Source: an uncultured Planctomycetota bacterium (GTDB lineage Bacteria > Planctomycetota > Planctomycetia > Isosphaerales > Isosphaeraceae). Taken from it: DNA of 64,000 nucleotides. Shown one piece after another: positions 1 through 64,000 of the stretch. Location of the stretch: the NCBI GenBank assembly GCA_963737655.1, contig CAVTTN010000002.1, positions 1,824,001 to 1,888,000 of the forward strand. The letters are read 5' to 3'. The position numbers and the translations under genes were made by a program. The notes beneath the pieces are model-generated. The model saw only the letters and a list, made by a program, of their open reading frames with translations. It had not been told where the DNA came from and did no database searches. Positions within the stretch are counted from its first letter, which is position 1. Each line of letters starts with the position of its first letter.

Positions 1-722
1 GCGAGGTCCTGCAGAACGCCGTGGCCTTCCGGCCCACCGGCGTGACCCAGTACTGCCAGACCTGGCAGCACCCGGTGCAGGTCAGCGGGTCGCTCCAGTC
101 CTCGCTCGGCTACCAGGCGGCCCAGGGCGCCCGGACCCCGTTCGAGCAGACCAAGATGGACGCCCTCCAGAATCTCATGGACGACATGGAGTATTCCTCC
201 TACTACGGCCGGGGTGAGGATCCCAGCATCTCGGGCCGACCGAAGCAGAAGGGCGTGCGGACCCTGGTCACCCCGAACCTCACGACGACCCCGACCAACG
301 CCGGCGCCTACAAGCCGACGGACCTGATCCGCGACACGCTCGAGAAATGCCGGATCGGCGGCGGCGACCCGGACGTGCTGATCGTCTCGACGAACTTCAT
401 GACCGGCCTGGCCACCTGGGGCCACGCCGCCCAGAGGATCAACGCCGGGACGAACGTCTTCGGCACGCCGATCGACGTCTTCGAGGCGCCGTTCCTCGGC
501 GGCGTTTCGCTGATCGAGGCCCCGCTGCTCAAGCCGTTCACCGCCATCTGCCTGACCTCCTCGGAGGTGAGGATGAGGATGAAGCGGAACGAGTTCTGGA
601 ACCCGCGAGGTATCCGCGGCGACGCCCTGGAAGGGGACTGGATCGCCGAGGGGGCCGTCGAGGTGGACAACCCGTCGCACCACGCCTGGGTCGAGGGGAT
701 CACGGCGTTCTCGGCGACCTGA
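1..722 (+). CDS. Phage major capsid protein-like (DUF5309/SU10-type), 5'-truncated by the window
   Basis: Frame is open from position 3. Pattern QYCQTWQHPVQVSGS...DMEYSSYYG...GVR...FGTPI..FEAPF...GDALEGDWIAEGAVEVDNP resembles DUF5309 HK97-fold capsids. Confidence 0.7.
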   Translation, partial: EVLQNAVAFRPTGVTQYCQTWQHPVQVSGSLQSSLGYQAAQGARTPFEQTKMDALQNLMDDMEYSSYYGRGEDPSISGRPKQKGVRTLVTPNLTTTPTNAGAYKPTDLIRDTLEKCRIGGGDPDVLIVSTNFMTGLATWGHAAQRINAGTNVFGTPIDVFEAPFLGGVSLIEAPLLKPFTAICLTSSEVRMRMKRNEFWNPRGIRGDALEGDWIAEGAVEVDNPSHHAWVEGITAFSAT

Positions 723-819
723 TCGAGGGCGTCTCGATCGTCCGACCGCCCCGGGCGAGGCCGGCGCCCGGGGCGGCCGCTCCAGTCCCGTCCCCTGTCC
801 TCGATGAGGTGTCCTCACC

Positions 820-1166
820 GTGATCGGCTACCAGTTCCCCGGATATCCCCCGTATCTCGAGGCCGCCGTGACGGGAATGGGCCGGCCCGTGTCGGAAGCG
901 ACGGCGAGGCGGTCGTCGGCCCTGGCGGCGGTCTCGAACCTCTGTGCTCAGGCTTCGCTGGCCCCATCGGGGCACGTCGCGGGCATCCTGGCCGAGGCGG
1001 AGGCGCTGCGGGATGGCCTCGAAGCCGCACTCCGGGCTGCTGACCTGATGCTGGCCGACGTCCGGCAAAGCCGGGGGGGACGGTCCCGTCGTCGGGCCGG
1101 CCTTCGCCGCCTTGCGAGACGAAGTCCCCACGCCGGGCCCCGGGCCCCGAATCGAGGAAGCCATGA
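820..1166 (+). CDS. Hypothetical phage-cluster protein (~115 aa) with an apparent frameshift in G7 at 1073-1079
   Basis: Coding-like start MIGYQFPGYPPYLEA. Adding one G to the run gives a stop at 1164-1166 that overlaps the next ATG (ATGA coupling). Confidence 0.5.
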
Positions 1167-1834
1167 CCTCCATCTCGTTCGCAACCGACGAAGACGTGGC
1201 CCTCGCCGCGTCGTCCGATTTCTGCCTGATTTGTCCCCGAGACCAGAAGCTGGCGTGTGGGACCGACGGGTACTTCGACCCGACCGATCGCTGGACATTG
1301 CAGTCCCCCTCGGCCGACTTCGCGGCCCTGGGCGTGACGCCGGGGATGGTCGTCCAGCTCACCGGCCCGACCTCGGCATTCCGCCCTCCGGGCGAGCTTC
1401 TGGTCATCTCCAAGGTGGCGCCGGGCTCGGCCACGCTCCGCCGCAAGGGCCAACTCGCCGGCTTGGGGCAGCCTCCGAGCCCGGTTTCCGGTCTGGTTGG
1501 CGTGGAGTTCCTGATAACGTCGCTCGTTCCCCAGATCGCTCGGGCCTCGGACGAGCTGGGATGCCAACTCGGCCTGGGCTCTTGCGCCTCGATGACAGGA
1601 CCGGCTCTCTCTTCGGGAGAACTCCGGGAACTCCGCGATTTGACCGTCCTGACCGTTATCGTCCGCCAGTATCTGGACGTTTGCCGCGACCCCGGCGGCA
1701 AGCCCGACGCCCTGGCTGCCAAGGCCGAGGCGGTCCGTGCCGAGCTCGACGAGAAGATGGCCCGGGCGACCGTCCGCCGGGGAGGCGGGACGGCCGGGGA
1801 AGCCCTGAGGTTCTCCTCGCGGATCTCTCGCTGA
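1163..1834 (+). CDS. Hypothetical phage structural protein (possible head-completion/connector)
   Basis: GAGGAAG before ATG 1163; typical high-GC codon usage; position downstream of the capsid. Confidence 0.6.
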   Translation: MTSISFATDEDVALAASSDFCLICPRDQKLACGTDGYFDPTDRWTLQSPSADFAALGVTPGMVVQLTGPTSAFRPPGELLVISKVAPGSATLRRKGQLAGLGQPPSPVSGLVGVEFLITSLVPQIARASDELGCQLGLGSCASMTGPALSSGELRELRDLTVLTVIVRQYLDVCRDPGGKPDALAAKAEAVRAELDEKMARATVRRGGGTAGEALRFSSRISR

Positions 1835-1931
1835 CGACCCTCCAGGGCAGGAGCGCCCCGGAGACTCCTCACACCAGGCGACGCGGGCCGAGGCTCGGCC
1901 AGCGTTCCGGTCCCTTCCGCAGGTGACCTTC

Positions 1932-3317
1932 ATGGCTCTTTCCGCAACCCAGGTCTGGGAGGTCCGCGCGACCGGCAACGACGCCAACGGCGGGGCCTAC
2001 AACTCCGCGAAAACCGGCGTCGCCGGGTCGCTCGATTATTCCCAGCAGGATTCCCCGCAGGTCACGATCGACAACTCGGCCATCGTCTGCACCACGCCGG
2101 GCGCGAGCTCCAACGTCCTCACGTTCACCTCGGGCTACACCCCCACCGCCGCCGACGTCGGCAACGTCGTCAACGTCACGGCCGGCACCAACGTCAACGC
2201 CGGCCGGTACGAGATCACCGCGTACACCTCGACGACCTGGACCTTGACCGGGGCCGCGAACCTCACGACGGCCGGAGGGGCCGGATCGGCCATCGCGGGC
2301 CGGATGGGCGGCGCCCTGGCCTCGCCCGGGGCCGCCGCCGGGGCCGGGATCGTCGCGGGGAACGTGGTTTATATCAAGTACAACGCGACCCCCTACGCGA
2401 TCGGGTCGGGGACCGCCAACACGTCCGGCAACCGGCCCGCCCCGGCCGCCCAGTCGAGCTGGATCGGCTACGTCGCGGCCCGTGGGGACGTCGCCCTCTG
2501 GGGGACGATGCCGAGCCTCCAGGCCACGGGCATCTCCTACGCGATCTTCACCGTGGCGGCCAACGACATCGCCGTCGAAGGGCTGGAGTTCGACGGCAAC
2601 AGCAAATCCGGCGTGTCCGGCATGACGGCGTCGGGTGCCTTGCGTTTGCGGGGCTGGAACTGCCGCGCCAAGAACTGCACGACCTCCTACGGGTTCGGCT
2701 CGACCGGCGTGGGCGTCCTGCACTACTGCGAGTCGATCAACAACAGCGTCGGGTTCTACCTCAGCGCCAGCTTCCGCCGCTGCGTGTCGCGGTCCAACGC
2801 CAGCGACGGGTTCCGGGTGGCCACCACGGCCACCTTCACCGAGTGCGTCGCGTACTCCAACGGCGGTGACGGGTTCGGCAACGGCTTCTCGGTGATCGCC
2901 TCGCGGTGCGCGGCGATCGCCAACACCGGGGCCGGGTTCAACCTCGACAACGCCCTGTGCGTGGCTGATTCCTGCATCGCCTACGGCAACACGGGGATCG
3001 GCTTCGCCTGCGCGACCACGGCGCGGCCCGACGTGAAGGTCTTCAATTCCGCGGCCGGGGCGAATACGGGCGGCAACATCTCGGCGAACCTCTCGGCGGC
3101 CAACGCGCCATTCGTCCTGACGATCGACCCGTTCGTGAACCGCGCGGGGCTGAACTTCGCGCTGAACAGCACAGCCGGTGGCGGGGCCTTGCTGCGGGGG
3201 ACTGGGACGGGCGCATACCCGGGCGGTTTCACGACAAGCTTCTCCGACGTGGGTCCGGCGCAGCATCAGGACGCGGGCACAAACTCGGTTTCCAACGGCT
3301 CTTGGATGGAGGGTTAG
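1932..3317 (+). CDS. Right-handed beta-helix repeat protein (virion appendage-like)
   Basis: Repeated C-x-(A/S)-x-x-N-x-G-x-GF parallel beta-helix units, C-terminal DVGPAQ motif, Gly/Ala/Thr-rich. Confidence 0.7.
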   Translation: MALSATQVWEVRATGNDANGGAYNSAKTGVAGSLDYSQQDSPQVTIDNSAIVCTTPGASSNVLTFTSGYTPTAADVGNVVNVTAGTNVNAGRYEITAYTSTTWTLTGAANLTTAGGAGSAIAGRMGGALASPGAAAGAGIVAGNVVYIKYNATPYAIGSGTANTSGNRPAPAAQSSWIGYVAARGDVALWGTMPSLQATGISYAIFTVAANDIAVEGLEFDGNSKSGVSGMTASGALRLRGWNCRAKNCTTSYGFGSTGVGVLHYCESINNSVGFYLSASFRRCVSRSNASDGFRVATTATFTECVAYSNGGDGFGNGFSVIASRCAAIANTGAGFNLDNALCVADSCIAYGNTGIGFACATTARPDVKVFNSAAGANTGGNISANLSAANAPFVLTIDPFVNRAGLNFALNSTAGGGALLRGTGTGAYPGGFTTSFSDVGPAQHQDAGTNSVSNGSWMEG

Positions 3318-3319
3318 AC

Positions 3320-4441
3320 GTGGCGGACAATACGCAGCTGGGCTCGGGGATCGGCGGGGACGTCATCAAGACCGAGGACGTGGGCTCGTACAAGCTGGCG
3401 GTGTCGAAGATCTACCTCGGCGCCCACGGCGTGGATGGCGGCCCGGTGACATCGAGCAATCCCCTGCCGGTCTCGGTGGGGAATTTCCCGGCGACGCAGG
3501 GCGTGGCCGGGACGGTGACGGCGAACGCGGGGACGGGGACGTTCGCGGTCTCGGCGGCGAGCCTTCCCCTGCCTCTCGGGGCGGCGACGGCGTCGAAGCA
3601 GCCGGCGCCCGGTTCGGCGGGTTCGTCGTCCTCGGACGTCCTGACGGTCCAGGGGATCGCCGGGATGACGCCGATGAAGGTGGACGGCTCCGCCGTGACC
3701 CAGCCGGTCAGCGGGACCCTCTCGGTGGGGAATTTCCCGGCGACGCAGGGCGTGGCCGGGACGGTGACGGCGAACGCGGGGACGGGGACGTTCGCGGTCT
3801 CGGCGGCGAGCCTTCCCCTGCCTCTCGGGGCGGCGACGGCGTCGAAGCAGCCGGCGCCCGGTTCGGCGGGTTCGTCGTCCTCGGACGTCCTGACGGTCCA
3901 GGGGATCGCCGGGATGACGCCGATGAAGGTGGACGGCTCCGCCGTGACCCAGCCGGTCAGCATCTCGGGGACGCTCGCGACCAACTCGAGCCTGATCGTC
4001 GGCGGTCTGGCGGTCTCGGCCGGCAACCCGATCCCGGTGGCCAACACGAACCCATTGCCGGCGGGCACGAGCCTGATCGGAGCGGTGATCTCGTCGCTGA
4101 CAACCGGGGCGATCTACAACGGGGTGACGGCCCTCACGCCACAGTTCGCGCCGATCTCGGCCTCGGCCTCCGGGGACAACACCGTGGTCGCGGCCGTGGC
4201 TGGCAAGAAGATCCGAGTCCTGAAATACACGATCCTTGCCAACGGGACGGTGGCGGTCAAGTTCCGCTCCCCCTCGGTGGCGGATCTGACCGGGCTGATG
4301 ACCCTGGGGACGAACTCGGGGGTTGGGGGCGCGTTCTGCCCAATCGGCCTGTTCGAGACGGCCGCCGGAGACCCTCTGATCGTGAACCTCTCCGGGGGGA
4401 CCGGCGGGGTGGCGGGGCACTTGACATACGTTCAGGTATAA
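3320..4441 (+). CDS. Phage-like structural protein with an internal 83-aa tandem duplication
   Basis: GGAGGG before GTG 3320; SSNPLPV motif and beta-strand-rich repeats typical of virion decoration/fibre proteins. Confidence 0.65.
   Translation: MADNTQLGSGIGGDVIKTEDVGSYKLAVSKIYLGAHGVDGGPVTSSNPLPVSVGNFPATQGVAGTVTANAGTGTFAVSAASLPLPLGAATASKQPAPGSAGSSSSDVLTVQGIAGMTPMKVDGSAVTQPVSGTLSVGNFPATQGVAGTVTANAGTGTFAVSAASLPLPLGAATASKQPAPGSAGSSSSDVLTVQGIAGMTPMKVDGSAVTQPVSISGTLATNSSLIVGGLAVSAGNPIPVANTNPLPAGTSLIGAVISSLTTGAIYNGVTALTPQFAPISASASGDNTVVAAVAGKKIRVLKYTILANGTVAVKFRSPSVADLTGLMTLGTNSGVGGAFCPIGLFETAAGDPLIVNLSGGTGGVAGHLTYVQV
3471..3961 (+). repeat. In-frame tandem duplication, 249-bp period (copies 3471-3712 and 3720-3961)
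   Basis: Both copies read TCTCGGTGGGGAATTTCCCG...CAGCCGGTCAGC and are identical by eye. Confidence 0.95.
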
Positions 4442-4443
4442 TC

Positions 4444-4548
4444 ATGGGATTCATTCTCCTGCTCATGGCCGCGCTGACGCGGCCCGACGGCGCCCCGGTC
4501 CGGCGGCGTTGGTACCCCGGTCTCACTCGCCGTCACGGCGGCCGATAG
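4444..4548 (+). CDS. Small hypothetical protein (34 aa, MGFILLLMAAL...WYPGL..)
   Basis: Fills the gap between co-oriented genes; hydrophobic N-terminus and basic C-terminus. Confidence 0.4.
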   Translation: MGFILLLMAALTRPDGAPVRRRWYPGLTRRHGGR

Positions 4549-4561
4549 GAGGCGTTCGCGC

Positions 4562-7500
4562 ATGGGATCTGCTCTCGGCTTCTCCCCGGCGATGTCCGCC
4601 GTCCGCGACCACGGGTCGGGTCGGGCCGACATCCGCGACTTCGGTGCGGTGTCGTACCCGACGGGCACCCCGCCCACCGCGGCCGTCCAGGCCACCCGCG
4701 CCGCGTTCCAGGCGGCCATTGACAGCTTCAAGAGCAGTCCCAACGGGGGGGTTGTTTACGTCCCCGGAGGCAAGTGGTTCCTCGACCGCCCGGTCTTCTG
4801 CGACCTGTCCAATGTCGCGATCGTCGGCGAGGGGCCGTCGGCCAGTCTCGTCTACGCGACGACGGCCCACGATATGTTCGTTTATGGCGTTGCCCGCCAG
4901 CCCCAGGGGGTGGCCCTCACGGCCGACCACTTCGTCGATCTCTTCACGGGGGGACCGGGGGGGGCCTCGTACCTGGACTCCAGCGCCGTCAACGGCTCGG
5001 GCCAGCGCTGGGCTCTGCGGACCAAGGGAAACTGCCATATCGCCCAGCAGGGCGGGGCATTCGACACGGTGATGGGGACCTACTACAAGGGGCTCCAGGT
5101 CCTGACTGTCGAGTTCGCCATCGATCTGACGAACAATCCCGGCGCGGCCAACGGCTCGAATCAATACTCCGGCTTCGGGCTGAACGACGGCCCGACGCCG
5201 ATGCCCTGGCTCCTCGACATCGCTCGCGGCCGCTTCCAGGTTATGTTCTCGACGTCCGACAAGGTCTTTCGCCTCTTCCAATTCTACACCGTCCCTTCGA
5301 CGCCCGGGTTCGTCCGTGGGGCCTTCCAGATCGACCTGGCGAACGCCCAGGTCGCCGCCTGGATCAACGGGGTCCAGGTCGCCACGACCAACAGCCTGGG
5401 CTCGGGCTTCACTGCGTCGGCGGGCTTGACGTTCCTGCCCAATCAGATGAGCCCGTTCGGGATCGGCTCCAACGCCTTCGAGGCTAGCGTCGTCACCGAT
5501 TATTACGGCGGCCCCTCGGACCTGACCTTCTGCGGACTGAAGGTCAGCAGTGCGCTGCTGTACACGGCGGCCGGGGTGGGCACGGCGAAGACTCGGATCG
5601 ACTCCAAGACGGTCAACGACAACCTGAGGTACTTCACCGTCGAGACGTCCACGATCGGGCTGCTCCCGCTGACCGACGACCCGGCGATCTCGACCATCGA
5701 TCGGGTCCTCTCGATCCAGGGTTATTACCCCTACCCCAGCACCGGCTATTTCCTCGACAACGCGGGCCACGGCAGCCCCTGGGCGGGGATCAACGCCGGC
5801 CCGATCTCGGGCTTGTTCGTGCGATGCGCGAACGCCTACTTCGGTCGGTCGATCGTGACGGGCTGGACGGGGAGCCTCAACGTCCGGGGATGCACCCTCT
5901 GGGGCGGTAGCCACGCGATCGGGACACTGAACTTCGGGGCGAACTACCCGATCGTCATCTCCGACTGCTCGCTCTACGGGAGCGACGCCGGGATTAGCCT
6001 CTTCTACTCCTCGAGCGTCACGATCCGCAACATCCAGTTCCTCAGCCCTTCCTACCGGGCCGTCATCCGGCTCTACGAGAGCCACCTGGTCCGGGTCGAG
6101 GGCCTGTTCGTCGCCGGGTACTGCGCCCCGGACTACATCGTCTGGGCGAACAAGAGCGACCTCGATCTCGACCGTGCGAACTTCGACTTCGAGGGCAGCG
6201 ACCAGGGCCCGACGATCGCCATGATCTACGCCAGCAGCGACTCGTTCCGCACGATGTCCTCCACTCTGCGCCTGAGCAACATCGAGTGCGGCATCATCCA
6301 GGACTCGGCGGTCGTGATCATGCTCGACGACCTGGGCGTCGAGGACGGCTGGGGCAGCACTCCCAGCACGTTCTCGATGCGGGACGTCTACATCGAGGGC
6401 CAGGTCTTCCGATCCTGGGTCCAGACCAATGGGACGAGGTGGCGTGCGGAGTTCGAGGCCGAGAACGCCAGGCTCCGCCCGCGATGGGTGGAGAACACGG
6501 CCGGGGTCGGCTCGGTGGTGGCGAGGCACCCGTATTACTTGGGGCCGCCCCGTGATGGGACCTGGGACCGGAACGCGAACATCCTCCGCCCCAAGAACCC
6601 CACCGACGGCCAGTTCACCGAGTGGCGATGCCTCGCCACCGGCTCCTACGGGACCCCGACGCCCCCGTCGTGGTTCGGGCTGAGTCCGATCGATACGAAC
6701 GGGACGGCCCTGGCGGCCTATGTGTCGGACAACGCCTACTGGGCGTCCTCCGGGGCCCCGGTCGGCGCCCAGGGGGCCTTCTCCAACTCGGTCCACTCGA
6801 TGGGCCTGAATGCCCTGTTCGGTGGCTCGGCAACGACCCTGCCGTCGCCGCTCTCGATGGCCCTCAATGCCTATAAGGCGACCCGATCCACCTACCTCGG
6901 CGAGATGTCCGGGGGTGGGTACGCCCGGGTCCCTGTGCCGACGACGAGCTGGGGGGCGTCCTCGGGCGGGACCATGATCAATGTCCAGGCGATTTCGTTC
7001 CCCCAGGCCTCAGGGCCCTGGACCTTTGGGACGTTTACGCGGTGCCAGTCGCTCTGCCTTCTGGATCCTTCGAGCCACCCCATCGCCGCTGTCGATATCG
7101 CCCCCCTGACCGTCACGTCCGGGATGGCACCCTCCTTCCCGGTCGGGTCGATCACCATCGCCCCGGCGGTGGCCTCGACGCAGGGGGGATTCGCCACCAT
7201 CGTCCACGACATGCTGAACAACGCCTGGCTCCGAGGGACGCTCCTGGCTCCGCCGGCGGTGTACCTGGCGCTGTCCACCTCCGCAGCTACCACCGCGAGC
7301 GCCCCGGTTGAGCCGTTCGGCGGAAGCTACGCCCGGGTCGCCACGAGCCCGGCGAGCTGGACCTCGGCCCTCCCCGGCAACCTCACCAATAGCTACGGGC
7401 CGGTCGGCAACACGGCCGTTGTGACCAACGCGGTGAGCCTGTCATTCCCGGCCCCCACCGGCTCGTGGGGGACGGTCCAGAGCGTCTATCTGATGGATTC

Positions 7501-7615
7501 CTCCAGCGGCGGGAACGTCCTGGCCGCGGCCAACCTGACCATTCCCCGGACGGTCAAGGCCGGCGGCCCGGCCAACGCGTTCGCGCCGGGAGCCCTGTGG
7601 ATCTGCCGCTCGTAA
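4562..7615 (+). CDS. Tailspike/tail-fibre-like mosaic protein: Pectate_lyase_3-type start, LamG-like segment, beta-helix, two C-terminal phage fibre domains
   Basis: DIRDFGAV...AFQAAID...GGVVYVPGGKW start; two copies of (Y/M)xAL...GGxYARV...xSFP....W...xxxLxD near the C-terminus; AGGAGG RBS. Confidence 0.75.
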   Translation: MGSALGFSPAMSAVRDHGSGRADIRDFGAVSYPTGTPPTAAVQATRAAFQAAIDSFKSSPNGGVVYVPGGKWFLDRPVFCDLSNVAIVGEGPSASLVYATTAHDMFVYGVARQPQGVALTADHFVDLFTGGPGGASYLDSSAVNGSGQRWALRTKGNCHIAQQGGAFDTVMGTYYKGLQVLTVEFAIDLTNNPGAANGSNQYSGFGLNDGPTPMPWLLDIARGRFQVMFSTSDKVFRLFQFYTVPSTPGFVRGAFQIDLANAQVAAWINGVQVATTNSLGSGFTASAGLTFLPNQMSPFGIGSNAFEASVVTDYYGGPSDLTFCGLKVSSALLYTAAGVGTAKTRIDSKTVNDNLRYFTVETSTIGLLPLTDDPAISTIDRVLSIQGYYPYPSTGYFLDNAGHGSPWAGINAGPISGLFVRCANAYFGRSIVTGWTGSLNVRGCTLWGGSHAIGTLNFGANYPIVISDCSLYGSDAGISLFYSSSVTIRNIQFLSPSYRAVIRLYESHLVRVEGLFVAGYCAPDYIVWANKSDLDLDRANFDFEGSDQGPTIAMIYASSDSFRTMSSTLRLSNIECGIIQDSAVVIMLDDLGVEDGWGSTPSTFSMRDVYIEGQVFRSWVQTNGTRWRAEFEAENARLRPRWVENTAGVGSVVARHPYYLGPPRDGTWDRNANILRPKNPTDGQFTEWRCLATGSYGTPTPPSWFGLSPIDTNGTALAAYVSDNAYWASSGAPVGAQGAFSNSVHSMGLNALFGGSATTLPSPLSMALNAYKATRSTYLGEMSGGGYARVPVPTTSWGASSGGTMINVQAISFPQASGPWTFGTFTRCQSLCLLDPSSHPIAAVDIAPLTVTSGMAPSFPVGSITIAPAVASTQGGFATIVHDMLNNAWLRGTLLAPPAVYLALSTSAATTASAPVEPFGGSYARVATSPASWTSALPGNLTNSYGPVGNTAVVTNAVSLSFPAPTGSWGTVQSVYLMDSSSGGNVLAAANLTIPRTVKAGGPANAFAPGALWICRS

Positions 7616-7624
7616 GGGGGCTTC

Positions 7625-9274
7625 ATGGCACTGCGCATTCGATTCCAATACGGGGCTGGCGCCTCGCTCGGCGTCTCCATCGAGCGCCTGGCCGACGGCC
7701 TGTTCTACGACTTCGCTGCGACCGGATCGACGGCCGGCACCTTCACCGGCTCCCCGACGACCCCGATCCGTGCCCTGCCGGCCGACACGGACACGGCCCA
7801 CTTTCCCAATCGGTACCGGCTCAACGTGACGCCCACGTCGAATTCCGTGTTCCTGGACGGTGATTACTGCGTGACGATCCACGACATGGCCTCGGCCAAC
7901 ACGGTGGTGGCCGAGCTTTCGGCCGTCATGCACAACGGAGACGACGCCACGGTGATCCCCTCCGGGGCCGGGGCCGACCCGTGGTCCCAGCCCCTGCCCG
8001 GGTCGTACACCCCGGGCAGCGCGGGGTATCTCCTCGGCTCGAACCTCGACGCGAAGATCTCCACCCGCCTTGCGTCCTCAAGCTACACGGCCCCGCCATC
8101 AGACTATCAGCAAAGGGGCCAGGCGGTCGTGCTCCCGGCCGTGGCGCCGAGCTGGTACGTCCAGGCGATGTCACCGCCGACAGTGGCTCAGATCGTCTCC
8201 GGGGTCTGGGACGAGCCCAAGGCGGGCCACGTCCAGCCCGGCTCGTTCGGCTCGCTCCTGGACGCCTCGATCAGCTCCCGGCTGGCCGGTTCCACCGACA
8301 CACCGGGCACGACCACGCTCCTGTCTCGGCTCTCGACCTCGCGGGCCGCGTACCTCGACAACCTCAATGTCGGCGGCCCCGTGGCCAGCCATTCCGACGT
8401 CGCCGCGATCGGCAACAACACGCTCATCCGAATCTTCGTCCCCGACGTGGTCCAGAAGCCGGCCTCGGGCTCGACGGCCCGGATCATCTATCTCTACACC
8501 TACGACGAGCAGGGCCAAATGGCCACGCCCGATAGCCTGCCGACGGTCACCGTGAGCAACGGGGCCGGCTCCAGCCGCAACACCAACCTCACCTCGACGA
8601 CGATGAGCAAGGTCGCCCCGGGGCAGTATCAGACCCTCTATACCCTCAACGCGACCGATCCGACGGAGCAATTGCTCTGGAGCTTCACCGTCCTTCAGGG
8701 GGGGGTGGCTCGACAGTACGGCGGGACGACCGAGGTTGTGGACATCGCATCGGTCGATTTCAACGCGACGGACCGCGCGAACCTGAACTCCCTGGTGGCG
8801 ATGGCCGGGACCAGCGGCGTGATGGTCGCGTCCTCGTGCCGGTCCGGCTACTCGCTGTCTCCCGACGAGCACGCCGCGATCACCGCGGACGCCCTGGCCG
8901 CGCTGAACGCCTCGATCCCTGCCAGCCCGGCGTCGGGATCGGTCTTCGACCGGCTTGACGTCAAGGTCTCGACGCGATCGACTTACAGCGGAGGTCCCGT
9001 CGCCTCGGTCACCGCGCCGGTGACCGTGGGCCAGATCAACGACAAGACCGGCTACTCTCTCGCGCCGACCGGCCTCGACGCGGTCCAGGTCGAGCCCGGG
9101 ATCAACGCCCGCCAGGCCCTTGCGCCGATCCTCGCGGCTTGCGCCGGGGTGGTCAGCGGGGCAGGGACCGGCACGATCAGCATCAAGGGCGGCAACTCCG
9201 CCACGACCCGGATCATGGCGGCGACCGACGCCCAGGGAGACCGCACCGCGGTCGTCCTGACCCTGCCGAACTGA
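7625..9274 (+). CDS. Hypothetical phage structural protein
   Basis: Repeated LDAxISxRL and GY(S)L motifs, AQIVSGVWDE; operonic with the phage cluster. Confidence 0.65.
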   Translation: MALRIRFQYGAGASLGVSIERLADGLFYDFAATGSTAGTFTGSPTTPIRALPADTDTAHFPNRYRLNVTPTSNSVFLDGDYCVTIHDMASANTVVAELSAVMHNGDDATVIPSGAGADPWSQPLPGSYTPGSAGYLLGSNLDAKISTRLASSSYTAPPSDYQQRGQAVVLPAVAPSWYVQAMSPPTVAQIVSGVWDEPKAGHVQPGSFGSLLDASISSRLAGSTDTPGTTTLLSRLSTSRAAYLDNLNVGGPVASHSDVAAIGNNTLIRIFVPDVVQKPASGSTARIIYLYTYDEQGQMATPDSLPTVTVSNGAGSSRNTNLTSTTMSKVAPGQYQTLYTLNATDPTEQLLWSFTVLQGGVARQYGGTTEVVDIASVDFNATDRANLNSLVAMAGTSGVMVASSCRSGYSLSPDEHAAITADALAALNASIPASPASGSVFDRLDVKVSTRSTYSGGPVASVTAPVTVGQINDKTGYSLAPTGLDAVQVEPGINARQALAPILAACAGVVSGAGTGTISIKGGNSATTRIMAATDAQGDRTAVVLTLPN

Positions 9275-9290
9275 CCAGAGGAGGCCGCCT

Positions 9291-9843
9291 GTGCCTTTGG
9301 GGAACTACCTGGCTTCCAGCTACTTTCCGCCGACGTATTACGGGGCGTCCGATCCCCCGCCCTCGGGCGGGGGAACGGGTTCCGGGCCGACCTCCTCGTA
9401 CCGGGACCGCGACGCCTTCGCCGGTCTCCAGGCGGCCCTTCGCGCCTCGGGACGGTTCGCCGACGTGATCTTCCCCGGCCCGATCGACGCCGAAGCCGTC
9501 GTCGGGGGCCGTTGTCCGGTGGCTGTGATCGATCCGGGTGAATGGACCGAGGCTCCCGACGCCACCCCGGGAGTCCTCCTCCGGCATGTGACCTTCACCC
9601 TGACCCTGGCCAGCCGAGCCGGATCGGCCCGAGACCGCTTCGAGATCCTGGATCGCCTCTCCGGCTTCGCTCAAAACGTCGTCGAGGGGCTCGACCCTCG
9701 GCGGTAATTGCCTCTCCGCCCTGACACAGCTTCGGGCCGGCAAGTACCAGCCGGCTCCTGGGCATCCCGAGCTCCGTCTGGTGCTCCAGGGCGGATTCAG
9801 TTACCCGGTGGCCTCGGCCAACGGGCACGACACGTCCCCCTGA
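9291..9843 (+). CDS. Putative tail-completion/terminator-like protein with an apparent frameshift at 9695-9697
   Basis: GAGGAGG RBS. Removing one C from CCC extends QNVVEGLD into LGGNCLSALTQLRAGKYQ...LRLVLQGGFSY..*, ending at 9843. Confidence 0.55.
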
Positions 9844-9885
9844 CCGGCCGGCCGGCCGCGCCGGCGCCCCTGGGAGCCCTATGCC

Positions 9886-10125
9886 ATGACGCTCGTCCGC
9901 CTCGGCCAAGTCATCGTCAACTTCGACCTGGTCACCCACGTCCGGGACATGTCGGCCCCTGGCGCCGCGACCTCTGGGCCGTTTCTCGTCGAGTTCGTTC
10001 GGGGCCACTCGATCCAGGTGACCGCCGCGGCGGCTCCCCTGGCGGCCTGGCTTGCCGGGCACCTGACAGACCTGACCCCCTCGCCGGTGCTGCCTGTCCC
10101 GGTGACTCCTTCTCCCTCCGCCTGA
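9886..10125 (+). CDS. Small hypothetical protein, last gene of the phage-like cluster
   Basis: GGGAG RBS, 79 aa, coding-like composition. Confidence 0.55.
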   Translation: MTLVRLGQVIVNFDLVTHVRDMSAPGAATSGPFLVEFVRGHSIQVTAAAAPLAAWLAGHLTDLTPSPVLPVPVTPSPSA

Positions 10126-10163
10126 ACCACGTCGGCGAACGAGGTCGACCTCGGCTGGAACCC

Positions 10164-10388
10164 TCAGCCCAGGTCGACCTTCGCGTCTCCCGAACGGACG
10201 CACTCCAGGGCCGAGAGCGACGGACAGCCCTCCGGAAGTGTTGCCTCCTCCAGAATCATGTTCGGGATCTCGTCCTCGATGGCGAACCGAGGCCCGCAGC
10301 GGGTGCAGACCAGCGAATCCTCCTCCTGGCGGAGGGGAGCGTGTCCTAGGGGGCAAACCAGCAGGTCGAGTAGATCCTTCTGGACCAT
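10164..10388 (-). CDS. Trm112 family protein
   Basis: LLDLLVCP...L.CTRC...F.I.DEIPNM signature. Confidence 0.9.
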   Translation of the reverse strand: MVQKDLLDLLVCPLGHAPLRQEEDSLVCTRCGPRFAIEDEIPNMILEEATLPEGCPSLSALECVRSGDAKVDLG

Positions 10389-10704
10389 CGTCGTTGATCC
10401 CCGATCCTCGGAACGGAAGAGCACTGAGGAAAACCCGTCGCGCTACCCGGCGTTCACCGGGACCCTCACGATGGTCGAATTGCCGGACCTCTGCAACCCC
10501 AAGCCCGGCCCACCGCGAGCGACCGGGTTCGCTTTCCGTCCTGAGACGGCTCTCGACGCTCGGACCAGGGCGCGAGTCGGGGCTGGCCACGATCCAAAGG
10601 AGGTCGCGTTCTCATGGCCGTTCCTCACGGGGGTCGGGGGCGGGTCGGAAGGGGAGAGGATACCGATCCACCCGATCGGGACCACTCATCCTGTCTGACG
10701 TGGA

Positions 10705-10713
10705 TGTTACAAT
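10705..10713 (+). promoter_or_regulatory. Extended -10 element (TGnTACAAT) upstream of the putative 6S RNA
   Basis: TGTTACAAT about 8 nt before the start of a long hairpin RNA. Confidence 0.5.
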
Positions 10714-10721
10714 CATCTCTT

Positions 10722-10880
10722 TGCTGCGCCTTGCCGGAGGCTGCGATTTTCGCCATCGGACTGCCTCTGGTCGAGGGCCTGCTGGGAAAACGCGGCCTTC
10801 CCAAGAACCCTGGGGGATCGGCTCGGAGTGCCACGCACCGGGTGATTGATTCGAAATCGTGCCTCAGCGTCGGGGCGGAG
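10722..10880 (+). ncRNA. ssrS: Probable 6S RNA
   Basis: The ends pair (CTGCGCCTTG/CGGGGCGGAG and GAGGCTGCGATTTTC/GAAATCGTGCCTC) to give a ~160-nt rod. Internal CCCAAGAACCCTGGGGG resembles the conserved 6S segment. Confidence 0.55.
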
Positions 10881-11005
10881 GGGTTCGCGATCGGGCCGGA
10901 ACGCCGTAGGATGGAAGATCGGCCCCGGTTATACTCGGTCCTGTCGGCCCGAACGTGCCAGCCGCCGCGTCCGCGTGACTGCTCGCCAGGAAGGCGTCTC
11001 CCGAG

Positions 11006-11860
11006 ATGGTGAAGACCTACATTGTCCGCCACGGCCTGATGCGCTTCCTCGGCGAGTTCCGGGCCCTGGACGGCCAGGACCATCCCCGAGGCCAGCGAGT
11101 GGTTGTCCGCAGCGACCGCGGCCAGGAGATCGGAGAGGTCCTCTGCCCGGCCACCGACCGGACGGCCCTGTTCCTTGAGAATCCGGCCCGAGGCGAGATC
11201 CTCCGCCTGGCCTCGGCCGAGGACCTCTCGGCCGAGCGTCTGCTCTCGGCCAAGCAGAAGGACGGGTTCGCAACCTGCCAGGAGTTCATCGGCCGACGGA
11301 AGCTTCAGATGGATCTCGTCGATGTTGAGGCGATCCTCGGCGGCGAGCGGATGGTCTTCTACTACCTGGCCGAGAAGCGGGTGGATTTCCGCGAGCTGGT
11401 CAAGGATCTCGCGCGGACCTTTCACACCCGGATCGAGATGAGGCAGATCGGCGTCAGGGACGAGGCGAAGCTCCTGGCCGATTATGGTGACTGCGGGAAG
11501 CCGGTCTGCTGCAATACCCACCTCTCCCGGATGCCCCCGGTCTCGATGAGGATGGCCAAGCTCCAGAAAACCACGCTGGACCCCTCGAAAATTTCCGGGC
11601 GTTGTGGTAGGCTCAAGTGCTGCCTCCGCTACGAGTTCGACACCTACCAGGCCCTCGAGCGCGACCTCCCGGCCGTCGGCTCGAAGGTGGTTACCCCTCT
11701 CGGACCAGGCCGGGTCCTCGCCCTGGAAGTTCTCGCCCGGAAAGTCGTCGTGGAATTCGAGGACCGAAGGCGGGTCATCGTCGGCCCCGACGAGATCCTC
11801 GGTGTCGAATCCAGGGGACGGCCTCGCAAGGGGGAGAACGACGATCGCGTCGATCGGTGA
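11006..11860 (+). CDS. PSP1 domain protein (RicT/YaaT family)
   Basis: FYYLAEKRVDFRELVKDLA..RIEMRQIGVRDEAK..CG..CC..KISGRCGRLKCCLRYE. Confidence 0.92.
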   Translation: MVKTYIVRHGLMRFLGEFRALDGQDHPRGQRVVVRSDRGQEIGEVLCPATDRTALFLENPARGEILRLASAEDLSAERLLSAKQKDGFATCQEFIGRRKLQMDLVDVEAILGGERMVFYYLAEKRVDFRELVKDLARTFHTRIEMRQIGVRDEAKLLADYGDCGKPVCCNTHLSRMPPVSMRMAKLQKTTLDPSKISGRCGRLKCCLRYEFDTYQALERDLPAVGSKVVTPLGPGRVLALEVLARKVVVEFEDRRRVIVGPDEILGVESRGRPRKGENDDRVDR

Positions 11861-11894
11861 TCGCTCGACGCCCCGGACAGAAAGGGACTTCGTC

Positions 11895-12308
11895 ATGAGC
11901 CTCCGCGACGAATTGGCCCGGGTCCTGGCCCGCGACAGCCGGTATCCGGTCCAGGCTTACGCCTTCGTGTTCGAGACCCTGGAGCACGCCAAGCTCCTCA
12001 AGAGGCGCGCACGGGCCAGGGCCCGCCGCGCCCGAGGGTCCGAGGGATCCCATCATGTGACCGGACAGGAGCTGTGCGAGGGCGCCCGCGACCTGGCCCT
12101 CCGCCAGTACGGGCTGATGGCCCTGACCGTCCTGGCCCAGTGGGGCATCCGCTCCACGGCCGACATCGGCAACATCGTCTACAACCTGATCGCCTCGGGC
12201 GACCTGGAGAAGACCGAATCGGACTCCCGGGCCGACTTCGACCGCGTCTTCGACTTCGACGAGGCATTCCGCCGCGGCTACGTGCTGGTCCTGGACGACG
12301 TGGCCTGA
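11895..12308 (+). CDS. Planctomycete/Verrucomicrobia conserved protein (Minf_1886 family)
   Basis: RYPVQAYAFV...HVTGQELC...YGLMALTVL..WGIRSTADIGNIVYNLI. Confidence 0.85.
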   Translation: MSLRDELARVLARDSRYPVQAYAFVFETLEHAKLLKRRARARARRARGSEGSHHVTGQELCEGARDLALRQYGLMALTVLAQWGIRSTADIGNIVYNLIASGDLEKTESDSRADFDRVFDFDEAFRRGYVLVLDDVA

Positions 12309-12331
12309 GCCGACCCGGAAAGGAGTGACGG

Positions 12332-12487
12332 ATGGCCCGGACGGATGGTTCGCGGTTGTGGTTCATTGTCTCCTTGGTGGCCTTCGTGGCCTGGGTTTCG
12401 GCGCTGGGCGTGATGGCCGTCGCCTCCGGAAGTTGGCCCAAGGCACCCAAGGCTCCCGCGAAGGCCGAAGCTCCCGGGCCGAGGTGA
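12332..12487 (+). CDS. Small single-pass membrane protein (51 aa), absent from the ORF track
   Basis: AAGGAG RBS; MARTDGSRLWFIVSLVAFVAWVSALGVMAVASG...; stops 4 nt before the next ATG. Confidence 0.6.
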   Translation: MARTDGSRLWFIVSLVAFVAWVSALGVMAVASGSWPKAPKAPAKAEAPGPR

Positions 12488-12491
12488 CTCG

Positions 12492-13214
12492 ATGCGGTCC
12501 CCCTTGGTCCCTGGGCGTCGTCACGACCCCGAGCTCATGGATGCCCCCGGCCTGCCCGAGGCCGAGGTCGCCGACGCCTATCGAGTCCTCGAACGGGTCA
12601 ATCGCCAGTTCTTCGGGAATCGTCGGCCCCTGGACCGCGAGATCGCCCGGTTTCGGTCCCAGGAAGCCGCCGGACTCGGCGTCTGCACCCTTCTGGACGT
12701 TGGATCGGGATCCGGGGACCTGCCCCGGTCGGCGGTCGAGTCACTCGCTCGCCGGGGCCTCCCGGCTCTGGCCATCCCCCTGGATCGCGATCCCGTCGCG
12801 ATCGCCCTGGCCGCCCGGGCCGGCTCGCCGGCCGTCCGGGGTGACGCCCTCCGCCTCCCGTTCCCCGATCGCTCGATCGACCTGGTCACCGCGGCCAAGT
12901 TTGCCCACCACTTCGACGGCCCGGCCCTGCAACGTCTGATCGCCGAGATGGCCCGGGTGGCCCGGAGGCGCGTGATCGTCCTGGACATCCGCCGCCACTG
13001 GTTCGCCTACGCCGGCTTCGTTGCCTGGAGCCGCCTGTTCACACGGAACCGCCTGGTCCGGTTCGACGGCCCTCTGTCCGTCCTCCGGGGATTCACGGCG
13101 GGCGAACTCCTCGCCGCGTCCGCCGGTTGCAGGGCCTTCCGGTGGTCGGTCCGACGTTATTTAGGCTTCCAAATCGCCCTGATTGGACGACGGATCGAAC
13201 CAGATCAGGGATAG
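12492..13214 (+). CDS. SAM-dependent methyltransferase
   Basis: ELMD, LLDVGSGSGD, GDALRLPF, FAHHF, DGPLSVLRGFT. Confidence 0.88.
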   Translation: MRSPLVPGRRHDPELMDAPGLPEAEVADAYRVLERVNRQFFGNRRPLDREIARFRSQEAAGLGVCTLLDVGSGSGDLPRSAVESLARRGLPALAIPLDRDPVAIALAARAGSPAVRGDALRLPFPDRSIDLVTAAKFAHHFDGPALQRLIAEMARVARRRVIVLDIRRHWFAYAGFVAWSRLFTRNRLVRFDGPLSVLRGFTAGELLAASAGCRAFRWSVRRYLGFQIALIGRRIEPDQG

Positions 13215-13321
13215 CGAAGATTTTTCTCAACGGATGCTGGCGTCCGTGTCTGCTCGATTGTATCCTCTGACGCCTGCTGGGGAGATTCGACGCGGAATCC
13301 TAATGATAGGGGAAGGTTGCG

Positions 13322-13726
13322 ATGAACTCGCCGCGCATTCGTTTCGTCGCCATGGGGTTGGTCATGACGGTCCTGGCGGCCCTGGGAACGATCTCCGCCC
13401 AGGAGCCGACGGGAGAGCCCAGGCCGACCGAGAAGAAATCGACCCTCGGCCGTCGAGTCCCGCCGAACTTCAACAAGGTCGGCGTCACGTCCGAGCAGAA
13501 GGAGCAGATCTACACCATCCGCGCCAAATACCAGGAGCGAATTCTCTCGCTTCAAGCCCAGATCGACGAGTTGAAGATCAAGGAGCTGGCCGACTGCGAG
13601 GCGGTCCTGACCGAGGCCCAGAGGAAGACCCTGGAATCGCTCCGGGCCGAGGCCAAGCCGAAGGGCTCGGCCGTCAAGGAAAAGGACGCTTCCAAGTCCG
13701 TCGGCGAGGCCAAGAAGGGCGAGTGA
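13322..13726 (+). CDS. Secreted helical hypothetical protein
   Basis: Signal peptide ending ISAQE; RRVPPNF..EQKEQIY..LTEAQ coiled-coil. Confidence 0.75.
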   Translation: MNSPRIRFVAMGLVMTVLAALGTISAQEPTGEPRPTEKKSTLGRRVPPNFNKVGVTSEQKEQIYTIRAKYQERILSLQAQIDELKIKELADCEAVLTEAQRKTLESLRAEAKPKGSAVKEKDASKSVGEAKKGE

Positions 13727-13822
13727 CTCGGCCCTCCGGCCTTGATCTTCGGTCGATCGCGGACTAAACAGACACCCGAGGGGTATTTGATCGGCACGCC
13801 CTTCGGAGGTCACCGCGACTCC

Positions 13823-15028
13823 ATGACCCATGTTTCGACCGAGGCGTTCGATGTCGCGGTCGCCGGCGCCGGGCTCGCCGGAGGCTTGCTGGCGGTCCTC
13901 CTCGGCAGGGCCGGGGCGCGGGTTGCTCTGATCGATCCGGGCCGATTCCCTCGCGAGAAGCTCTGCGGGGAGTACGTGAGCCCCGAGGGGGTGGCGGCCC
14001 TCGATCGTCTCGGGCTTGGAGCGGCGGTTGGCCGACTCGGCGGACATCCGATCCGCCAGGTCCGGCTGACCACGCCCAACGGGCGGTCTCTCGAAGCCCG
14101 GGTCGGCGGTCCGGACGGCCCCGACGGCCTGGGTTTGTCCCGGTCCTCGCTTGATGACCTCCTCGTCTCCGAGGTCCGGACCGCCGGCGCCGAGGTGTTC
14201 GAGGAGACCCGGGTCGGCGGGGCGATCGTGGAGGAGGGGCGGGTCGTTGGTCTTCGGGCCCGATCCGCCCGGCTCGGCCCGATCGAGCTTCGGGCCCGGA
14301 TCTGCGTCGCGGCGAACGGGCGCCATTCGGCCCTGGTCCGGCAGACCGGCACGACTCGACGACGGAGCCTCTTTCGCCCCCCTCTCTTCGGCCTGAAGCA
14401 CCACGTTCGCATCGAGGCCCCGGGCGCCTCCGAGCCCGAGGGGGCCGTCGGCCTCCATCTCGTCCCCGGCGGATACGTGGGGACGTGTCGGGTCGAGGGC
14501 GGGCTGACGAACGTCTGCGGGATCTTGCCCGAAGCGACGGCCTCAACCTATCGCGGCGATCTCGAACGTCTCGCCCACGACCAGTTCGCCCGGAACCCGG
14601 CGCTCGCCCGGCTCTGGGGCGCCTCGACACGGGCCGGGGAGTGGAAGACCGTCGCCGGGGTCCGCGTGGAGGTCAGCACCCCTCGGCTCCCGGGGATCGC
14701 CTTCGCCGGCGATTGCCAGGGGACGGTCGATCCTCTCGGCGGCCAGGGGATGACGATGGCCCTCCTCGGCGCCGAAGGCCTCGCCCCACGGCTCCTGGAG
14801 GCCCTCGCCGAAGGGACGCTCTCCCCGGCCCGGCAACGTCAAATCCAGGGGGCCTGGCACCGGCGGTTCGACGGCCGGGTGGGGCTCTGCCGCCTCTTCC
14901 ACCACGTCCTGTGCCATCCCGGGTTGATCGACGTGGCCTCGACCTCGAAGGAACTGGCCCCCCGCCTGCTGGCGGCCTGCTTCCGCCTGACCCGGGATCG
15001 ATCGATCTCGACCGATCTTTCCGCCTGA
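13823..15028 (+). CDS. FAD-dependent oxidoreductase (geranylgeranyl reductase/halogenase-like)
   Basis: DVAVAGAGLAG, FPREKLCGE, GD...VDPLGGQGM. Confidence 0.88.
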   Translation: MTHVSTEAFDVAVAGAGLAGGLLAVLLGRAGARVALIDPGRFPREKLCGEYVSPEGVAALDRLGLGAAVGRLGGHPIRQVRLTTPNGRSLEARVGGPDGPDGLGLSRSSLDDLLVSEVRTAGAEVFEETRVGGAIVEEGRVVGLRARSARLGPIELRARICVAANGRHSALVRQTGTTRRRSLFRPPLFGLKHHVRIEAPGASEPEGAVGLHLVPGGYVGTCRVEGGLTNVCGILPEATASTYRGDLERLAHDQFARNPALARLWGASTRAGEWKTVAGVRVEVSTPRLPGIAFAGDCQGTVDPLGGQGMTMALLGAEGLAPRLLEALAEGTLSPARQRQIQGAWHRRFDGRVGLCRLFHHVLCHPGLIDVASTSKELAPRLLAACFRLTRDRSISTDLSA

Positions 15029-15093
15029 TCGACAAACGGGCGAGGGCCGCGGAAGTCGGCGACCTCCGCGACCCGAACGAAGATCGCCCGAGA

Positions 15094-15957
<864 letters not shown>

Positions 15958-16218
15958 CGGTCGGTTCCCTCCCCGGCCCGGAAGCCCACCGAGACCGGCA
16001 CCCCAGGGCGGCCGGGGCCCGAGGCAGGCCGGAGCCGGGAGGGTCATGATAGCGGGCCTCTCCAGGGAAGGCGAGATGCCGGACCGTCGAAGCGAGGCCG
16101 TGGAAAAGGGCGGCCCGCAATTCGAGAGTGCGTGAAACGACTGGCAGAACCTTGCGCCAACTGCTAAAATTGCTATTCGTAGCACTTGGTTGGCAGTTGC
16201 CCGAACGCGTAAAATGCC

Positions 16219-17565
16219 ATGAAGTTACCTCGAAATCCGCCGCCATCTGAGGAGTTTCTGGGATTTTTCTCCGACCCTGCGAACCTGATGCGAGTCCTGG
16301 GAACCGTGAGGGCGGCCACGGTCAGGGGCCAATACCTGCACTGGGACAATCTCCGCCATCGCGAGCCGCCCCCCGGCCTGTCCTTGAAGGAATGGTGGTT
16401 TGGCCTGAAGGTCGGACGCCTTGGAGGACGAAAGGTCATCCCGCTCCACGACAAGGGCCAGCATCCGTTTCACTATTGTATGATCGATCCCTTGCCCGAG
16501 AGTCTGCACCGGATCGATCTCGGGGCCGGCGGCACGATCCAGATGCCTGAACTCGTAATGACCCCGGAGACCCAGAAGCAATTCCTCGTGCGCTCCCTGA
16601 TCGAGGAGGCGTTTACGTCGAGCCAGCTCGAAGGCGCGGCCACCACCCGGGAACGGGCGAAGGAAATGATCCGCAAGGACCAAAAGCCCCGGAGCCTCGG
16701 AGAACGGATGGTCCTGAACAATTACCGGACGATGGAGCACATCCTGTCACTTCGCGAGGAAAGGCTCACGAGGGAAGTGATCTTCGAGATCCACCGGATG
16801 GTGACCGACGGCACGCTCGACGACCCCTCCGGCGCCGGCCGACTCCGTCGCTCCGACGAGGTGAGGATCGTCGGCGACGCGATCGACCCCGAGGTCGTCT
16901 ATCATGTCCCGCCCGACGCGGGGGAACTCGACGCGAGGATGGACCGGATGTGTGCCTTTGCCAATGGTGAAGGAGACGAGGGGTTCATCCATCCCGCCAT
17001 CCGGTCCATGATCCTCCATTTCTGGCTGGCCTACGATTACCCGTTCATCGACGGGAACGGCCGGACAGCCCGTGCCTTGTTCTACTGGTCCATGCTCCAT
17101 CGAGGCTACTGGCTCTTTGAGTTTGTCTCGATCTCCAACATCATCCTCAAAGGACCGATGAAGTATCAGAGAGCGTTCCTGGAGACCGAAACGGACGACA
17201 ACGATCTCACGTACTTCTTGATCTACCATTCCCAGGTGATTGACCGGGCCATCGACGAGCTGTACGCGTACATCCGCCGGAAGGTGGGCGAGGTCCGGTC
17301 GGTCTCTGCCGGGTTGCGGGGGATGACGGGCCTCAACCATCGACAGAGGGCGCTCATGGTGGAGGTCGTCCGCCATCCCGACCGGCCCACCACGGTCGAA
17401 TCACATCGCCGGACGTTCGGGGTCGTGACCCAGACGGCTCGCAACGACCTGATGGACCTGATGGATCGGGGATTGATGCGCATGGAAAAGGCCGGCCGGG
17501 CATTCCAGTTCGTGCCCGTGGCCGACCTTGAACAACGACTCCGGGACGGGCCTCCTCAGGCGTAG
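16219..17565 (+). CDS. Fic domain protein with C-terminal winged HTH; catalytic His replaced by Tyr
   Basis: [36 protein letters not shown]. Confidence 0.88.
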
Positions 17566-18857
17566 AGCCTCTGCCCGTTGGTCCTCACGTTCGCGCCGTT
17601 CTCGCTGAGGAAGTCGAGGCAGCGGCGGGGGAGGCGGCAGTCCAGGCGGACCCGGTCCTCGTCGTACACCCGGTTTCGGATCTGGGCGTGCTGGGCGAGG
17701 TAGGCCAGGACCCGGCCGTTCTCGACGCCGGTCTCGACCTCGGCGTCCAGGGCCCGTTCGTGCAGCGCCTCGCGGACGGCCTGTTCCAGCCGGTCCAGGC
17801 CGTCGCCCGAGGCGGCGCTGATGGTGACCGATTCGTCGTGATGGGCCTTCAGGACGTCCAGGAACGAGCGGTCGGGCACCCTGTCCGCCTTGTTCAGGAC
17901 GAGCAGGGTCGGCTGCTCGGACAGGCCGAGCTCCTCCAGGACCGCCTTCACGGCCGAGATCTGCTTCTCGGCCTCGGGGCTGGAGGCATCGACCACATGC
18001 AGGAGCAAGTCCGCCTGCCGGGCTTCTTCCAGGGTGGCCTTGAACGAGGCGACCAGCTCGTGGGGCAGGTTGCGGATGAAGCCGACGGTGTCCGACAGGA
18101 GGACGTGGCCTCCTCCGCGGAACTGCCAGCGGCGGGTCCGGGTGTCGAGGGTGGCGAACAGCTTGTCCTCGACCAGGACGTCGGCCCCGGTCAGGGCGTT
18201 CATGAGCGTGCTCTTGCCGGCGTTGGTGTAGCCGACGAGCGACACGGTGGGCACGTCGCCCCTCGCCGCGACCTCGCGCTCCTTCCGGCCCTGGACCTTG
18301 TCCAGCTTCGCCTTGAGGTCCTGGATCCGGTGGGCGACGATCCGGCGGTCCTCTTCGAGCTGCTTCTCGCCGGGGCCTCGGACGCCGATCCCGCCCTTGT
18401 AGCGGGAAAGGTGGGTCCACATCCGCTTCAGGCGAGGCAGGGCGTACTGGAGCTGGGCGAGCTCGACCTGGAGGTGGGCCTCGTGGGTCCTCGCCCGGGT
18501 GGCGAAGATGTCCAGGATGACCTCGGTGCGATCGACGACCTTGACCCCGAGGGCCTGCTCCAGGTTGCGGACCTGGGCCGGTCCGAGGTTGTTGTCGAAC
18601 GCCACGAGGTCCGCCTCGTGGGCCTCGACCAGCTCCTTGAGCTCCTGGACCTTGCCCGAGCCGATGTAGGTGGCGATGTCGACGTCGTGCCTCTTCTGCA
18701 GGAGGCTGCCGACGACGACCAGCCCGGCCGTCTTGGCCAGCCCTCGGATCTCGTCCAGGGGGTCATCGGGGTTATAGTCGCCGTCGGGGAGGAGGACCCC
18801 GACCAGGATGGTCTTCTCTCGACGATCGAGCCGCTGGGTGCTCTTGAGATCGGTCAA
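17556..18857 (-). CDS. hflX: GTPase HflX
   Basis: ILDIFA.RA, GPGEKQLE, GYTNAGKS, LFATLD, DTVGFI, NKAD; TTG start inferred. Confidence 0.97.
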   Translation of the reverse strand: MTDLKSTQRLDRREKTILVGVLLPDGDYNPDDPLDEIRGLAKTAGLVVVGSLLQKRHDVDIATYIGSGKVQELKELVEAHEADLVAFDNNLGPAQVRNLEQALGVKVVDRTEVILDIFATRARTHEAHLQVELAQLQYALPRLKRMWTHLSRYKGGIGVRGPGEKQLEEDRRIVAHRIQDLKAKLDKVQGRKEREVAARGDVPTVSLVGYTNAGKSTLMNALTGADVLVEDKLFATLDTRTRRWQFRGGGHVLLSDTVGFIRNLPHELVASFKATLEEARQADLLLHVVDASSPEAEKQISAVKAVLEELGLSEQPTLLVLNKADRVPDRSFLDVLKAHHDESVTISAASGDGLDRLEQAVREALHERALDAEVETGVENGRVLAYLAQHAQIRNRVYDEDRVRLDCRLPRRCLDFLSENGANVRTNGQRLYA

Positions 18858-19040
18858 GGTGGGTGGTTCCCTCTTTCGGGAAGAGAAGATGGGAGGAGGC
18901 GGACGAGGCGACGGATCAGGCCGATTGTAGGAGGGCCGCGCGCCCCCCGTCAACGCCTCGTCCCGGCTTCGGTTCGGACACGCGGGCTCTCCTCTTAGTT
19001 CGCCCCGGGAGGCCGCCGAGTTCGAGGAATTCCGCCCGAT

Positions 19041-19936
19041 TTACCCCGGGCCGCCGGCCAGGACTCGCCGGGGCGCGATCCGACCGGCCTCGGCCTCGCC
19101 CACGGCGACGAGCGAGCCGTCCGGGCCGAACAGGGCGACCTCGCCCGGATCGACGCCGGGGGCGTCGATCGCCTGCCCCCGGATCACCCGCGACACGTCC
19201 CCGGCCGCGATGGTCTGTCGCCTTAACCCGGCCACCGCCTCCGCCGAGGGCGCAGGAGGCCGGGGAGGGTCTCGCTCGTGAGCGCCTCCGGGTCCAGGGC
19301 GTCGGGCAGGAGGAACGGGCCGATCGCCGTCCGGGTGAGGACCTCGATCAGCCCTCCGCACCCCAGGGCCTCCCCCACGTCCCGGGCGATCGACCGGATG
19401 TACGTCCCGCTCCCGCAATGGACCTCGACCTCGATCCGGGGCCATTCATACAAACGCAGGTCGATCCGATGGACCTCGACCGGCCGGGGCGCGAGCTCGA
19501 CCTCCCGGCCGGCCCGAGCGAGGTCGTAGGCCCGCCGCCCTCCCACCCTCAAGGCCGAGTACTGCGGGGGCAGCTGCTCGATCGTCCCGACCTGCGAGGC
19601 GAGGGCCTCGCGGACCTGGCACTCGGTCGGGACCGGGGGATTCTCGGCCTCGACCACCGTGCCGTCGGCGTCCAGGGTGTCGCTCGTGGCCCCGAGGCGG
19701 ACGACCGCGCGATAGGTCTTGGGCATCCTCTGGACGTACTCGATCAACCGGGTCGCCGGCCCCACGCAGACGACCAGGACGCCCGAGGCCAGCGGGTCGA
19801 GCGTCCCGGCATGGCCGACCTTGACCTTCCTCAACGGCCGGGACACGCGATCGACCACGTCTCGCGAGGTCACTCCGATCGGCTTGTTCAGGTTCAGGAG
19901 GCCGGACAGCGGGCGCGATTCGGACGGCGGCATCAT
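19041..19936 (-). CDS. truB: tRNA pseudouridine(55) synthase TruB, apparent frameshift near 19248
   Basis: GHAGTLDPLASG, PPQYSA, CGSGTYIRSI, RTAIG; the PUA-like C-terminus continues in another frame to 19041. Confidence 0.93.
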
Positions 19937-19964
19937 TCCTCGGACTCACTAAGACTGCGGTATA

Positions 19965-22354
19965 TCAATCTTTTTTGAAGTTCACGGCGACGTTCAACGT
20001 CGCCGGGGCCAGGCATGCGCGGTCGTTGCACGGCTGGTACTTGAGGACGATCTCGGCTTCGAGGGGGCCGGCGTCCGCCTTGTCGTCCAGGCGGACCCTG
20101 GCCCGGATCGTCGCCCGGCCTTCGTACACCTTCGCCGATTCGTCGGTGCCGGGGGCCCGGAAGGTCTTGCCCTCGGGATAGGTCACCTTCACGATCGTCA
20201 GGGGAGAGCCCGGGGCGATCGTGACCGTCGTGGGCTTGAGCGTCTCCGAGCCGCTCGGGTTCGCGGAGATGTGCCAGCCCGGGGCGATCTCGAGCGCGAT
20301 CGTCACGTCGAACTCGTCGCCCGGGGCGACCTTCGCGACGTTCCCGATTGCCTCGGCCGAGAGGACCGAACCCGGCTCGGCGAGGTTCCCGGGGGCCTTC
20401 GCGGGGCCGTCCCCTCGCTTGTTCAGGTAGTCATTCAGGCCGACGAGCATCAAGGGCACGCCCGTCGGCGCCCGCTTCATGACCGCGCTGAACGATTCCA
20501 GGGCCTTGCCGGCGGCATCCAGGTACTTCGCTTCGCCCGTGAGCTCGGCCATCGCCACGAGGTTGCGGATCGCGACGCTGTTGGCCCCGGGCAGGGCGCC
20601 GTCGAAGGGGTCCTTCATCCGGGCCAGGAGGGTCTCGTGGCCGTCGGCCGTGAAGAAGAAGCCGCCGTCCTTGTCGGAGAACTCGGCGAGCATCCGGTCG
20701 GTCAGCTCCCGGGCCTGGGCGAGCCGGTTCGCGTCTCCGGTGGCGGCGTGGAGCCGGATCAGGCCGTGGGCGAGGAAGGCATAGTCTTCGAGATAGGCCG
20801 CGCCCTTTGCCTTGCCGTCTCGGGAGGTCCGCAGGAGCCGGCCGTCCCCGTCCCGATGGACTTTGAGCACGAAATCGGCGGCCTTTTCGGCCGATTTTCG
20901 GCATCGGGGGTCTTTCAGGACGCGGAAGCCGTCGGCGTACGCGGCGATCGCCAGGCCGTTCCAGGCGGTCAGGACCTTCTCGTCCTTCCTCGGGGCGGGT
21001 CGCGCCTCTCGGACGGCCAGGAGCTTGGCCCTCAGAGGGGCGAGCCTCGCTTCGAGGGCCTCGGGCGTTGTCCCCAGGGCCTCGGCCGCGTCTTTGCGGG
21101 AGAAGGATTCGCGGAGGACGTGCCGGTCCCCCTCGAAGTTCGCCGGCCGGTCCAGGCCGTAGACTTTTGAGAAGGCCCGGAGGTCGTCGCCGTCGCCCAG
21201 GGCCCTGGCGACCTCCTCGTTCTTCCAGACGTAATAGGCCCCTTCCTCGCCCTCGGTCTCGGCGTCGAGGGCCGAGAAGAATCCGCCCTCGGGGGCCGTC
21301 ATCACGCGGTCGAGGAAGGCGAAGATGCCCTGGGCTTCGGCCTTCCAGCGCTCGTCCTTCGTGGCCTCGAAGGTTTCGAGGAACACGGTGGCGAGCTGGG
21401 CGTTGTCGTAGAGCATCTTCTCGAAGTGGGGGACCGTCCACGAGCGATCGACGCTGTAGCGGTGATAGCCGCCGCCGAGGTGGTCGCGAATCCCGCCTCG
21501 GGCCATGTGGTCGAGCGTCGCGAGGACCATCGCCCTCGGGTCCGGGCCCTTCAGGAGGCCCAGCCGCTTCGAGGCCGGCAGGCTGGCGCGGCGGAGGAGG
21601 AATTCGAGGTTCGACGGCTCGGGGAACTTCGGCCTCCGGGGGCGGTCGGGGTCGAAGCCGAACCCGCCGAAGTCGGGGTCGAAGTCCTCGGCCAACGCGG
21701 CCTGGCCGGCGTCGAGCAAGGACCGGGTCAGGGGGACGCGGTCCTTCTCGGCGGCCGCTCGGGACGACGTGCGGACGGCCTCGGTGAGCGTGTCGGCGTC
21801 GCGGTCGAGCTCGGCGCGGTGGTCCCGCCAGGCTTCGTGGATCTTCTCCAGCAAGGTGTCAAAGCCGGGGTTGCCTTCGCGGTCGTGAGGGGGCAGGTAC
21901 GTGGCGGCGAAGAACGGGCGGCCGTCGGGGAAGAGGAACAGGCTCATCGGCCAGCCGCCCGAGCCGCTGAAGCTCTGGAGGGCCGCCATGTACACGGCAT
22001 CCACGTCCGGCCGTTCCTCGCGATCGACCTTGATGCAGACGAACCGGGCGTTCAGGACCTTGGCGATCGCGGCGTCCTCGAACGTCTCGCGCTCCATCAC
22101 GTGGCACCAGTAGCACGACGAGTAGCCGACGGAGAGGAAGATCGGCTTGCCTTCCTTCTTCGCCTTCTCCAGGGCCTCGGGCCCCAGGGATACCAGTCCA
22201 CGGGGTTGTGGGCGTGCTGGAGGAGGTACGGGCTGGTCTCGCCGGCCAGGTGATTGGGGGGATGTTGGGTCCTGGGCTTCGGGTCGTCGGCCGAGGCCGG
22301 CAGCGTCAGGGAGAGCCAGGCGGTCGCCGCGAGGAAAACCAGCAGTCGTCTCAT
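19965..22354 (-). CDS. YyaL/SPATA20-like thioredoxin domain protein (DUF255) with C-terminal DsbD-N-like domain, apparent frameshift near 22180
   Basis: [25 protein letters not shown] then [44 protein letters not shown]. Confidence 0.9.
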
Positions 22355-22720
22355 GGCGAAGGTCCCGGGTCGGCGAGGTTCGATCGGTGGGGCGATTCTA
22401 CGCCGGGGACCGGGAGGGCGCCCACCTCCTCGACGGCCCGGGGCGTCGGGCCGCCTCGGATTCGAGGGCGGTTTCTTGGGCTCGGTTTCGTGGCGAATTC
22501 CTGATCGTCTGTCGTTGCAAGTGCTGATCGGAGAAGGGATTCGGCAAAAACGAACAATTTGTTTCGGAAATCTGAGGATGGGAAAAACTCGCTCTTCCGA
22601 GCGGCCGTCCCACGGGATCGGGACGGCCTCCCAAGGAAACAGGATCGCGAACGGAGCGGGTTGCGATCACCCGATCCGGGCGATTCGGCCGCCGAATGGT
22701 CGGCCCAAGGGTCGAGAATC

Positions 22721-22956
22721 GGGTGGCATGCTTACGTCTTTGTCACGCGACACGAAGTTATACCCCCGCGCCGCGATTGTATTTTCAGGCGTTTCTTCGT
22801 ATAAACGCTTGAAAGATCGTCGGTTGCGTCCGAAGGCCCTTGAAATTGTCGAACAATTCAGGGGGTATAACTTCGTGTCGCGTGACATCTTCGTCAGCAT
22901 GGCTTCGGTTCGAGCTGGGCCTAAGACATGCTTACGAAGACGTAAGCATGCCACCC
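22721..22956. repeat. REP/REPIN-like palindromic element interrupted by a MITE
   Basis: GGGTGGCATGCTTACGTCTT...CATGCTTACGAAGACGTAAGCATGCCACCC; homologous to the intact copy at 24912-24997. Confidence 0.85.
22741..22887. mobile_element. 147-bp MITE with perfect 27-bp terminal inverted repeats and a 4-bp TCTT target duplication
   Basis: TGTCACGCGACACGAAGTTATACCCCC (22741-22767) and its reverse complement (22861-22887); TCTT at 22737-22740 and 22888-22891. Confidence 0.88.
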
Positions 22957-23012
22957 AAAATGGCAAGTTCTCTGGGGCGATCCATCGCCGATTCACGAGT
23001 TGGAGGCCTGGC

Positions 23013-24839
23013 CTAATTTGGCTCGTTCACCCGGGTGGTGATGGAGTAGGTCCGGGCGTCGTCCTCGTCGTGGGCGAAGTGGACGGTGCAGATGGCGGTG
23101 CCCTTCTTGGTGGCCTTCACGCGGAGGGTCAGCACCTGGTCGGCCCCGGAGGCGAGGTCGAAGGGGGTGAACATGGCGTCGTGGCGGGGCTGGCCCTCCT
23201 GGGCGGCGGAGGCGGCCTTGGTCGGCCCGCTGGTGTCGATCAGGTCCATGTTGTCCGTGAGCTTGGCCGTGACCAGGAGCTTCTTCGCGTCGAGGGAGCC
23301 GACGTTCTTCATGTGGATCTCGTAGACGGTCTCCTCGCCCACGTCCAGGACGCGCCGCTTCTCCTCGACGGTGCACTTGATGTCGGGCATGCCGACGACC
23401 TCGGTGGTGCATCGGTCGTCCTTGCGGGGGCAGGTGTCGGCCTGGATGGCGGCCTTCACGTCGTACCGGCCGGCGCCTCCGACGGTCATCAGGAAGCTCA
23501 GCTCCCGGGGAGGGGCGTTGGGCTCGATCTCGCCCAGGGGCCAGAAGAGGCTGCGGTCGCTGGCGCCGTACTTCGCCCCCGGGGGGACCGCCTCGAGCTT
23601 GCCCCCGAGGGGAAGCCAGATCTTGGCCCGGGCGTTCTTCGCCGTGGCGGTGCCGGGGTTCGAGATGGTCAGGGTGTATCGGGCGACGGTGTCGGTGTAC
23701 TTGGTCTGCGAGCCCTTGAGCTTCAGCTCGAGCTTCGGCTCGACGACCTCGACGCCCGCCTCCGCGTGGGCCTCGGGCCGGTCGGTCACGTCGGCGCTCT
23801 CGGCCCAGACCTCGCATTTCTGGAGGCCGCCGGCGCCGGCCTCGACCTCCAGGGGGAGGGTCTCGCTCTCGCCGGAGTTCAGCGCCTCCCGGCCGAGGTC
23901 TTCCTTGAACTTGACCTCGACCTCGCTGCCGTACTCCTGCTTCAGCCCCGGGCTCAGCTTGGCGTGGACGATCACGTTGCGGGCCGTGCCCGAGCCGTTG
24001 TTCGTGACGTGGACGGCGAACGTGACGAACTTGCCCTTGAGGACCTTGCCGCTCTCGTCCTGGGTGATCTCGACCTTCAATTTCGGCTCTTTCACCAGGG
24101 TCCGGGCGCGGCTGCCGGTCAGCAGGCGGACCGTCGGCGCGTGGTCGAAGTCGCCGGTCCTCGTGGGCTTGACGGTCACGGTGATGACCTTCTCGGCGCC
24201 CGCGGGGAGGCTGTCGAGCTGCCAGACCAGCATGTCCCCGATCGGGTCCATGGGCGCGGGTTCGGCCTTCTCGAACAGGAGGCCCTCCGGGAGCCGGTCG
24301 TACACGGCCACGCTCATGGCGGGCGAGGCGCCGGTGTTCTTCACCACGATCTTGAACTTGGTGGACTTGTTCACGTTCGCCGTGGCCGGGGCCTGGACCT
24401 CGACGGTCACCGCGGCCGAGCTCGGGGCCAGGGGCAGGCGGTCCGGCGACAGGATCCACGGCATCTTGCCGTCCTGGGTCGAGCCGGCCGGGCTCGCGGC
24501 GGCGCCCCCGGGAGGCTCCTTCGCGGCGGGCAGGGGGTCGGCCGGGTCTTTCGGAGGGGCCTGGACCTTCAGGAGGTCATCCCGCTTCGGGATCTCCTCC
24601 TCGCCGGGTCCGGGTTCCACCGGGGGAGTGGCCTTGGGCTTCGCTCCGGCCTTCGTCGATCCGCCGGAAAGGGCCGGGGGGGCCTCCGGCTCGTCGATCG
24701 GGTCCGCGCCCTCGGGCCCGGGAGGGGGCGCCGGGGCGGGCCCGCTCAGGGCGGGCGGCTCGTCCTGAGCCGAAGCGCCCCGCCACGCCCCAGGAAGGGT
24801 CAGGGTCATCACGACCGCGATCAGCAAGAGCCGGGTCAT
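23013..24839 (-). CDS. Secreted DUF11/CARDB-type Ig-repeat protein
   Basis: Signal peptide, Pro-rich linker, four Ig-like repeats (F/Y.I.V.N.G...A). Confidence 0.85.
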   Translation of the reverse strand: MTRLLLIAVVMTLTLPGAWRGASAQDEPPALSGPAPAPPPGPEGADPIDEPEAPPALSGGSTKAGAKPKATPPVEPGPGEEEIPKRDDLLKVQAPPKDPADPLPAAKEPPGGAAASPAGSTQDGKMPWILSPDRLPLAPSSAAVTVEVQAPATANVNKSTKFKIVVKNTGASPAMSVAVYDRLPEGLLFEKAEPAPMDPIGDMLVWQLDSLPAGAEKVITVTVKPTRTGDFDHAPTVRLLTGSRARTLVKEPKLKVEITQDESGKVLKGKFVTFAVHVTNNGSGTARNVIVHAKLSPGLKQEYGSEVEVKFKEDLGREALNSGESETLPLEVEAGAGGLQKCEVWAESADVTDRPEAHAEAGVEVVEPKLELKLKGSQTKYTDTVARYTLTISNPGTATAKNARAKIWLPLGGKLEAVPPGAKYGASDRSLFWPLGEIEPNAPPRELSFLMTVGGAGRYDVKAAIQADTCPRKDDRCTTEVVGMPDIKCTVEEKRRVLDVGEETVYEIHMKNVGSLDAKKLLVTAKLTDNMDLIDTSGPTKAASAAQEGQPRHDAMFTPFDLASGADQVLTLRVKATKKGTAICTVHFAHDEDDARTYSITTRVNEPN

Positions 24840-24911
24840 GGAAACGCTCCCCTCCTTGGGAACGGCCCTCGCGGGAAATGGGCGGTGGCGAGGCGTCCGT
24901 GGTCCGTGATC

Positions 24912-24997
24912 GGGTGGCATGCTTACGTCTTCGTAAGCATGGCTTCGGCCGGGCTCGGACCCAAAGACATGCTTACGAACACATAAGCATGCTGCCC
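24912..24997. repeat. Intact REP/REPIN-like palindromic element (86 bp)
   Basis: Two CATGCTTAC..TAAGCATG hairpins in inverted arrangement with GGGTGGC/GCTGCCC ends. Confidence 0.85.
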
Positions 24998-25086
24998 GAC
25001 CCGCGAAGTACGGACAACCGACGACTCGCGACCGTCCTTTCACAACCGAAGGCTCCAAATAGCATAAGCGGGCGATCTCGAAAAGC

Positions 25087-26025
25087 TCAGATCGGCCGGT
25101 CGATGGCCTCGGCCAGCCTCCTCGCGGTGGCCTCCGGGGGTTCGTCGTCGGGGACGGGGAGGGGTCGGCATTCGGCCAGCCCCCGGAACCACGTCCCCTG
25201 GCGCTTGGCGAACTGGCGGGTCCGGGCCTGGGTCTTCGCCACGGCCTCGGCCAGCGAGGATCGCCCGTCGAGGTGATCGATCGCCTCGCGATACCCCACG
25301 CCCTGGCTCGGGACCGGATTCAGCGGCCTGGAGGCGGACCGAAGCGCCCGAACCTCGGCCAGCAGCCCATGTTCGAACATGGAGACCACCCGGCGATCGA
25401 TCCGGTCGCGGAGCGTCTGGCGAGGTCTCTCCAGGGCGAACACCCGGGCGTCGCGGTCCGGCTGATCGTGGGAGGTCTGGAAGTCGCTCAACGGCCGGCC
25501 GGTCAGTTCCAGGACTTCCAGGGCGCGAATCACCCGGCGGCGGTCCGCCGGATGGAGCCGGGCCGCGGAGACCGGGTCGCCCTGAACCAGACGCGCATGG
25601 AGGGCCTCGCCCCCGAGCCGATCGGCGTCCGCTTCGAGCCTCGCCCGGAGGTCCGGGTCGGCGCCGGGCCCGTCGAACAGCCCCCGGAGGAGCGTTTTCA
25701 GGTAAAGGGCCGTCCCGCCCACGAACAACGGCCGCCGCCCCCTCGCCTGGATGGCCTCGACGGCCGACAGCGCCCAGGCCCGATAGTCGGCCACGCTCGC
25801 CGATTCCCAGGGATGGAGGAGGTCGAGCAGGTGATGGGGGACCCCTCGCCTCTCCTCGACCGACGGCTTGGCCGTGCCGATGTCCATGCCTCGGTAGAGG
25901 GTCATGGAGTCCATCGCCACGACCTCCGCCCCCAGGATCTCGGCCAGGGCCACGCCCACGGCCGTCTTGCCCGAGGCGGTGGGGCCGGTCAGGTACAGGG
26001 CCTGGCGGAGCGGGTCGTCGGTCAT
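25087..26025 (-). CDS. miaA: tRNA dimethylallyltransferase
   Basis: GPTASGKT, DSMTLYRGMDIGTAKP, VGGTALY, TRQFAKRQ.TW. Confidence 0.97.
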   Translation of the reverse strand: MTDDPLRQALYLTGPTASGKTAVGVALAEILGAEVVAMDSMTLYRGMDIGTAKPSVEERRGVPHHLLDLLHPWESASVADYRAWALSAVEAIQARGRRPLFVGGTALYLKTLLRGLFDGPGADPDLRARLEADADRLGGEALHARLVQGDPVSAARLHPADRRRVIRALEVLELTGRPLSDFQTSHDQPDRDARVFALERPRQTLRDRIDRRVVSMFEHGLLAEVRALRSASRPLNPVPSQGVGYREAIDHLDGRSSLAEAVAKTQARTRQFAKRQGTWFRGLAECRPLPVPDDEPPEATARRLAEAIDRPI

Positions 26026-26186
26026 GGGCGGGGCCGTCTGCGAAAGGGTCGGAATTCCACGGTGGGTCGGGTCGGGAGAACCGATTCTATCGACATCCTT
26101 CGGCGTTTGCGGCATGTCCCGGGCTTCGGAAGGCCAGGGCCGGGAGAGTTCCGGCCGAAACCCACCACGCAAGCAGTGAGGACGAG

Positions 26187-26633
26187 ATGCCCATCGCGCG
26201 ATCGGCCCTGGAGATCCTGGACGAAGTCACGATCCCTGTTCCTTGCCCGGCGTCCTGGTCGGACATGACGGGCGGCGATCGGGTCCGCACCTGCTCCGCC
26301 TGCGAGAAACCGGTGTTTGACCTGTCGGCGATCACGACGGTCGAGGCCGCCCGGCTCCTCGGGGATGCCGATCGCCTGCCGTGCGTCCGGGTCCGCCGGG
26401 GAGAGGACGGCCGAATCCTGACCGCCGACGGCCCGGCCGGGTTCCGGGAGCGAATCCGGCGGCGGCTGGGTCGTCACGCCGGGTGGGCCGCGGCCCTGTT
26501 CGCCCTGGTCTTCCTCCCGGGATGCACGCGAATGTTCACCTACGGGGCGCCGGCCCGGATGATCAAGGAGCCGATCCATGCCCCGGACGGCGGCCACGAG
26601 CATCGAGGGCCCGATCCGGCGGCCGAGCGATGA
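26187..26633 (+). CDS. Hypothetical protein with Cys-rich N-terminal domain and TM/lipobox-like segment
   Basis: PCPASWSDMTG.DRVR.CSAC..VFDLS; hydrophobic WAAALFALVFLPGC. Confidence 0.7.
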   Translation: MPIARSALEILDEVTIPVPCPASWSDMTGGDRVRTCSACEKPVFDLSAITTVEAARLLGDADRLPCVRVRRGEDGRILTADGPAGFRERIRRRLGRHAGWAAALFALVFLPGCTRMFTYGAPARMIKEPIHAPDGGHEHRGPDPAAER

Positions 26634-26870
26634 GGAATTCCCGACTCGACCGGAAGTCTTGGCCGGATCTTGGCATCCGAATTGCCGGCCTCGGGGGTCG
26701 CCGGCTCCTCCCTTGTCTCGGCCCCGGGTCGTGTCTATAGCTTGACACGGGGCGTCGCCCTCGCCGGGGAAGGCGAGAGGGGGGCGCCGGAGCCGGCGGA
26801 GGCCGCCCGATCCGGTCGGGAGGCGGGCCGGAGATATGTCCTGGTCCCGAGCCCGAGGTGCCCCTTGTCG

Positions 26871-27881
26871 ATGAACGCCCCGATCCGGACCATCCCCAAG
26901 CGCCTCTCGATCGTCCGGGTCCCCGAGGCGAGCCCTTCGCAATCGTTCGCCCAGGCCGTGAGGAGCGGCCTGCTCGCGGAGCCCAAGACCTTGCCCTGTC
27001 AGTTCTTGTACGATGCCGCCGGCTCCGAGCTCTTCGAGAAGATTTGCTCCCTCCCCGAATACTACCTGACCCGGACCGAGGACGCGATCCTCCGCGATCA
27101 CGCCGACGCGATGACCGCCGGCCTGCCCGATGGCCCCGCCCTGATCGAGCTCGGCAGCGGCAGCTCGACGAAGACCCGGCGCCTGATCGAGGCGGCCCTT
27201 GAGGCTTACGGCGACGTGCATTACGTCCCGATCGACGTCTCGCCGACGATCCTGGAGGACTCGGCCCGAGGGCTCGTCCGCGACTATCACCGGCTGAGGG
27301 TCACGGGCTACGCGGGGGATTATCGGTCCGCCCTGGGGGAGGTCGCCGCGAGGGTCCGGCGGCCGAAGCTGGTCGTCTTCCTCGGGTCCAGCCTCGGCAA
27401 TTATACCGACGAGGACGCGGCCGACCTGCTCGCCCACGTCCGCCGGACGATGGGCCCCGACGACCGATTCCTGCTGGGGACGGACCTGGCTAAGGGTCGA
27501 GAAATCCTCGAACCGGCCTACGACGACGCCCAGGGCGTCTCGGCGGCGTTCAACCGCAACCTCCTGACGAGGATCAACCGCGAGCTCGGCGGGGAGTTCG
27601 ACCCGATGAGCTTCACCCACCGGGCGGTCTACCGGGCCGAGCCCGGGAGGGTGGAGATGCACCTCGTCAGCCAGACGTCGCAGGTCGTGCGGGTCAAGGC
27701 CCTGGGGATCGAGGTCCCCTTCGCCCTCGGCGAGTCGATCCACACGGAGAACTCGCGGAAATACACGGTCGAGGTGCTCGATTCGCTCGCCCGGACCGCC
27801 GGGTTCGTCGAGGAGGCCGCCTGGACCGACGCCTCCGGGGCCTTCCGCGTGCAGAGGTGGCGGCCGTCCCGGGCGCAGTAG
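26871..27881 (+). CDS. egtD: L-histidine N-alpha-methyltransferase (ergothioneine pathway)
   Basis: LYDAAGSELFEKI..LPEYYLTRTE, ELGSGSSTKT, FLGSSLGN, AYDDAQGV.AAFN.N, IHTENSRKY. Confidence 0.93.
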   Translation: MNAPIRTIPKRLSIVRVPEASPSQSFAQAVRSGLLAEPKTLPCQFLYDAAGSELFEKICSLPEYYLTRTEDAILRDHADAMTAGLPDGPALIELGSGSSTKTRRLIEAALEAYGDVHYVPIDVSPTILEDSARGLVRDYHRLRVTGYAGDYRSALGEVAARVRRPKLVVFLGSSLGNYTDEDAADLLAHVRRTMGPDDRFLLGTDLAKGREILEPAYDDAQGVSAAFNRNLLTRINRELGGEFDPMSFTHRAVYRAEPGRVEMHLVSQTSQVVRVKALGIEVPFALGESIHTENSRKYTVEVLDSLARTAGFVEEAAWTDASGAFRVQRWRPSRAQ

Positions 27882-27982
27882 ATCGGCCCTGGGGTCGGGC
27901 CGGGAGGCTCGACACCCGGCCCTCCCGCGCCCATAATCCTTCCTCGGGGGTCGAGTACACTTCGGCGAGGCTCGGTCGTCCC

Positions 27983-28132
27983 ATGAGGCGATTCGTCCTG
28001 ATCGTTCTGTTGATGGGGCTGGTCGGCTGCTCGCCCAAGGAGAGCGGCCATCGGGACGGCGCCCCCTCGGGAGCCGGGCCGGCCCCGTCGCCTCCTTCGC
28101 CTTCGCCCTCGACGAAGATCCCGATGCATTGA
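27983..28132 (+). CDS. Small lipoprotein (49 aa)
   Basis: MRRFVLIVLLMGLVG-C lipobox followed by a Pro-rich tail. Confidence 0.65.
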   Translation: MRRFVLIVLLMGLVGCSPKESGHRDGAPSGAGPAPSPPSPSPSTKIPMH

Positions 28133-28149
28133 CCGCTCTTGATTGATGG

Positions 28150-29222
28150 ATGGACAGCGAGGGGAGGCCCGCGGTGACGGATTCTCGGCCCCTGGTGGCC
28201 CTCACGCTCGGGGACGTCGCCGGGATCGGGCCGGAGGTCGTCGCCCGGGCGTGGTCCGAGGCGTCGTTGCGGACGATCGCCCGTCCGTTCGTCGTCGGCC
28301 ATCCGGCGAGCCTGGAACAGGGCATCGCGATCGTCGGCGGGACGATCGAGGTCCGCGTGATCGACCGCCCGGAGGACGCCCGGCCCGACTCCCGGACGAT
28401 CCCCTGCCTCCTCGGCACCGATCAGGCCCTGGCGGGCCTGCCGCTCGGCAAGGTGGACGCTCGGGCCGGTCGCGCCGCCCATGATTTCCTGGTCTCGGCG
28501 ATCGACCTGGCCCTGGAGGGCCGGGTGGACGCGATCGTCACGCTCCCCTTGAACAAGGAATCGCTCCGGGCCGGTGGGGTGAGGCATCCCGGGCACACGG
28601 AGATCCTCGCCGAGCGGTGCGGCGTGTCGGATTTCGCGATGATGCTCTACCTCGGCCCGCCGACCGGGGGCGGGGACGCCGGGCTCGGCGTGGTCCACGC
28701 GACGCTCCATGTGCCCCTGCGAGACGTCTTCCGGCTCCTGACCATCGACCGGGTGGCCGAGACCATCGCCCTGGCCGATCGCGCCCTGAGGCCCCTGACC
28801 GGGGGGCGGGCCCGAGGGTCGCCGTGGCCGGATTGAACCCCCACGCCGGGGAGAACGGCCTGTTCGGCGACGAGGAGATCCGGGTGATCGGCCCGGCCGT
28901 CGAGAGGGCCCGGGCGATGGGGATCGACGTCGCCGGGCCGATCGCCGCCGACACCCTGTTCGTCCGCGCCGTCGGCGGCGAGTTCGACGCGGTGGTGGCG
29001 ATGTATCACGACCAGGGCCACGTGGCCCTGAAGACCCTGGGATTTGACCGCGCGGTGAACGTGACCCTCGGGCTGCCGATCGTCCGGACGAGCGTGGCCC
29101 ACGGCACGGCCTTCGACATCGCCGGCTCGGGCCGGGCCGAGACGTCCAGCCTGATCGAGGCGGTCCGCGTGGCCGCGAGGATCGTCGCCGGCCGTCGCTC
29201 GGAGGCCCTGACCCGATCATGA
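28150..29222 (+). CDS. pdxA: 4-hydroxythreonine-4-phosphate dehydrogenase PdxA family, apparent frameshift in G6 at 28801-28806
   Basis: [13 protein letters not shown], then in a second frame [30 protein letters not shown]. Confidence 0.92.
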
Positions 29223-29857
29223 CCCGGATCTACCTCGTCCGCCACGGCGCCACGGCCGCCAATCGCGAGACGCCCTATCGCATCCAGGGCCGGGGATCGA
29301 ACCGGCCTCTCGACGAGGTCGGGCTCGCCCAGGCCGAGGCCGCCGCCGGCGCCCTGGCCTCGCTGCCGATCGCCGCGGTCTTCACCAGCCCGATGCTCCG
29401 GGCCGTCCAGACCGCCTCGGCCATCGCCGGGCGCTTCGCGCTCGACCCGGAGACGGTCCCCGAGATCACCGAGGCCGACGTCGGCCGGTGGGAAGGGCTC
29501 ACGTGGGACCAGGCCGCCGAGAAGGACCCCGAGCAGGTCGCCCGGTTCCTGGCCGATCCCGGCACCGTTCCGTATCCCGACGGGGAGTCGTTCCGGGACG
29601 TCCAGGGACGGGTCACCCCGGCGATCCTCGCCCTGGCGGCGAGGCATCCGGGAGGGCGGATCGTCGTGGTCGGGCACAACGTCGTCAATCGCGCGTTCCT
29701 GGCCCCGTGGCTGGGCGTCCCGATCGAGAAGGCCCGGGGGCTCCGCCAGGCCAACGGCGGGATCAGCGTCGTGGTCGTGGAGAAGGACGGCAAGGCCGTC
29801 GTCGAGACCCTGAACTCGACCCTACACCTCGATGTTCCGGGGCTTCCGTGCGGATGA
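29219..29857 (+). CDS. Histidine phosphatase family protein
   Basis: LVRHG, SP.LRA.QTA, GES, VVGH. Confidence 0.9.
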
Positions 29858-30232
29858 GCGGTCGCCGATCCAGGGCGACGCATCCTTCCCCCACCAGAAG
29901 GCGAAGAGGGTGCCGAACCCGACCATGATCCAGGTGACGTTCTCGACCGTCGCCGGATGGGTCACGAAGTATTCGAGCGAATCGTTGTTCCGGGGGAAGA
30001 ACTTCCACTCGCTCAGGAGGCCGACGAGGGAGGCGGCGACCCCGGCCACGGCGCCCCGGACGATCGAGCGCCGCCGAGAGAGCAGATTGCAGCCCAGGCC
30101 GAGCATCGCCCCGGGGATGACCAGCCCGTAATAGCCCCGATGCTTCAGCCAGACGAAGAGGAACACGCCCACCGCCGCCCCGATCGCCGCCCCGACCAGG
30201 CTCATCACGGCCTCAAGCAGCGTCTTCACCAT
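29822..30232 (-). CDS. Hypothetical membrane protein
   Basis: Four Gly/Ala-rich hydrophobic segments. Confidence 0.7.
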   Translation of the reverse strand: MVKTLLEAVMSLVGAAIGAAVGVFLFVWLKHRGYYGLVIPGAMLGLGCNLLSRRRSIVRGAVAGVAASLVGLLSEWKFFPRNNDSLEYFVTHPATVENVTWIMVGFGTLFAFWWGKDASPWIGDRSSARKPRNIEV

Positions 30233-30951
30233 CGTCCCCTCCACGCTCGGTCTCGCCCCGGTCCTCGATCTCCGAGATTATTCAGGGTCGGGGCCGTGGG
30301 GGCAAGTCGGGCCGAGGAGAATTCGGCGACGCCGGGGCTGACCGTTGACGAGCGCAGGGGACTTCACATGGAGATTGAAGTCTTTGGAGAAATCATGGAT
30401 TCGAGCGGAAGTCGATTCGAACCGAACCCTCGGTTGATGTAAATAGGCAAAAAACCCGAAAGGTAACATTCGATTGGTTTGCAGATCTCAACGTGGTTTC
30501 GGCCCGAAACGAGCCGATTGGGACGCCGAAAAAAATGACATTTTGGGGTTGACCTCGGCGAATCGCACCTCGTAGGATCAGCCCGCACGTTCGAATTCGC
30601 CATTTTCGGTGAATCCCAAGCTCAGAAACTTCGTCGTGCCCGAGTTGCGTCACGTCCCCTGGATCGTGAGAGGGTCCGTCCGTCGCCCGCGAGCGATCGG
30701 CGGTGTGCAAGGCGCCGATCCCGCAGGGCGTCCCGATTAATTTGGCCGATCGGCCTGCGTCAAGGGGTCCCCTCTTCGGTTGAGGGGGCGTCCTTGTCGT
30801 CGAGGTCGCGCCGCGTCTGGGGCCCGGCCGAGGGGGGACCTCGGCCGGGATCGTTCGTCGTCCGCGCCCCGTTGGGTGCCCTCCGTGAGACGGGGCCCCG
30901 GCGGGGCTCGTGCCTCGTCGCGCCTCGAGTCTTCCGACCCCGGAGCCCCCC

Positions 30952-33900
30952 ATGACTGCGATGTCCCCCCCGCAAGCGAACTCCCGCCAGACCCCGGCCG
31001 ACCCCTCGACGGGTCCGCGACGACGGGAGGCGGCCCGTCGTCGCGCGAAGAAGCTCATGTTCGAGGTGCTCGAAGGCCGGGTGATGCTCGACGGCGACCT
31101 CGCCTCGGCCCAGCAGGCGTACAACCAGGCGATGACTCAGGCCGCCAGCGACGAGCAAGCGGCCAACGACGCCCGGAACGCCGCCGTGGCCGCCGCTCAG
31201 ACCGCCCTGGACGGCGTGACCCAGCAGGCCAACGCCGCGTGGTCGGCGAGCGAGGCCGACGCCTGGTCCACGTATCAGAGCGTCGTCAGCGCCGCCGACT
31301 CGACCTACTGGAGCGCGGTGAATCCGGCGTGGTCGGCCTATCAGGACGTCCTGAACAACGCCCAGACGGCCTACAACGCGGCGGCCTCGGCGGCCGACGG
31401 CAAGCAGTCGGCGGCCAACGCCTCGGCCGAGGCGGACTACCAGCAGGCCCAGACCGACGCCCAGGCGACGTACGACGCGGCGGTGGCCTCGGCCGACTCC
31501 ACGTACAACGACGCCTCGGCCGCGGCGCAAGCGGCCTTCGCCGTGGCCTCGGCGGCGGCCGACGCCACGCGAGACCAGGCCGAGGCCACGGCCCAGGCGA
31601 CCTCCGATGCCGCCGTGGCGGCGGCCAACACGGTCTACCAGGCCGCGAGCGACGGCGCGTTCGCGAGCTATCAGGCGACCGTCGCGGCCCTCCAGGCGAC
31701 GATGGACGGCGCGATCGCCGCGCTCGGGGTCACGCGAGACGCGGCGGTGGCCGCCGCGGGCTCGGCCCACTCCGCGACGATGGCGACGGCCCAGGCGGCC
31801 CACGATTCGGCGGTGGCGACGGCCCAGGCCGGCTTCGACGCCGCCCAGACCGCCGCCGGGACGGCCCGCGACTCCGCCAACGCCGCCGCGGAGGCCACCT
31901 ACAACGACGCGCTCGCCCAGGCCGCGAACCAGTACGCCGCCGGGGCCCAGGACCAGGGCCAGACCGCCCCGCTGAACCTCGACGCCGACCCCGGCTATCA
32001 GAACGCCGTGAACGCGGCGGCGGCCGCCTACAACGCGGCCGTGGCCGCCTCCGACGCGACCTACAACGCCGCGATCGACGCCGCATCGAGCGTCTACAAC
32101 GCCGCCACCGCCGCCGCCGACGCGGCCAATCAGGCCGCCTCCGACGCCGCCGAGGCCGCCTATCAATCGGCCTCCGACGCGGCCCAGGCGGCGTATAATT
32201 CGGCCTCTCAGGCGGCCCAGGCGGCCCACGACTCGCAGTATGTCGCCGCCGAATCGGCCTACGCGGCCCAGGCTCAGGCCGCCCAGAACGCCTATACGGC
32301 GGCCGTCGCCCAGGCCGATTCCGCCTACGACGCCGCCTCCGCCTCGGCCCAGGCCACCCACGACTCCGCCTATCAGGCCGCCAACGACGCCTACAACAAC
32401 GCCTTGCAGGCCCATCAGGCCACCTACAACGCCGCCGTCGCGGCGGCCGACGCCACCCAGAGCGCCGCCTACCAGGCCGCCCAGTCCACCTATGACGCCG
32501 CCGTCCAGGCCGCGAGCGACGCCTACGACTCGGCCGCTCAATCGGCCGACGACGCGTACAACTCCGCGGTCCAGGCCGACACCGACGCCACCAACGCCCA
32601 GATCCAGGGCTATCTCGACTCGCTCAATGGAACGGTCCAGTCCGCCGATGCCGCCCGGACGGTCTCGCTCAACGCCGCGGCGGCCACCTACAGCTCCGCC
32701 TCCCAGGCCGCCAACAACGCGTATAACGACGCCGTGGCCGGCTTCAACCAGACCCGTTCCGATGCCGACAACGCCGCCAGCCAGGCGTACAGCAACACCA
32801 TGAAGGGCGCCAACGACGCCCTGAACAACGCGCAAAACGCCTTCTACCAGGCGATGAGCAACATCGAGATGGCCCAGATGCAGTGGTACTACTCGCATCC
32901 CAACGGAGGCACCCCGCCCGATTACAGCGCCCAGATGCAAGCGGCCACCGACGCCTTCAACGCGGCGAAGAAGCAATATGCCGTGACCGAGGCGCAAGCG
33001 GAAGTCACCCTGGCCCAGGCCACCGGCGCCGATGCCGTCGCGTTCGTCACGTCGGAGCAAGGCGCGGCCGTCACCCGGATCACGGCCCTGGCCAACGCCG
33101 GGAAGGACCAGGCGATCGCCGGGGCCCAGGCGAACAAGACGTATGTGGACGCGGTGGCCCCGGCCGTGGCCGACTTCCGGGCCCAGCAGGCCCACGCCAA
33201 CGCCGATCTCACGCAAGAGGTGGCCGACCAGCGGGTCGATCTCGCCCAGGCGATCGCCTCGGCCCTGAAGACCTTCCGCAACACGACGGCCGACGCCGCC
33301 GAGACCCAGGCCAACGCCAACGCGGCCGCCGACAAGGCCTGGACCCTGTCCGAGGCCTCGGCCATGGAGGCCATGAACAACGCCGACGCCGCCTCGGCCG
33401 AGACCCTGGCCAACGCCCAGGCCGACGCCGACGGTGCCCTCGACAACGCCCTGGCGCAAGCCGATGCCGCGTGGGTGGCGTCCGAGGCCTCGGCCGCGAC
33501 CACATTGGAGAACGCCCAGGCCCAGGCCGACCTGACCCGGACCACGGCCGAGGCCAACGCCGATGCCGCCCTGACCACGGCCCAATCCAACGCCGGGGCG
33601 GCGGAGGTCGCGGCCCTGGCCACGGCGGGAGTGGCGTGGTCCACCGCCCAGGCCTCGGCCGATCGGGCGTGGGTGGCCTCGGTGGTCTCGGCCAACACGG
33701 CGTTCGCCTCCTCGGCGATCGCGGCGGCCGTGGCCTCGGCCTCGGCGGAAACCAACGCCTGGGCGGCCGAGCAGAACGCCGAGGCCTCGGCCGTGGTGGC
33801 GTCCGCCTCCGCCTGGGCCGGCGCCCAGGGGACGCATTACGCGGGCTACTTGCTCGCTCAGATCCACGCCTGGGCGGCCGGGGTCTCGGCCCAGGTCGCC

Positions 33901-35424
33901 GCCGAGGTCACCTACGAGACGGCCGTCGATGCCGCCTGGGCGACCCAGCAGATGTCCGACGCGACGGCCGACGGCGCCCTGGACAACGCCCAGGCCGCCG
34001 CCGACTTCGCCCAGACCGTGGCCGTGAGCGCCGCGGAGGCGGCGTTCGACTCCGCCCAGGCCGTGGCGCAAGCGGCGTTCGACTCGGGAGAGGCCGCCGC
34101 GTGGGCCGCCGAGACGACCGCCGAGGGGGTCGCCGGGGTCGCCTGGACGGCCGCCGCCGCCTCGGCCCAGGCCGCTCTCAAGAACGCCGTGGCCGCCGCC
34201 GAGGTCGCCCACACCGCGGCCCTGGTCTCCGCGGGCAAGGCCCAGGTCTCGGCGCTGGCCTCGGCCAATACCGCCTGGGCCCGGAGCGAGGCGTCGGCCG
34301 ATTCCGCCTTCAAGAGGACGATGGCCGACGCCGCCTCGCAGTGGGTCGCCGCCGGGGCCGCCGCCGCCAAGGACTGGGCCAAGGCGATCGCCGACGCCGC
34401 CAAGACCTGGTCCGACACCGTCTGGCCCGGCTGGGCCACCTACGTCGACGCCCAGGCCCACGCCGCCGCCGACTGGACCGATTCGGTCGTCCACGGTTAC
34501 GCCGATTATCAGAAGGGCGTCGCCGGGGCCGGCGTCACGTTCGTCCAGACCGTGGCCCCCGCGCAGGTCACCTACGCCACGGCGGTGGCCAACGCCGACA
34601 AGACGTTCAACATCGCCATGGCGAACATCACCGTCACGCGCACCGTGGCCGGCGCCGAGTTGAACGTGGCCCAGGTCGAGGCGCAAGACCCCTCGGCCTT
34701 CGCCTCGATCACCCCGACCGGAGGCGGGGGCGGCTGGTTCTCGGGGATCATGAGCTACCTCGGAGGGCTGGCCGGCGGCCTCCTGATCGGCGGGGCGATC
34801 GTCATCGGCCTGGCCGTCCTGGCCTGTTACATGCCGGTGGCCGCCGCCGTGGCGGGGATCGGTCTGCTGGTCGTCCTCGGCGCCAACATCGTGGCCGGGG
34901 CGATGGAGCGCTACGCCGACGGCCAGGGCCTCGGGAGCTCGGTCTTCGGCTCGGTGGCCGACAACACCGGGATCGGCGGGGCGTATGCCGCCGCGACCGG
35001 CCGGGACATCGCCACCGGACAGGACCTGGGCCTCAGCAGCGACCAGCGGGCGGCCCTGGGCGGCCAGGCCACGGCCGACCTCATCCTGGCCCTCTTCGGC
35101 GGCCGGTTCAAGTTCTGCTTCGTCGCCGGGACTCAGGTGCTCATGGGCGAGGACGACGGCTCGCTCGCCTCGACGACCGAAGACGCCGCCGCGCCCCCGA
35201 TCGACGAGGACGCGACCGACCCCGAGGTCATCGTCCTGAGCCTCGCCGGCCTGTCCCTGGCGTATGGGGCCTATCGGTGGTCCCGGGCCCGGCGTCAGGC
35301 CGAGCGCCGCCGCCGCCTCCGGGCGATCGACGCCGCTCTGAACGACGAGGATTCCCTCGACGACGAGTTCTCGTTCGAGGAGGCCGAGGACGAGCGGTTC
35401 GTCCCGGAACTCCAGGTCGCCTGA
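30952..35424 (+). CDS. Giant Ala-rich polymorphic-toxin carrier: Planctomycete LExR export motif, hendecad helical stalk, hydrophobic pre-toxin segment, Hint N-fragment (CFVAGTQVL), C-terminal TM anchor
   Basis: RRRAKKLMFEVLEGRVML; 11-residue AYxAAxxAAxA periodicity; GGLAGGLLIGG hydrophobic hairpin; CFVAGTQVLMG at 35116; TM VIVLSLAGLSLAYGAY followed by an Arg cluster. Confidence 0.85.
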   Translation: MTAMSPPQANSRQTPADPSTGPRRREAARRRAKKLMFEVLEGRVMLDGDLASAQQAYNQAMTQAASDEQAANDARNAAVAAAQTALDGVTQQANAAWSASEADAWSTYQSVVSAADSTYWSAVNPAWSAYQDVLNNAQTAYNAAASAADGKQSAANASAEADYQQAQTDAQATYDAAVASADSTYNDASAAAQAAFAVASAAADATRDQAEATAQATSDAAVAAANTVYQAASDGAFASYQATVAALQATMDGAIAALGVTRDAAVAAAGSAHSATMATAQAAHDSAVATAQAGFDAAQTAAGTARDSANAAAEATYNDALAQAANQYAAGAQDQGQTAPLNLDADPGYQNAVNAAAAAYNAAVAASDATYNAAIDAASSVYNAATAAADAANQAASDAAEAAYQSASDAAQAAYNSASQAAQAAHDSQYVAAESAYAAQAQAAQNAYTAAVAQADSAYDAASASAQATHDSAYQAANDAYNNALQAHQATYNAAVAAADATQSAAYQAAQSTYDAAVQAASDAYDSAAQSADDAYNSAVQADTDATNAQIQGYLDSLNGTVQSADAARTVSLNAAAATYSSASQAANNAYNDAVAGFNQTRSDADNAASQAYSNTMKGANDALNNAQNAFYQAMSNIEMAQMQWYYSHPNGGTPPDYSAQMQAATDAFNAAKKQYAVTEAQAEVTLAQATGADAVAFVTSEQGAAVTRITALANAGKDQAIAGAQANKTYVDAVAPAVADFRAQQAHANADLTQEVADQRVDLAQAIASALKTFRNTTADAAETQANANAAADKAWTLSEASAMEAMNNADAASAETLANAQADADGALDNALAQADAAWVASEASAATTLENAQAQADLTRTTAEANADAALTTAQSNAGAAEVAALATAGVAWSTAQASADRAWVASVVSANTAFASSAIAAAVASASAETNAWAAEQNAEASAVVASASAWAGAQGTHYAGYLLAQIHAWAAGVSAQVAAEVTYETAVDAAWATQQMSDATADGALDNAQAAADFAQTVAVSAAEAAFDSAQAVAQAAFDSGEAAAWAAETTAEGVAGVAWTAAAASAQAALKNAVAAAEVAHTAALVSAGKAQVSALASANTAWARSEASADSAFKRTMADAASQWVAAGAAAAKDWAKAIADAAKTWSDTVWPGWATYVDAQAHAAADWTDSVVHGYADYQKGVAGAGVTFVQTVAPAQVTYATAVANADKTFNIAMANITVTRTVAGAELNVAQVEAQDPSAFASITPTGGGGGWFSGIMSYLGGLAGGLLIGGAIVIGLAVLACYMPVAAAVAGIGLLVVLGANIVAGAMERYADGQGLGSSVFGSVADNTGIGGAYAAATGRDIATGQDLGLSSDQRAALGGQATADLILALFGGRFKFCFVAGTQVLMGEDDGSLASTTEDAAAPPIDEDATDPEVIVLSLAGLSLAYGAYRWSRARRQAERRRRLRAIDAALNDEDSLDDEFSFEEAEDERFVPELQVA

Positions 35425-35531
35425 GACCCCCGACCTCGAAGGGCCGGCGCCGGAATTCCCGGCGTCGGCCCGCCCCGAGGCCGAGCCCGGCCCCGGACCG
35501 GAACTCCCCCCAAACCGCCGAGGAACCGACC

Positions 35532-36434
35532 ATGAACCGAACCGAAACGGCCCCGAAAGGGCCCCGATTCTGGACGGCCTGGACCCTCTCCTGGGCCGCC
35601 GTCTTCGGCCTGGCCCTCGCCCACCTCGCCTGGCGACACGGCGACAGGACGGCCGACCGCCCGGCCCTCGCCCGGCTCTCCTCGCCCGTCCCGACCCCTT
35701 CGAAAAAGACCAAATCCATCGAAACCATCGCGCCGGGCGATCGCGTCCTGGCCCGCAACGACGTGACCGGCGAAGTGGCGCCCCGACGGGTCGCCCAGGT
35801 CTTCCGCAACACGGCCGACCACCTGAGGACGGTCCGCATCCGCTCCGATTCCGGCACCGTTCAGGAGCTGAAGACGACCGACGACCACCCGTTCTTCGTC
35901 GTGGGCCGGGGCTGGGTCCTGGCCAGGTCGCTGGAACCCGGAAACAAGGTCCTTCAGCCCGACGGCCGCGAGGCGGAGGTCGATTCGACGTCGCGAGAGG
36001 CGCATCCGGAGGGCGTCGCCGTCTTCAACTTCGAGGTCGCCGAGTTCCACACCTATTTCGTGGCCGAGACGGCCAACGATCCGTTCGTCCTCGTCCACAA
36101 CGACTGCGTGGCCCGCGCCGAGGCCGCCGCCGCCCGTCACGGCGGAACACGGATGCCCGGGACCGACAACTGGAGCTTCCCGACCCGAAGGGCGGCCCGG
36201 CAAGCGGCGTCGGAGATCGCCGGCAACCTCGGCTCCGATCCCGTCCCGATCCGCATGAGGGACTTCCGGGGCAAGCCTCCCGGGTTCAACCCCAACTCGG
36301 AGATGGTCCACGGCCAGAAGAGCGCCGACGGCTCGATCCTCTGGCGGGACGACTTCCTCGGCCATCCCCGGTTCGGCGCCGGGCCTCACGTGAACGTGGA
36401 GATCGACGGGCACAACTTCCACCTGTTCTACTGA
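35532..36434 (+). CDS. Cassette 1: N-terminal TM + Hint C-fragment + His-rich nuclease/RNase-type toxin
   Basis: GAGGAA RBS; TM FWTAWTLSWAAVFGLALAHLAW; KSIETIAPGDRV...TTDDHPFFV..GW..FNFEV..HTYFV..VLVHN; toxin RRAARQAA..WRDD..GH..GPHVNV..HLFY. Confidence 0.88.
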   Translation: MNRTETAPKGPRFWTAWTLSWAAVFGLALAHLAWRHGDRTADRPALARLSSPVPTPSKKTKSIETIAPGDRVLARNDVTGEVAPRRVAQVFRNTADHLRTVRIRSDSGTVQELKTTDDHPFFVVGRGWVLARSLEPGNKVLQPDGREAEVDSTSREAHPEGVAVFNFEVAEFHTYFVAETANDPFVLVHNDCVARAEAAAARHGGTRMPGTDNWSFPTRRAARQAASEIAGNLGSDPVPIRMRDFRGKPPGFNPNSEMVHGQKSADGSILWRDDFLGHPRFGAGPHVNVEIDGHNFHLFY

Positions 36435-36512
36435 GGCGAAGCGGGCGAGGCCGGGGGCCCGACACTCGGCTCCTGGCCCGCCGGATTCGATCCGGATCGG
36501 GGAGGTTCGGTC

Positions 36513-36887
36513 GTGAAGGCATTCTGGCGGTACGACTGCGACTTCGGCCATCACTGGACCTTCTACCGAGACCTCGACGCCCCGGAGAGGCCCGAGGACA
36601 CGGTCTGTCCGTTCGGCCACGAGGCCGTGACACGGACCCGAGAGCCGGTGGTCGATCGGGTCGAGATCGCGTTCCGTCCCGGGGCGCGGGTGGTCGATTC
36701 GGTCAAGGGTCAGATCGGCCACGAATACGATTTCCACCTCGTCCTGACCGATCCGAGGACCGGCGAAACGAGGATGTCGCTCCGGCCCGTCCCCTGGACC
36801 GAGGCCCTGAGACACGCCCAGGCCCTGTACGATCGCGGCTTGACCCGCGATCGCTCGTGGGCCTACTTCGACAAGCACCTGTCCTGA
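36513..36887 (+). CDS. Candidate immunity protein for cassette 1
   Basis: 124 aa directly after the toxin; GGAGG RBS; C-x3-H and C-x3-H motifs. Confidence 0.65.
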   Translation: MKAFWRYDCDFGHHWTFYRDLDAPERPEDTVCPFGHEAVTRTREPVVDRVEIAFRPGARVVDSVKGQIGHEYDFHLVLTDPRTGETRMSLRPVPWTEALRHAQALYDRGLTRDRSWAYFDKHLS

Positions 36888-36962
36888 GCGGGCCGGTCCG
36901 CCCGGCCGATCCACCTCACCCCCCATCGCTCGGGCGTGTCTCCGCCCGAGGAGGAGGTCTTC

Positions 36963-37912
36963 ATGATCGGTGAGATTCCGCGAGACGACCCCGCGAACGA
37001 TCCCCGGCCCGCGCGATCGGCCCGGTTCTGGGCCCTCTGGACGATGGCCTCGGCGACCGTGGTCCTTGGGGTCATGGCGACGAGGGGGGCTTCCCCTCCG
37101 AAGCCCGAGAGGCCCGCCGGACCGGTCTGGCGGCCGATCTCCGTCACGGCCGAGCCCGCCCGGCGCTCGAGGTCGATCGAAGAGGTGAAGGTCGGCGACC
37201 TGGTGATGAGCCGGGACGACGCGACCGGCGCCGTGGTCCCGAAGCGGGTCGTTCGCCTGTTCCGCAACACCTCGGACCACCTCCGGCTGGTCCGGGTCCG
37301 GGCCGGGTCCGGCGCCGAGCAGACGATCGAGACGACCGACGACCACCCGTTCTTCGTCGTCGGCCACGGCTGGTCGGCGGCCAGGGACCTTGTTCCCGGA
37401 GACCGCCTGACCCAGCCCGACGGCGAGATGGCCGAGGTCGCCGCGACCGAGAGGCGGGATCATCCCGAGGGCGTCCCGGTCTTCAACTTCGAGGTCGAAG
37501 GGACGCACAATTACTTCGTGGCGCGATCGCCCGACGATGCGTTCGTCCTCGCCCATAACGAGTGCATCCGGGTCAAGCCGGGCCGGCAGGCCCCGGGCCA
37601 CGAGTTCCGGATCAGCCCCGATGAGCTGAATTTCGTCAAGAACTTGCTCGCGAGGAACCGCAAGCCCAACCTGGAGGTCTATCGGACGAACCAGACCGAG
37701 AGGATGGGCGACTTCATCGTGATCGATCGTTCCAATCCCAGCAAACCCGTCGGCTGGGTCGTGGACGTGAAGATGGGCGGAGGGGCGCGGGCAACCAGCT
37801 GGAGAACGCCGCGAGGGCCAAGCAGATGTTCGGCCTCGACCAGCTCAAGACGGCCTCGGGGACCGCCGCCGACCTGATCCGCCAGCTCGGGATCGGCCGG
37901 GGGCAATGGTGA
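36963..37912 (+). CDS. Cassette 2: N-terminal TM + Hint C-fragment + PD-(D/E)xK-like nuclease toxin, apparent frameshift at 37782-37785
   Basis: GAGGAGG RBS; TM FWALWTMASATVVLGVMA; RSIEEVKVGDLV...TTDDHPFFV...VLAHN; toxin GDFIVID...VVDVK; adding one G gives AGNQLENA...W* ending at 37912. Confidence 0.85.
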
Positions 37913-37916
37913 CGCG

Positions 37917-39071
37917 ATGACCGGAGATTCGACGCGATGGCGGATCGCCGACGGAGGGCCGGCGATCCCCGAACCTTCCTCCGAGGAGGTGGCCCGGATG
38001 CTCGGGTCGGCCGAGGCCCGGCCTTCGGGCGATCGGCCCTGGGCGATCGTCCGCTCTCCGGACGACGCACCCCGTCTCCTCGCCCGCGACGACGCCGATC
38101 GGTTCGTGGCCGGGTTCTGGTCCGCGTCCGGTCGGCTCTTCCTCGCGGCCTCGCCGATCGGCGGAGGGCCCGGGTCCGTTCTCAGCGAATGGGTCCCGGA
38201 CGGCTCGTGGCGACCGGCTCTCTCCCTGGCCGGGGAGGTCCTGGGAGTCGCCACCCCGCCGGGCGGCAAGGGACCGGCCGTCACGGTCCTCGAACCCGAT
38301 CGGAAGCGGCTGGCGCTGGTCGGCCTCGACGGCTTACCGATCGCGTCCATCTCGCTCGGGTCGCCGGCCCGGGAGAGGGCCTGGGCGGCCTCCGGGACGG
38401 CCGTTCGTTCGGAGGACGGCACGCTTGCGGTCTTCGACGCCGGGCTCGCCCCCCTTGGCACGCCGTTCCGGTTCCGCAAGAGACTTGATGAACTGGCCCT
38501 CGCGCCGGGGCCTGATCACGTCTTTGGGTTTGGTCGCGATCCGGGGGTCTGGTCGGTCGATCTCCCGGCAGGGGAGCCCTGGTCCGTCGGGCGCGAGGGC
38601 CTCGCCACCCGCGCCGTGATCCCTCTGGGCCTCGGAGGGGCCGTTTGCGGATGGGAAGATGGCGCGGTCACGCGGTTCGATGCGTCGTCGCGACAGGTCC
38701 TCTGGACGACCGAGGCCGAGCCCGGGTGCCAATCCCTGGTGATCGACGTGGCCATCGGGACCGGGCGGGTCGTCTCGGGCTCGTCCTCGGGAAAAGTCCG
38801 AGCCCTCGACCTCCTCGGCGGAGCGGGGCGCTGGGAGATCGACGTGGGGACGGGCACGGTCGAGCACGTCCTGATCCTGGGCGGATGGGTGATCGCGGCC
38901 GGGGCGAACGAAGTCCTCTCCGTCCTGGATCTGGCCTCGGGCGAGGCCCGGGCCCACCTCTTCGGCCACCGGCACCGGATCACCCACTTGACTCCTTCGG
39001 CCCTCGGATCCGGGTTCATCTCCGCCGACAAGACGGGCCGAATCCTCGCCTGGGACCTCGCCGGGGGATGA
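37917..39071 (+). CDS. WD40/PQQ-like beta-propeller protein, candidate immunity for cassette 2
   Basis: GHRHRITHL...SADKTGRILAWD and SGSSSGKVRALD repeats; starts 4 nt after the corrected toxin stop. Confidence 0.7.
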   Translation: MTGDSTRWRIADGGPAIPEPSSEEVARMLGSAEARPSGDRPWAIVRSPDDAPRLLARDDADRFVAGFWSASGRLFLAASPIGGGPGSVLSEWVPDGSWRPALSLAGEVLGVATPPGGKGPAVTVLEPDRKRLALVGLDGLPIASISLGSPARERAWAASGTAVRSEDGTLAVFDAGLAPLGTPFRFRKRLDELALAPGPDHVFGFGRDPGVWSVDLPAGEPWSVGREGLATRAVIPLGLGGAVCGWEDGAVTRFDASSRQVLWTTEAEPGCQSLVIDVAIGTGRVVSGSSSGKVRALDLLGGAGRWEIDVGTGTVEHVLILGGWVIAAGANEVLSVLDLASGEARAHLFGHRHRITHLTPSALGSGFISADKTGRILAWDLAGG

Positions 39072-39099
39072 CTCCTCCCGAGGGAATCCCCGGCCTCTT

Positions 39100-39663
39100 C
39101 TAGAATTCGATCCCGAGTTGCGCCTTCACCCCCGATTTGTACGGATGTTTCACCGCGACGATCTCCGAGACGAGGTCGGCGGCCTCGATGATCTCGGGAG
39201 GCGCGCCTCGGCCGGTCAGGACGACGTGTTGCCTCGGGTCTCGGGCCTGGAGGAACTCGACGACGAGCTTCGGGTCGAGGTAGCCGAGCTTCATCACGAC
39301 GTTGATCTCGTCGAGGATCACCACGTCATACTTCCCCGAGGCGATCGCCTCCTTGCTGACCTCCCAGATCGCCAGGGTGGTGGCGATGTCCTGCTCGGGG
39401 TTCTTGGTGTCCCAGGTGAAGCCGTCGCCCATGGGCAAGATCGTGATGTCGGGCGCGAGCCGATCGGCCATCTTCTTCTCGCCGGTCTTCCACTTCCCCT
39501 TGATGTACTGGACCATGAAGACCTTGAAGCCGACGCCCAGGGCGCGGAACGCCAGCCCGAGCGCGGCGGTCGTCTTCCCCTTGCCATCGCCGGTGTTCAC
39601 CAGGATCAGGCCCCTCCGCCTCTTGGGCTCCGGGGCGGGCGGCTCGTCGTTCAGTTCGGCCAT
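39100..39663 (-). CDS. cobO: Cob(I)yrinic acid a,c-diamide adenosyltransferase
   Basis: TGDGKGKTTAALG, GFTW, ILDE, VLTGR, KHPY..G..AQ.GIEF. Confidence 0.96.
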   Translation of the reverse strand: MAELNDEPPAPEPKRRRGLILVNTGDGKGKTTAALGLAFRALGVGFKVFMVQYIKGKWKTGEKKMADRLAPDITILPMGDGFTWDTKNPEQDIATTLAIWEVSKEAIASGKYDVVILDEINVVMKLGYLDPKLVVEFLQARDPRQHVVLTGRGAPPEIIEAADLVSEIVAVKHPYKSGVKAQLGIEF

Positions 39664-39700
39664 CGGGGCACCTCGTCGGGCGGGAAGGGAAGGAAGGGTC

Positions 39701-41674
39701 TCAGGCGGTCTGGGCCAGGATCGAGCGTCGGATCGCGTCGGGCAATCGCTCGCCCTGGAGGTCGTCGAGCCTCCGGCACGGGACGCCCCAGGCCCGGGCC
39801 AGCCCCTCGGCCATCCCGAGCCGGACCGGGCCCGCCTCGGTGTCGATGACGAGGCCGGCCAGCCGGCGGCGACCCAGTTCCGCGGCGATCGCCAGGGATT
39901 GGGCCTGGGGATCGGCCCCGGGCGAGGTCGGGAGGTTGCCCCGGCCGTCGGTCAGGAGGACCAAAAACGGGATTGCCCCGGGGTCTCTCCGCCGCGAGCG
40001 GTCCGCGACCACGCCCGCCAGGGTCATCCCCGACGCGAGCGGGGTCGCCCCGCCGATGGGAAGGTCGGAGAGGACTCGCGCCGCCTCCCGGACGCTCCTC
40101 GACGGCGGCAGGACGAGCCTCGCGCCGCCCTTGCCGAAGGCGATCAGCCCGACGCGGTCCCTCTTCTGGTAGGCATCGACGAGCAAGGACAGGACCGCCG
40201 CCTTCGTCCGCCCCATCCGCGACCGCGCGCCCATCGACCGGCTCGCATCGACGCAGAAGAGGACCAGGCGGGCCGTCGGCCGTTCCCGGAGTTTCCATCG
40301 CACGTCGATCGGCCGGATTTCGAGTCGCGATCCCGATCCGCCCCGGCGGAGGGCCTGCCTCGGGGCCGCCTGGCGGATCGTCGCGGCCAGCGCCAGGCCC
40401 CGGCCGGACGCCCGGCGATCGGTCGAGCCGACGACGGCCCCGGAACGATCCGAGGGGGAGGCCGCGCCTCCGAGGCCCGATCGCGAGGCCGGGACTCGAC
40501 GAGGTCCGCGGGGCCCTTCGAGGCGGACGACGGTCGGCCCCTCGGCCGGCGCGGCTTCCGGGTGTCCCGCCTCCGGGTCGATCGCGCCGAGTCCGTCGGT
40601 CCCGGACGCCGAAGCGCCCGATCGTCCGCCCGAATCCGGCGGACGAGGCCCGCCCGGCCGGTCGGGAGGGCGATCCGCGGGCGAATCGTCCAGGACCGAG
40701 GGCCGACGAGGCCCCGGGGGCGGCGCCGGGGCCGTCCGGCGATGGACCAGGGCCATCTCCGCCACGGCCTCGACGTCCTCCGAGGTCACCGATTCGCGAC
40801 CATCATACGCGGCGAGGGCCGAGGCCGCCCGGACGATCGTCAGGTCGGCCCGGAGCCCCTCGGCCCCTTCCCGGGCGCACCGAGAGCAGATCGCATCGAG
40901 GACTTCCTCCGGGACGGCGATCGAGGGCAGCCGGAGGCGGGCGTCGGCGATCCTCTGCCGCTCCTCTCGCTCGGAGTCCGCCCAGGTCGCGGCGAAACCG
41001 GCCGGGTCGCGGTCGAACTGGAGCCTCCGGCGGACGACCTCGGCGCGGGTCCGGGATTCGGTCATCGAGTCGGCCTCGACGACCAGGCCGAAGCGGTCGA
41101 GGAGCTGAGGGCGGAGGTCCCCTTCCTCGGGATTCATCGTCCCCACGAGCACGAACCGCGACGGATGAACGAACGCCACGCCCTCGCGCTCGACCCGGTT
41201 CACGCCCATCGCGGCGACGTCCAGCAAGAGGTCGACGAGGTGGTCGGCCAGGAGGTTGACCTCGTCGATGAACAGGACCCCGCGATGGGCCGAGGCGAGC
41301 AGGCCCGGCTCGAACACTCGACGGGCGGAGCCGAGCGCCTTCTCCAGGTCGAGGCTGCCGACGACGCGGTCTTCCGAGGCCCCGACGGGCAGGGTCACGA
41401 ACCGCGCGGGCCTCCGGGCCAGGCCGGCCGAGTCGGGGAGGGGCCAGCCGGCGATTTCCTCGTCGGGGGAGCGTCCGAACGGATCGCCCTCGAACGTCTC
41501 GACGTCGGGCAACAGGGCCGCCAGGCCCCGGGCGGCCGTGCTCTTGGCCGCCCCCTTCGACCCTCGGACCAGGACGCCCCCGAGGCCGGGATGGATCGCG
41601 GCCAGGACGAGCGCCCGCTTCATGGCCTCCTGGCCCACGATCGCCGAGAACGGATAGACGGCCGCGTCCCCCAT
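39701..41674 (-). CDS. ChlD/ChlI-like AAA+ and VWA chelatase subunit (partner of CobN)
   Basis: YPFSAIVGQE, G.KGAAKST, EPGLLA.AHRGVLFIDEVNLL, MNPEEG, DRFG; VWA DASRSM, TDGRGN. Confidence 0.92.
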   Translation of the reverse strand: MGDAAVYPFSAIVGQEAMKRALVLAAIHPGLGGVLVRGSKGAAKSTAARGLAALLPDVETFEGDPFGRSPDEEIAGWPLPDSAGLARRPARFVTLPVGASEDRVVGSLDLEKALGSARRVFEPGLLASAHRGVLFIDEVNLLADHLVDLLLDVAAMGVNRVEREGVAFVHPSRFVLVGTMNPEEGDLRPQLLDRFGLVVEADSMTESRTRAEVVRRRLQFDRDPAGFAATWADSEREERQRIADARLRLPSIAVPEEVLDAICSRCAREGAEGLRADLTIVRAASALAAYDGRESVTSEDVEAVAEMALVHRRTAPAPPPGPRRPSVLDDSPADRPPDRPGGPRPPDSGGRSGASASGTDGLGAIDPEAGHPEAAPAEGPTVVRLEGPRGPRRVPASRSGLGGAASPSDRSGAVVGSTDRRASGRGLALAATIRQAAPRQALRRGGSGSRLEIRPIDVRWKLRERPTARLVLFCVDASRSMGARSRMGRTKAAVLSLLVDAYQKRDRVGLIAFGKGGARLVLPPSRSVREAARVLSDLPIGGATPLASGMTLAGVVADRSRRRDPGAIPFLVLLTDGRGNLPTSPGADPQAQSLAIAAELGRRRLAGLVIDTEAGPVRLGMAEGLARAWGVPCRRLDDLQGERLPDAIRRSILAQTA

Positions 41675-42066
41675 CAGATCTCCTCGCCGCACGCGCGCCG
41701 GGCCTCGCGCTCGAACCGATTGTCCAGGTAATAATGCCCTCCGCGCCGCCAGGCCCAGGCCGATTCGATCAGGTAGGCCGGGATGAAGAACAGGCCCCAT
41801 CGCTCCGCCTGGCGGACGTGGACATGTTCATGGTCCCGGCAGTAGTCCAGGCAATGGGGATCGCGCCCGACGATCACATGGCCGAGGGTCATCGCCGCGA
41901 ACCCCCACCGGAGGCCCAGCCATCGCGAGAATCCGCCGTGGAACTCGATCACGCCCCGCCGCACCTGGGCCTGGCCGCCGGTCAGGAGCGTGAGCGCCCC
42001 GGCGACCAGGCCGACGCAGGTCGTAGGGGCCGTCCAGGCATAGAGGATCGGGGCGATGGGGCGCAT
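41674..42066 (-). CDS. Hypothetical HExxH protein
   Basis: AMTLGHVI...HEHVHVRQ...NRFEREA. Confidence 0.75.
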   Translation of the reverse strand: MRPIAPILYAWTAPTTCVGLVAGALTLLTGGQAQVRRGVIEFHGGFSRWLGLRWGFAAMTLGHVIVGRDPHCLDYCRDHEHVHVRQAERWGLFFIPAYLIESAWAWRRGGHYYLDNRFEREARRACGEEI

Positions 42067-42098
42067 CGGTTCGGTTCGGTTCGGTTCGGTTCGGTTCG
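42066..42098. repeat. Pentanucleotide microsatellite (TCGGT)x6
   Basis: Seen directly; abuts the start codon of 41674-42066. Confidence 0.95.
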
Positions 42099-42110
42099 AA
42101 ATCGGAAGGC

Positions 42111-42629
42111 TCAGGCCGGGACGCTCGACCTCATCGCGAGGATGGACGTTTCCAGGAAGTCCCGCAGCTCGCGGAACTCGGGGAATCTCGCGGCGATCGC
42201 GTCGCGGCCGATCGGGTGATCGCCGAGCTCCCGCGCGAGATTCGCGGCGAATTTGTGGCGATCCTCGGACAGGAGCGGGTTGGTTCGCCGGGCGATTTCC
42301 ACGACCGGATCGGCGCGAATCCAGGCATCGACGTCCGGGATCGCGAAGGTGAGGAGGAAGTTGTCCGGCCGGGCGAGTCGCCCGAGGAAGCTCTCGATCT
42401 CCCGCCGACGGTCCGCGGCCCGATCTCGGTCTGCCTCGTTGAGGACGAGGGCCACCGGCCGATCGGGGTCCTGCAAGAGATAGAGCTGCGCGGCGCCGAT
42501 CGCCGACTCGGCGAGGAGGTAGGAACTGACCTCCGGGAGGCTGGCCTTCCTCTCCTGGCGAAAGATCGCCTGCAAGAAGCGTTGTTCAGGAAGGTTTTCC
42601 GCCAGGAGCTGGAACTTCCTCGTCGTCAT
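42111..42629 (-). CDS. Hypothetical protein paired with an Mrr-like nuclease
   Basis: GGAGAAG RBS, 172 aa, overlaps the upstream nuclease gene. Confidence 0.7.
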   Translation of the reverse strand: MTTRKFQLLAENLPEQRFLQAIFRQERKASLPEVSSYLLAESAIGAAQLYLLQDPDRPVALVLNEADRDRAADRRREIESFLGRLARPDNFLLTFAIPDVDAWIRADPVVEIARRTNPLLSEDRHKFAANLARELGDHPIGRDAIAARFPEFRELRDFLETSILAMRSSVPA

Positions 42630-43302
42630 GATCGACTTCTCCCTGGATGAACCCGGTGGGGATCTCCATCGGGCCTCGGTCCTCGTCGGCGGTCGAATTC
42701 GGGTCCTCCACGGATCTCGCGATCGGCTGATGGGGACTGCCGTACTTCATCGCCAGGGCCATCTTGCGGCGGACCATCTCCATCATCCGTTCCTGGGACC
42801 CCATCCCCCATGCAAGATCGACCTTCTCGAACATGAGGACGCGAATGGGTTTGATGAGGTTGGCGGTCTCGTTGGCCGGCGGCGTGAAGCCGTTGAACGA
42901 GACGAGCAGGCCGATCGTGCCGACCGGCCGATGTTCGACGAGAACATGAAGACGATAGAATGGATCGATGTCAATCGGGCCCTTCTCGAACTTCGATTGG
43001 ACCAGGAACCCCCGCCACCCGTCCAGGATCAGCCCGTCGTTTTGCCCTCGGACCATGTCCCCCGCCTGGGTCATGATGGGAAACGGATAGTGGACGACCG
43101 CTCCTCCCAGGCGGAATGCCTCGATCACCAACCTCTCGAAGACCAAACCGGCTTCCTGGGGCCGTAGCGCCTGCCCGTCGAAGGACGGCGATGGCGACGA
43201 ATCGTCCCTCCATCCCAGGGCGTCCCAGATCGAGCGGAGATCCTGCCAGCTTCGTGCCTGCCAGGTCGTGAGTTTCTCGAACCAGGTCGATGAATCCGCC
43301 AT
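42586..43302 (-). CDS. Mrr-like restriction endonuclease domain protein
   Basis: FERLV...QNDG...LVQSK....ID...LLVS.NGFT..A pattern. Confidence 0.75.
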   Translation of the reverse strand: MADSSTWFEKLTTWQARSWQDLRSIWDALGWRDDSSPSPSFDGQALRPQEAGLVFERLVIEAFRLGGAVVHYPFPIMTQAGDMVRGQNDGLILDGWRGFLVQSKFEKGPIDIDPFYRLHVLVEHRPVGTIGLLVSFNGFTPPANETANLIKPIRVLMFEKVDLAWGMGSQERMMEMVRRKMALAMKYGSPHQPIARSVEDPNSTADEDRGPMEIPTGFIQGEVDHDDEEVPAPGGKPS

Positions 43303-43323
43303 CGCGGGCTGCCTCCCGGGAGA

Positions 43324-43509
43324 CTATCCCTCGTGAGACGCGTCGTGCCCCCGGTGAATCCACCGCCGGGCCAGGGTCCACGCCCCGAATCCGGCCAGGG
43401 CCAGGACCAGGCCGACCGATCCGAAGGCGCAGATGTGTTCGAGCGGGGTCGTCGGCGAGAACTCGCGGCCGAACAGCTCGACGGCCACGTGATGCGCGAA
43501 AAGGGACAT
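43324..43509 (-). CDS. Small His-rich single-TM protein (possibly CbtB-like cobalt handling)
   Basis: 61 aa, one TM, six His; immediately downstream of cobN. Confidence 0.5.
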   Translation of the reverse strand: MSLFAHHVAVELFGREFSPTTPLEHICAFGSVGLVLALAGFGAWTLARRWIHRGHDASHEG

Positions 43510-43540
43510 GCGAGATTCCTCCGATTGGTGATGGGATGCT

Positions 43541-46500
43541 TCAGGATCGGGATTCGAGGGCCGCTTCGTTCTTCAGGTAGACTTCGCGGAGGCGATCGAG
43601 CGTCTCCGGGTCGGGGGCCTCCCACAGGCCGCGGTCGGCCGCTTCGAGGAGCCTCTCGGCCATCGCCCGGACGGCCCACGGGTTGGACTTCTCCATCGTG
43701 GCCCGGACTCCGGGATCGAGGAGATAGGATCGGCTCACGTGCTCGAACATCCAGTCGTCGATGACCCCGGCCGTCGCCTCGTAGCCGAACAGGTAATCGA
43801 CGGTGGCCGAGAGCTCCGAGGCCCCCTTGTAGCCGTGGGCGAGCGTCGAGGCGATCCACTTCGGGTTCACGACCCGGGAGCGGAACACCCGGTACGCCTC
43901 CTCGCGGAGGTCGCGGACCCGCACGTCGGCCGGGTTCGAGGTGTCGCCGAAATACGTCGCCGGATCGCCGCCGGCGAGGCTGCGGATCGCGGCGATCATC
44001 CCCCCGTGGTACTGGAAATAGTCGTCGGAATCGAAGATGTCGTGCTCGCGGTTGTCCTGGTTCTGGACGGCCACCGCGACCTGCGCGAGCCTCCTCTTGA
44101 AGGCGCCGGGTGCGGCCGTGCCGTGCTCGGAACGGGTGTAGGCGTAGGAACCCCAGGTGATGTACACGTCGGCCAGGTCGTGGGTCGTCTGCCAGTTGCG
44201 TTCGTCGATCAGGTTCAGGAGGCCGGCGCCGTAGGCCCCGGGCTTCGAGCCGAACACGCGGTAGAGCGCCGCCTCGCGGGTCGTCCCCGAGGCCCGTTCT
44301 CGGAGGACGTTGGCGCGGAGGTAGTTGGATCGTTCGTCCTCGTCGGCCTCGGCGACGAGTTCGACGGCGAGGTCGATCAGGGCCACGACGTTGGGGAAGG
44401 CGTCGCGGAAGAATCCCGAGATCCTGACCGTCACGTCGATCCTCGGGCGGCCCGAGTTCCTCCAGGGGGACGAGCTCGACGCCCGACACGCGGCGATTCT
44501 CGGGCGACCAGGCCGGCCGGCAGCCCATCAGGTGGAGGATTTCGGCGACGTCGTCGCCGTGGGTCCTCATGGTGGACGTCCCCCAGACGACGATGCCGAC
44601 GGTCCGGGGGAATCGGCCGTCGTGTTCCTCCCGGAACCGCTCGATCAGCCGCTCGCCGGCCTGGACGCCCACCCTCCAGGCCGCCTGGCTCGGGATCGTG
44701 TGGACATCGACCGAGTAGAAATTCCGGCCGGTGGGCAGGATGCGGGCCATCCCCCGGGTCGGGGCGCCGCTGGGCCCGGCGGGGACGAATTTGCCCTCCA
44801 GGCCGCGGAGGAGGTTGGCGACCTCGTCGGTCGTCCGGTCGAGCCGGGGCAGGAGGTCGCGGGCGACGAACCTCAGGCAGGCCGTGATCTCGGGGCTGCC
44901 CTGGAACAGGCCCAGCTCGCCGCGTCCGGCCTCCGACGTCGCCACTTCGGAGCCGATGAGCGATGCGGCGTGGAGATCCACGGCCCGCGAGACATCGCCC
45001 CACGTCGTCGTTCCCGCCGCGGGGCGGGCGGCTTCGGGGTTTCGGGCCTCGCGGAGGTCCTCCATCACCTGACCCCAGTCATGCGCCCACCGATCGGGGC
45101 CGCGAGTGATGAAGATACTCCTGAGGATCGGATTCGAGAGGACCTCCTCGACCGGCGACCCGAGCGGCCACTGGCTCGGGGGGGCCTCGATCCCCCACGC
45201 CCGGGCGATCGCGTCTCGCAGGGACGGCACGTCCCCGTTCGGCAATCGGAGCATCGCCCGGACGGTCTCGACCCGTTGCCGGCCCCTCGGCGGCTCGCCG
45301 AGCACATGAAGGCCGTCGCGGATCTGGGCGTCTCCTAATTCGCACAGATATCCATCGATTTCCTGCAAGAACGCATCGATCTTTTCTCCTTCGGGCCGTT
45401 CCGGGGGGCCGCACGCCCTGGGAGGGGCGCATCTCGGGCCGGTTTTTCGGTGCGAGTGCGTCGGGCCGCCCTGGGAGATCCCCCCGGGCTTGTAGACGAT
45501 CCCGACCGGCCCGCACGGCGATTCCACGTCCTTGTGGAGGTCGTTCTCGAGGTAGAGGCCCCAGATTTCCTCGAAGATCGCCGGCAGCTTGGTCGGGTCG
45601 AGCGACGCCATCCGGTAGTATTCGTCGATCAGGTGCTCCAGGCGGAGGAGGTCGTCGTACGTCTCGGCCCGGGTCATGGCCGGGATCATGTGATCGAGGA
45701 TCACGGCGCCGCTGCGTCGCTTCGCCTGCGTCCCCTCGCCGGGATTGTTGATGATGTAAGGATAAAAATTGGGCAGATCGCCGATCATGATCTCGGGAAA
45801 GCATTCGTCCGACGACGCCAGGGCCTTCCCCGGGAGCCATTCGAGGTTGCCGTGCTTGCCCATGTGGATCACCGCATGGGCGCCGAACTCGCGGGCGATC
45901 CAGCGGTAATAGGCGAGGTAATGGTGGGTCGGCGGCAGGTCGGGGCTGTGGTAGATCGCCATCGGGTCGGCGCCGAAGCCCCGAGGGGGCTGGATCCCGA
46001 CGAAGACATTGCCGAGGACCAGGCCCGGGATCGCCAGGCGATCGTCGATCCGCCCGACCGTCCCCAGGGGGACGCCCCAGCGGGCGACCATCGCCTTGCG
46101 GGTGGACGGGGGAAGCTCGTCGAACAGGGGGTCATAGGTCGGCAAGGTCACGTGGCCGACGGCCGACCGCCAACCCTCGTCGGCCTGGAACTCGTCGTCG
46201 AACGTGCAACCGTCGATCAGCCGATGCATCAGGGAATCGCCGTCGGGCGGGATGTCCTCGACGCGATATCCGGCGTTTTTCAGGGCCCTCAGGACGTTCA
46301 TGACCGACGCCGGGGTGTCCAGGCCCACGCCGTTGCCGATCCTCGCGTTCTTCGACGGATAATTGCCGAAGAGGATGGCGATCTTCTTCTCGGAGTTGGC
46401 CGTGCGGCGGAGGCGGGCGAAGCTCTCGACCAGGCGGGCGACGCGGTCGATCCGGTCGGCCTTCGGGACGTAGCGGCGGACCGCCGAGCCGAGGGCGGAG

Positions 46501-47495
46501 GGGCCGTCGTCGCTCTCCTTGAAGCTGATCGCCACGGTGCCGATCCGGCCGTCGAACTCGGGCAGGACGACGTTCATCGCGGCGTCGCGAGGGGTCAGGC
46601 CGGACTTCGACGCCCGCCATTCCGATTCGGTCGAGGTGCACAGGATCGCCTGCAAGACCGGGACGTCGAGGCGGGCGAAGAGGTCGAGGATCGGGCCCGA
46701 GGATTCGGTGTGGGTCTCGTCGCCGAGGGTCGCGGCGGTGAAGCTCAGGGTGCTGATCAGGACATCGACGCGGGATCGCCCGTCCTCGTCCATCAGGACG
46801 TCGCGGAAGACCGCCGGGACGCCTCCGGGGCCGTCCTTCAGGCTGTAGAGGAAGACGGGCAGGACGCGGTGGCCGGCCGATTCGAGGCGGACGATCAGGG
46901 CATCGATCGGCGCCACGTTCCCGCTCATCCAGTGGGACCGATAGAACAGGATTCCCGCGCACGGACGGCCGCGATCGGGGTTCTCGGCGAGCCACTCGGC
47001 CAGGGAGAGCGGCTCGGGCCGGCCGGGCTCATAAATGCCCTCGCGGGGCAGGGGGGCGGGCGGATCGAAGCCGAATCTCGTGCCGAGGAGCGAATCGCCG
47101 AGGCAAAGCAGGAGGTTCCGGGCGTTCTCGGCGCCCCCCTGGGCGAAATAGTCCAGGACCTGGCCGACGAGGGGCAGGGGGGCCCGGCAGAGGGCCGTGA
47201 GCTCGGGGTCGAGGGACATCTCGCCGGGCAGGGCGAGATAGGCGATCCGCCGTTCCCGGCACCCGTGGGCGAGCCTCTCGAACCCCTCGGCGAAATACGG
47301 CTTGCCGCCCAGGACGCGGACGACCAGGACGCTCGTCCCGGGCAAATCCTCGACGAGGAAGCGATCCAGGGCGCCCGGGGCCGCAAGGTCGTTGGGATTG
47401 CCGGCGCGGACGGGAGGGAAGCCCTCGGGCAGGCGGGGGAGGGCGGCGGCGAGGGCCTGGAGCTCGGTATCGGCCGTCGAGAGGATGCGGATCAC
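43541..47495 (-). CDS. cobN: Cobaltochelatase subunit CobN, apparent frameshift near 44451
   Basis: LSTADTEL, LPEFDGRI, GVGLDTP, HMGKHGNLEWLPGK, PTGRNFY, then (RID)VTVRISGFFRDAFP, RSRVVNPKWI, HGYKGA. Confidence 0.96.
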
Positions 47496-47699
47496 GGGCG
47501 CCTCGGCGGACCTTCGGGAACGGGCCCGGGAGGGTCGCGGCCGGGGACTGGGATGGGGACGCGCCGAGGACGGCCGATCGATCGCATCCGATCGTTGGCC
47601 GAAGGGGCGGTCCGCACGGTCCCCGGGTCGCCTTACCCTCGAAGGCGCCTCGGGTCGGGGCCGGGACCGAGTGATCGGCCTCGACCCCGGAACGTCCCG

Positions 47700-47870
47700 G
47701 CCCGGTCTTCTGGCTCGTGGGCCGTCGGCCTCCTCGGCCTTCCCGCCCGGGATCGGGCAGTGGCCAGACTTTCAGGAGGGGCCGTTCCCACTCACAGCGG
47801 CGGGGCCGCGCCGGCTTCGAACCGGCTTCCCGACGACCGGGACGTCGCGGAGAACGCCGACCATCATGGT
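47700..47870 (-). promoter_or_regulatory. Cobalamin (B12) riboswitch
   Basis: Minus strand reads GGGAAGCCGGTTCGAAGCCGGCGCGGCCCCGCCGCTGTGA...GCCACTG...GGGAAGG...GAGCCAGAAGACC, upstream of cobN. Confidence 0.93.
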
Positions 47871-47942
47871 TCCGAGGGGGCCGGAAGTCAATGGGAGGCG
47901 GTCCGACCGCCTCCCGAAGCCGATGGCCCGGACCGGCCCCGC

Positions 47943-49313
47943 TCAGAACCGGATGTTGAATTGCGCGAGGGCCTCCAGGTTGAACGGCCTCGGCCCGGTG
48001 ATGGGCTCGACGATCGCCATCGAGAAGAGGCTCCGGCGGCGGATCTGGAAATTCGCCCCGAACGTGAGGTCCACCCACGTGTACGAGCCGGCCGGGTCCT
48101 TGATGTTGTAGGCGTTGGCGTGGTTCAGGGGGACGTTGATGTGCGTCTCGAACGTCGGGGCGATGGCCGTGATGAACTGGTCGAGGTTCTCGGCGCGATA
48201 GACGTAATACCCGATGGCCAGGTCCTGATAGAAGATCGTCACGTCGTTGGGGTTCGTGGGGACGTCGATCGACGTGAAGCCCTGGAAGTAGGCGGAGCCC
48301 ATCGTGTAGAAGTAGCCGAGGAACGGCTGGAACGCGAAGTTGTGGGGCGAGCGGAGCCCTCGGGCGCCGGCGAAATTCCTCGGGCCCGTGGGCATGTTCA
48401 GCAGCAAGCCGGCGGAGAGCAGCCGCCCGGCGTCACGATCGGAATACAGGGCGTACTTGAAGATGGCGGCCAGGTCGCCGACCGAGGTGGACGTCCCCCC
48501 GAGGCCGGCGATCCGGCTGTTCAGCGAGAGGTTGTCGATCGGCATCCGCAGGCCGACCGACGCCCGGCCGTCCAGGACCGTCTTCTCCAGGCCGAGGCTG
48601 TAGCGATACGCCTTGAACTGGTTCAGCGGGGAATTGAGCTGCTGGTTGACCTTCTGATTCAGGTTGTCGAAATAATTGAAGGAGAAATAGATGCGATCCT
48701 GGGGCTGGGGGCTCTGGTTCTCGGCGATCTTGAAGCCTCGGACGCTGGGGATCACGGCGACGGTGGTCTTGCCGGCGGCGCCCGCGAGGTGGGGCGGGAT
48801 GCCCGGGACGCCCGGCTGGGGCAGGGCCGGGGGCGCGGGGACGCCCGGCGGCCTCGCCGCGTTGGGGATCGCCAGGAGCCTGGACAGGTTCGGCGCGTCG
48901 CCCAGCATCTGGAAATAGCCGCCGTTGCCGCCGGAGACCGCCCCGCCCAGCCCGGAAGACGCCGAAGGCGTCGAGAGGCCCGGCACCGCGCCGCCCCCGG
49001 CGGAGTTGCTCAGGTCGGGCGCTCCGCCGGCCCCGGCACCGGCTCCGGTCCCCGCACCGGCCCCGGCACCGGCGGCCCCGCCTCCGGCGTCGATCGATCC
49101 GGTGCCTTCCTGGCCTCCGAGGCCGCCCATGCCGCCTCCCGGCAAGGCCGGCGAACCCGGGGCCCCGTATCCTCCGGCCGTACCCGAGCCGCTCTGCGAT
49201 TGGGGGGTCGCCCTCGGCGCCGCCTGGGGGGATTGGGCCGGGGCCGCCGCTGCCCACGACAGCGTGGCCAGGCCGAGGGCCGCGGCCAGCGCGGACCGAT
49301 GTCGTCCATCCAT
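47943..49313 (-). CDS. Secreted protein with Gly-rich linker and probable outer-membrane beta-barrel
   Basis: Signal peptide; KIAENQSPQPQDRIY; amphipathic strands; terminal QFNIRF. Confidence 0.75.
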   Translation of the reverse strand: MDGRHRSALAAALGLATLSWAAAAPAQSPQAAPRATPQSQSGSGTAGGYGAPGSPALPGGGMGGLGGQEGTGSIDAGGGAAGAGAGAGTGAGAGAGGAPDLSNSAGGGAVPGLSTPSASSGLGGAVSGGNGGYFQMLGDAPNLSRLLAIPNAARPPGVPAPPALPQPGVPGIPPHLAGAAGKTTVAVIPSVRGFKIAENQSPQPQDRIYFSFNYFDNLNQKVNQQLNSPLNQFKAYRYSLGLEKTVLDGRASVGLRMPIDNLSLNSRIAGLGGTSTSVGDLAAIFKYALYSDRDAGRLLSAGLLLNMPTGPRNFAGARGLRSPHNFAFQPFLGYFYTMGSAYFQGFTSIDVPTNPNDVTIFYQDLAIGYYVYRAENLDQFITAIAPTFETHINVPLNHANAYNIKDPAGSYTWVDLTFGANFQIRRRSLFSMAIVEPITGPRPFNLEALAQFNIRF

Positions 49314-49493
49314 GGAACTAGGTCTCCTCCCCCCCATCCTCGGGGGAATGAACGGTTCTCGATCGGTGGGATCGATCGTCCTTACCCCAACTTATCGCCA
49401 GGATCGGCCCCATCGTTCGCCGGATTTCGATACGATGGGATGAACGAGCCGGGCGACCCGCGCGACCCGCACATCCTGCCACCGAGGCCCCCC

Positions 49494-52400
49494 ATGATCG
49501 CTCGATTCCGCGTCTCGATCCGTCCCGCGATCCTCGGCGCGGCGGCGCTGCTCGCCCTCCCGACGGCCGACGCCTGGGGACAGGCCCAGATCCGCGACTT
49601 CACCCGCCCGTTCGTCGTCCTCCACCCCGGAGGCCACAACGCCCCGGTCCGCTCGCTGGTCTTCACGCCCGAGGGGGACGGCCTGCTCTCGGCCGGGCTC
49701 GACAAGGTGATCGATCAGTGGTCGATCGAAGGGGGCCGGGCCCGGTTGGTCCGCACGCTCCGGCCGGCGTCGTGGCGGGGGATGGGCGGGGCGATCTATG
49801 CGATGGCCCTGTCGCCCCGGGCCGACGCCAAGGGCCGTCGGCTCCTGGCCGTCGGCGGTTACGGCGTGTCGAACAATCGCGGGGAGATCCATTTCCTCTG
49901 GTATCCCGGCTCGCCCGACTTCCCCAACGGCGAGACCCTGCCCGGACTCCCCTCGGGCGTGGCCTCCCGGCCCGATCTGCCCGGTCATACCGACACGGTG
50001 ACCGCCCTGGCCTTCACGCCCGACGGCCGCTTCCTCGCCTCCTCGGCCAACGACGGCCGGGTGATCCTCTGGGACATCGCGACCCGGGGGGCGACGATCC
50101 TTTCCGGCCCGGGACGGGCCGTCAACGCCCTGGCGATCCGGCCCGACGGCCGACGCCTGGCCTCCGGGAGCGAGGACGGGCTAGTCCGCCTCTGGGACCT
50201 CGATCGCCGGGCCCTGATCGCCCAGAAGACCCCGGCGCCGACCGAGAGCCGGCCGGGCGACCCCGCCGGGGATAGCGTCCTGACCCTCGCCTTCGCCCCG
50301 CCCCTGGGCGGCTCGATCGCCGTCGGCCGCGAGAACGGCCGGCTCGTCCGCTTCGACGGCGACCGCCTCGACGGCCCGGCGATCCTCAACGGCGAGGACG
50401 CGGGGAAAGGCCCGGTCGAGGCCCTCGCGTTCCGCCACGACGGCCGACTCCTCGCCGCGAGCGTCCTCAAGAAGCCCGCGCACGCCACCCGGCCCGACCC
50501 GGCCTGCGAGATCCAGTTCCGCTCCTATCCCGACGGCGCCCCTCAGCCTTCGGGCCTCTCCAGCGATGGCCTGGTCTATGCCCTGGCGTTCCGCGCCGAC
50601 GACGGCCTCTTCGCGTTCGCCGGAGGGGAGGACCAGTCGATCACCCTCCGCGACCTCAAGGCGCCCGATCGGCCGCTCTTGCGGCTCAAGGGGCAAGGCG
50701 GGAGCCTCCAGGCCGTCGGCTTCGCCGCCGATAATCGGACCATCGGCGTCTCCCGGACGATCGGCGGCGAGCTCATCGGCTACGACCTGGCCGACCGCCG
50801 CCTGAAGCCCGTCGAAAAGGCCGACCTCGCCCCGATCCCCACGACCGTCGACGGCTGGCGGGTCCAGCCGATCGACCCGTTCTCCCTGAGCGTGATCGAC
50901 CCGAACGGCAACGCCCGGACCCTGAAGCTGGACGAACAGAGGGACCGGCGATGGTGGGCCTGGACGTTCCTCCGGCCCCTTCCGGGGCACCACGGCGCGG
51001 CCCTGGCCGTGGCGTGCCAGGGGGGGATCGCCGTGTTCCGGCGTTCGGACCTCCTCCGGACCCGGACGTTCGCCGGCCACGAGGCGGACGTCCTGAGCCT
51101 CGCCCCCTCGCCCGACGGCCGATGGCTGCTCTCCGGCTCGGCCGACCAGACGGCCCGGCTCTGGTCCCTGGCCGGCTGCGACGCGCGACCCCCTCTCGGG
51201 GCGACCTTCCGCCGAGACCCCGCCGGCCGGTCGGTCGTCGCGACGGTCGCGAAACTCGGGTTCGCCGAGGCGATGGGATTGAAGGTCGGCGACGTGGTCG
51301 AGATCCTCGCCGTGAACGGCGTCCGCCGAGAGCCGATCGGCGACCTCGCCGCTCTGGATAACGAGGCGCCGGGCGTCCGCATCGAGTTCCAGGTCCGCCG
51401 GGGGGCCGAGGCGGTCCAGGTCGGCACGACCCGCCGCGATTCGCCCGCGCTGTCGCTGTTCGTGGGCGAGGATCGCGAGTGGGTGATCTGGATGCCGGAG
51501 GGGTATTACGACACCTCGGCCGCCGGCGACCGGGCCTATCTCGGCTGGCACCGCAACGGCCCCACCGCCGACTCCCCCACGGATCATTTCTCGGCCGAGA
51601 CGTTCGAGAAGGAATTCCGGAGGCCCGACATCCTCGCCCGGTTGTTCGCCACGGCCGATCCGGTCCAGGCGTTGGCCCTCCGCGCCAACCCGGCCGAAGA
51701 CCCTCCGGCGATCGTCCAGAGGCAGGGTCCGCCCCTGCTCCGGATCACCACGACGGCCCCTCGCCCGCCCGGTCGGCCGATCCTCACCCCCGCGAATTCG
51801 ATCGCCGTCCGGGCGCAGGTCGCCACGGAAGACCGGGTTCCCGTGCAATCGGTCACGGTGAAGGTGGACGGCCGCTCGGTCGGCCCTCCCCTGGTGTTCA
51901 ACCCGCCTCGCCCCCTGGCCGATCAGCCGATCGAGGTGCCGTTGCATTCCGGGATGCAGAAGGTGACGGTCGAGGCGGTGAACGTCGGCGGGAAGACGAG
52001 GACCGACGGGTTCGAGGTCGTCTCGACGGTCCCTCCGGGCAAGGCCCCGACCCTGCACATCCTGGCCATCGGGGCGTCGTCCCCATTCCAGGACAGGACG
52101 TTCCCGACCATCGCCCTGGCCGACGAGGACGCGAAGGACGTGGCCGGGTTCCTCGCCGCGCCCGGGGGGGCCTCGAAGTTCGAGTCGGTGGACGAGAAAC
52201 CGCCGATCGTCGGCGACGACCTGACCGTCAAGAACCTCCGGGACGCCTTCCGGAAGCTCGAGCGCGACGTGATCGACCCGGCCGACACGGTGTTGATCCT
52301 CCTCGAAACCCACGCGCTCTCCGGGGCCAAGACCCCGCAGGTCCTCACGGCCGACGCGGGCCCCGGGGCCGCCCCGACGGTCGCCGAGATCACCGATTCG

Positions 52401-52813
52401 CTCGGCAAGATCGCCGAGAAGGGATGCCGGGTGATGGTCCTCCTGGACACCGCCCACGAGGGCGCGCCGAAAGATTGCCTCCTCGGGGTGGCCGAATGGG
52501 CCGGGCCCTGACCCGTCGCGGGGTGATCGCCTTCGTCGCCTCGAACGAGGGGCCGAGCCGTCGCGCGATCACTTCTGGCCACGGCGCGTTCGCCCAGGCG
52601 ATCCTGGACAGCACCGACCCGAGAGGACGCTCCCGGACCTGGGTCGATCCCGACCGCCCGATGACCCTCGACGACTTCCGGGACGTCGTCCTCGGCCGGG
52701 TCTCCGAACTCACCGGGCGCAAGCAGTTCGCCGCGTGCTACCTGCCCGTGACCGTCTCGCCCCGAGTCCCCCTCTTCGAACCCAACCGCCCCGAGGCTTT
52801 GAGCTCGAAGTAG
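49494..52813 (+). CDS. Secreted WD40 + PDZ + caspase-like (C14, catalytic Cys lost) protein, apparent frameshift near 52500
   Basis: Signal peptide; GH..V..LAF.PDG repeats; GLKVGDVV..VNG; ILAIG, LETH, LLDTAH, HGAFAQAI. Confidence 0.85.
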
Positions 52814-52845
52814 TGGGGAGCTAACCGCCAGGACGCGAGGGAGAC

Positions 52846-53045
52846 TAACCGCCAAGACGCCAAGATCGCCAAGGGCCGAGGAGAGGGAGCGGACGGAGAG
52901 TAATGAAACGCAGATTTCGCAGATTTCGCAGATTTGAAAAAATGCTACTCGCTTTCAAATCTGCGTCCTCTGCGTTTCGATCCTCTTTCTCTCCACCGCC
53001 TCTTCCTCTCCTCGGCCCTTGGCGATCTTGGCGTCTTGGCGGTTA
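52846..53045. repeat. Nested palindromic element: perfect 41-bp outer IR and inner CGCAGATTT-type IR
   Basis: 52846-52886 is the reverse complement of 53005-53045; inner arms 52905-52939 and 52953-52978; lies between convergent genes. Confidence 0.9.
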
Positions 53046-53076
53046 ATCTCCCTCTCCCTCCCAAGAATTTGGCGGC

Positions 53077-56000
53077 TCATCCCCCGCCAGGCCGGACCCG
53101 GACCAGGGGGAACGGCTCGCCGGCCCCTTCGGCCTTGGAGGGCGAGGGCGGGGCGTTGGGGTCGGCCTTCGGGCCGCGGTTCTCGACCTTGGCCGAGAGT
53201 TTGGGTAGGTGGCGGTCGAGGTACTGGCGGATCTCCTCGCTGGTGATCTGGCCGTCGCCGTCGAGGTCGGCCGATCCGAGCTCTCCGGCGGAGGCCGGCG
53301 CGGGCTTCAGCCCCTCGGCGCCGAGGCCCTGGAGGATCAGGTAGGTCATCAGGCCGTGGCCCAGGACGTCCGCCTCTCCGGCCGCCTCGCCCTTCCTCGC
53401 CGCCAGGAGATAGGCGGTCCGGGCCTGATGGGCCCCGGCGTCCACCTTCTCTCGGATGCGGATCACGCCCGGGTCGTCGAAGATCGCGCCGGCCTGGCAG
53501 GCGTCGATCACCACGAGCCGGTTCTTCGCGGCCATCCTCGCGAGCGATCGATAGATCGTGGTATAAGGCAGGATGAACGCGGAGTCGTCCGGCCCGGCCT
53601 CGACGGTGATCGGCCCTCGTTGGCCCGGCTCGATCGCCTTCGGCGGGAACGGATAATCGGCGAGGAGCAGGCGGAATCGATCGCGACGGACGTCGGTATG
53701 CCCGGCGACGAAGAAGATGACGGTGTCCTCGGGCCGGCAGGCGTCGCGGATCGCCGCCAGGGCCCGCTCGACCTCCTTCGGCCGGACGCCCGCGTCCTTC
53801 AGCACGAAGTGGAGGCCGTCCCCGGCGTCGGCCCCGTGCGTTTCGAGGAAGGCGCCGAAGTCCTCGGCGTCGCGGTCGGCGAACTTCAGAGGGATCTTGA
53901 CATATTCGCTGATTCCCAGCGCCAACGTGTGGATCCGGCCGCCCGGGCCGCCGACGGGGCCGGCCACCGAGACCTCGTTCGACCGGCCGTGGACGGAACC
54001 CTCGACGGGCCGGGACGCCATCGCCACGAGGCGATTCTCCCCCTTCGCCAGGCGGACGCGAGCGGTCAGGGCCCTCGGGTCGGCCGAGGCGGCGAAGTCC
54101 TCGGAGTCGGCCACGGGCAAGTCGTTGCGGTAGAGCCGCAGGTTTTGCAGGCCGGGCTCGGCCAGGTGGACCGTCACGATCGCCTCCCGCCCGTCGGGAT
54201 CGAGCCGGGGCGGGTCGATCGCCAGCGAGGGCGGGGTCGGGCCGAGGATCGCCGACACTCCGCCGACGGCCTGGCCCCGGCTGATCGGTTCGGTCAGGCC
54301 GAACAGCCGGGAGGCGTCGGCGAAGGCATCCAGGGGCAGGACCGCGTTTCCTTTTCGCCAGGTCACGGCGGTCTCGCCGCCGGGGGAGCTGTCGAACCGG
54401 CCTTCGGGCGTGAAGGCGACCCATCGGCCGTCCGCCGCCGAGGCCCAGAGCGTCCCCAGGGGCGTCTTCGCGTCGTCGGACCAGAAGCGAATCGTGCCGT
54501 CGTCGCCGGCCGAGACGATCGGCAACCCCGGCCCGCCGACGGTGATGGCGTTGACCTGCTCGGTATGCCCCGGCGCCAGCCTCCTCGGCGCCCCGTCGGT
54601 CGCCAGGGGCCAGGCCCGGACGCTCGAATCGGCCGACGAGGCCAGCAGCAGGCCGCCGTCGGGCGAGGTCGCCACCGCCCTGATCTCGCCGTCGAACTTT
54701 CCGAGCGGGGTCGGCCGCGATTTGCCGCCGTCGAGCAGCTCCCAGAGGATCACCCGGCCGTCGCGATGGCCGGTCACGACCTTGCGGCCCGGGAGCATCA
54801 CGGCGGCGGAGACCGCCGGCTTCGCGTCGGGGTCGTCGTCGCCCGGGGCGTGGAGGTCCCAGAGCGGTTCGCCATCGCGAGCGACGTCCCAGACCTTCGC
54901 CGAGCCGTCGATGCTGCCGGTCAGGAGCCATCGCGAGTCGGCCGAGAACCCCACGACCGAGATCGGCGCCTGATGCCCCCGGATCGTCCTCGACGGGCGC
55001 CTCCGGTCGCCGGCCAGGCGCAAACGAGGGGGCCGTCGGGGCTGCCGGCGGCGATCGTCTTGCCGTCGGGGCTGACCGCGACGCCCGCGAACCCCCAGGG
55101 CGAACCCGGCGGGTCGAACCGCTCGGGCCTCCGCGAGCCCGAGGCGCGGTCTACCAGGACGACGTCGCCGCCCAGGCGGGTCATCGCCAGCGTTGATCCG
55201 CCGGGGAGGAACGCCGCGGACGTCCACGCCCCTTCGATCCGGCTCATCCCCCGGCCGTCCCGGAGGTCCCAGACCGAGGCGATCCGGTCGTGGTCGATCG
55301 GGACGAGGTACCGGCCGTCGGCCGAGACCGCGAGGGCGTCAATCCGGCCTCGATGCGGGGCGATCGCGAACCGGGAGGAGCCGTCGGCCGAGGACCAGCC
55401 CCGGATGCCGCCGTCCTGGTCGGCCGAGGCGATCAACCCGCCGTGAGGGGCGAACGCGACGCTCAGAGATCGCGGCCCTTTGGCGGGTTTCTCCAGGGGC
55501 ACGGCCCGGCTGCCCTCCGGCGTGTCCAGGTCCCAGAGGGTGATCTCGCCCGGACCCGAGAGCGCCGCCAGATGGTGGCCGTCCGGCGCGACGACCAGGC
55601 CGGAGGCCCGGTCTCGGAGCGGCAGGGGCTTCGTGGTCGCATCGCCGAATCGGCATGCGATGGCCCCCTTGCCGACGGCCGCCACGGGCCCGGAATCGGT
55701 GATCGCCACGGCCTCGATCGGCCCCGGGAAGCTCCATTCGCGGAGGAGCTCGCCGCTGGGCAGGCTCCACGCCATCATCCGGCCGGAGCGGTCCCCGGCC
55801 ACGAGCCGATGGGGCTCGCCTTCGCGGCTCAGGACGGCCAGGCCCGATTCGCGGACGACTCCCTTGGGCCCCGCGATCGGCTCCAGGGCGGTGCCGTCGG
55901 CCCGGAACCGGCGGATCGTGGTCCCCTGACCGACGACCAGGCCGCTCGCGGCGATCCCGTCCAGGCCCACCGCCACCGCCCCGATCCCGTCGGCCAGCCG

Positions 56001-57251
56001 TCGAGGCCGGATCGCGTCCTTCTCGATCGTCCAGAGGACCAGGCCGCCGGAGAGGTCCAGGGCCGCGAAGCCGGAGCCGCCGGGGAGGAATTCGACCCGG
56101 GAAATGCCGCGAGAATGCGGCCTCTTGCCCGTGAAGACGATCGGTACGAACGTGTCCATCGGCCAGGCGACGACCCGCCCCGCGCCGTCTCCGCTGGCCA
56201 GGATCGAGCCGTCCGGGCTGATCGCCAGGGCCGAGACCCCCATCGTCGGGCCCGAGAGCGTCCTCAGCAGGGCCCGATCGGCGACCCGCCAGACCCGGAT
56301 CGTCGAGTCCATCCCCGAGGAAACCATCGTCGCGCCGTCGGGGGTGAAAACCACGTTCGCCACGCGGTCCGAATGCCCCGATTGCAGGAGGATCTCGGGA
56401 GGCGTGCCGACGTCCCGGAGGGATTTCGGCCACAGGGTCCAGATCGGGCCGAGCCCGCCGGAGACCGAGAACCGCGAGGCGTTCAGGCCCCGATCGCCGT
56501 TGAGCGCATCGAGGCAAGCCAGGCCGTTCTTCGGCGCCGAGGCCGTGCCGAGACCCCGGGCGAGGGCGTCGTGAAACGGGTTCTTCCCGGTCGGACCGGC
56601 CGGCCTCCCGGACATCCACGCCGAGACGCCGGGCCAGCGGGTCAAGGTGGCGAGCATCCGATCGGAGATCGCCAACCGGGGCGGCAACGCCGCGTTGCCG
56701 GGCCCGGCGAACGCCTCGGGATGGGGGACGTCCAGCACCACGAGGGTCGGGTTCTCTCCCGACGAGGCCACGGCGTCCAGGGCCGAATCGAGGGCCCAGC
56801 CGGAGTCGCCCTGGCGATCGGTCGAGACGGCGAGGATGCGGCCGGAGTCCGCGTCCCGGCCCGGGAAGGCCCTGCCGGCGTAGTAGATCACCACGAAATC
56901 GCCGGGATGGAGGCGGGCGCGGAGCCAGTCCCGGCAGGCCCAATCCAGGTTCGCGCGGGTCGCCTTGATCGAGGCCGTCTGGGCGAGGGGGGCGCCGTGG
57001 GCCTCGGGCGCCGAGTCTTCCAGGGCGAGGATGTGCGAGGCGTCCCAGCCCGCCTTTTCGATCAGCAGCCGACGGAAGGCGCGGGGGTCGCGGTCCGAGC
57101 CGGCGAACAGGGCCGGATCGCCGGGGCGGCCGTCCTGGACCTTCACCCCCGCGACGATCGCCCAGGCCTGGGGGGCGTCGGCGGCGAGAGAGGGCCGCGA
57201 TGAGCCGAGGGCGGCGAGGGCCAGGAGCGCGACGAGCCGGCGGGGGTGCAT
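53077..57251 (-). CDS. Secreted protein: degenerate caspase domain + WD40 repeats + intact caspase (C14) domain, apparent frameshift at 54995-54997
   Basis: Signal peptide; N-terminal YYAGRA/LDVPH; many WD40 repeats; C-terminal FVAGHT, IDACQAG, HGLMT. Confidence 0.85.
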
Positions 57252-57331
57252 GGATCTCACCTTTGGGGGGAGTGGGGCTCGATCGGGGGGACCTCCCCAG
57301 GCCGCCGGGGCGACGGCGACGGCTCCGGCGA

Positions 57332-59530
57332 TCACTTCCCCGTCTTCGGCAGCTCGACGGCCACGCGGAACCCCAGGTCATCCTGCTCCGGGTCCGACGT
57401 CGGGGCGTCCCCGGCAACGAAATCGCGGGCCATCAGCGAGAATTTGTCGGCCAGGGACCGGAACGATCCGCCCTTGACCACGAACTCGCCGGCCTTCGGG
57501 CCCGGGTCCCGGCACCATTCGCGGACGTTCCCGGCCATGTCGAAGAGGCCCTGCTTGGTCATGTCATCGGGATAATTCTTGACCTTGGTCGTCTTCGTGG
57601 GGACGCCGGTCAGGGTGTCGATGTTCGCCTTGCCGGACTCGGGTTCGAGCGGAGAGTCGTCGGACCAGACGTATTTCCGGTCGTATCGGCCCGCCGAACG
57701 CGCCGCGTATTCCCACTCCGCCTCGGTCGGGAGGACGCCGCCGACCCAGCGGGCGAAGTCCTCGGCCTGGGAGTGGGTCACTCCAGCGGCCGGGTGGAGC
57801 AGGATGGCGTCCTCCGGGACTTTCTTCTTGCGGAGCGCGTCCATCGGCGCCAGGAACGAGGCCGGCGGGTCGAGCTTCCTCGCCTGGTAGTACGCGAGCA
57901 TCTGGCCGTTCGTGACCTCGGTCTCTCCCAGGGCGAAATCTCCCACGGTCTCCGGATGGGCGGCGGGGCCCTCGCCCATCACGAACTCCCCGCCGGGGAT
58001 CGTGATCAGGCGGAGGCCGATCGCCGAGGACTCGCCCTTCGGGACGATCGCCGAGGGTCGGCCGTCCTTCGTGAACGTCGATCCCTTGGCCGCGGCGAAA
58101 CCGGAGGGGAGCCCGGACGCCACCGGGACCGGCGTCCGTCCGGTTCCCCCGTCCTTCGACCTCCACAGCGCGAACATGGCCACGGCCAGCAAGAGCAAGG
58201 GGACCGCCACGAGCGAAACCACGAGCCACGTCGGGACGCCCGGCGGGGGCGGCGGCGGGGGCGGTTCCTCCTTCCTCGGCAGGGCCTTGCGGAAGAGCTC
58301 GGCCACCTCCCGGGCCGATGCCGGGCGGTCCTCGGGCTTCTTCTCCAGGCACTTCATCACGAGCTCTTCGACGCCCGGCGGGTACTGCACGGCCGGGTTC
58401 ATCGCCGAGAACGGCGGAGGGGGCGCCGTGATCGTCTCGGCGATGATCCGCGAGGCCGGCCCGGTGAACGGGCGGAACCCGGTCAGGAACTCGTAGAGGA
58501 TCACGCCGACGGAATACACGTCGCTCCGGGCGTCGGCCTTGCCGTCCACCTGCTCGGGGCTGGCGTAGGGGGGCGTCCCCATGAACATGCCGGTCATGGT
58601 GTGGACGTCGGACTCGACGCCCGTGCCCTCCAGGACCTTGGCGATCCCGAAGTCCAGGACCTTCAACTGCTCTCGGCCGAACGGGCGGTCGGCCAGGAGC
58701 ATCAGGTTCGCGGGCTTGAGGTCCCGGTGGACGATCCCGAACTCGTGGGCGGCCTGCAGGACGTCGCAGAGCTGGTCGAGCATCCGGGCGATCCAGTCCA
58801 GGGGCTTCGGCTCCCCCCGGTGGATGATCTTGTCCATGCTGTCGCCGCGGACGTACTCCATGTCGATGAACGCCACGTCGCGTTCGGTCAACCGGGCGTC
58901 GTGGACGGTCACGGCGTTGGGGTGGTTGAACCGGGCCATCACCCGGGCCTCGCGGAGGAAGCGGCCTCGGGCGTGGGAGTCGTTGGAGATCCCGGCGATG
59001 ATCAGCTTCAGGGCGCGATCGACGTTGAGCTCGCGGTGGGTGACGAGCCAGACGGCCCCCATCCCGCCGCGGCCCAGCTTCTTCTGGACGAGGTATCGGC
59101 CGAAGACGACCTGGCCGGGCTCGAACTCGCCGGTGGCCTCCAGCGTGTCCCAGAACGCGCCGGAGGGGCCGCCGACGGGCTTCTCTCCCGAGGGGGACGG
59201 CGAGGGCGAGGCCGCGCGATCGGCGTCGGACATCGGCCGGGTCGGCGGCGACGAGTCGTCCCAGCCGGCGGTCTCCGGGGTCGAGGGGAATTCCACGGTC
59301 GGCTGAGGCCCGGGGTCCCTCGGGGCGTGGCCGAACGGGGCCGTCGTCTCGGAGACCCCGGTGCCCGGCTGGACGGCCGTCTCGCCGAACTCCTCGGGCA
59401 CGGCGGCGGCCGTCGGAGGCGTCGGGTCGTCGGCCCCGGGGGCGCCGTCCCGGCCGAGCTTGGCCGTGTTGTCCGAGTCGCCGTCATCGGCGGCGCCGTC
59501 GGTCCAGGCTGTCTCCGGGTCGCCGGTCAT
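57332..59530 (-). CDS. Ser/Thr protein kinase with TM and FGE-sulfatase (SUMF1-like) domain
   Basis: LGRGGMGAV, ALK, HRDLKPAN, DFG, GTPPYASPE; TEVTN, LPTEAEWEYAAR, DMAGNVREW, GFR. Confidence 0.95.
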   Translation of the reverse strand: MTGDPETAWTDGAADDGDSDNTAKLGRDGAPGADDPTPPTAAAVPEEFGETAVQPGTGVSETTAPFGHAPRDPGPQPTVEFPSTPETAGWDDSSPPTRPMSDADRAASPSPSPSGEKPVGGPSGAFWDTLEATGEFEPGQVVFGRYLVQKKLGRGGMGAVWLVTHRELNVDRALKLIIAGISNDSHARGRFLREARVMARFNHPNAVTVHDARLTERDVAFIDMEYVRGDSMDKIIHRGEPKPLDWIARMLDQLCDVLQAAHEFGIVHRDLKPANLMLLADRPFGREQLKVLDFGIAKVLEGTGVESDVHTMTGMFMGTPPYASPEQVDGKADARSDVYSVGVILYEFLTGFRPFTGPASRIIAETITAPPPPFSAMNPAVQYPPGVEELVMKCLEKKPEDRPASAREVAELFRKALPRKEEPPPPPPPPGVPTWLVVSLVAVPLLLLAVAMFALWRSKDGGTGRTPVPVASGLPSGFAAAKGSTFTKDGRPSAIVPKGESSAIGLRLITIPGGEFVMGEGPAAHPETVGDFALGETEVTNGQMLAYYQARKLDPPASFLAPMDALRKKKVPEDAILLHPAAGVTHSQAEDFARWVGGVLPTEAEWEYAARSAGRYDRKYVWSDDSPLEPESGKANIDTLTGVPTKTTKVKNYPDDMTKQGLFDMAGNVREWCRDPGPKAGEFVVKGGSFRSLADKFSLMARDFVAGDAPTSDPEQDDLGFRVAVELPKTGK

Positions 59531-59762
59531 GGGGCGGTTCCGATCCCGACCGAAGGAATGGGCGAGGCCCGGGGGATCTCGGGAATACCCCCGGGCCGGG
59601 CCGTACATGATCGTGAAGGCCCCGGCTCGCATTGTACGAGGTGCGCGGCGGTCGCCACAACCGAAGGGGGCCGCCCGGCCGCCCGCCTTGCACCCGGGCG
59701 ATCCCTGTGCGACGATTTTCCCCGCGAGAGACCGATCCTCGCGGACCGAAGCGGAGGCGGCG

Positions 59763-61901
59763 ATGCCCGCGACGTATACCCAGGCCCATCGGGCCTTGAT
59801 GCTCACCCCGCCGGCCCCCCTGGCCAAGGATGACCTCCTCCTGGTCGGGTTCCACGGCCACGAGGCGATCTCCTCCCTCTTCGCCTTCCATCTGGACCTC
59901 ATGGGCGAGAACGGCAAGGCCGTCCCGTTCGACCAGGTCCTCGGCAAGAAGGCCACCGTGCAGCTCGGGCTGCCCAACGTCCCGCCCCGGTTCTTCAACG
60001 GGATCGTCAGCCGGATCGCCCAGGGACGCCGGGACCAGGACTTCACCCGCTACCAGATGGAGATCGTGCCCGAGGCCTGGCTCCTGACCCGCTCCGCCCG
60101 GAGCCGGATCTTCCAGCAGGTCACCGTCAAGGAGATCCTCGCCGAGGTCTTCGCCGGCTTCTCCGTCGACCTCCGCCTCAAGGGCCAGTACCAGTCCCGG
60201 GATTACTGCGTCCAGTACCGCGAGACCGACTTCAACTTCGCCAGCCGATTGATGGAAGAAGAAGGGATCTTTTACTACTTCACCCACGACGCCAAGAACC
60301 ACGTGATGGTGATCGCCGACAGCCCGGACGTCCACCCCCAGCTCGGCGACGCGATCGTGTACGAGGAGCTCGAGGGCGGCGAGCGCGACGACCAGCGCGT
60401 CTTCGACTGGGACAAGGCCCAGGAGCTCCGCTCGGGCAAGTTCACGCTCTGGGACCACTCGTTCGAGCTCCCCCACAAGCACCTGGACGCGGAGAAGACG
60501 CTCCAGGACTCGGTGACCGTGGGCAAGGTCACGCACAAGCTCAAGGTCGGGCCCGGCGAGAAGCTGGAGATCTACGACTATCCCGGCGAATACGCCCAGA
60601 GGTTCGACGGCGTGAGCCCCGGGGGCGGGGATCGGGCCTCGGACATCGACAAGATCTTCCAGGACAACACGAGGACCGTCGGCATCCGCGCCGAGCAGGA
60701 GGCCGCCCAGGCCCTGGCGATCCGGGGTGCGGGGAACGTCACGGCGTTCGTCCCCGGGGTCCGCTTCAAGCTCGCCCGCCACTTCGACGCCGACGGCCCG
60801 TACCTGCTGACCTCCGTCCACCACTCGGCGGCGGTCTCCAGCGACTACCGGTCCGAGGGCGAGGCCTACTCCTATCAGAACTCGTTCGGGGCGCTGCCCG
60901 CGGGCCTGCCGTTCCGGCCGGCGAGGGTCTCGCCCAAGCCGGTGATCCACGGGACGCAGACGGCCGTGGTCGTCGGCCCGGCGGGCGAGGAGATCTTCCC
61001 CGACAAATATTCTCGCGTGAAGGTGAAATTCCACTGGGACCGCTCGGATCATCAGCATATCGACGCGTCATGCTGGGTTCGCGTCTCCACCCCCTGGGCC
61101 GGCAAGCACTGGGGGATGATCCACATCCCCCGGATCGGCCAGGAAGTGGTCGTCGCCTTCGAGGAAGGGGACCCCGACCGCCCGTTGATCGTCGGCAGCG
61201 TCTACAACGCCGACATGATGCCGCCCTACGACCTCCCGGCGAACAAGACCCAGAGCGGGATCCAGTCCCGTTCCTCCAAGGGGGGCGGCCCCCCCCATTT
61301 CAACGAACTGCGGTTCGAGGACAAGAAGGGCTCGGAACAGGTCTTCTTCCACGCCGAGAAGGACTTCGTCCGCGAGGTCGAGAACAACGACACCCTGACC
61401 GTCGGCATCCCCGGCGACTCGCTGAAGGAAGGCAACCAGGCTTCCACCATCTACAAGGACCGGACCGCGACGATCCTCCACGGCAACGAGCTCCTCACCG
61501 TGAAGGAGGGGAACCGGACCGTGGAGGTCACCCAGGGGGACGACCTCCACCACGTGAAGACCGGCAACCGCACCGTGAACGTGGACACCGGCAACGATTC
61601 GCACACCATCAAGACCGGCAACCGCTCGGTCGAGATCGGCATGGGCAACGACTCCCTCCTGATCAAGATGGGCAACCAGACGACCAAGCTCAACCTGGGC
61701 CAGAGCACGACCGAGGCGATGCAGTCGATCACGCTGAAGGTCGGCCAGAGTAGCCTCGTGATCGACCAGATGGGCGTGACGATCAAGGGGATGATGATCT
61801 CGGTCGAGGGGCAGGTCCAGACGTCGGTCAAGGGCCTCATGACGCAGATCAACGGCGACGCGATGCTGACGGCCAAGGGCGGGATCACGATGATCAATTG
61901 A
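59763..61901 (+). CDS. vgrG: Type VI secretion tip protein VgrG
   Basis: EAISSLF, YCVQYRETDFNFASRLMEEEGI, GTQTAVVVG, RVKVKFHWDR, PRIGQEVVV.F..GDPDRP, NELRFED, beta-repeat C-terminus. Confidence 0.97.
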   Translation: MPATYTQAHRALMLTPPAPLAKDDLLLVGFHGHEAISSLFAFHLDLMGENGKAVPFDQVLGKKATVQLGLPNVPPRFFNGIVSRIAQGRRDQDFTRYQMEIVPEAWLLTRSARSRIFQQVTVKEILAEVFAGFSVDLRLKGQYQSRDYCVQYRETDFNFASRLMEEEGIFYYFTHDAKNHVMVIADSPDVHPQLGDAIVYEELEGGERDDQRVFDWDKAQELRSGKFTLWDHSFELPHKHLDAEKTLQDSVTVGKVTHKLKVGPGEKLEIYDYPGEYAQRFDGVSPGGGDRASDIDKIFQDNTRTVGIRAEQEAAQALAIRGAGNVTAFVPGVRFKLARHFDADGPYLLTSVHHSAAVSSDYRSEGEAYSYQNSFGALPAGLPFRPARVSPKPVIHGTQTAVVVGPAGEEIFPDKYSRVKVKFHWDRSDHQHIDASCWVRVSTPWAGKHWGMIHIPRIGQEVVVAFEEGDPDRPLIVGSVYNADMMPPYDLPANKTQSGIQSRSSKGGGPPHFNELRFEDKKGSEQVFFHAEKDFVREVENNDTLTVGIPGDSLKEGNQASTIYKDRTATILHGNELLTVKEGNRTVEVTQGDDLHHVKTGNRTVNVDTGNDSHTIKTGNRSVEIGMGNDSLLIKMGNQTTKLNLGQSTTEAMQSITLKVGQSSLVIDQMGVTIKGMMISVEGQVQTSVKGLMTQINGDAMLTAKGGITMIN

Positions 61902-62020
61902 GAGTCGGGTGCCGGAAAGGCACCTTCTTCCTGCCTGGAGGTTGCGTTCATCGAAGATGGTGCATTTCATGCACCCTACGGCATGGGGAACTTCCGGGAA
62001 CGGGACGAGGTTCGACGCGA

Positions 62021-62749
62021 ATGGCCGAGACGGTCTGGAAACACGTGGAGGCGAAGACGGCGGCGGAGGTCTGCGGGGCGTTCACCCCGGAGCCCGAGTC
62101 GCGGGCCCTGCTCCGCGACGAGGACACCCCCCGCTCGTTCTTCGCGAGCCTGGCGAAGGCCGGTCACCACCCCGACGCCGTCCGCGTCCTCGCCCATGCG
62201 CTGCCGAAGCGAGAGGCCGTCTGGTGGGCCTGCCGGTGCGTGAAGATGGCCTCGGGCGACCCGCCCGAGCCGGGCGTGGCCGAGGCGTTGGAGGCGATCC
62301 AGCGATGGGCCGCCGACCCGACCGACGCCCACCGGCGCGCCGCGATGGCCGCCGGGGAGGTCCTCGGGATGAACACCCCGGCCGGCTGCACGGCCGCCGC
62401 CGCGTTCTTCAGCGGGGGGAGCCTCGGGCCGGCGAACCTGCCCGAGATCCCGCCCGGCCCGTGGCTGACGGCCCGGGCGGTCGTCGGCGCCGTGATCCTC
62501 GCCGCCGTCTCGCCCGACGCCGCGAAGGCGCCCGAGAAATTCGCCGCGTTCCTGGCCAAGGGCTCGGAGGTCGCCGACGGGGCCGACCGCTGGGCCGATC
62601 CCGAGAAGCCGGAAGAAGCCCAGGCGCCCGCCCCGGCCGCCCCGGGCGATCGCCCGGCCGCCCCCAAGATCGCGCCCCCGCCCCAGATCGCGCCGGCGTC
62701 CCGACGCCCCGCTCCGGCCCCTCCCCGAGGGTTCTTCAAGGAGTCCTGA
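62021..62749 (+). CDS. DUF6931-like protein (T6SS vgrG/PAAR-associated)
   Basis: LAHALPKREAVWWAC..W..DPT..RR.A..FSGGSL. Confidence 0.8.
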   Translation: MAETVWKHVEAKTAAEVCGAFTPEPESRALLRDEDTPRSFFASLAKAGHHPDAVRVLAHALPKREAVWWACRCVKMASGDPPEPGVAEALEAIQRWAADPTDAHRRAAMAAGEVLGMNTPAGCTAAAAFFSGGSLGPANLPEIPPGPWLTARAVVGAVILAAVSPDAAKAPEKFAAFLAKGSEVADGADRWADPEKPEEAQAPAPAAPGDRPAAPKIAPPPQIAPASRRPAPAPPRGFFKES

Positions 62750-62751
62750 CC

Positions 62752-63042
62752 ATGGGCATGCCCGCCGCGCGGATCACCGACATGCACGTCTGCCCGATGC
62801 TGACCGGGATCGTCCCCCACGTCGGGGGGCCGATCCTGCCGCCCGGAGGCATGCCGGTGCTGATCGGAGGGCTGCCGGCGGCGCGGGTCGGCGACATGCT
62901 CGTCTGCGTGGGGCCGCCCGACGTGATCGCCCTGGGCAGCTTCACCGTCCTGATCGCCGGGATGCCCGCGGCCAGGATGGGCGACCTGACGGCCCACGGA
63001 GGGGCGATCATCCTGGGACACCCCATGACCCTGGTCGGCTGA
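62752..63042 (+). CDS. PAAR domain protein
   Basis: Three PAAR motifs, HVCP and HGG. Confidence 0.96.
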   Translation: MGMPAARITDMHVCPMLTGIVPHVGGPILPPGGMPVLIGGLPAARVGDMLVCVGPPDVIALGSFTVLIAGMPAARMGDLTAHGGAIILGHPMTLVG

Positions 63043-63066
63043 GGCCCCCTTCCCCGAGGAGATCCC

Positions 63067-64000
63067 ATGCCCTCCTACAAGTCGGCGACACCTCACGGGA
63101 CCGGCCCTCGCGGCGGTCAGCCCGGGAACCGGCTGCTCAGCCGATCGGTCATATCCACGAACTATTTCGGCGACATCAGCTTCCCCGGGACGCCCGAGCA
63201 GCGATCGATCGCCGTGGACATCCTCCAGTTCGGCCTGGACCTCGGCGGGATCTTCGAGCCCACGCCGTTCTGCGACATCTCCAGCGGCCTGATCTCCCTG
63301 GGCCGCAAGGAGTGGCTGAACGCGGGCATCAGCGCCCTGAGCATCATCCCGTACATCGGCGACCTGGCGAAGGTGGGCAAGCTGCCGAAGTATCTCAACA
63401 CGATCCGCAAGGCCGTCCGGCTGGCCTCCGAGGACGCGAAATTCGCCGAGCACCTCCGCCCCCTGTTCCTCCGGCTCAAGACCCTGCTGGCCGATCTCCC
63501 GCCCAAGGCCCTGCCCGAGGCGGCCCGGGGCACGATCGCGCAGATCAAGGCGGAAGTCGATGGGTTCCTCAAGGGGGCTAAGGTCGCCGAGGGGCCGATC
63601 ACCAAGATCCTGGCGAGGCTCCCGGAGGGACTCAAGAAGCCGTTCGAGAAGGCCCTCGGCCTCCCCCTGATCCGCAACCCGAGGAAGCTGGCCAAGCACC
63701 ACGGGCCGGTCTCCGAGAAGGCCCTCCTCGAAGAGATCCTCCGCACCGAGAAATCCGAGAAAAAAGGCTTCGAGCTGGTGAAGAAGGGCGACCACAAGAT
63801 GGCGGGCAAGGGAGAATCGAGCGACGTCTACCTGAGAAAAGTCCTCGGCGAGGACGGCAAGACCTATTACGAGGCCATCCGGATCGACCGCAAGCTTGAG
63901 AACACGGCCCTGCGTCACGGGACGATCGACGCCGCTTCGCGAGAAGAGGGCGTCCGGGGAGGAATCCAGCTCCGGAATGAGGCGGAACGGGCCGCGACCC
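63067..64000 (+). CDS. Putative T6SS effector with pre-toxin TG-like domain, 3'-truncated by the window and absent from the ORF track
   Basis: GAGGAG RBS; LDLGGIFEPTPFCDISSGLISL..WLNAGISALSIIPYIGDLAKVGK; open to the window end. Confidence 0.8.
   Translation, partial: MPSYKSATPHGTGPRGGQPGNRLLSRSVISTNYFGDISFPGTPEQRSIAVDILQFGLDLGGIFEPTPFCDISSGLISLGRKEWLNAGISALSIIPYIGDLAKVGKLPKYLNTIRKAVRLASEDAKFAEHLRPLFLRLKTLLADLPPKALPEAARGTIAQIKAEVDGFLKGAKVAEGPITKILARLPEGLKKPFEKALGLPLIRNPRKLAKHHGPVSEKALLEEILRTEKSEKKGFELVKKGDHKMAGKGESSDVYLRKVLGEDGKTYYEAIRIDRKLENTALRHGTIDAASREEGVRGGIQLRNEAERAAT

Follow-up and report, generated by a model that had tools for sequence, protein, structure and literature searches.

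Background

PT-HINT polymorphic toxins (Zhang et al. 2012, PMC3482391; MafB-I, the Pseudomonas class I CdiA and Streptomyces UmbC1 are examples) combine, in the available parts of their descriptions, an export motif, a long stalk, a pre-toxin segment, a Hint domain and a variable C-terminal toxin, accompanied by toxin-immunity pairs and arrays of further cassettes. Their Hint domain is contiguous and lies within one polypeptide, as far as the accessible text of PMC3482391 goes. It is not settled whether, in vivo, these Hint and BIL domains splice or only cut.

Two other systems are split just past the first strand of the Hint fold, namely PolB16, an intein with an IntN of 15 aa (PMC10189870), and S1, an engineered split of the Ssp DnaB intein (IntN of 11 aa, PMC3922620, available in part). 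In both, a short N-fragment complements a long C-fragment. PolB16 is encoded within a putative DNA polymerase gene, with Ser at position +1 (PMC10189870), S1 is engineered, and the accessible portions of these sources describe neither as membrane-anchored.

We analyzed a window (the whole stretch of 64,000 nucleotides from an uncultured Planctomycetota bacterium) that contains a locus with the parts of a PT-HINT toxin in a different arrangement. A membrane hairpin interrupts the Hint domain, the gene is often divided in two, and each cassette is a complete gene that brings its own start and export helix, unlike those of PT-HINT toxins in the described portions of that system. What is chiefly new is the membrane hairpin within the Hint domain, of which the split is a fissioned version. 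The arrangement suggests that carrier and toxin are exported first and joined afterwards, via two membrane-tethered Hint halves. The literature searched, largely the main text of freely available papers, contains no account of a Hint toxin that is split or interrupted by TMs, of a natural split or membrane-tethered BIL, or of toxins armed after export; such forms might be listed in Additional File 1 of PMC3482391.

Organization of the locus

The features of the locus are as follows.

30910-35424, + strand: carrier gene, 1504 aa, ending with TGA at 35422-35424; start codon uncertain
31060-31089, + strand: weak LEPR-XLL / planctomycete-extracellular-like N-terminal motif (NF012209, E 0.029, below cut-off)
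31117-34659, + strand: Ala-rich stalk, predicted long coiled coil with 3.67-residue (hendecad) periodicity (Fourier peak 3.67)
34747-34914, + strand: two hydrophobic segments (hydropathy 1.78 and 1.88 at residues 1280 and 1300)
34966-35106, + strand: weak pre-toxin TG-like segment (PF14449, E 0.0072, below cut-off)
35116-35154, + strand: HintN, about 13 residues, comprising Cys1 and the first Hint strand
35227-35322, + strand: TM1 (35227-35280) and Arg cluster (35284-35322), putative N-out/C-in stop-transfer anchor
35425-35531, + strand: spacer of 107 nt with GAGGA ahead of the cassette-1 ATG, equivalent to the cytoplasmic loop of fused relatives
35532-36434, + strand: cassette 1, 300 aa, with TM2 (35568-35633), HintC (35712-36101, with TTDDH and HN) and toxin tip (36102-36431); +1 residue Asp
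36513-36887, + strand: candidate immunity gene 1, 124 aa, by its position behind the toxin; strong SD (-12.0)
36963-37912, + strand: cassette 2, with TM2 (37026-37079), HintC (37170-37559) and a different toxin tip; +1 residue Glu
37917-39071, + strand: WD40/PQQ-like beta-propeller gene (PF13360, E 1.6e-8; Atlas WD40 clusters), candidate immunity gene 2 by position

The carrier reads, in order, export motif, Ala-rich coiled-coil stalk (422 Ala within residues 70-1250), hydrophobic hairpin, PT-TG-like segment, HintN, TM1, tail and TGA. The two hydrophobic segments could form a hairpin for translocation across the target membrane. The original observation that the carrier ends with the first Hint strand, an acidic linker, a TM helix and a stop agrees with the open reading frame: Cys1 is residue 1403 (nucleotide 35116), the acidic linker follows, and an acidic tail lies between the Arg cluster and the TGA. 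A finished genome (G713) carries a full-length orthologous carrier, 32% identical over 1554 columns and identically split, whose export motif matches PF07595 with E 0.0021, below the cut-off.

The remainder of PT-HINT had been placed in two separate downstream genes with N-terminal hydrophobic helices, and both the reading frames and the profile matches bear this out (cassette 1, profile positions 8-137, E 3.2e-24; cassette 2, positions 9-136, E 4.9e-19). TxxH and the terminal HN are present in both HintC segments. Carrier and toxin are thus separate reading frames in the window, and trafficking, stalk and toxin modules share one polypeptide in the fused relatives only.

The two toxin tips are distinct, as had been claimed. 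Tip 1 forms the C-terminal end of six longer proteins at 52-58% identity, three of them RHS proteins, and PT-HINT proteins are among those that it terminates in this identity range; it is therefore a variable toxin domain common to other carriers, as in polymorphic toxins. Its top Atlas clusters are without names, and Ntox37 (0.89) and Tox-HNH-EHHH (0.86) are leads only. Tip 2, with no family match in profile searches, has a restriction-endonuclease-like D..DxK pattern recognized by eye; in this assembly a frameshift interrupts it near 37780, and its probable end is the TGA at 37910-37912. One G713 cassette terminates in Tox-GHH (E 3.9e-10).

Each cassette was expected to have its own ribosome-binding site. 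This is evident for cassette 2, whose SD (-13.0 kcal/mol) falls within the top 0.4% of starts, but that of cassette 1 is of median strength (-5.9 kcal/mol). The gene order of toxin followed by immunity gene fits the polymorphic toxin layout, and the expectation of an immunity gene behind each toxin holds as to position, by which both genes are candidates; the second is a propeller, candidate immunity gene 1 has no Pfam or NCBIfam family, and neither matches a named immunity family.

The split in this genome

Because the assembly (G000) is rich in indels, with 112 apparent frameshifts over 618 kb (about 0.18 per kb, rising to 0.26-0.36 per kb under a looser filter), we tested for an artefact, in which carrier and cassette 1 would be a single fused, TM-interrupted gene. 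The cassette-1 frame differs from that of the carrier and is open back to 32883, i.e., across the carrier stop, and a single missing base at the stop would fuse the two. Fused homologs exist, and in one named MAG (L052-L057) near-identical paralogs are fused and shifted, the pattern expected of errors or decay; we excluded these loci from the split tally as probable cases of either.

Against such an error, the score up to the stop is +17.4 bits in the carrier frame and -45 in the cassette frame, and any error would therefore be confined to the last few codons. The spacer read in the cassette frame has a codon score of -3.6 bits, compared to 18.1 +/- 6.1 for coding segments, and lies below 99.8% of them. 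The G713 ortholog likewise has a 103-aa tail, and a 50-nt spacer that contains stops. A further argument comes from the motif CF[VIT][AGD]GT, of which the genome has two copies among 15.26 M six-frame residues; behind each come a TM, a basic cluster and, about 100 aa on, a stop. Since both copies share this layout, the HintN arrangement is not due to chance. The second of these loci is equally split, by an in-frame TGA, and has an SD-ATG. Fusion through one missing base at the stop is unlikely, an assembly error as the source of the split is very improbable, and we are confident that the split in the window is real.

Split and fused forms among relatives

The predicted layout of HintN-TM-stop followed by TM-HintC-toxin was sought in Planctomycetota and found in the single-contig finished genomes G455 (100% complete) and G713 (99%) and in 11 survey loci. 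The survey of 251 genomes gave 26 HintN-TM1 matches in 19 genomes, 4 of the 26 being training rows of the profile itself, which also misses known HintN copies (e.g., in G288). Nine of the matches are fused, 14 stop 67-118 aa past Cys1, one stops at 264 aa, and two run off. Outside G000, 11 of the 12 early stops have a TM2-HintC reading frame next (11 loci, 10 genomes); all 11 such frames have an ATG 6-21 codons ahead of TM2, and 10 of them an SD-like motif. In a protein set of 132 HintN-TM1 proteins 78 end 58-130 aa past Cys1 and 33 carry HintC, tail lengths being taken here without contig context, so that a contig break may account for some of the early ends. The same profile matched in 3 of 121 same-family genomes and missed the known G288 copy among 10 chosen genomes. 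A DNA pattern revealed a fused carrier in G738; neither pattern nor profile, the latter known to miss copies, found a carrier in G556. A metagenome scan with a single-protein query yielded three loci, none informative on the junction.

It had been stated that close homologs with carrier and cassette as one reading frame and a contiguous Hint domain would speak against the split. One-frame homologs are indeed frequent, about as numerous as the split ones, and include the two nearest carriers by protein search (P0048, P0049), the nearest same-family locus (L041) and the finished genomes G157, G498 and G140. Their Hint domain, however, is not contiguous: TM1, loop and TM2 lie inside it, interrupting it by 160-254 residues with two TMs. 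Because fused relatives hold TM1-loop-TM2 within Hint, the split amounts to fission in the cytoplasmic loop, and in about half of the loci, the window included, the gene is divided there.

A different reading of the same data treats the split loci as pseudogenes, left by decay of the fused gene. In a HintC tree of 37 of the 45 chosen loci, split and fused states are interleaved with 10 changes, at least 4 of them forced, although the clustering of the labels is not significant (53 of 500 shuffles were as low) and tip recombination may blur the picture. Broken copies exist (the G387 carrier that stops 264 aa past Cys1; L071 without HintN and ATG), and a trace of coding signal is left in the spacer (+8.1 bits on the best path with two shifts). 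Yet decay does not account well for stops clustered in the loop, for carriers intact up to thousands of residues, or for intact catalytic residues. SD-like motifs ahead of TM2 are also commoner in split than in fused modules (6/10 versus 2/16), and L069 and L080 have stop, SD and ATG in common. We consider decay improbable, and that the split is real in the family is practically certain. Architecture, split and spread are all demonstrated by sequence comparison.

Fold and membrane topology

The Cys and Phe of HintN are invariant in all 25 alignment rows (A3), and the catalytic set is conserved across the two halves, which together supply Cys1, the block-B TxxH and the terminal His-Asn of a Hint fold. 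The best structural and sequence match is the C. thermocellum A-type BIL (PDB 2LWY; hmmsearch E 2e-32). The AlphaFold model of the fused homolog L041 aligns with all of its residues (138/138, Z 23.6, rmsd 1.3 A) across an insert of about 185 residues, and L041 thus models as a complete A-type BIL fold. The window family and this BIL have Cys1, TxxH and HN in common, usually with no +1 nucleophile; 2LWY is contiguous and soluble, whereas the window Hint is split and membrane-tethered. Trans-splicing of the 2LWY BIL was reportedly shown with engineered splits by Aranko in 2013.

The proposed search for a full-length HMM match of the joined halves is non-discriminating because HintC alone already exceeds the Pfam cut-off. 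Co-folding of the window halves, also proposed, gave 0.82 compared to 0.00 for the best of three controls, although the pass may reflect memory of intact Hint structures; solved complexes attained this mark in 116 of 157 cases and mismatched pairs in 2 of 215. The result speaks for association of the halves, not for trans-splicing as such. The runs have at least 85% of contacts in common with partner pLDDT of at least 63. The predicted interface sets HintN residues -2 to +13 against TTDDH and HN, and HintN, as chain-2 residues 9-23, forms the whole of its side.

Charged residues flank the helices asymmetrically. Before TM1 there are 19 K/R and 83 D/E in 25 modules, compared to 158 K/R and 49 D/E after it; TM2 has 190 K/R before and 70 after in 60 modules. 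This bias supports TM1 as N-out/C-in and TM2 as N-in/C-out, which would place both halves on the same non-cytoplasmic side. TM1 would hold the exported carrier with HintN in the membrane, TM2 would export HintC with the toxin, and the fold would be rebuilt outside the cytoplasm; these steps are strongly inferred. Points against are the weak match of the export motif and the oxidizing compartment in which the lone Cys1 would need to act. The original idea that the halves meet on the membrane and reconstitute Hint is thus supported by their common side, the predicted complete fold and the conserved catalytic residues, but no confident TM1-TM2 contact appeared in the co-folding. We regard functional complementation of the halves as likely, as in PolB16 and S1. 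The window family differs from those two in the TM anchor behind the N-fragment, in exteins that are a delivery stalk and variable toxins, and in the predicted assembly outside the cytoplasm.

Ligation or cleavage

The best explanation is a planctomycete polymorphic toxin in which an A-type BIL / PT-HINT domain holds TM1, cytoplasmic loop and TM2 between strand 1 and the remainder of the fold. The least certain steps are chemical: the rebuilt domain may form a Cys1 thioester and cyclize its terminal Asn, and the new amino terminus of the toxin may be ligated to the stalk by BIL-type aminolysis. One reaction would then free carrier and toxin from both anchors and join them. Ligation is preferred because TM1 lies downstream of Cys1, and the stalk can depart with its toxin only once Hint and both anchors have been excised and the free ends linked. 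We put this whole explanation, ligation included, at roughly 0.5, and for ligation as the physiological outcome the odds are even.

The family fits the natural split inteins in having IntN and IntC on separate genes with an extein on each, and differs from them in mostly lacking a +1 nucleophile and in not residing in a conserved host protein, the exteins being stalk and variable toxins. It agrees with A-type BIL / PT-HINT domains in having no conserved +1 Cys/Ser/Thr (in 22 linked modules, 15 Ala, 3 Ser/Thr and no Cys; Asp and Glu in the window) and departs from their contiguous domain of about 135 residues.

The halves could also rebuild Hint without ligating, either by cleavage only, where N-cleavage frees the stalk and Asn cyclization the toxin, or as a non-covalent clasp from which signal peptidase removes TM2 and another protease TM1. 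The absence of a +1 nucleophile in 19 of the 22 modules is in line with this, as are the available text of PMC7664689, where BIL domains "produce predominantly cleaved products", and the accessible descriptions of PT-HINT as a releasing autopeptidase (PMC3482391; PMC4725963). After cleavage alone, however, stalk and toxin would be unconnected. There is no general disulfide tether: Cys residues near the two junctions do not co-occur (both in 2 of 22 pairs, N only in 6, C only in 6, none in 8).

C-terminal sorting signals (PEP-CTERM, GlyGly-CTERM, LPXTG) place a TM helix and a basic cluster near the C-terminus of exported proteins. TM1 and its basic cluster resemble them, and several cassette N-termini (e.g., in G713 and G298) look like classical signal peptides, both of which would suit an outcome of this kind. 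In contrast, AxA-type cleavage motifs after TM2 are no commoner than in shuffles (6 versus 6.1, 9 versus 8.2, 9 versus 8.7), no sorting-signal family matches more than 2 of the 25 HintN-TM1 rows or that of the window, and no conserved sorting motif was detected in the family, whose own Hint would supply the chemistry for cutting. An outcome without ligation is possible, at about one-third weight in our judgment.

Because anchors inside the domain part the toxin from the stalk, a joined product is a clear yes/no readout, and the split family makes the question of splicing versus cutting directly testable. If the preferred explanation with ligation is true, this would be a natural split BIL assembled outside the cytoplasm, physiological ligation without a +1 nucleophile, and a built-in rule against processing ahead of export. 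An N-fragment of about 13 residues with little +1 requirement would be useful in protein ligation. Many stand-alone "HINT domain-containing" genes in planctomycete annotations would be explained by the split.

Cassette arrays

If true, the preferred reading would also give toxin polymorphism without DNA rearrangement, by combinatorial assembly at the protein level. The full version, in which natural split BILs across Planctomycetia trans-splice outside the cytoplasm, shed both anchors and arm the carrier with any of several toxins, is tentative and rather doubtful. It competes with the view that only cassette 1 partners the carrier, and that cassette 2 and later ones are orphan tips swapped in by DNA recombination. 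This narrower view is compatible with the best explanation and bears on the claim of alternative warheads; it falls slightly short of an even chance.

Recombination of cassettes is the established rule in the available text of PMC3482391, and later cassettes may be ordinary recombination donors. In 6 of the 8 split-carrier arrays compared (G717, G701, G455, L069, L058, L073), first and later cassettes are 84-99% identical in DNA over HintC, usually also over TM2, and in the fused G498 cassettes are 88.6% identical over 762 nt. Identity of 84-99% fits recombination or duplication and post-translational choice of warhead equally well. Expressed orphan rhs genes are known, on the other hand, from the accessible part of PMC7043789. 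The window cassettes are 74% identical over about 350 nt inside HintC with nothing detectable over TM2, and those of G713 have two short patches of about 73% only. The second cassettes of both retain TM and start codon, with an SD of the strength given above in the window.

Organization of the split locus

The original prediction held that the carrier, a stalk protein, stops after the first Hint strand and a transmembrane (TM) helix and that the rest of the Hint domain lies in two downstream genes, and both the open reading frames (ORFs) and the PT-HINT coverage, which in each cassette runs from model position 8 or 9 through to the model end, agree with it. We refer to Cys1 with the first strand as HintN, to the rest of the domain as HintC, to the helices after HintN and before HintC as TM1 and TM2, and to the TM2-HintC-toxin genes as cassettes; loci are split when HintN and HintC are on separate genes, and fused when a single gene has TM1-loop-TM2 inside Hint.

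Features of the locus (window coordinates, strand, feature, basis)
30910-35424, +, carrier gene, 1504 aa (ORF)
35116, +, HintN Cys1, carrier residue 1403 (carrier translation)
carrier stop to cassette 1, +, spacer of 107 nt (ORF positions)
35532-36434, +, cassette 1 (PT-HINT, E 3.2e-24)
between cassettes 1 and 2, +, 124-aa gene (ORF)
from 36963, +, cassette 2 (PT-HINT, E 4.9e-19)
after cassette 2, +, beta-propeller gene (gene order)

The carrier ends in the order Cys1, ~12 further Hint residues, acidic linker, hydrophobic helix, Arg cluster, acidic tail and TGA, and this tail had no family match in the search that found PT-HINT in both cassettes. Its stalk has hendecad periodicity and its N-terminus a weak likeness to the LEPR-XLL motif (E 0.029). 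The toxin domain of cassette 1 also forms the end of six longer proteins, including three RHS proteins, at 52-58% identity and is therefore a genuine polymorphic tip.

The source genome (G000) has seven PT-HINT matches, namely four intact domains, the two window cassettes and one more cassette at L008, a second locus; the strict HintN motif occurs only in the window and at L008 among 15.26 M six-frame residues. The L008 carrier ends like that of the window (HintN-TM-basic-acidic-TGA), followed by a 60-nt gap with SD and ATG in frame. It is a different carrier (L008:3751-13647; G000:C2 ~6.066-6.076 Mb), with Ig-like repeats, a Ser/Gly-rich stalk and several assembly frameshifts, and its HintC is of an insert-bearing subtype. 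The intact Hints (G000:C2:103015, 2440267, 2807547 and 4780144) stand at the extreme C-terminus of other proteins, and similar domains are common across the family; Cys1-to-stop is 151-157 aa, so there is little or no C-extein.

Reality of the split

That the window split is an assembly artefact we consider very improbable. By the codon model G000 carries ~0.18 apparent frameshifts per kb (112 over 618 kb, 374 genes); one lies in the cassette-2 toxin and seven are at L008, and the cassette-1 frame is open through the carrier stop. However, up to that stop the carrier frame scores +17.4 bits against -45 for the cassette frame, and at -3.6 bits the spacer ranks lower than 99.8% of the 864 coding segments scored and falls within the span of scores for 170 upstream segments free of stops; moreover, L008 would require an error of another kind. 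The split also occurs in the single-contig genomes G455 (100% complete) and G713 (99%), which, on sequence grounds, we regard as decisive for its reality in the family. G713 encodes a full-length ortholog of the window carrier (32% over 1554 columns, partly compositional); its tail measures 103 aa, the spacer is 50 nt long, and SD-ATG and two cassettes follow. Stop, SD and ATG are common to the MAG contigs L069 and L080. Apparent frameshifts in the window lie at 28150-29222 (two overlapping ORFs, which we take from motifs to be pdxA), 37780 (cassette-2 toxin) and 43125-47495 (presumably, likewise from motifs, a cobN-like gene).

Distribution of split and fused forms

A HintN-TM1 profile built from 25 rows was searched against 251 genomes from the class Planctomycetia and gave 26 matches in 19 genomes. 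Of these, 9 are fused, 14 stop 67-118 aa past Cys1, 1 stops at 264 aa and 2 extend beyond the locus; with the four training rows among them set aside, the numbers are 7 fused, 12 with an early stop, 1 broken and 2 open. The HintN-TM-stop / TM-HintC layout anticipated in Planctomycetota was recovered, a TM2-HintC ORF following 11 of the 12 early stops (10 genomes). All 11 split loci have an ATG 6-21 codons upstream of TM2, and 10 an SD-like motif. Sequence comparison establishes the architecture, the split, the conserved Cys1, TxxH and HN, and separate start signals. A single indel could join 2 of the 11, and in 5 the cassette shares the carrier's frame (in G455, at least, one stop separates them); decay of a fused gene is an improbable account of the split loci.

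Against 1.84 billion representatives the profile matched 171 proteins at E<=0.001. TM1 and the basic cluster were present in 132 among the 150 matches listed; 33 of these contain HintC, 78 end 58-130 aa past Cys1, another 17 end at 150-349, and the remaining 4 extend further but lack the terminal motif, the early-end counts being protein lengths only, which may include contig ends. Close homologs with carrier and cassette as one ORF and a contiguous Hint had been named as evidence against the prediction. P0048 and P0049, the nearest two carriers, are indeed single fused ORFs (P0050 ends 119 aa past Cys1), but in no fused gene is the Hint contiguous: strand 1 and the KxIE strand are separated by 160-254 residues that include two TMs.

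Another HintC subtype, distinguished by an insert of ~70 residues, matches in 54 of 301 genomes, a count in which orphans and some short-insert forms are included. Each of the two subtypes is found split and fused; from KxIE to block F they span ~103 and ~175 aa. On a HintC tree of 37 rows (8 of 45 loci unparsed), split and fused states need 10 changes, at least 4 of them forced. Related Hints whose inserts are 16-53 residues long and lack a TM are a plausible precursor state. An SD-like motif stands before TM2 in 6 of 10 split and 2 of 16 fused modules. Internal starts are possible in fused modules, 8 of 16 having an ATG within 60 codons; upstream of L041:7067, a fused gene, a Met stands 10 codons ahead of TM2, as in split genes.

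Topology and predicted fold

The basic flank of a TM helix marks its cytoplasmic side (the positive-inside rule). TM1 is preceded by 19 K/R and 83 D/E and followed by 158 K/R and 49 D/E (25 modules); for TM2 the K/R counts are 190 before and 70 after (60 modules). By that rule the loop would be cytoplasmic and both Hint halves outside, so a gene cut within the loop would keep the geometry.

The AlphaFold model of fused L041 (pLDDT 79-91 for residues 1-20, 83-98 for HintC, 43-71 for the insert) aligns over all 138 residues with the C. thermocellum bacterial intein-like domain (BIL) 2LWY (Z 23.6, rmsd 1.3 A), also the top match in Foldseek and hmmsearch. Co-folding of the window halves, proposed as a check, scored 0.82, and the highest-scoring of three controls 0.00; the pass mark is reached by 116 of 157 solved complexes and by 2 of 215 mismatched pairs. 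The runs had at least 85% of their contacts in common, with partner pLDDT at least 63. In the predicted interface HintN residues -2..+13 contact the KSIE strand as well as TTDDH and HN, and the co-fold has no confident contact between the two TMs. The modeling shows compatibility of the halves rather than cellular binding, because split-domain halves can pass via likeness to solved structures.

Ligation, cleavage or clasp

The halves would be exported, associate and react outside. Because TM1 is downstream of Cys1, the stalk would be freed from the membrane only by cutting the bond before Cys1 (or the linker), and the toxin would leave with it only if joined to it. Since joining would be needed and a junction disulfide tether, possible in 2 of 22 pairs, is not general, ligation of toxin to stalk is favoured for fused and split forms alike, with a probability of about 0.5. 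BIL splicing without a +1 nucleophile was reportedly seen by Dassa (2004) and Aranko (2013). Cleavage, or a non-covalent clasp, is a less likely outcome that nevertheless deserves weight: the +1 residue is Asp/Glu in the window, among 22 modules 15 have Ala there, 3 have Ser/Thr and none has Cys, and the available part of PMC7664689 describes BILs as yielding chiefly cleaved products. AxA motifs after TM2, which would mark its cleavage, show no enrichment over shuffled sequences. Ligation in its fullest form, trans-splicing with several warheads, is tentative.

The system works like PT-HINT polymorphic toxins but is not one polypeptide, shares the domain type of A-type BILs but is not contiguous, and differs from split inteins in the +1 nucleophile and the host protein. 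According to the available parts of the respective papers, the split is similar in position to the engineered S1 split (11 residues; PMC3922620) and to PolB16 (15 residues; PMC10189870). Split or TM-interrupted Hints are not described in the available parts of PMC3482391, PMC7738311, PMC3922620, PMC7664689, PMC10189870, PMC4725963, PMC13483458, PMC7043789 and bioRxiv 10.1101/2023.12.09.570830, nor in a wider literature search that covered few subscription papers and so does not prove novelty. The architecture is both real and widespread, and it is apparently undescribed; it is a variant of polymorphic toxin systems, and would be a new mechanism if trans-splicing were shown.

Cassette arrays

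Arming of the carrier in trans by later cassettes is about as likely as not. Cassette DNA identity is 84-99% in 6 of 8 split-carrier arrays compared, enough for recombination; the cassettes of the window share with each other, as do those of G713, only ~73-74% over short parts, with TM and start retained. The two HintC subtypes alternate in one array behind the same carrier at L133 (G157) and L154, L175 and L138 (G498). The finished genome G738 has long arrays of at least 4 and at least 6 cassettes (L208, L209) and a fused carrier elsewhere (L255). At L260 (G701:C2:866000-878000) three cassettes, 99% identical over TM2-HintC and spaced by 3378 nt, follow a split carrier in what looks like a recent tandem amplification. 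Lone cassettes with no carrier nearby occur at L047, L059, L078, L079 and L203; that at L047 adjoins tRNA-like sequence (by eye), which suggests insertion as mobile pieces. At L045, in a Planctomycetaceae MAG, three successive modules are each a complete HintN-TM1-loop-TM2-HintC, so the repeated unit there includes HintN.

Follow-up and report, generated by a model that had tools for sequence, protein, structure and literature searches.

Polymorphic toxin systems with a PT-HINT domain combine a large carrier, a pre-toxin Hint domain, a variable toxin, an adjacent immunity gene and an array of further cassettes. In the part of PMC3482391 available, a change of toxin comes about through DNA recombination onto one gene, and the Hint is a single domain. 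On the usual view, DNA recombination that draws on silent cassettes is the sole way in which polymorphic toxins exchange their warheads. The orphan modules of CDI/Rhs loci are likewise toxin-immunity pairs that lie behind the main pair; in the accessible sections of PMC3150448, the CDI orphans are generally described as having neither a start nor a signal sequence. MafB-CT cassettes are a further case, in which mafB-CT sometimes carries an intact Hint, according to the accessible portion of PMC4524018.

Two kinds of relative bear on the chemistry. For type A BILs, the available part of PMC4031507 gives a thioester at Cys1, a cut after Asn and ligation via the freed amine, with cleavage products making up most of the output. 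Atypically split inteins such as PolB16 OarG are encoded by two genes, lie in conserved replication enzymes, use a +1 nucleophile and have one partner; their 15-residue N fragment is called the shortest (PMC10189870, as far as its accessible text extends).

Here we describe a locus in a 64,000-nt stretch (the window) of an uncultured Planctomycetota genome of the Isosphaeraceae (GCA_963737655.1, contig CAVTTN010000002.1, positions 1,824,001 to 1,888,000). It shares with the PT-HINT systems the large carrier, the pre-toxin Hint, variable toxins, adjacent candidate immunity genes and the array of cassettes, and with the CDI/Rhs and MafB loci a cassette, cassette 2, downstream of the main toxin-immunity pair. 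Unlike the systems in the accessible part of PMC3482391, its Hint has a membrane hairpin inserted in it and is encoded in two parts by separate genes. The first strand (HintN) and one helix (TM1) end the carrier, and the second helix (TM2) and the remainder of the domain (HintC) open each toxin gene. The motifs of PT-HINT and type A BIL domains are present, with Cys1 on the carrier, but not in one contiguous domain. The layout is that of naturally split inteins, with N and C parts on separate genes and assembly predicted by modelling, except that +1 is Glu and not C/S/T. The short N fragment (~11-15 residues here) and the two genes recall the PolB16 OarG type, from which, going by the same portion of PMC10189870, the locus differs in having two anchored halves and, for a single N half, several C halves that bear different cargo. 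A full-text literature search, covering few subscription papers, found no description of a split or membrane-interrupted pre-toxin Hint, although the supplement of PMC3482391 may list such proteins. The window system is apparently an undescribed variant of polymorphic toxins.

The locus and its second cassette

Table 1. Features of the carrier and the two cassettes, in window coordinates.
Feature	Position	Strand	Description
Carrier gene, 1504 aa	30910..35424	+	LEPR-XLL-like start, Ala-rich stalk, weak PT-TG, HintN, acidic linker, TM1, basic run, stop
HintN, ~11 residues	35116..35148	+	First Hint strand with catalytic Cys1
TM1, carrier anchor	35212..35280	+	Weakly hydrophobic (KD 1.08); followed by Arg-rich run and D-x-x-L/F helix motif
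Cassette 1	35532..36434	+	Start, TM2, HintC ending His-Asn, toxin domain without assigned family
Probable cassette 1 immunity gene, 124 aa	36513..36887	+	No family; role from position
Cassette 2 RBS	36948-36957	+	GAGGAGGAGG, 5 nt before ATG at 36963
Cassette 2 TM2	37026..37082	+	Signal anchor or signal peptide; residues 22-40, mean Kyte-Doolittle 1.52
Cassette 2 HintC	37170..37559	+	Block B T-x-x-H 37332-37346; His-Asn 37554-37559
Cassette 2 toxin domain	37560..37912	+	Candidate restriction-endonuclease fold; one frame break in G run 37782-37785
Beta-propeller gene	37917..39071	+	4 nt after toxin stop; candidate immunity

The LEPR-XLL-like start of the carrier, which we take to serve export, scored 14 bits against a cut-off of 17, and the PT-TG match (E 0.007) was also below its cut-off. 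A word-index search with the carrier end gave no match among 7998 candidates. The short D-x-x-(L/F) helix after the basic run (window ~35330-35345) is conserved in 26 aligned carriers, in fused and many split forms, and may have the N-tail of TM2 or an export factor as its partner. The gap between carrier and cassette 1 contains a G+C-rich imperfect inverted repeat (35440-35470). Scans of 35250-39300, uninformative as they are, found no promoter-like site and no plus-strand terminator.

Behind the constant region the window has two unrelated tails, one in each cassette. The sequence-only reading had taken cassette 2 (36963-37912) to be independently translatable, with a strong ribosome binding site, an ATG and a transmembrane helix, and all three were confirmed: GAGGAGG 4-8 nt upstream of an ATG is rare on the main contig (217 of 130,271 ATGs, 0.17%), and basic residues precede the hydrophobic helix. 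It had further described a HintC homologous to that of cassette 1 but without the Hint start, which agrees with our comparison. Residues 70-199 cover positions 9-136 of the 137 in the PT-HINT profile (69.4 bits, cut-off 27.7), the first eight being absent, and the two cassette proteins are 49-51% identical over ~185 residues. The domain is followed by Glu at +1 and Cys at +2. Nor does a HintN lie between the cassettes, again as proposed; neither the HintN motif nor the HintN-TM profile was found in the six frames of 36401-37140, where the best score was 1.2 bits against 73.2 for the carrier control. Cassette 2 thus has the start and export signals that CDI orphans generally lack in the accessible sections of PMC3150448, and only the C-terminal part of a Hint, so the contrast with classical orphans was well drawn.

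The same reading regarded the missing HintN as the best evidence for a split, and here we disagree. Cassettes behind fused heads also start near TM2 without a HintN, so its absence is no evidence for a split; HintN is missing from all eight distinct cassettes behind fused heads, as it must be by the definition of that class. By sequence comparison, the strongest evidence for the split is that from other genomes, not cassette 2.

A single-G frame break had been proposed in the toxin domain of cassette 2, and two results bear it out. GC3 switches to a second frame at the G run and holds there until the stop at 37912. An intact homolog in a complete genome (G550) aligns with both window frames (identities of 47% and 48%) without interruption at the position of the break. 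In G550 the toxin is attached to another Hint clade. This was the only one of 300 other genomes of the class with a homolog, and a word-index search with the first part of the toxin (2 candidates) returned only the query protein itself. Among orthologs of the proteins of genome G053, 10 of 82 are frameshifted in the window assembly, ~1 per 9.7 kb, although some may be true differences, and 8 of the 10 belong to the same class as the toxin break. Because the G550 homolog is intact and the assembly is rich in breaks of this class, the toxin break is likely to be an assembly error rather than a lesion. The accompanying proposal of a PD-(D/E)xK nuclease stands in part: the acidic-acidic-lysine-glutamine spacing is there, and all four E...D...(D/E)xK...Q residues are kept in the G550 protein, the sole homolog found, but neither profiles nor models confirmed the fold. 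Pfam gave no significant match, Atlas leads reached 0.85-0.88, all below 0.9 (Mrr_cat 0.88, 40% of members; Tox-REase-7 0.86), and a single-sequence model of the intact homolog had a pLDDT of 39. A restriction-endonuclease fold is a lead only.

Among 121 family genomes, the beta-propeller gene behind the toxin turned up in just one, that of the window, and the G550 toxin is followed by a different, 199-aa gene. At 28150-29222 of the window, a gene that is presumably pdxA-like is spread over two frames near a G run, a further sign of assembly errors.

Fused and split forms in other genomes

The domain is a Hint with a TM1-loop-TM2 hairpin inserted after strand 1, either fused or cut between the helices. 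Genome G052 encodes the same parts as the window in one 1625-residue frame: HintN, linker, TM1, loop, TM2, HintC and toxin. After deduplication, 138 HintC matches comprised 20 fused, 18 split and 15 canonical forms, 29 too near a contig end and 56 with no HintN nearby, the last an upper count since the classifier missed some fused heads (such as G215 L196). Another family was searched starting from HintN, and 11 of its 151 genomes had matches; in this HintN-side sample of 20 parsed loci, which leaves out L294 and L309, 15 were fused and 5, in five genomes, were split. Among 1.84 billion representatives, the best 150, a set that includes query rows and rests on gene calls, comprised 80 Met-helix-HintC proteins that lack HintN, 15 fused and 11 canonical forms, and 44 unclear ones. 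Named relatives are planctomycetes. Carriers of Rhs or LEPR-XLL type occur among the relatives, and arrays reach six cassettes; of 55 downstream cassettes, 54 have T-x-x-H and 50 have His-Asn.

From the window by itself one cannot tell whether carrier and cassette 1 are separate, because one lost base, of the commonest error class of this assembly, would fuse them. The fusing frame has no stop upstream, and throughout the 107-nt gap GC3 remains high. On that reading, an assembly error has produced the split in the window, the head would be fused like that of G052, and cassette 2 would be one more ordinary cassette behind it that by chance begins at an internal start. The frameshift rate given above is in its favour, as is the distance between HintN and HintC, 590 nt, equal to that in fused G052 (594 nt). 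Yet the error would have to fall within ~130 nt, for which we estimate a chance of roughly 1% at that rate, and the relatives speak against it. At least two changes would be needed to fuse 6 of the 18 splits (L050, L115, L116, L118, L281 and the doubtful L261), and L305 and L306 of the HintN-side sample are likewise unfusable by one change. Both window HintC domains group with L115, L116 and L118 (SH-aLRT 87, in a quick, weakly resolved tree with support of at least 95 on only 3 of 41 branches), and these nearest relatives are split by stops that no single change removes. The pre-Hint segment of the L115 carrier is closely similar to that of the window carrier, and L112 repeats the L115 junction in a second assembly. 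The carrier tail after HintN, 102 residues in the window, fits those of the nearest split relatives (104-118). The other 12 splits could be fused by one change; two of them (L064) have no starts and look like errors.

The genome of the window (7.6 Mb, three contigs, 87.7% completeness) holds two HintN-TM carriers, both split and at the same point, and three TM2-HintC genes. Its second split locus (contig C2, 6074034-6075455; L043, L293) has a Ser/Gly-rich carrier, with several frameshifts, that ends HintN-TM1 at an in-frame stop; behind it comes a GGAGG-ATG TM2-HintC gene whose Hint belongs to another clade and has a long beta insert. This in-frame stop too tells against an assembly error in the window.

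Start signals differ between the two forms. An ATG precedes TM2 in 14 of 17 split heads but also in 6 of 20 fused ones, the latter being what an internal start in a fused head would look like, and an SD-like word in 12 and 1, respectively (Fisher p 0.003 for starts against split, overstated since kin are not independent). Cassettes follow their heads: behind split heads five of six have ATG and four an SD-like word, behind fused heads two of eight and none, with duplicate rows L178, L247 and L276 removed. All of these counts took ATG only, leaving GTG uncounted. Since random errors would not bring starts, starts at the splits argue against an origin by error. They are not exclusive to split arrays: G913 has GTG starts too, and in the G215 array, behind a fused head, three cassettes have GGAG and GTG. 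A start does not prove use, because two of the four G215 cassettes contain stops or frameshifts, start-bearing ones among them.

Taken together, these comparisons support the split as a real, recurring architecture, and it is very probably real in the window; an assembly error there we regard as most improbable. Fused and split forms side by side offer a visible route from one gene to two.

Several loci add detail. In L197 (9274-10572), L272 and L039, an ATG stands just before TM2 in linker-bearing or fused frames, twice with an SD-like word, possibly an internal start preceding the split. L111 and L113 have near-identical cassettes, one with a long open linker and the other stopping before the start, a sequence difference that suggests a recent change between fused and split states. 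One complete genome has six fused HintN-TM1-TM2-HintC copies, one of them broken (G1059:C1:4632177-4688682). In G530 (contig C7, L251), a carrier frame of 2483 residues that lacks HintN stops immediately ahead of an AGGAG-ATG TM2-HintC gene, and a HintN-TM carrier end lies on another contig.

Predicted assembly of the Hint halves and the probable role of cassette 2

The best solved relative, by sequence (E 9e-28) and by fold, is the type A BIL CthBIL4 (PDB 2LWY). It shares with the window Hint Cys1, T-x-x-H, His-Asn and the lack of a +1 nucleophile, but 2LWY is contiguous and soluble whereas the window Hint is split in the genome and membrane-anchored. In a structure model of the fused G052 relative, HintN and HintC form one domain with the insert looped out, and the model overlays 2LWY with a Z-score of 23.4 and an rmsd of 1.2 Å over 138 residues. 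The carrier HintN and the HintC of cassette 2 gave a predicted docking score of 0.66 (best control 0.02), with interface residues 21-35 of chain 1, agreement between runs in at least 70% of contacts and a partner pLDDT of 48-49. Of the solved pairs, 51 of 78 came up to the mark, against 2 of 108 mismatched ones; the pass may stem from likeness to solved Hint domains.

In many lineages the gene is cut in the TM1-TM2 loop, giving a carrier that ends HintN-TM1 and warheads of the form TM2-HintC-toxin with their own starts, and a mechanism can be proposed from there. Net charge around TM2 is +2.4 before and +0.2 after the helix (n=84); charges around TM1 are not independent, as TM1 seeds were chosen for their basic run. 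With the basic side after TM1 and before TM2, HintN and HintC would both face outwards from the inner membrane. Anchored in this way, the halves could then meet in the membrane, where HintN would complete the Hint fold, and autoprocessing would excise the Hint together with both anchors. Carrier and toxin might be joined by the type A BIL route, that is, thioester at Cys1, Asn cyclisation and attack by the freed amine. This would yield an ordinary carrier-toxin chain, and one carrier could take either warhead. Type A BIL chemistry fits Glu at +1, because ligation there uses the freed amine, with cleavage dominating. At +1, C/S/T is found in only 17 of 80 standalone proteins, which, with the prevalence of cleavage products among type A BILs, weighs against the proposed mechanism; among split heads it is 4 of 18. 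We lean slightly towards ligation over cleavage without ligation. Cys at +2 to +4 was considered as a marker of split forms and rejected (11 of 18 split and 4 of 15 fused, yet 10 of 14 canonical).

For cassette 2 itself, the sequences point to a translatable warhead that is probably completed in trans by the carrier and then cut or spliced. A more specific version, in which any one of several anchored HintC-toxins expressed together can be trans-spliced to a single anchored carrier with an 11-residue HintN and the reaction frees the toxin from both anchors, is possible but on balance doubtful.

There are two other accounts of cassette 2. In one, the split is real but cassette 2 is a displaced former head or a recombination reserve, kept mainly for its immunity gene and perhaps decaying. 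A displaced unit would keep its start and helix by inheritance, because in a split system it is the whole gene. The toxin is broken in the assembly, as are two of the four G215 cassettes mentioned above, and lone cassettes adjoin transposases in complete genomes; a profile search found such cassettes, without any HintN-TM, in G662, G902 and G752. HintC DNA identity between head and cassette is 84-99% in six other split arrays, and recombination therefore still seems to operate; these identities fit a reserve and led us to reject the idea that split arrays no longer recombine. The window pair, however, is the least alike of 26 (69% identical, longest exact match 31 nt) and would probably make a poor donor, and start, helix, catalytic motifs and frame are intact save for one break of the assembly's usual error class. 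We consider this account unlikely, though it deserves real weight.

In the other, the TM2-HintC-toxin protein acts without a carrier; it would be a small toxin, exported or anchored, whose release depends either on HintC by itself or on some other protease. Single-gene forms are indeed common, as the 80 among the best 150 representatives attest, and some genomes have no carrier end by the HintN-TM profile. But in the models HintN is an integral strand of the Hint fold, 17 of 18 split loci have a HintN-TM carrier 434-688 nt ahead of the first cassette, and a toxin without a carrier would have no evident delivery route, so that we give carrier-free action very little credence.

If warheads are indeed completed in trans by the carrier, a split anchored Hint would let one large carrier be armed with several toxins at once, without DNA rearrangement, and would couple membrane release to processing. 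Trans-splicing to several warheads, if it takes place, would amount to a natural combinatorial split-BIL system, with toxin diversification after translation, and would supply very short N fragments that do not depend on a +1 nucleophile. Trans-splicing by a BIL was reportedly described by Aranko in 2013, with a split that is said to have been engineered. With the HintN/HintC pairs it could be tested whether pre-toxin Hint domains are capable of splicing or just of cleavage. The pairs are also candidate protein-ligation tools, with N fragments as short as or shorter than the 15 residues given in the accessible text of PMC10189870.

The genome of the window encodes other Hint proteins as well. 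On contig C2, proteins of ~600-700 residues with a canonical Hint and a short tail without toxin lie at 103036, 2439878, 2807568 and 4779755. Such proteins are common and occur in many family genomes; a His-Asp ending is seen in one of those encoded here and in some of the relatives' copies. At 1664151-1666211 of the same contig lies a Rhs-type protein whose Hint starts C-F-P-P and has a short hydrophilic insert. In the window, 45450-52511 encodes a 2353-residue protein with WD40 propellers.
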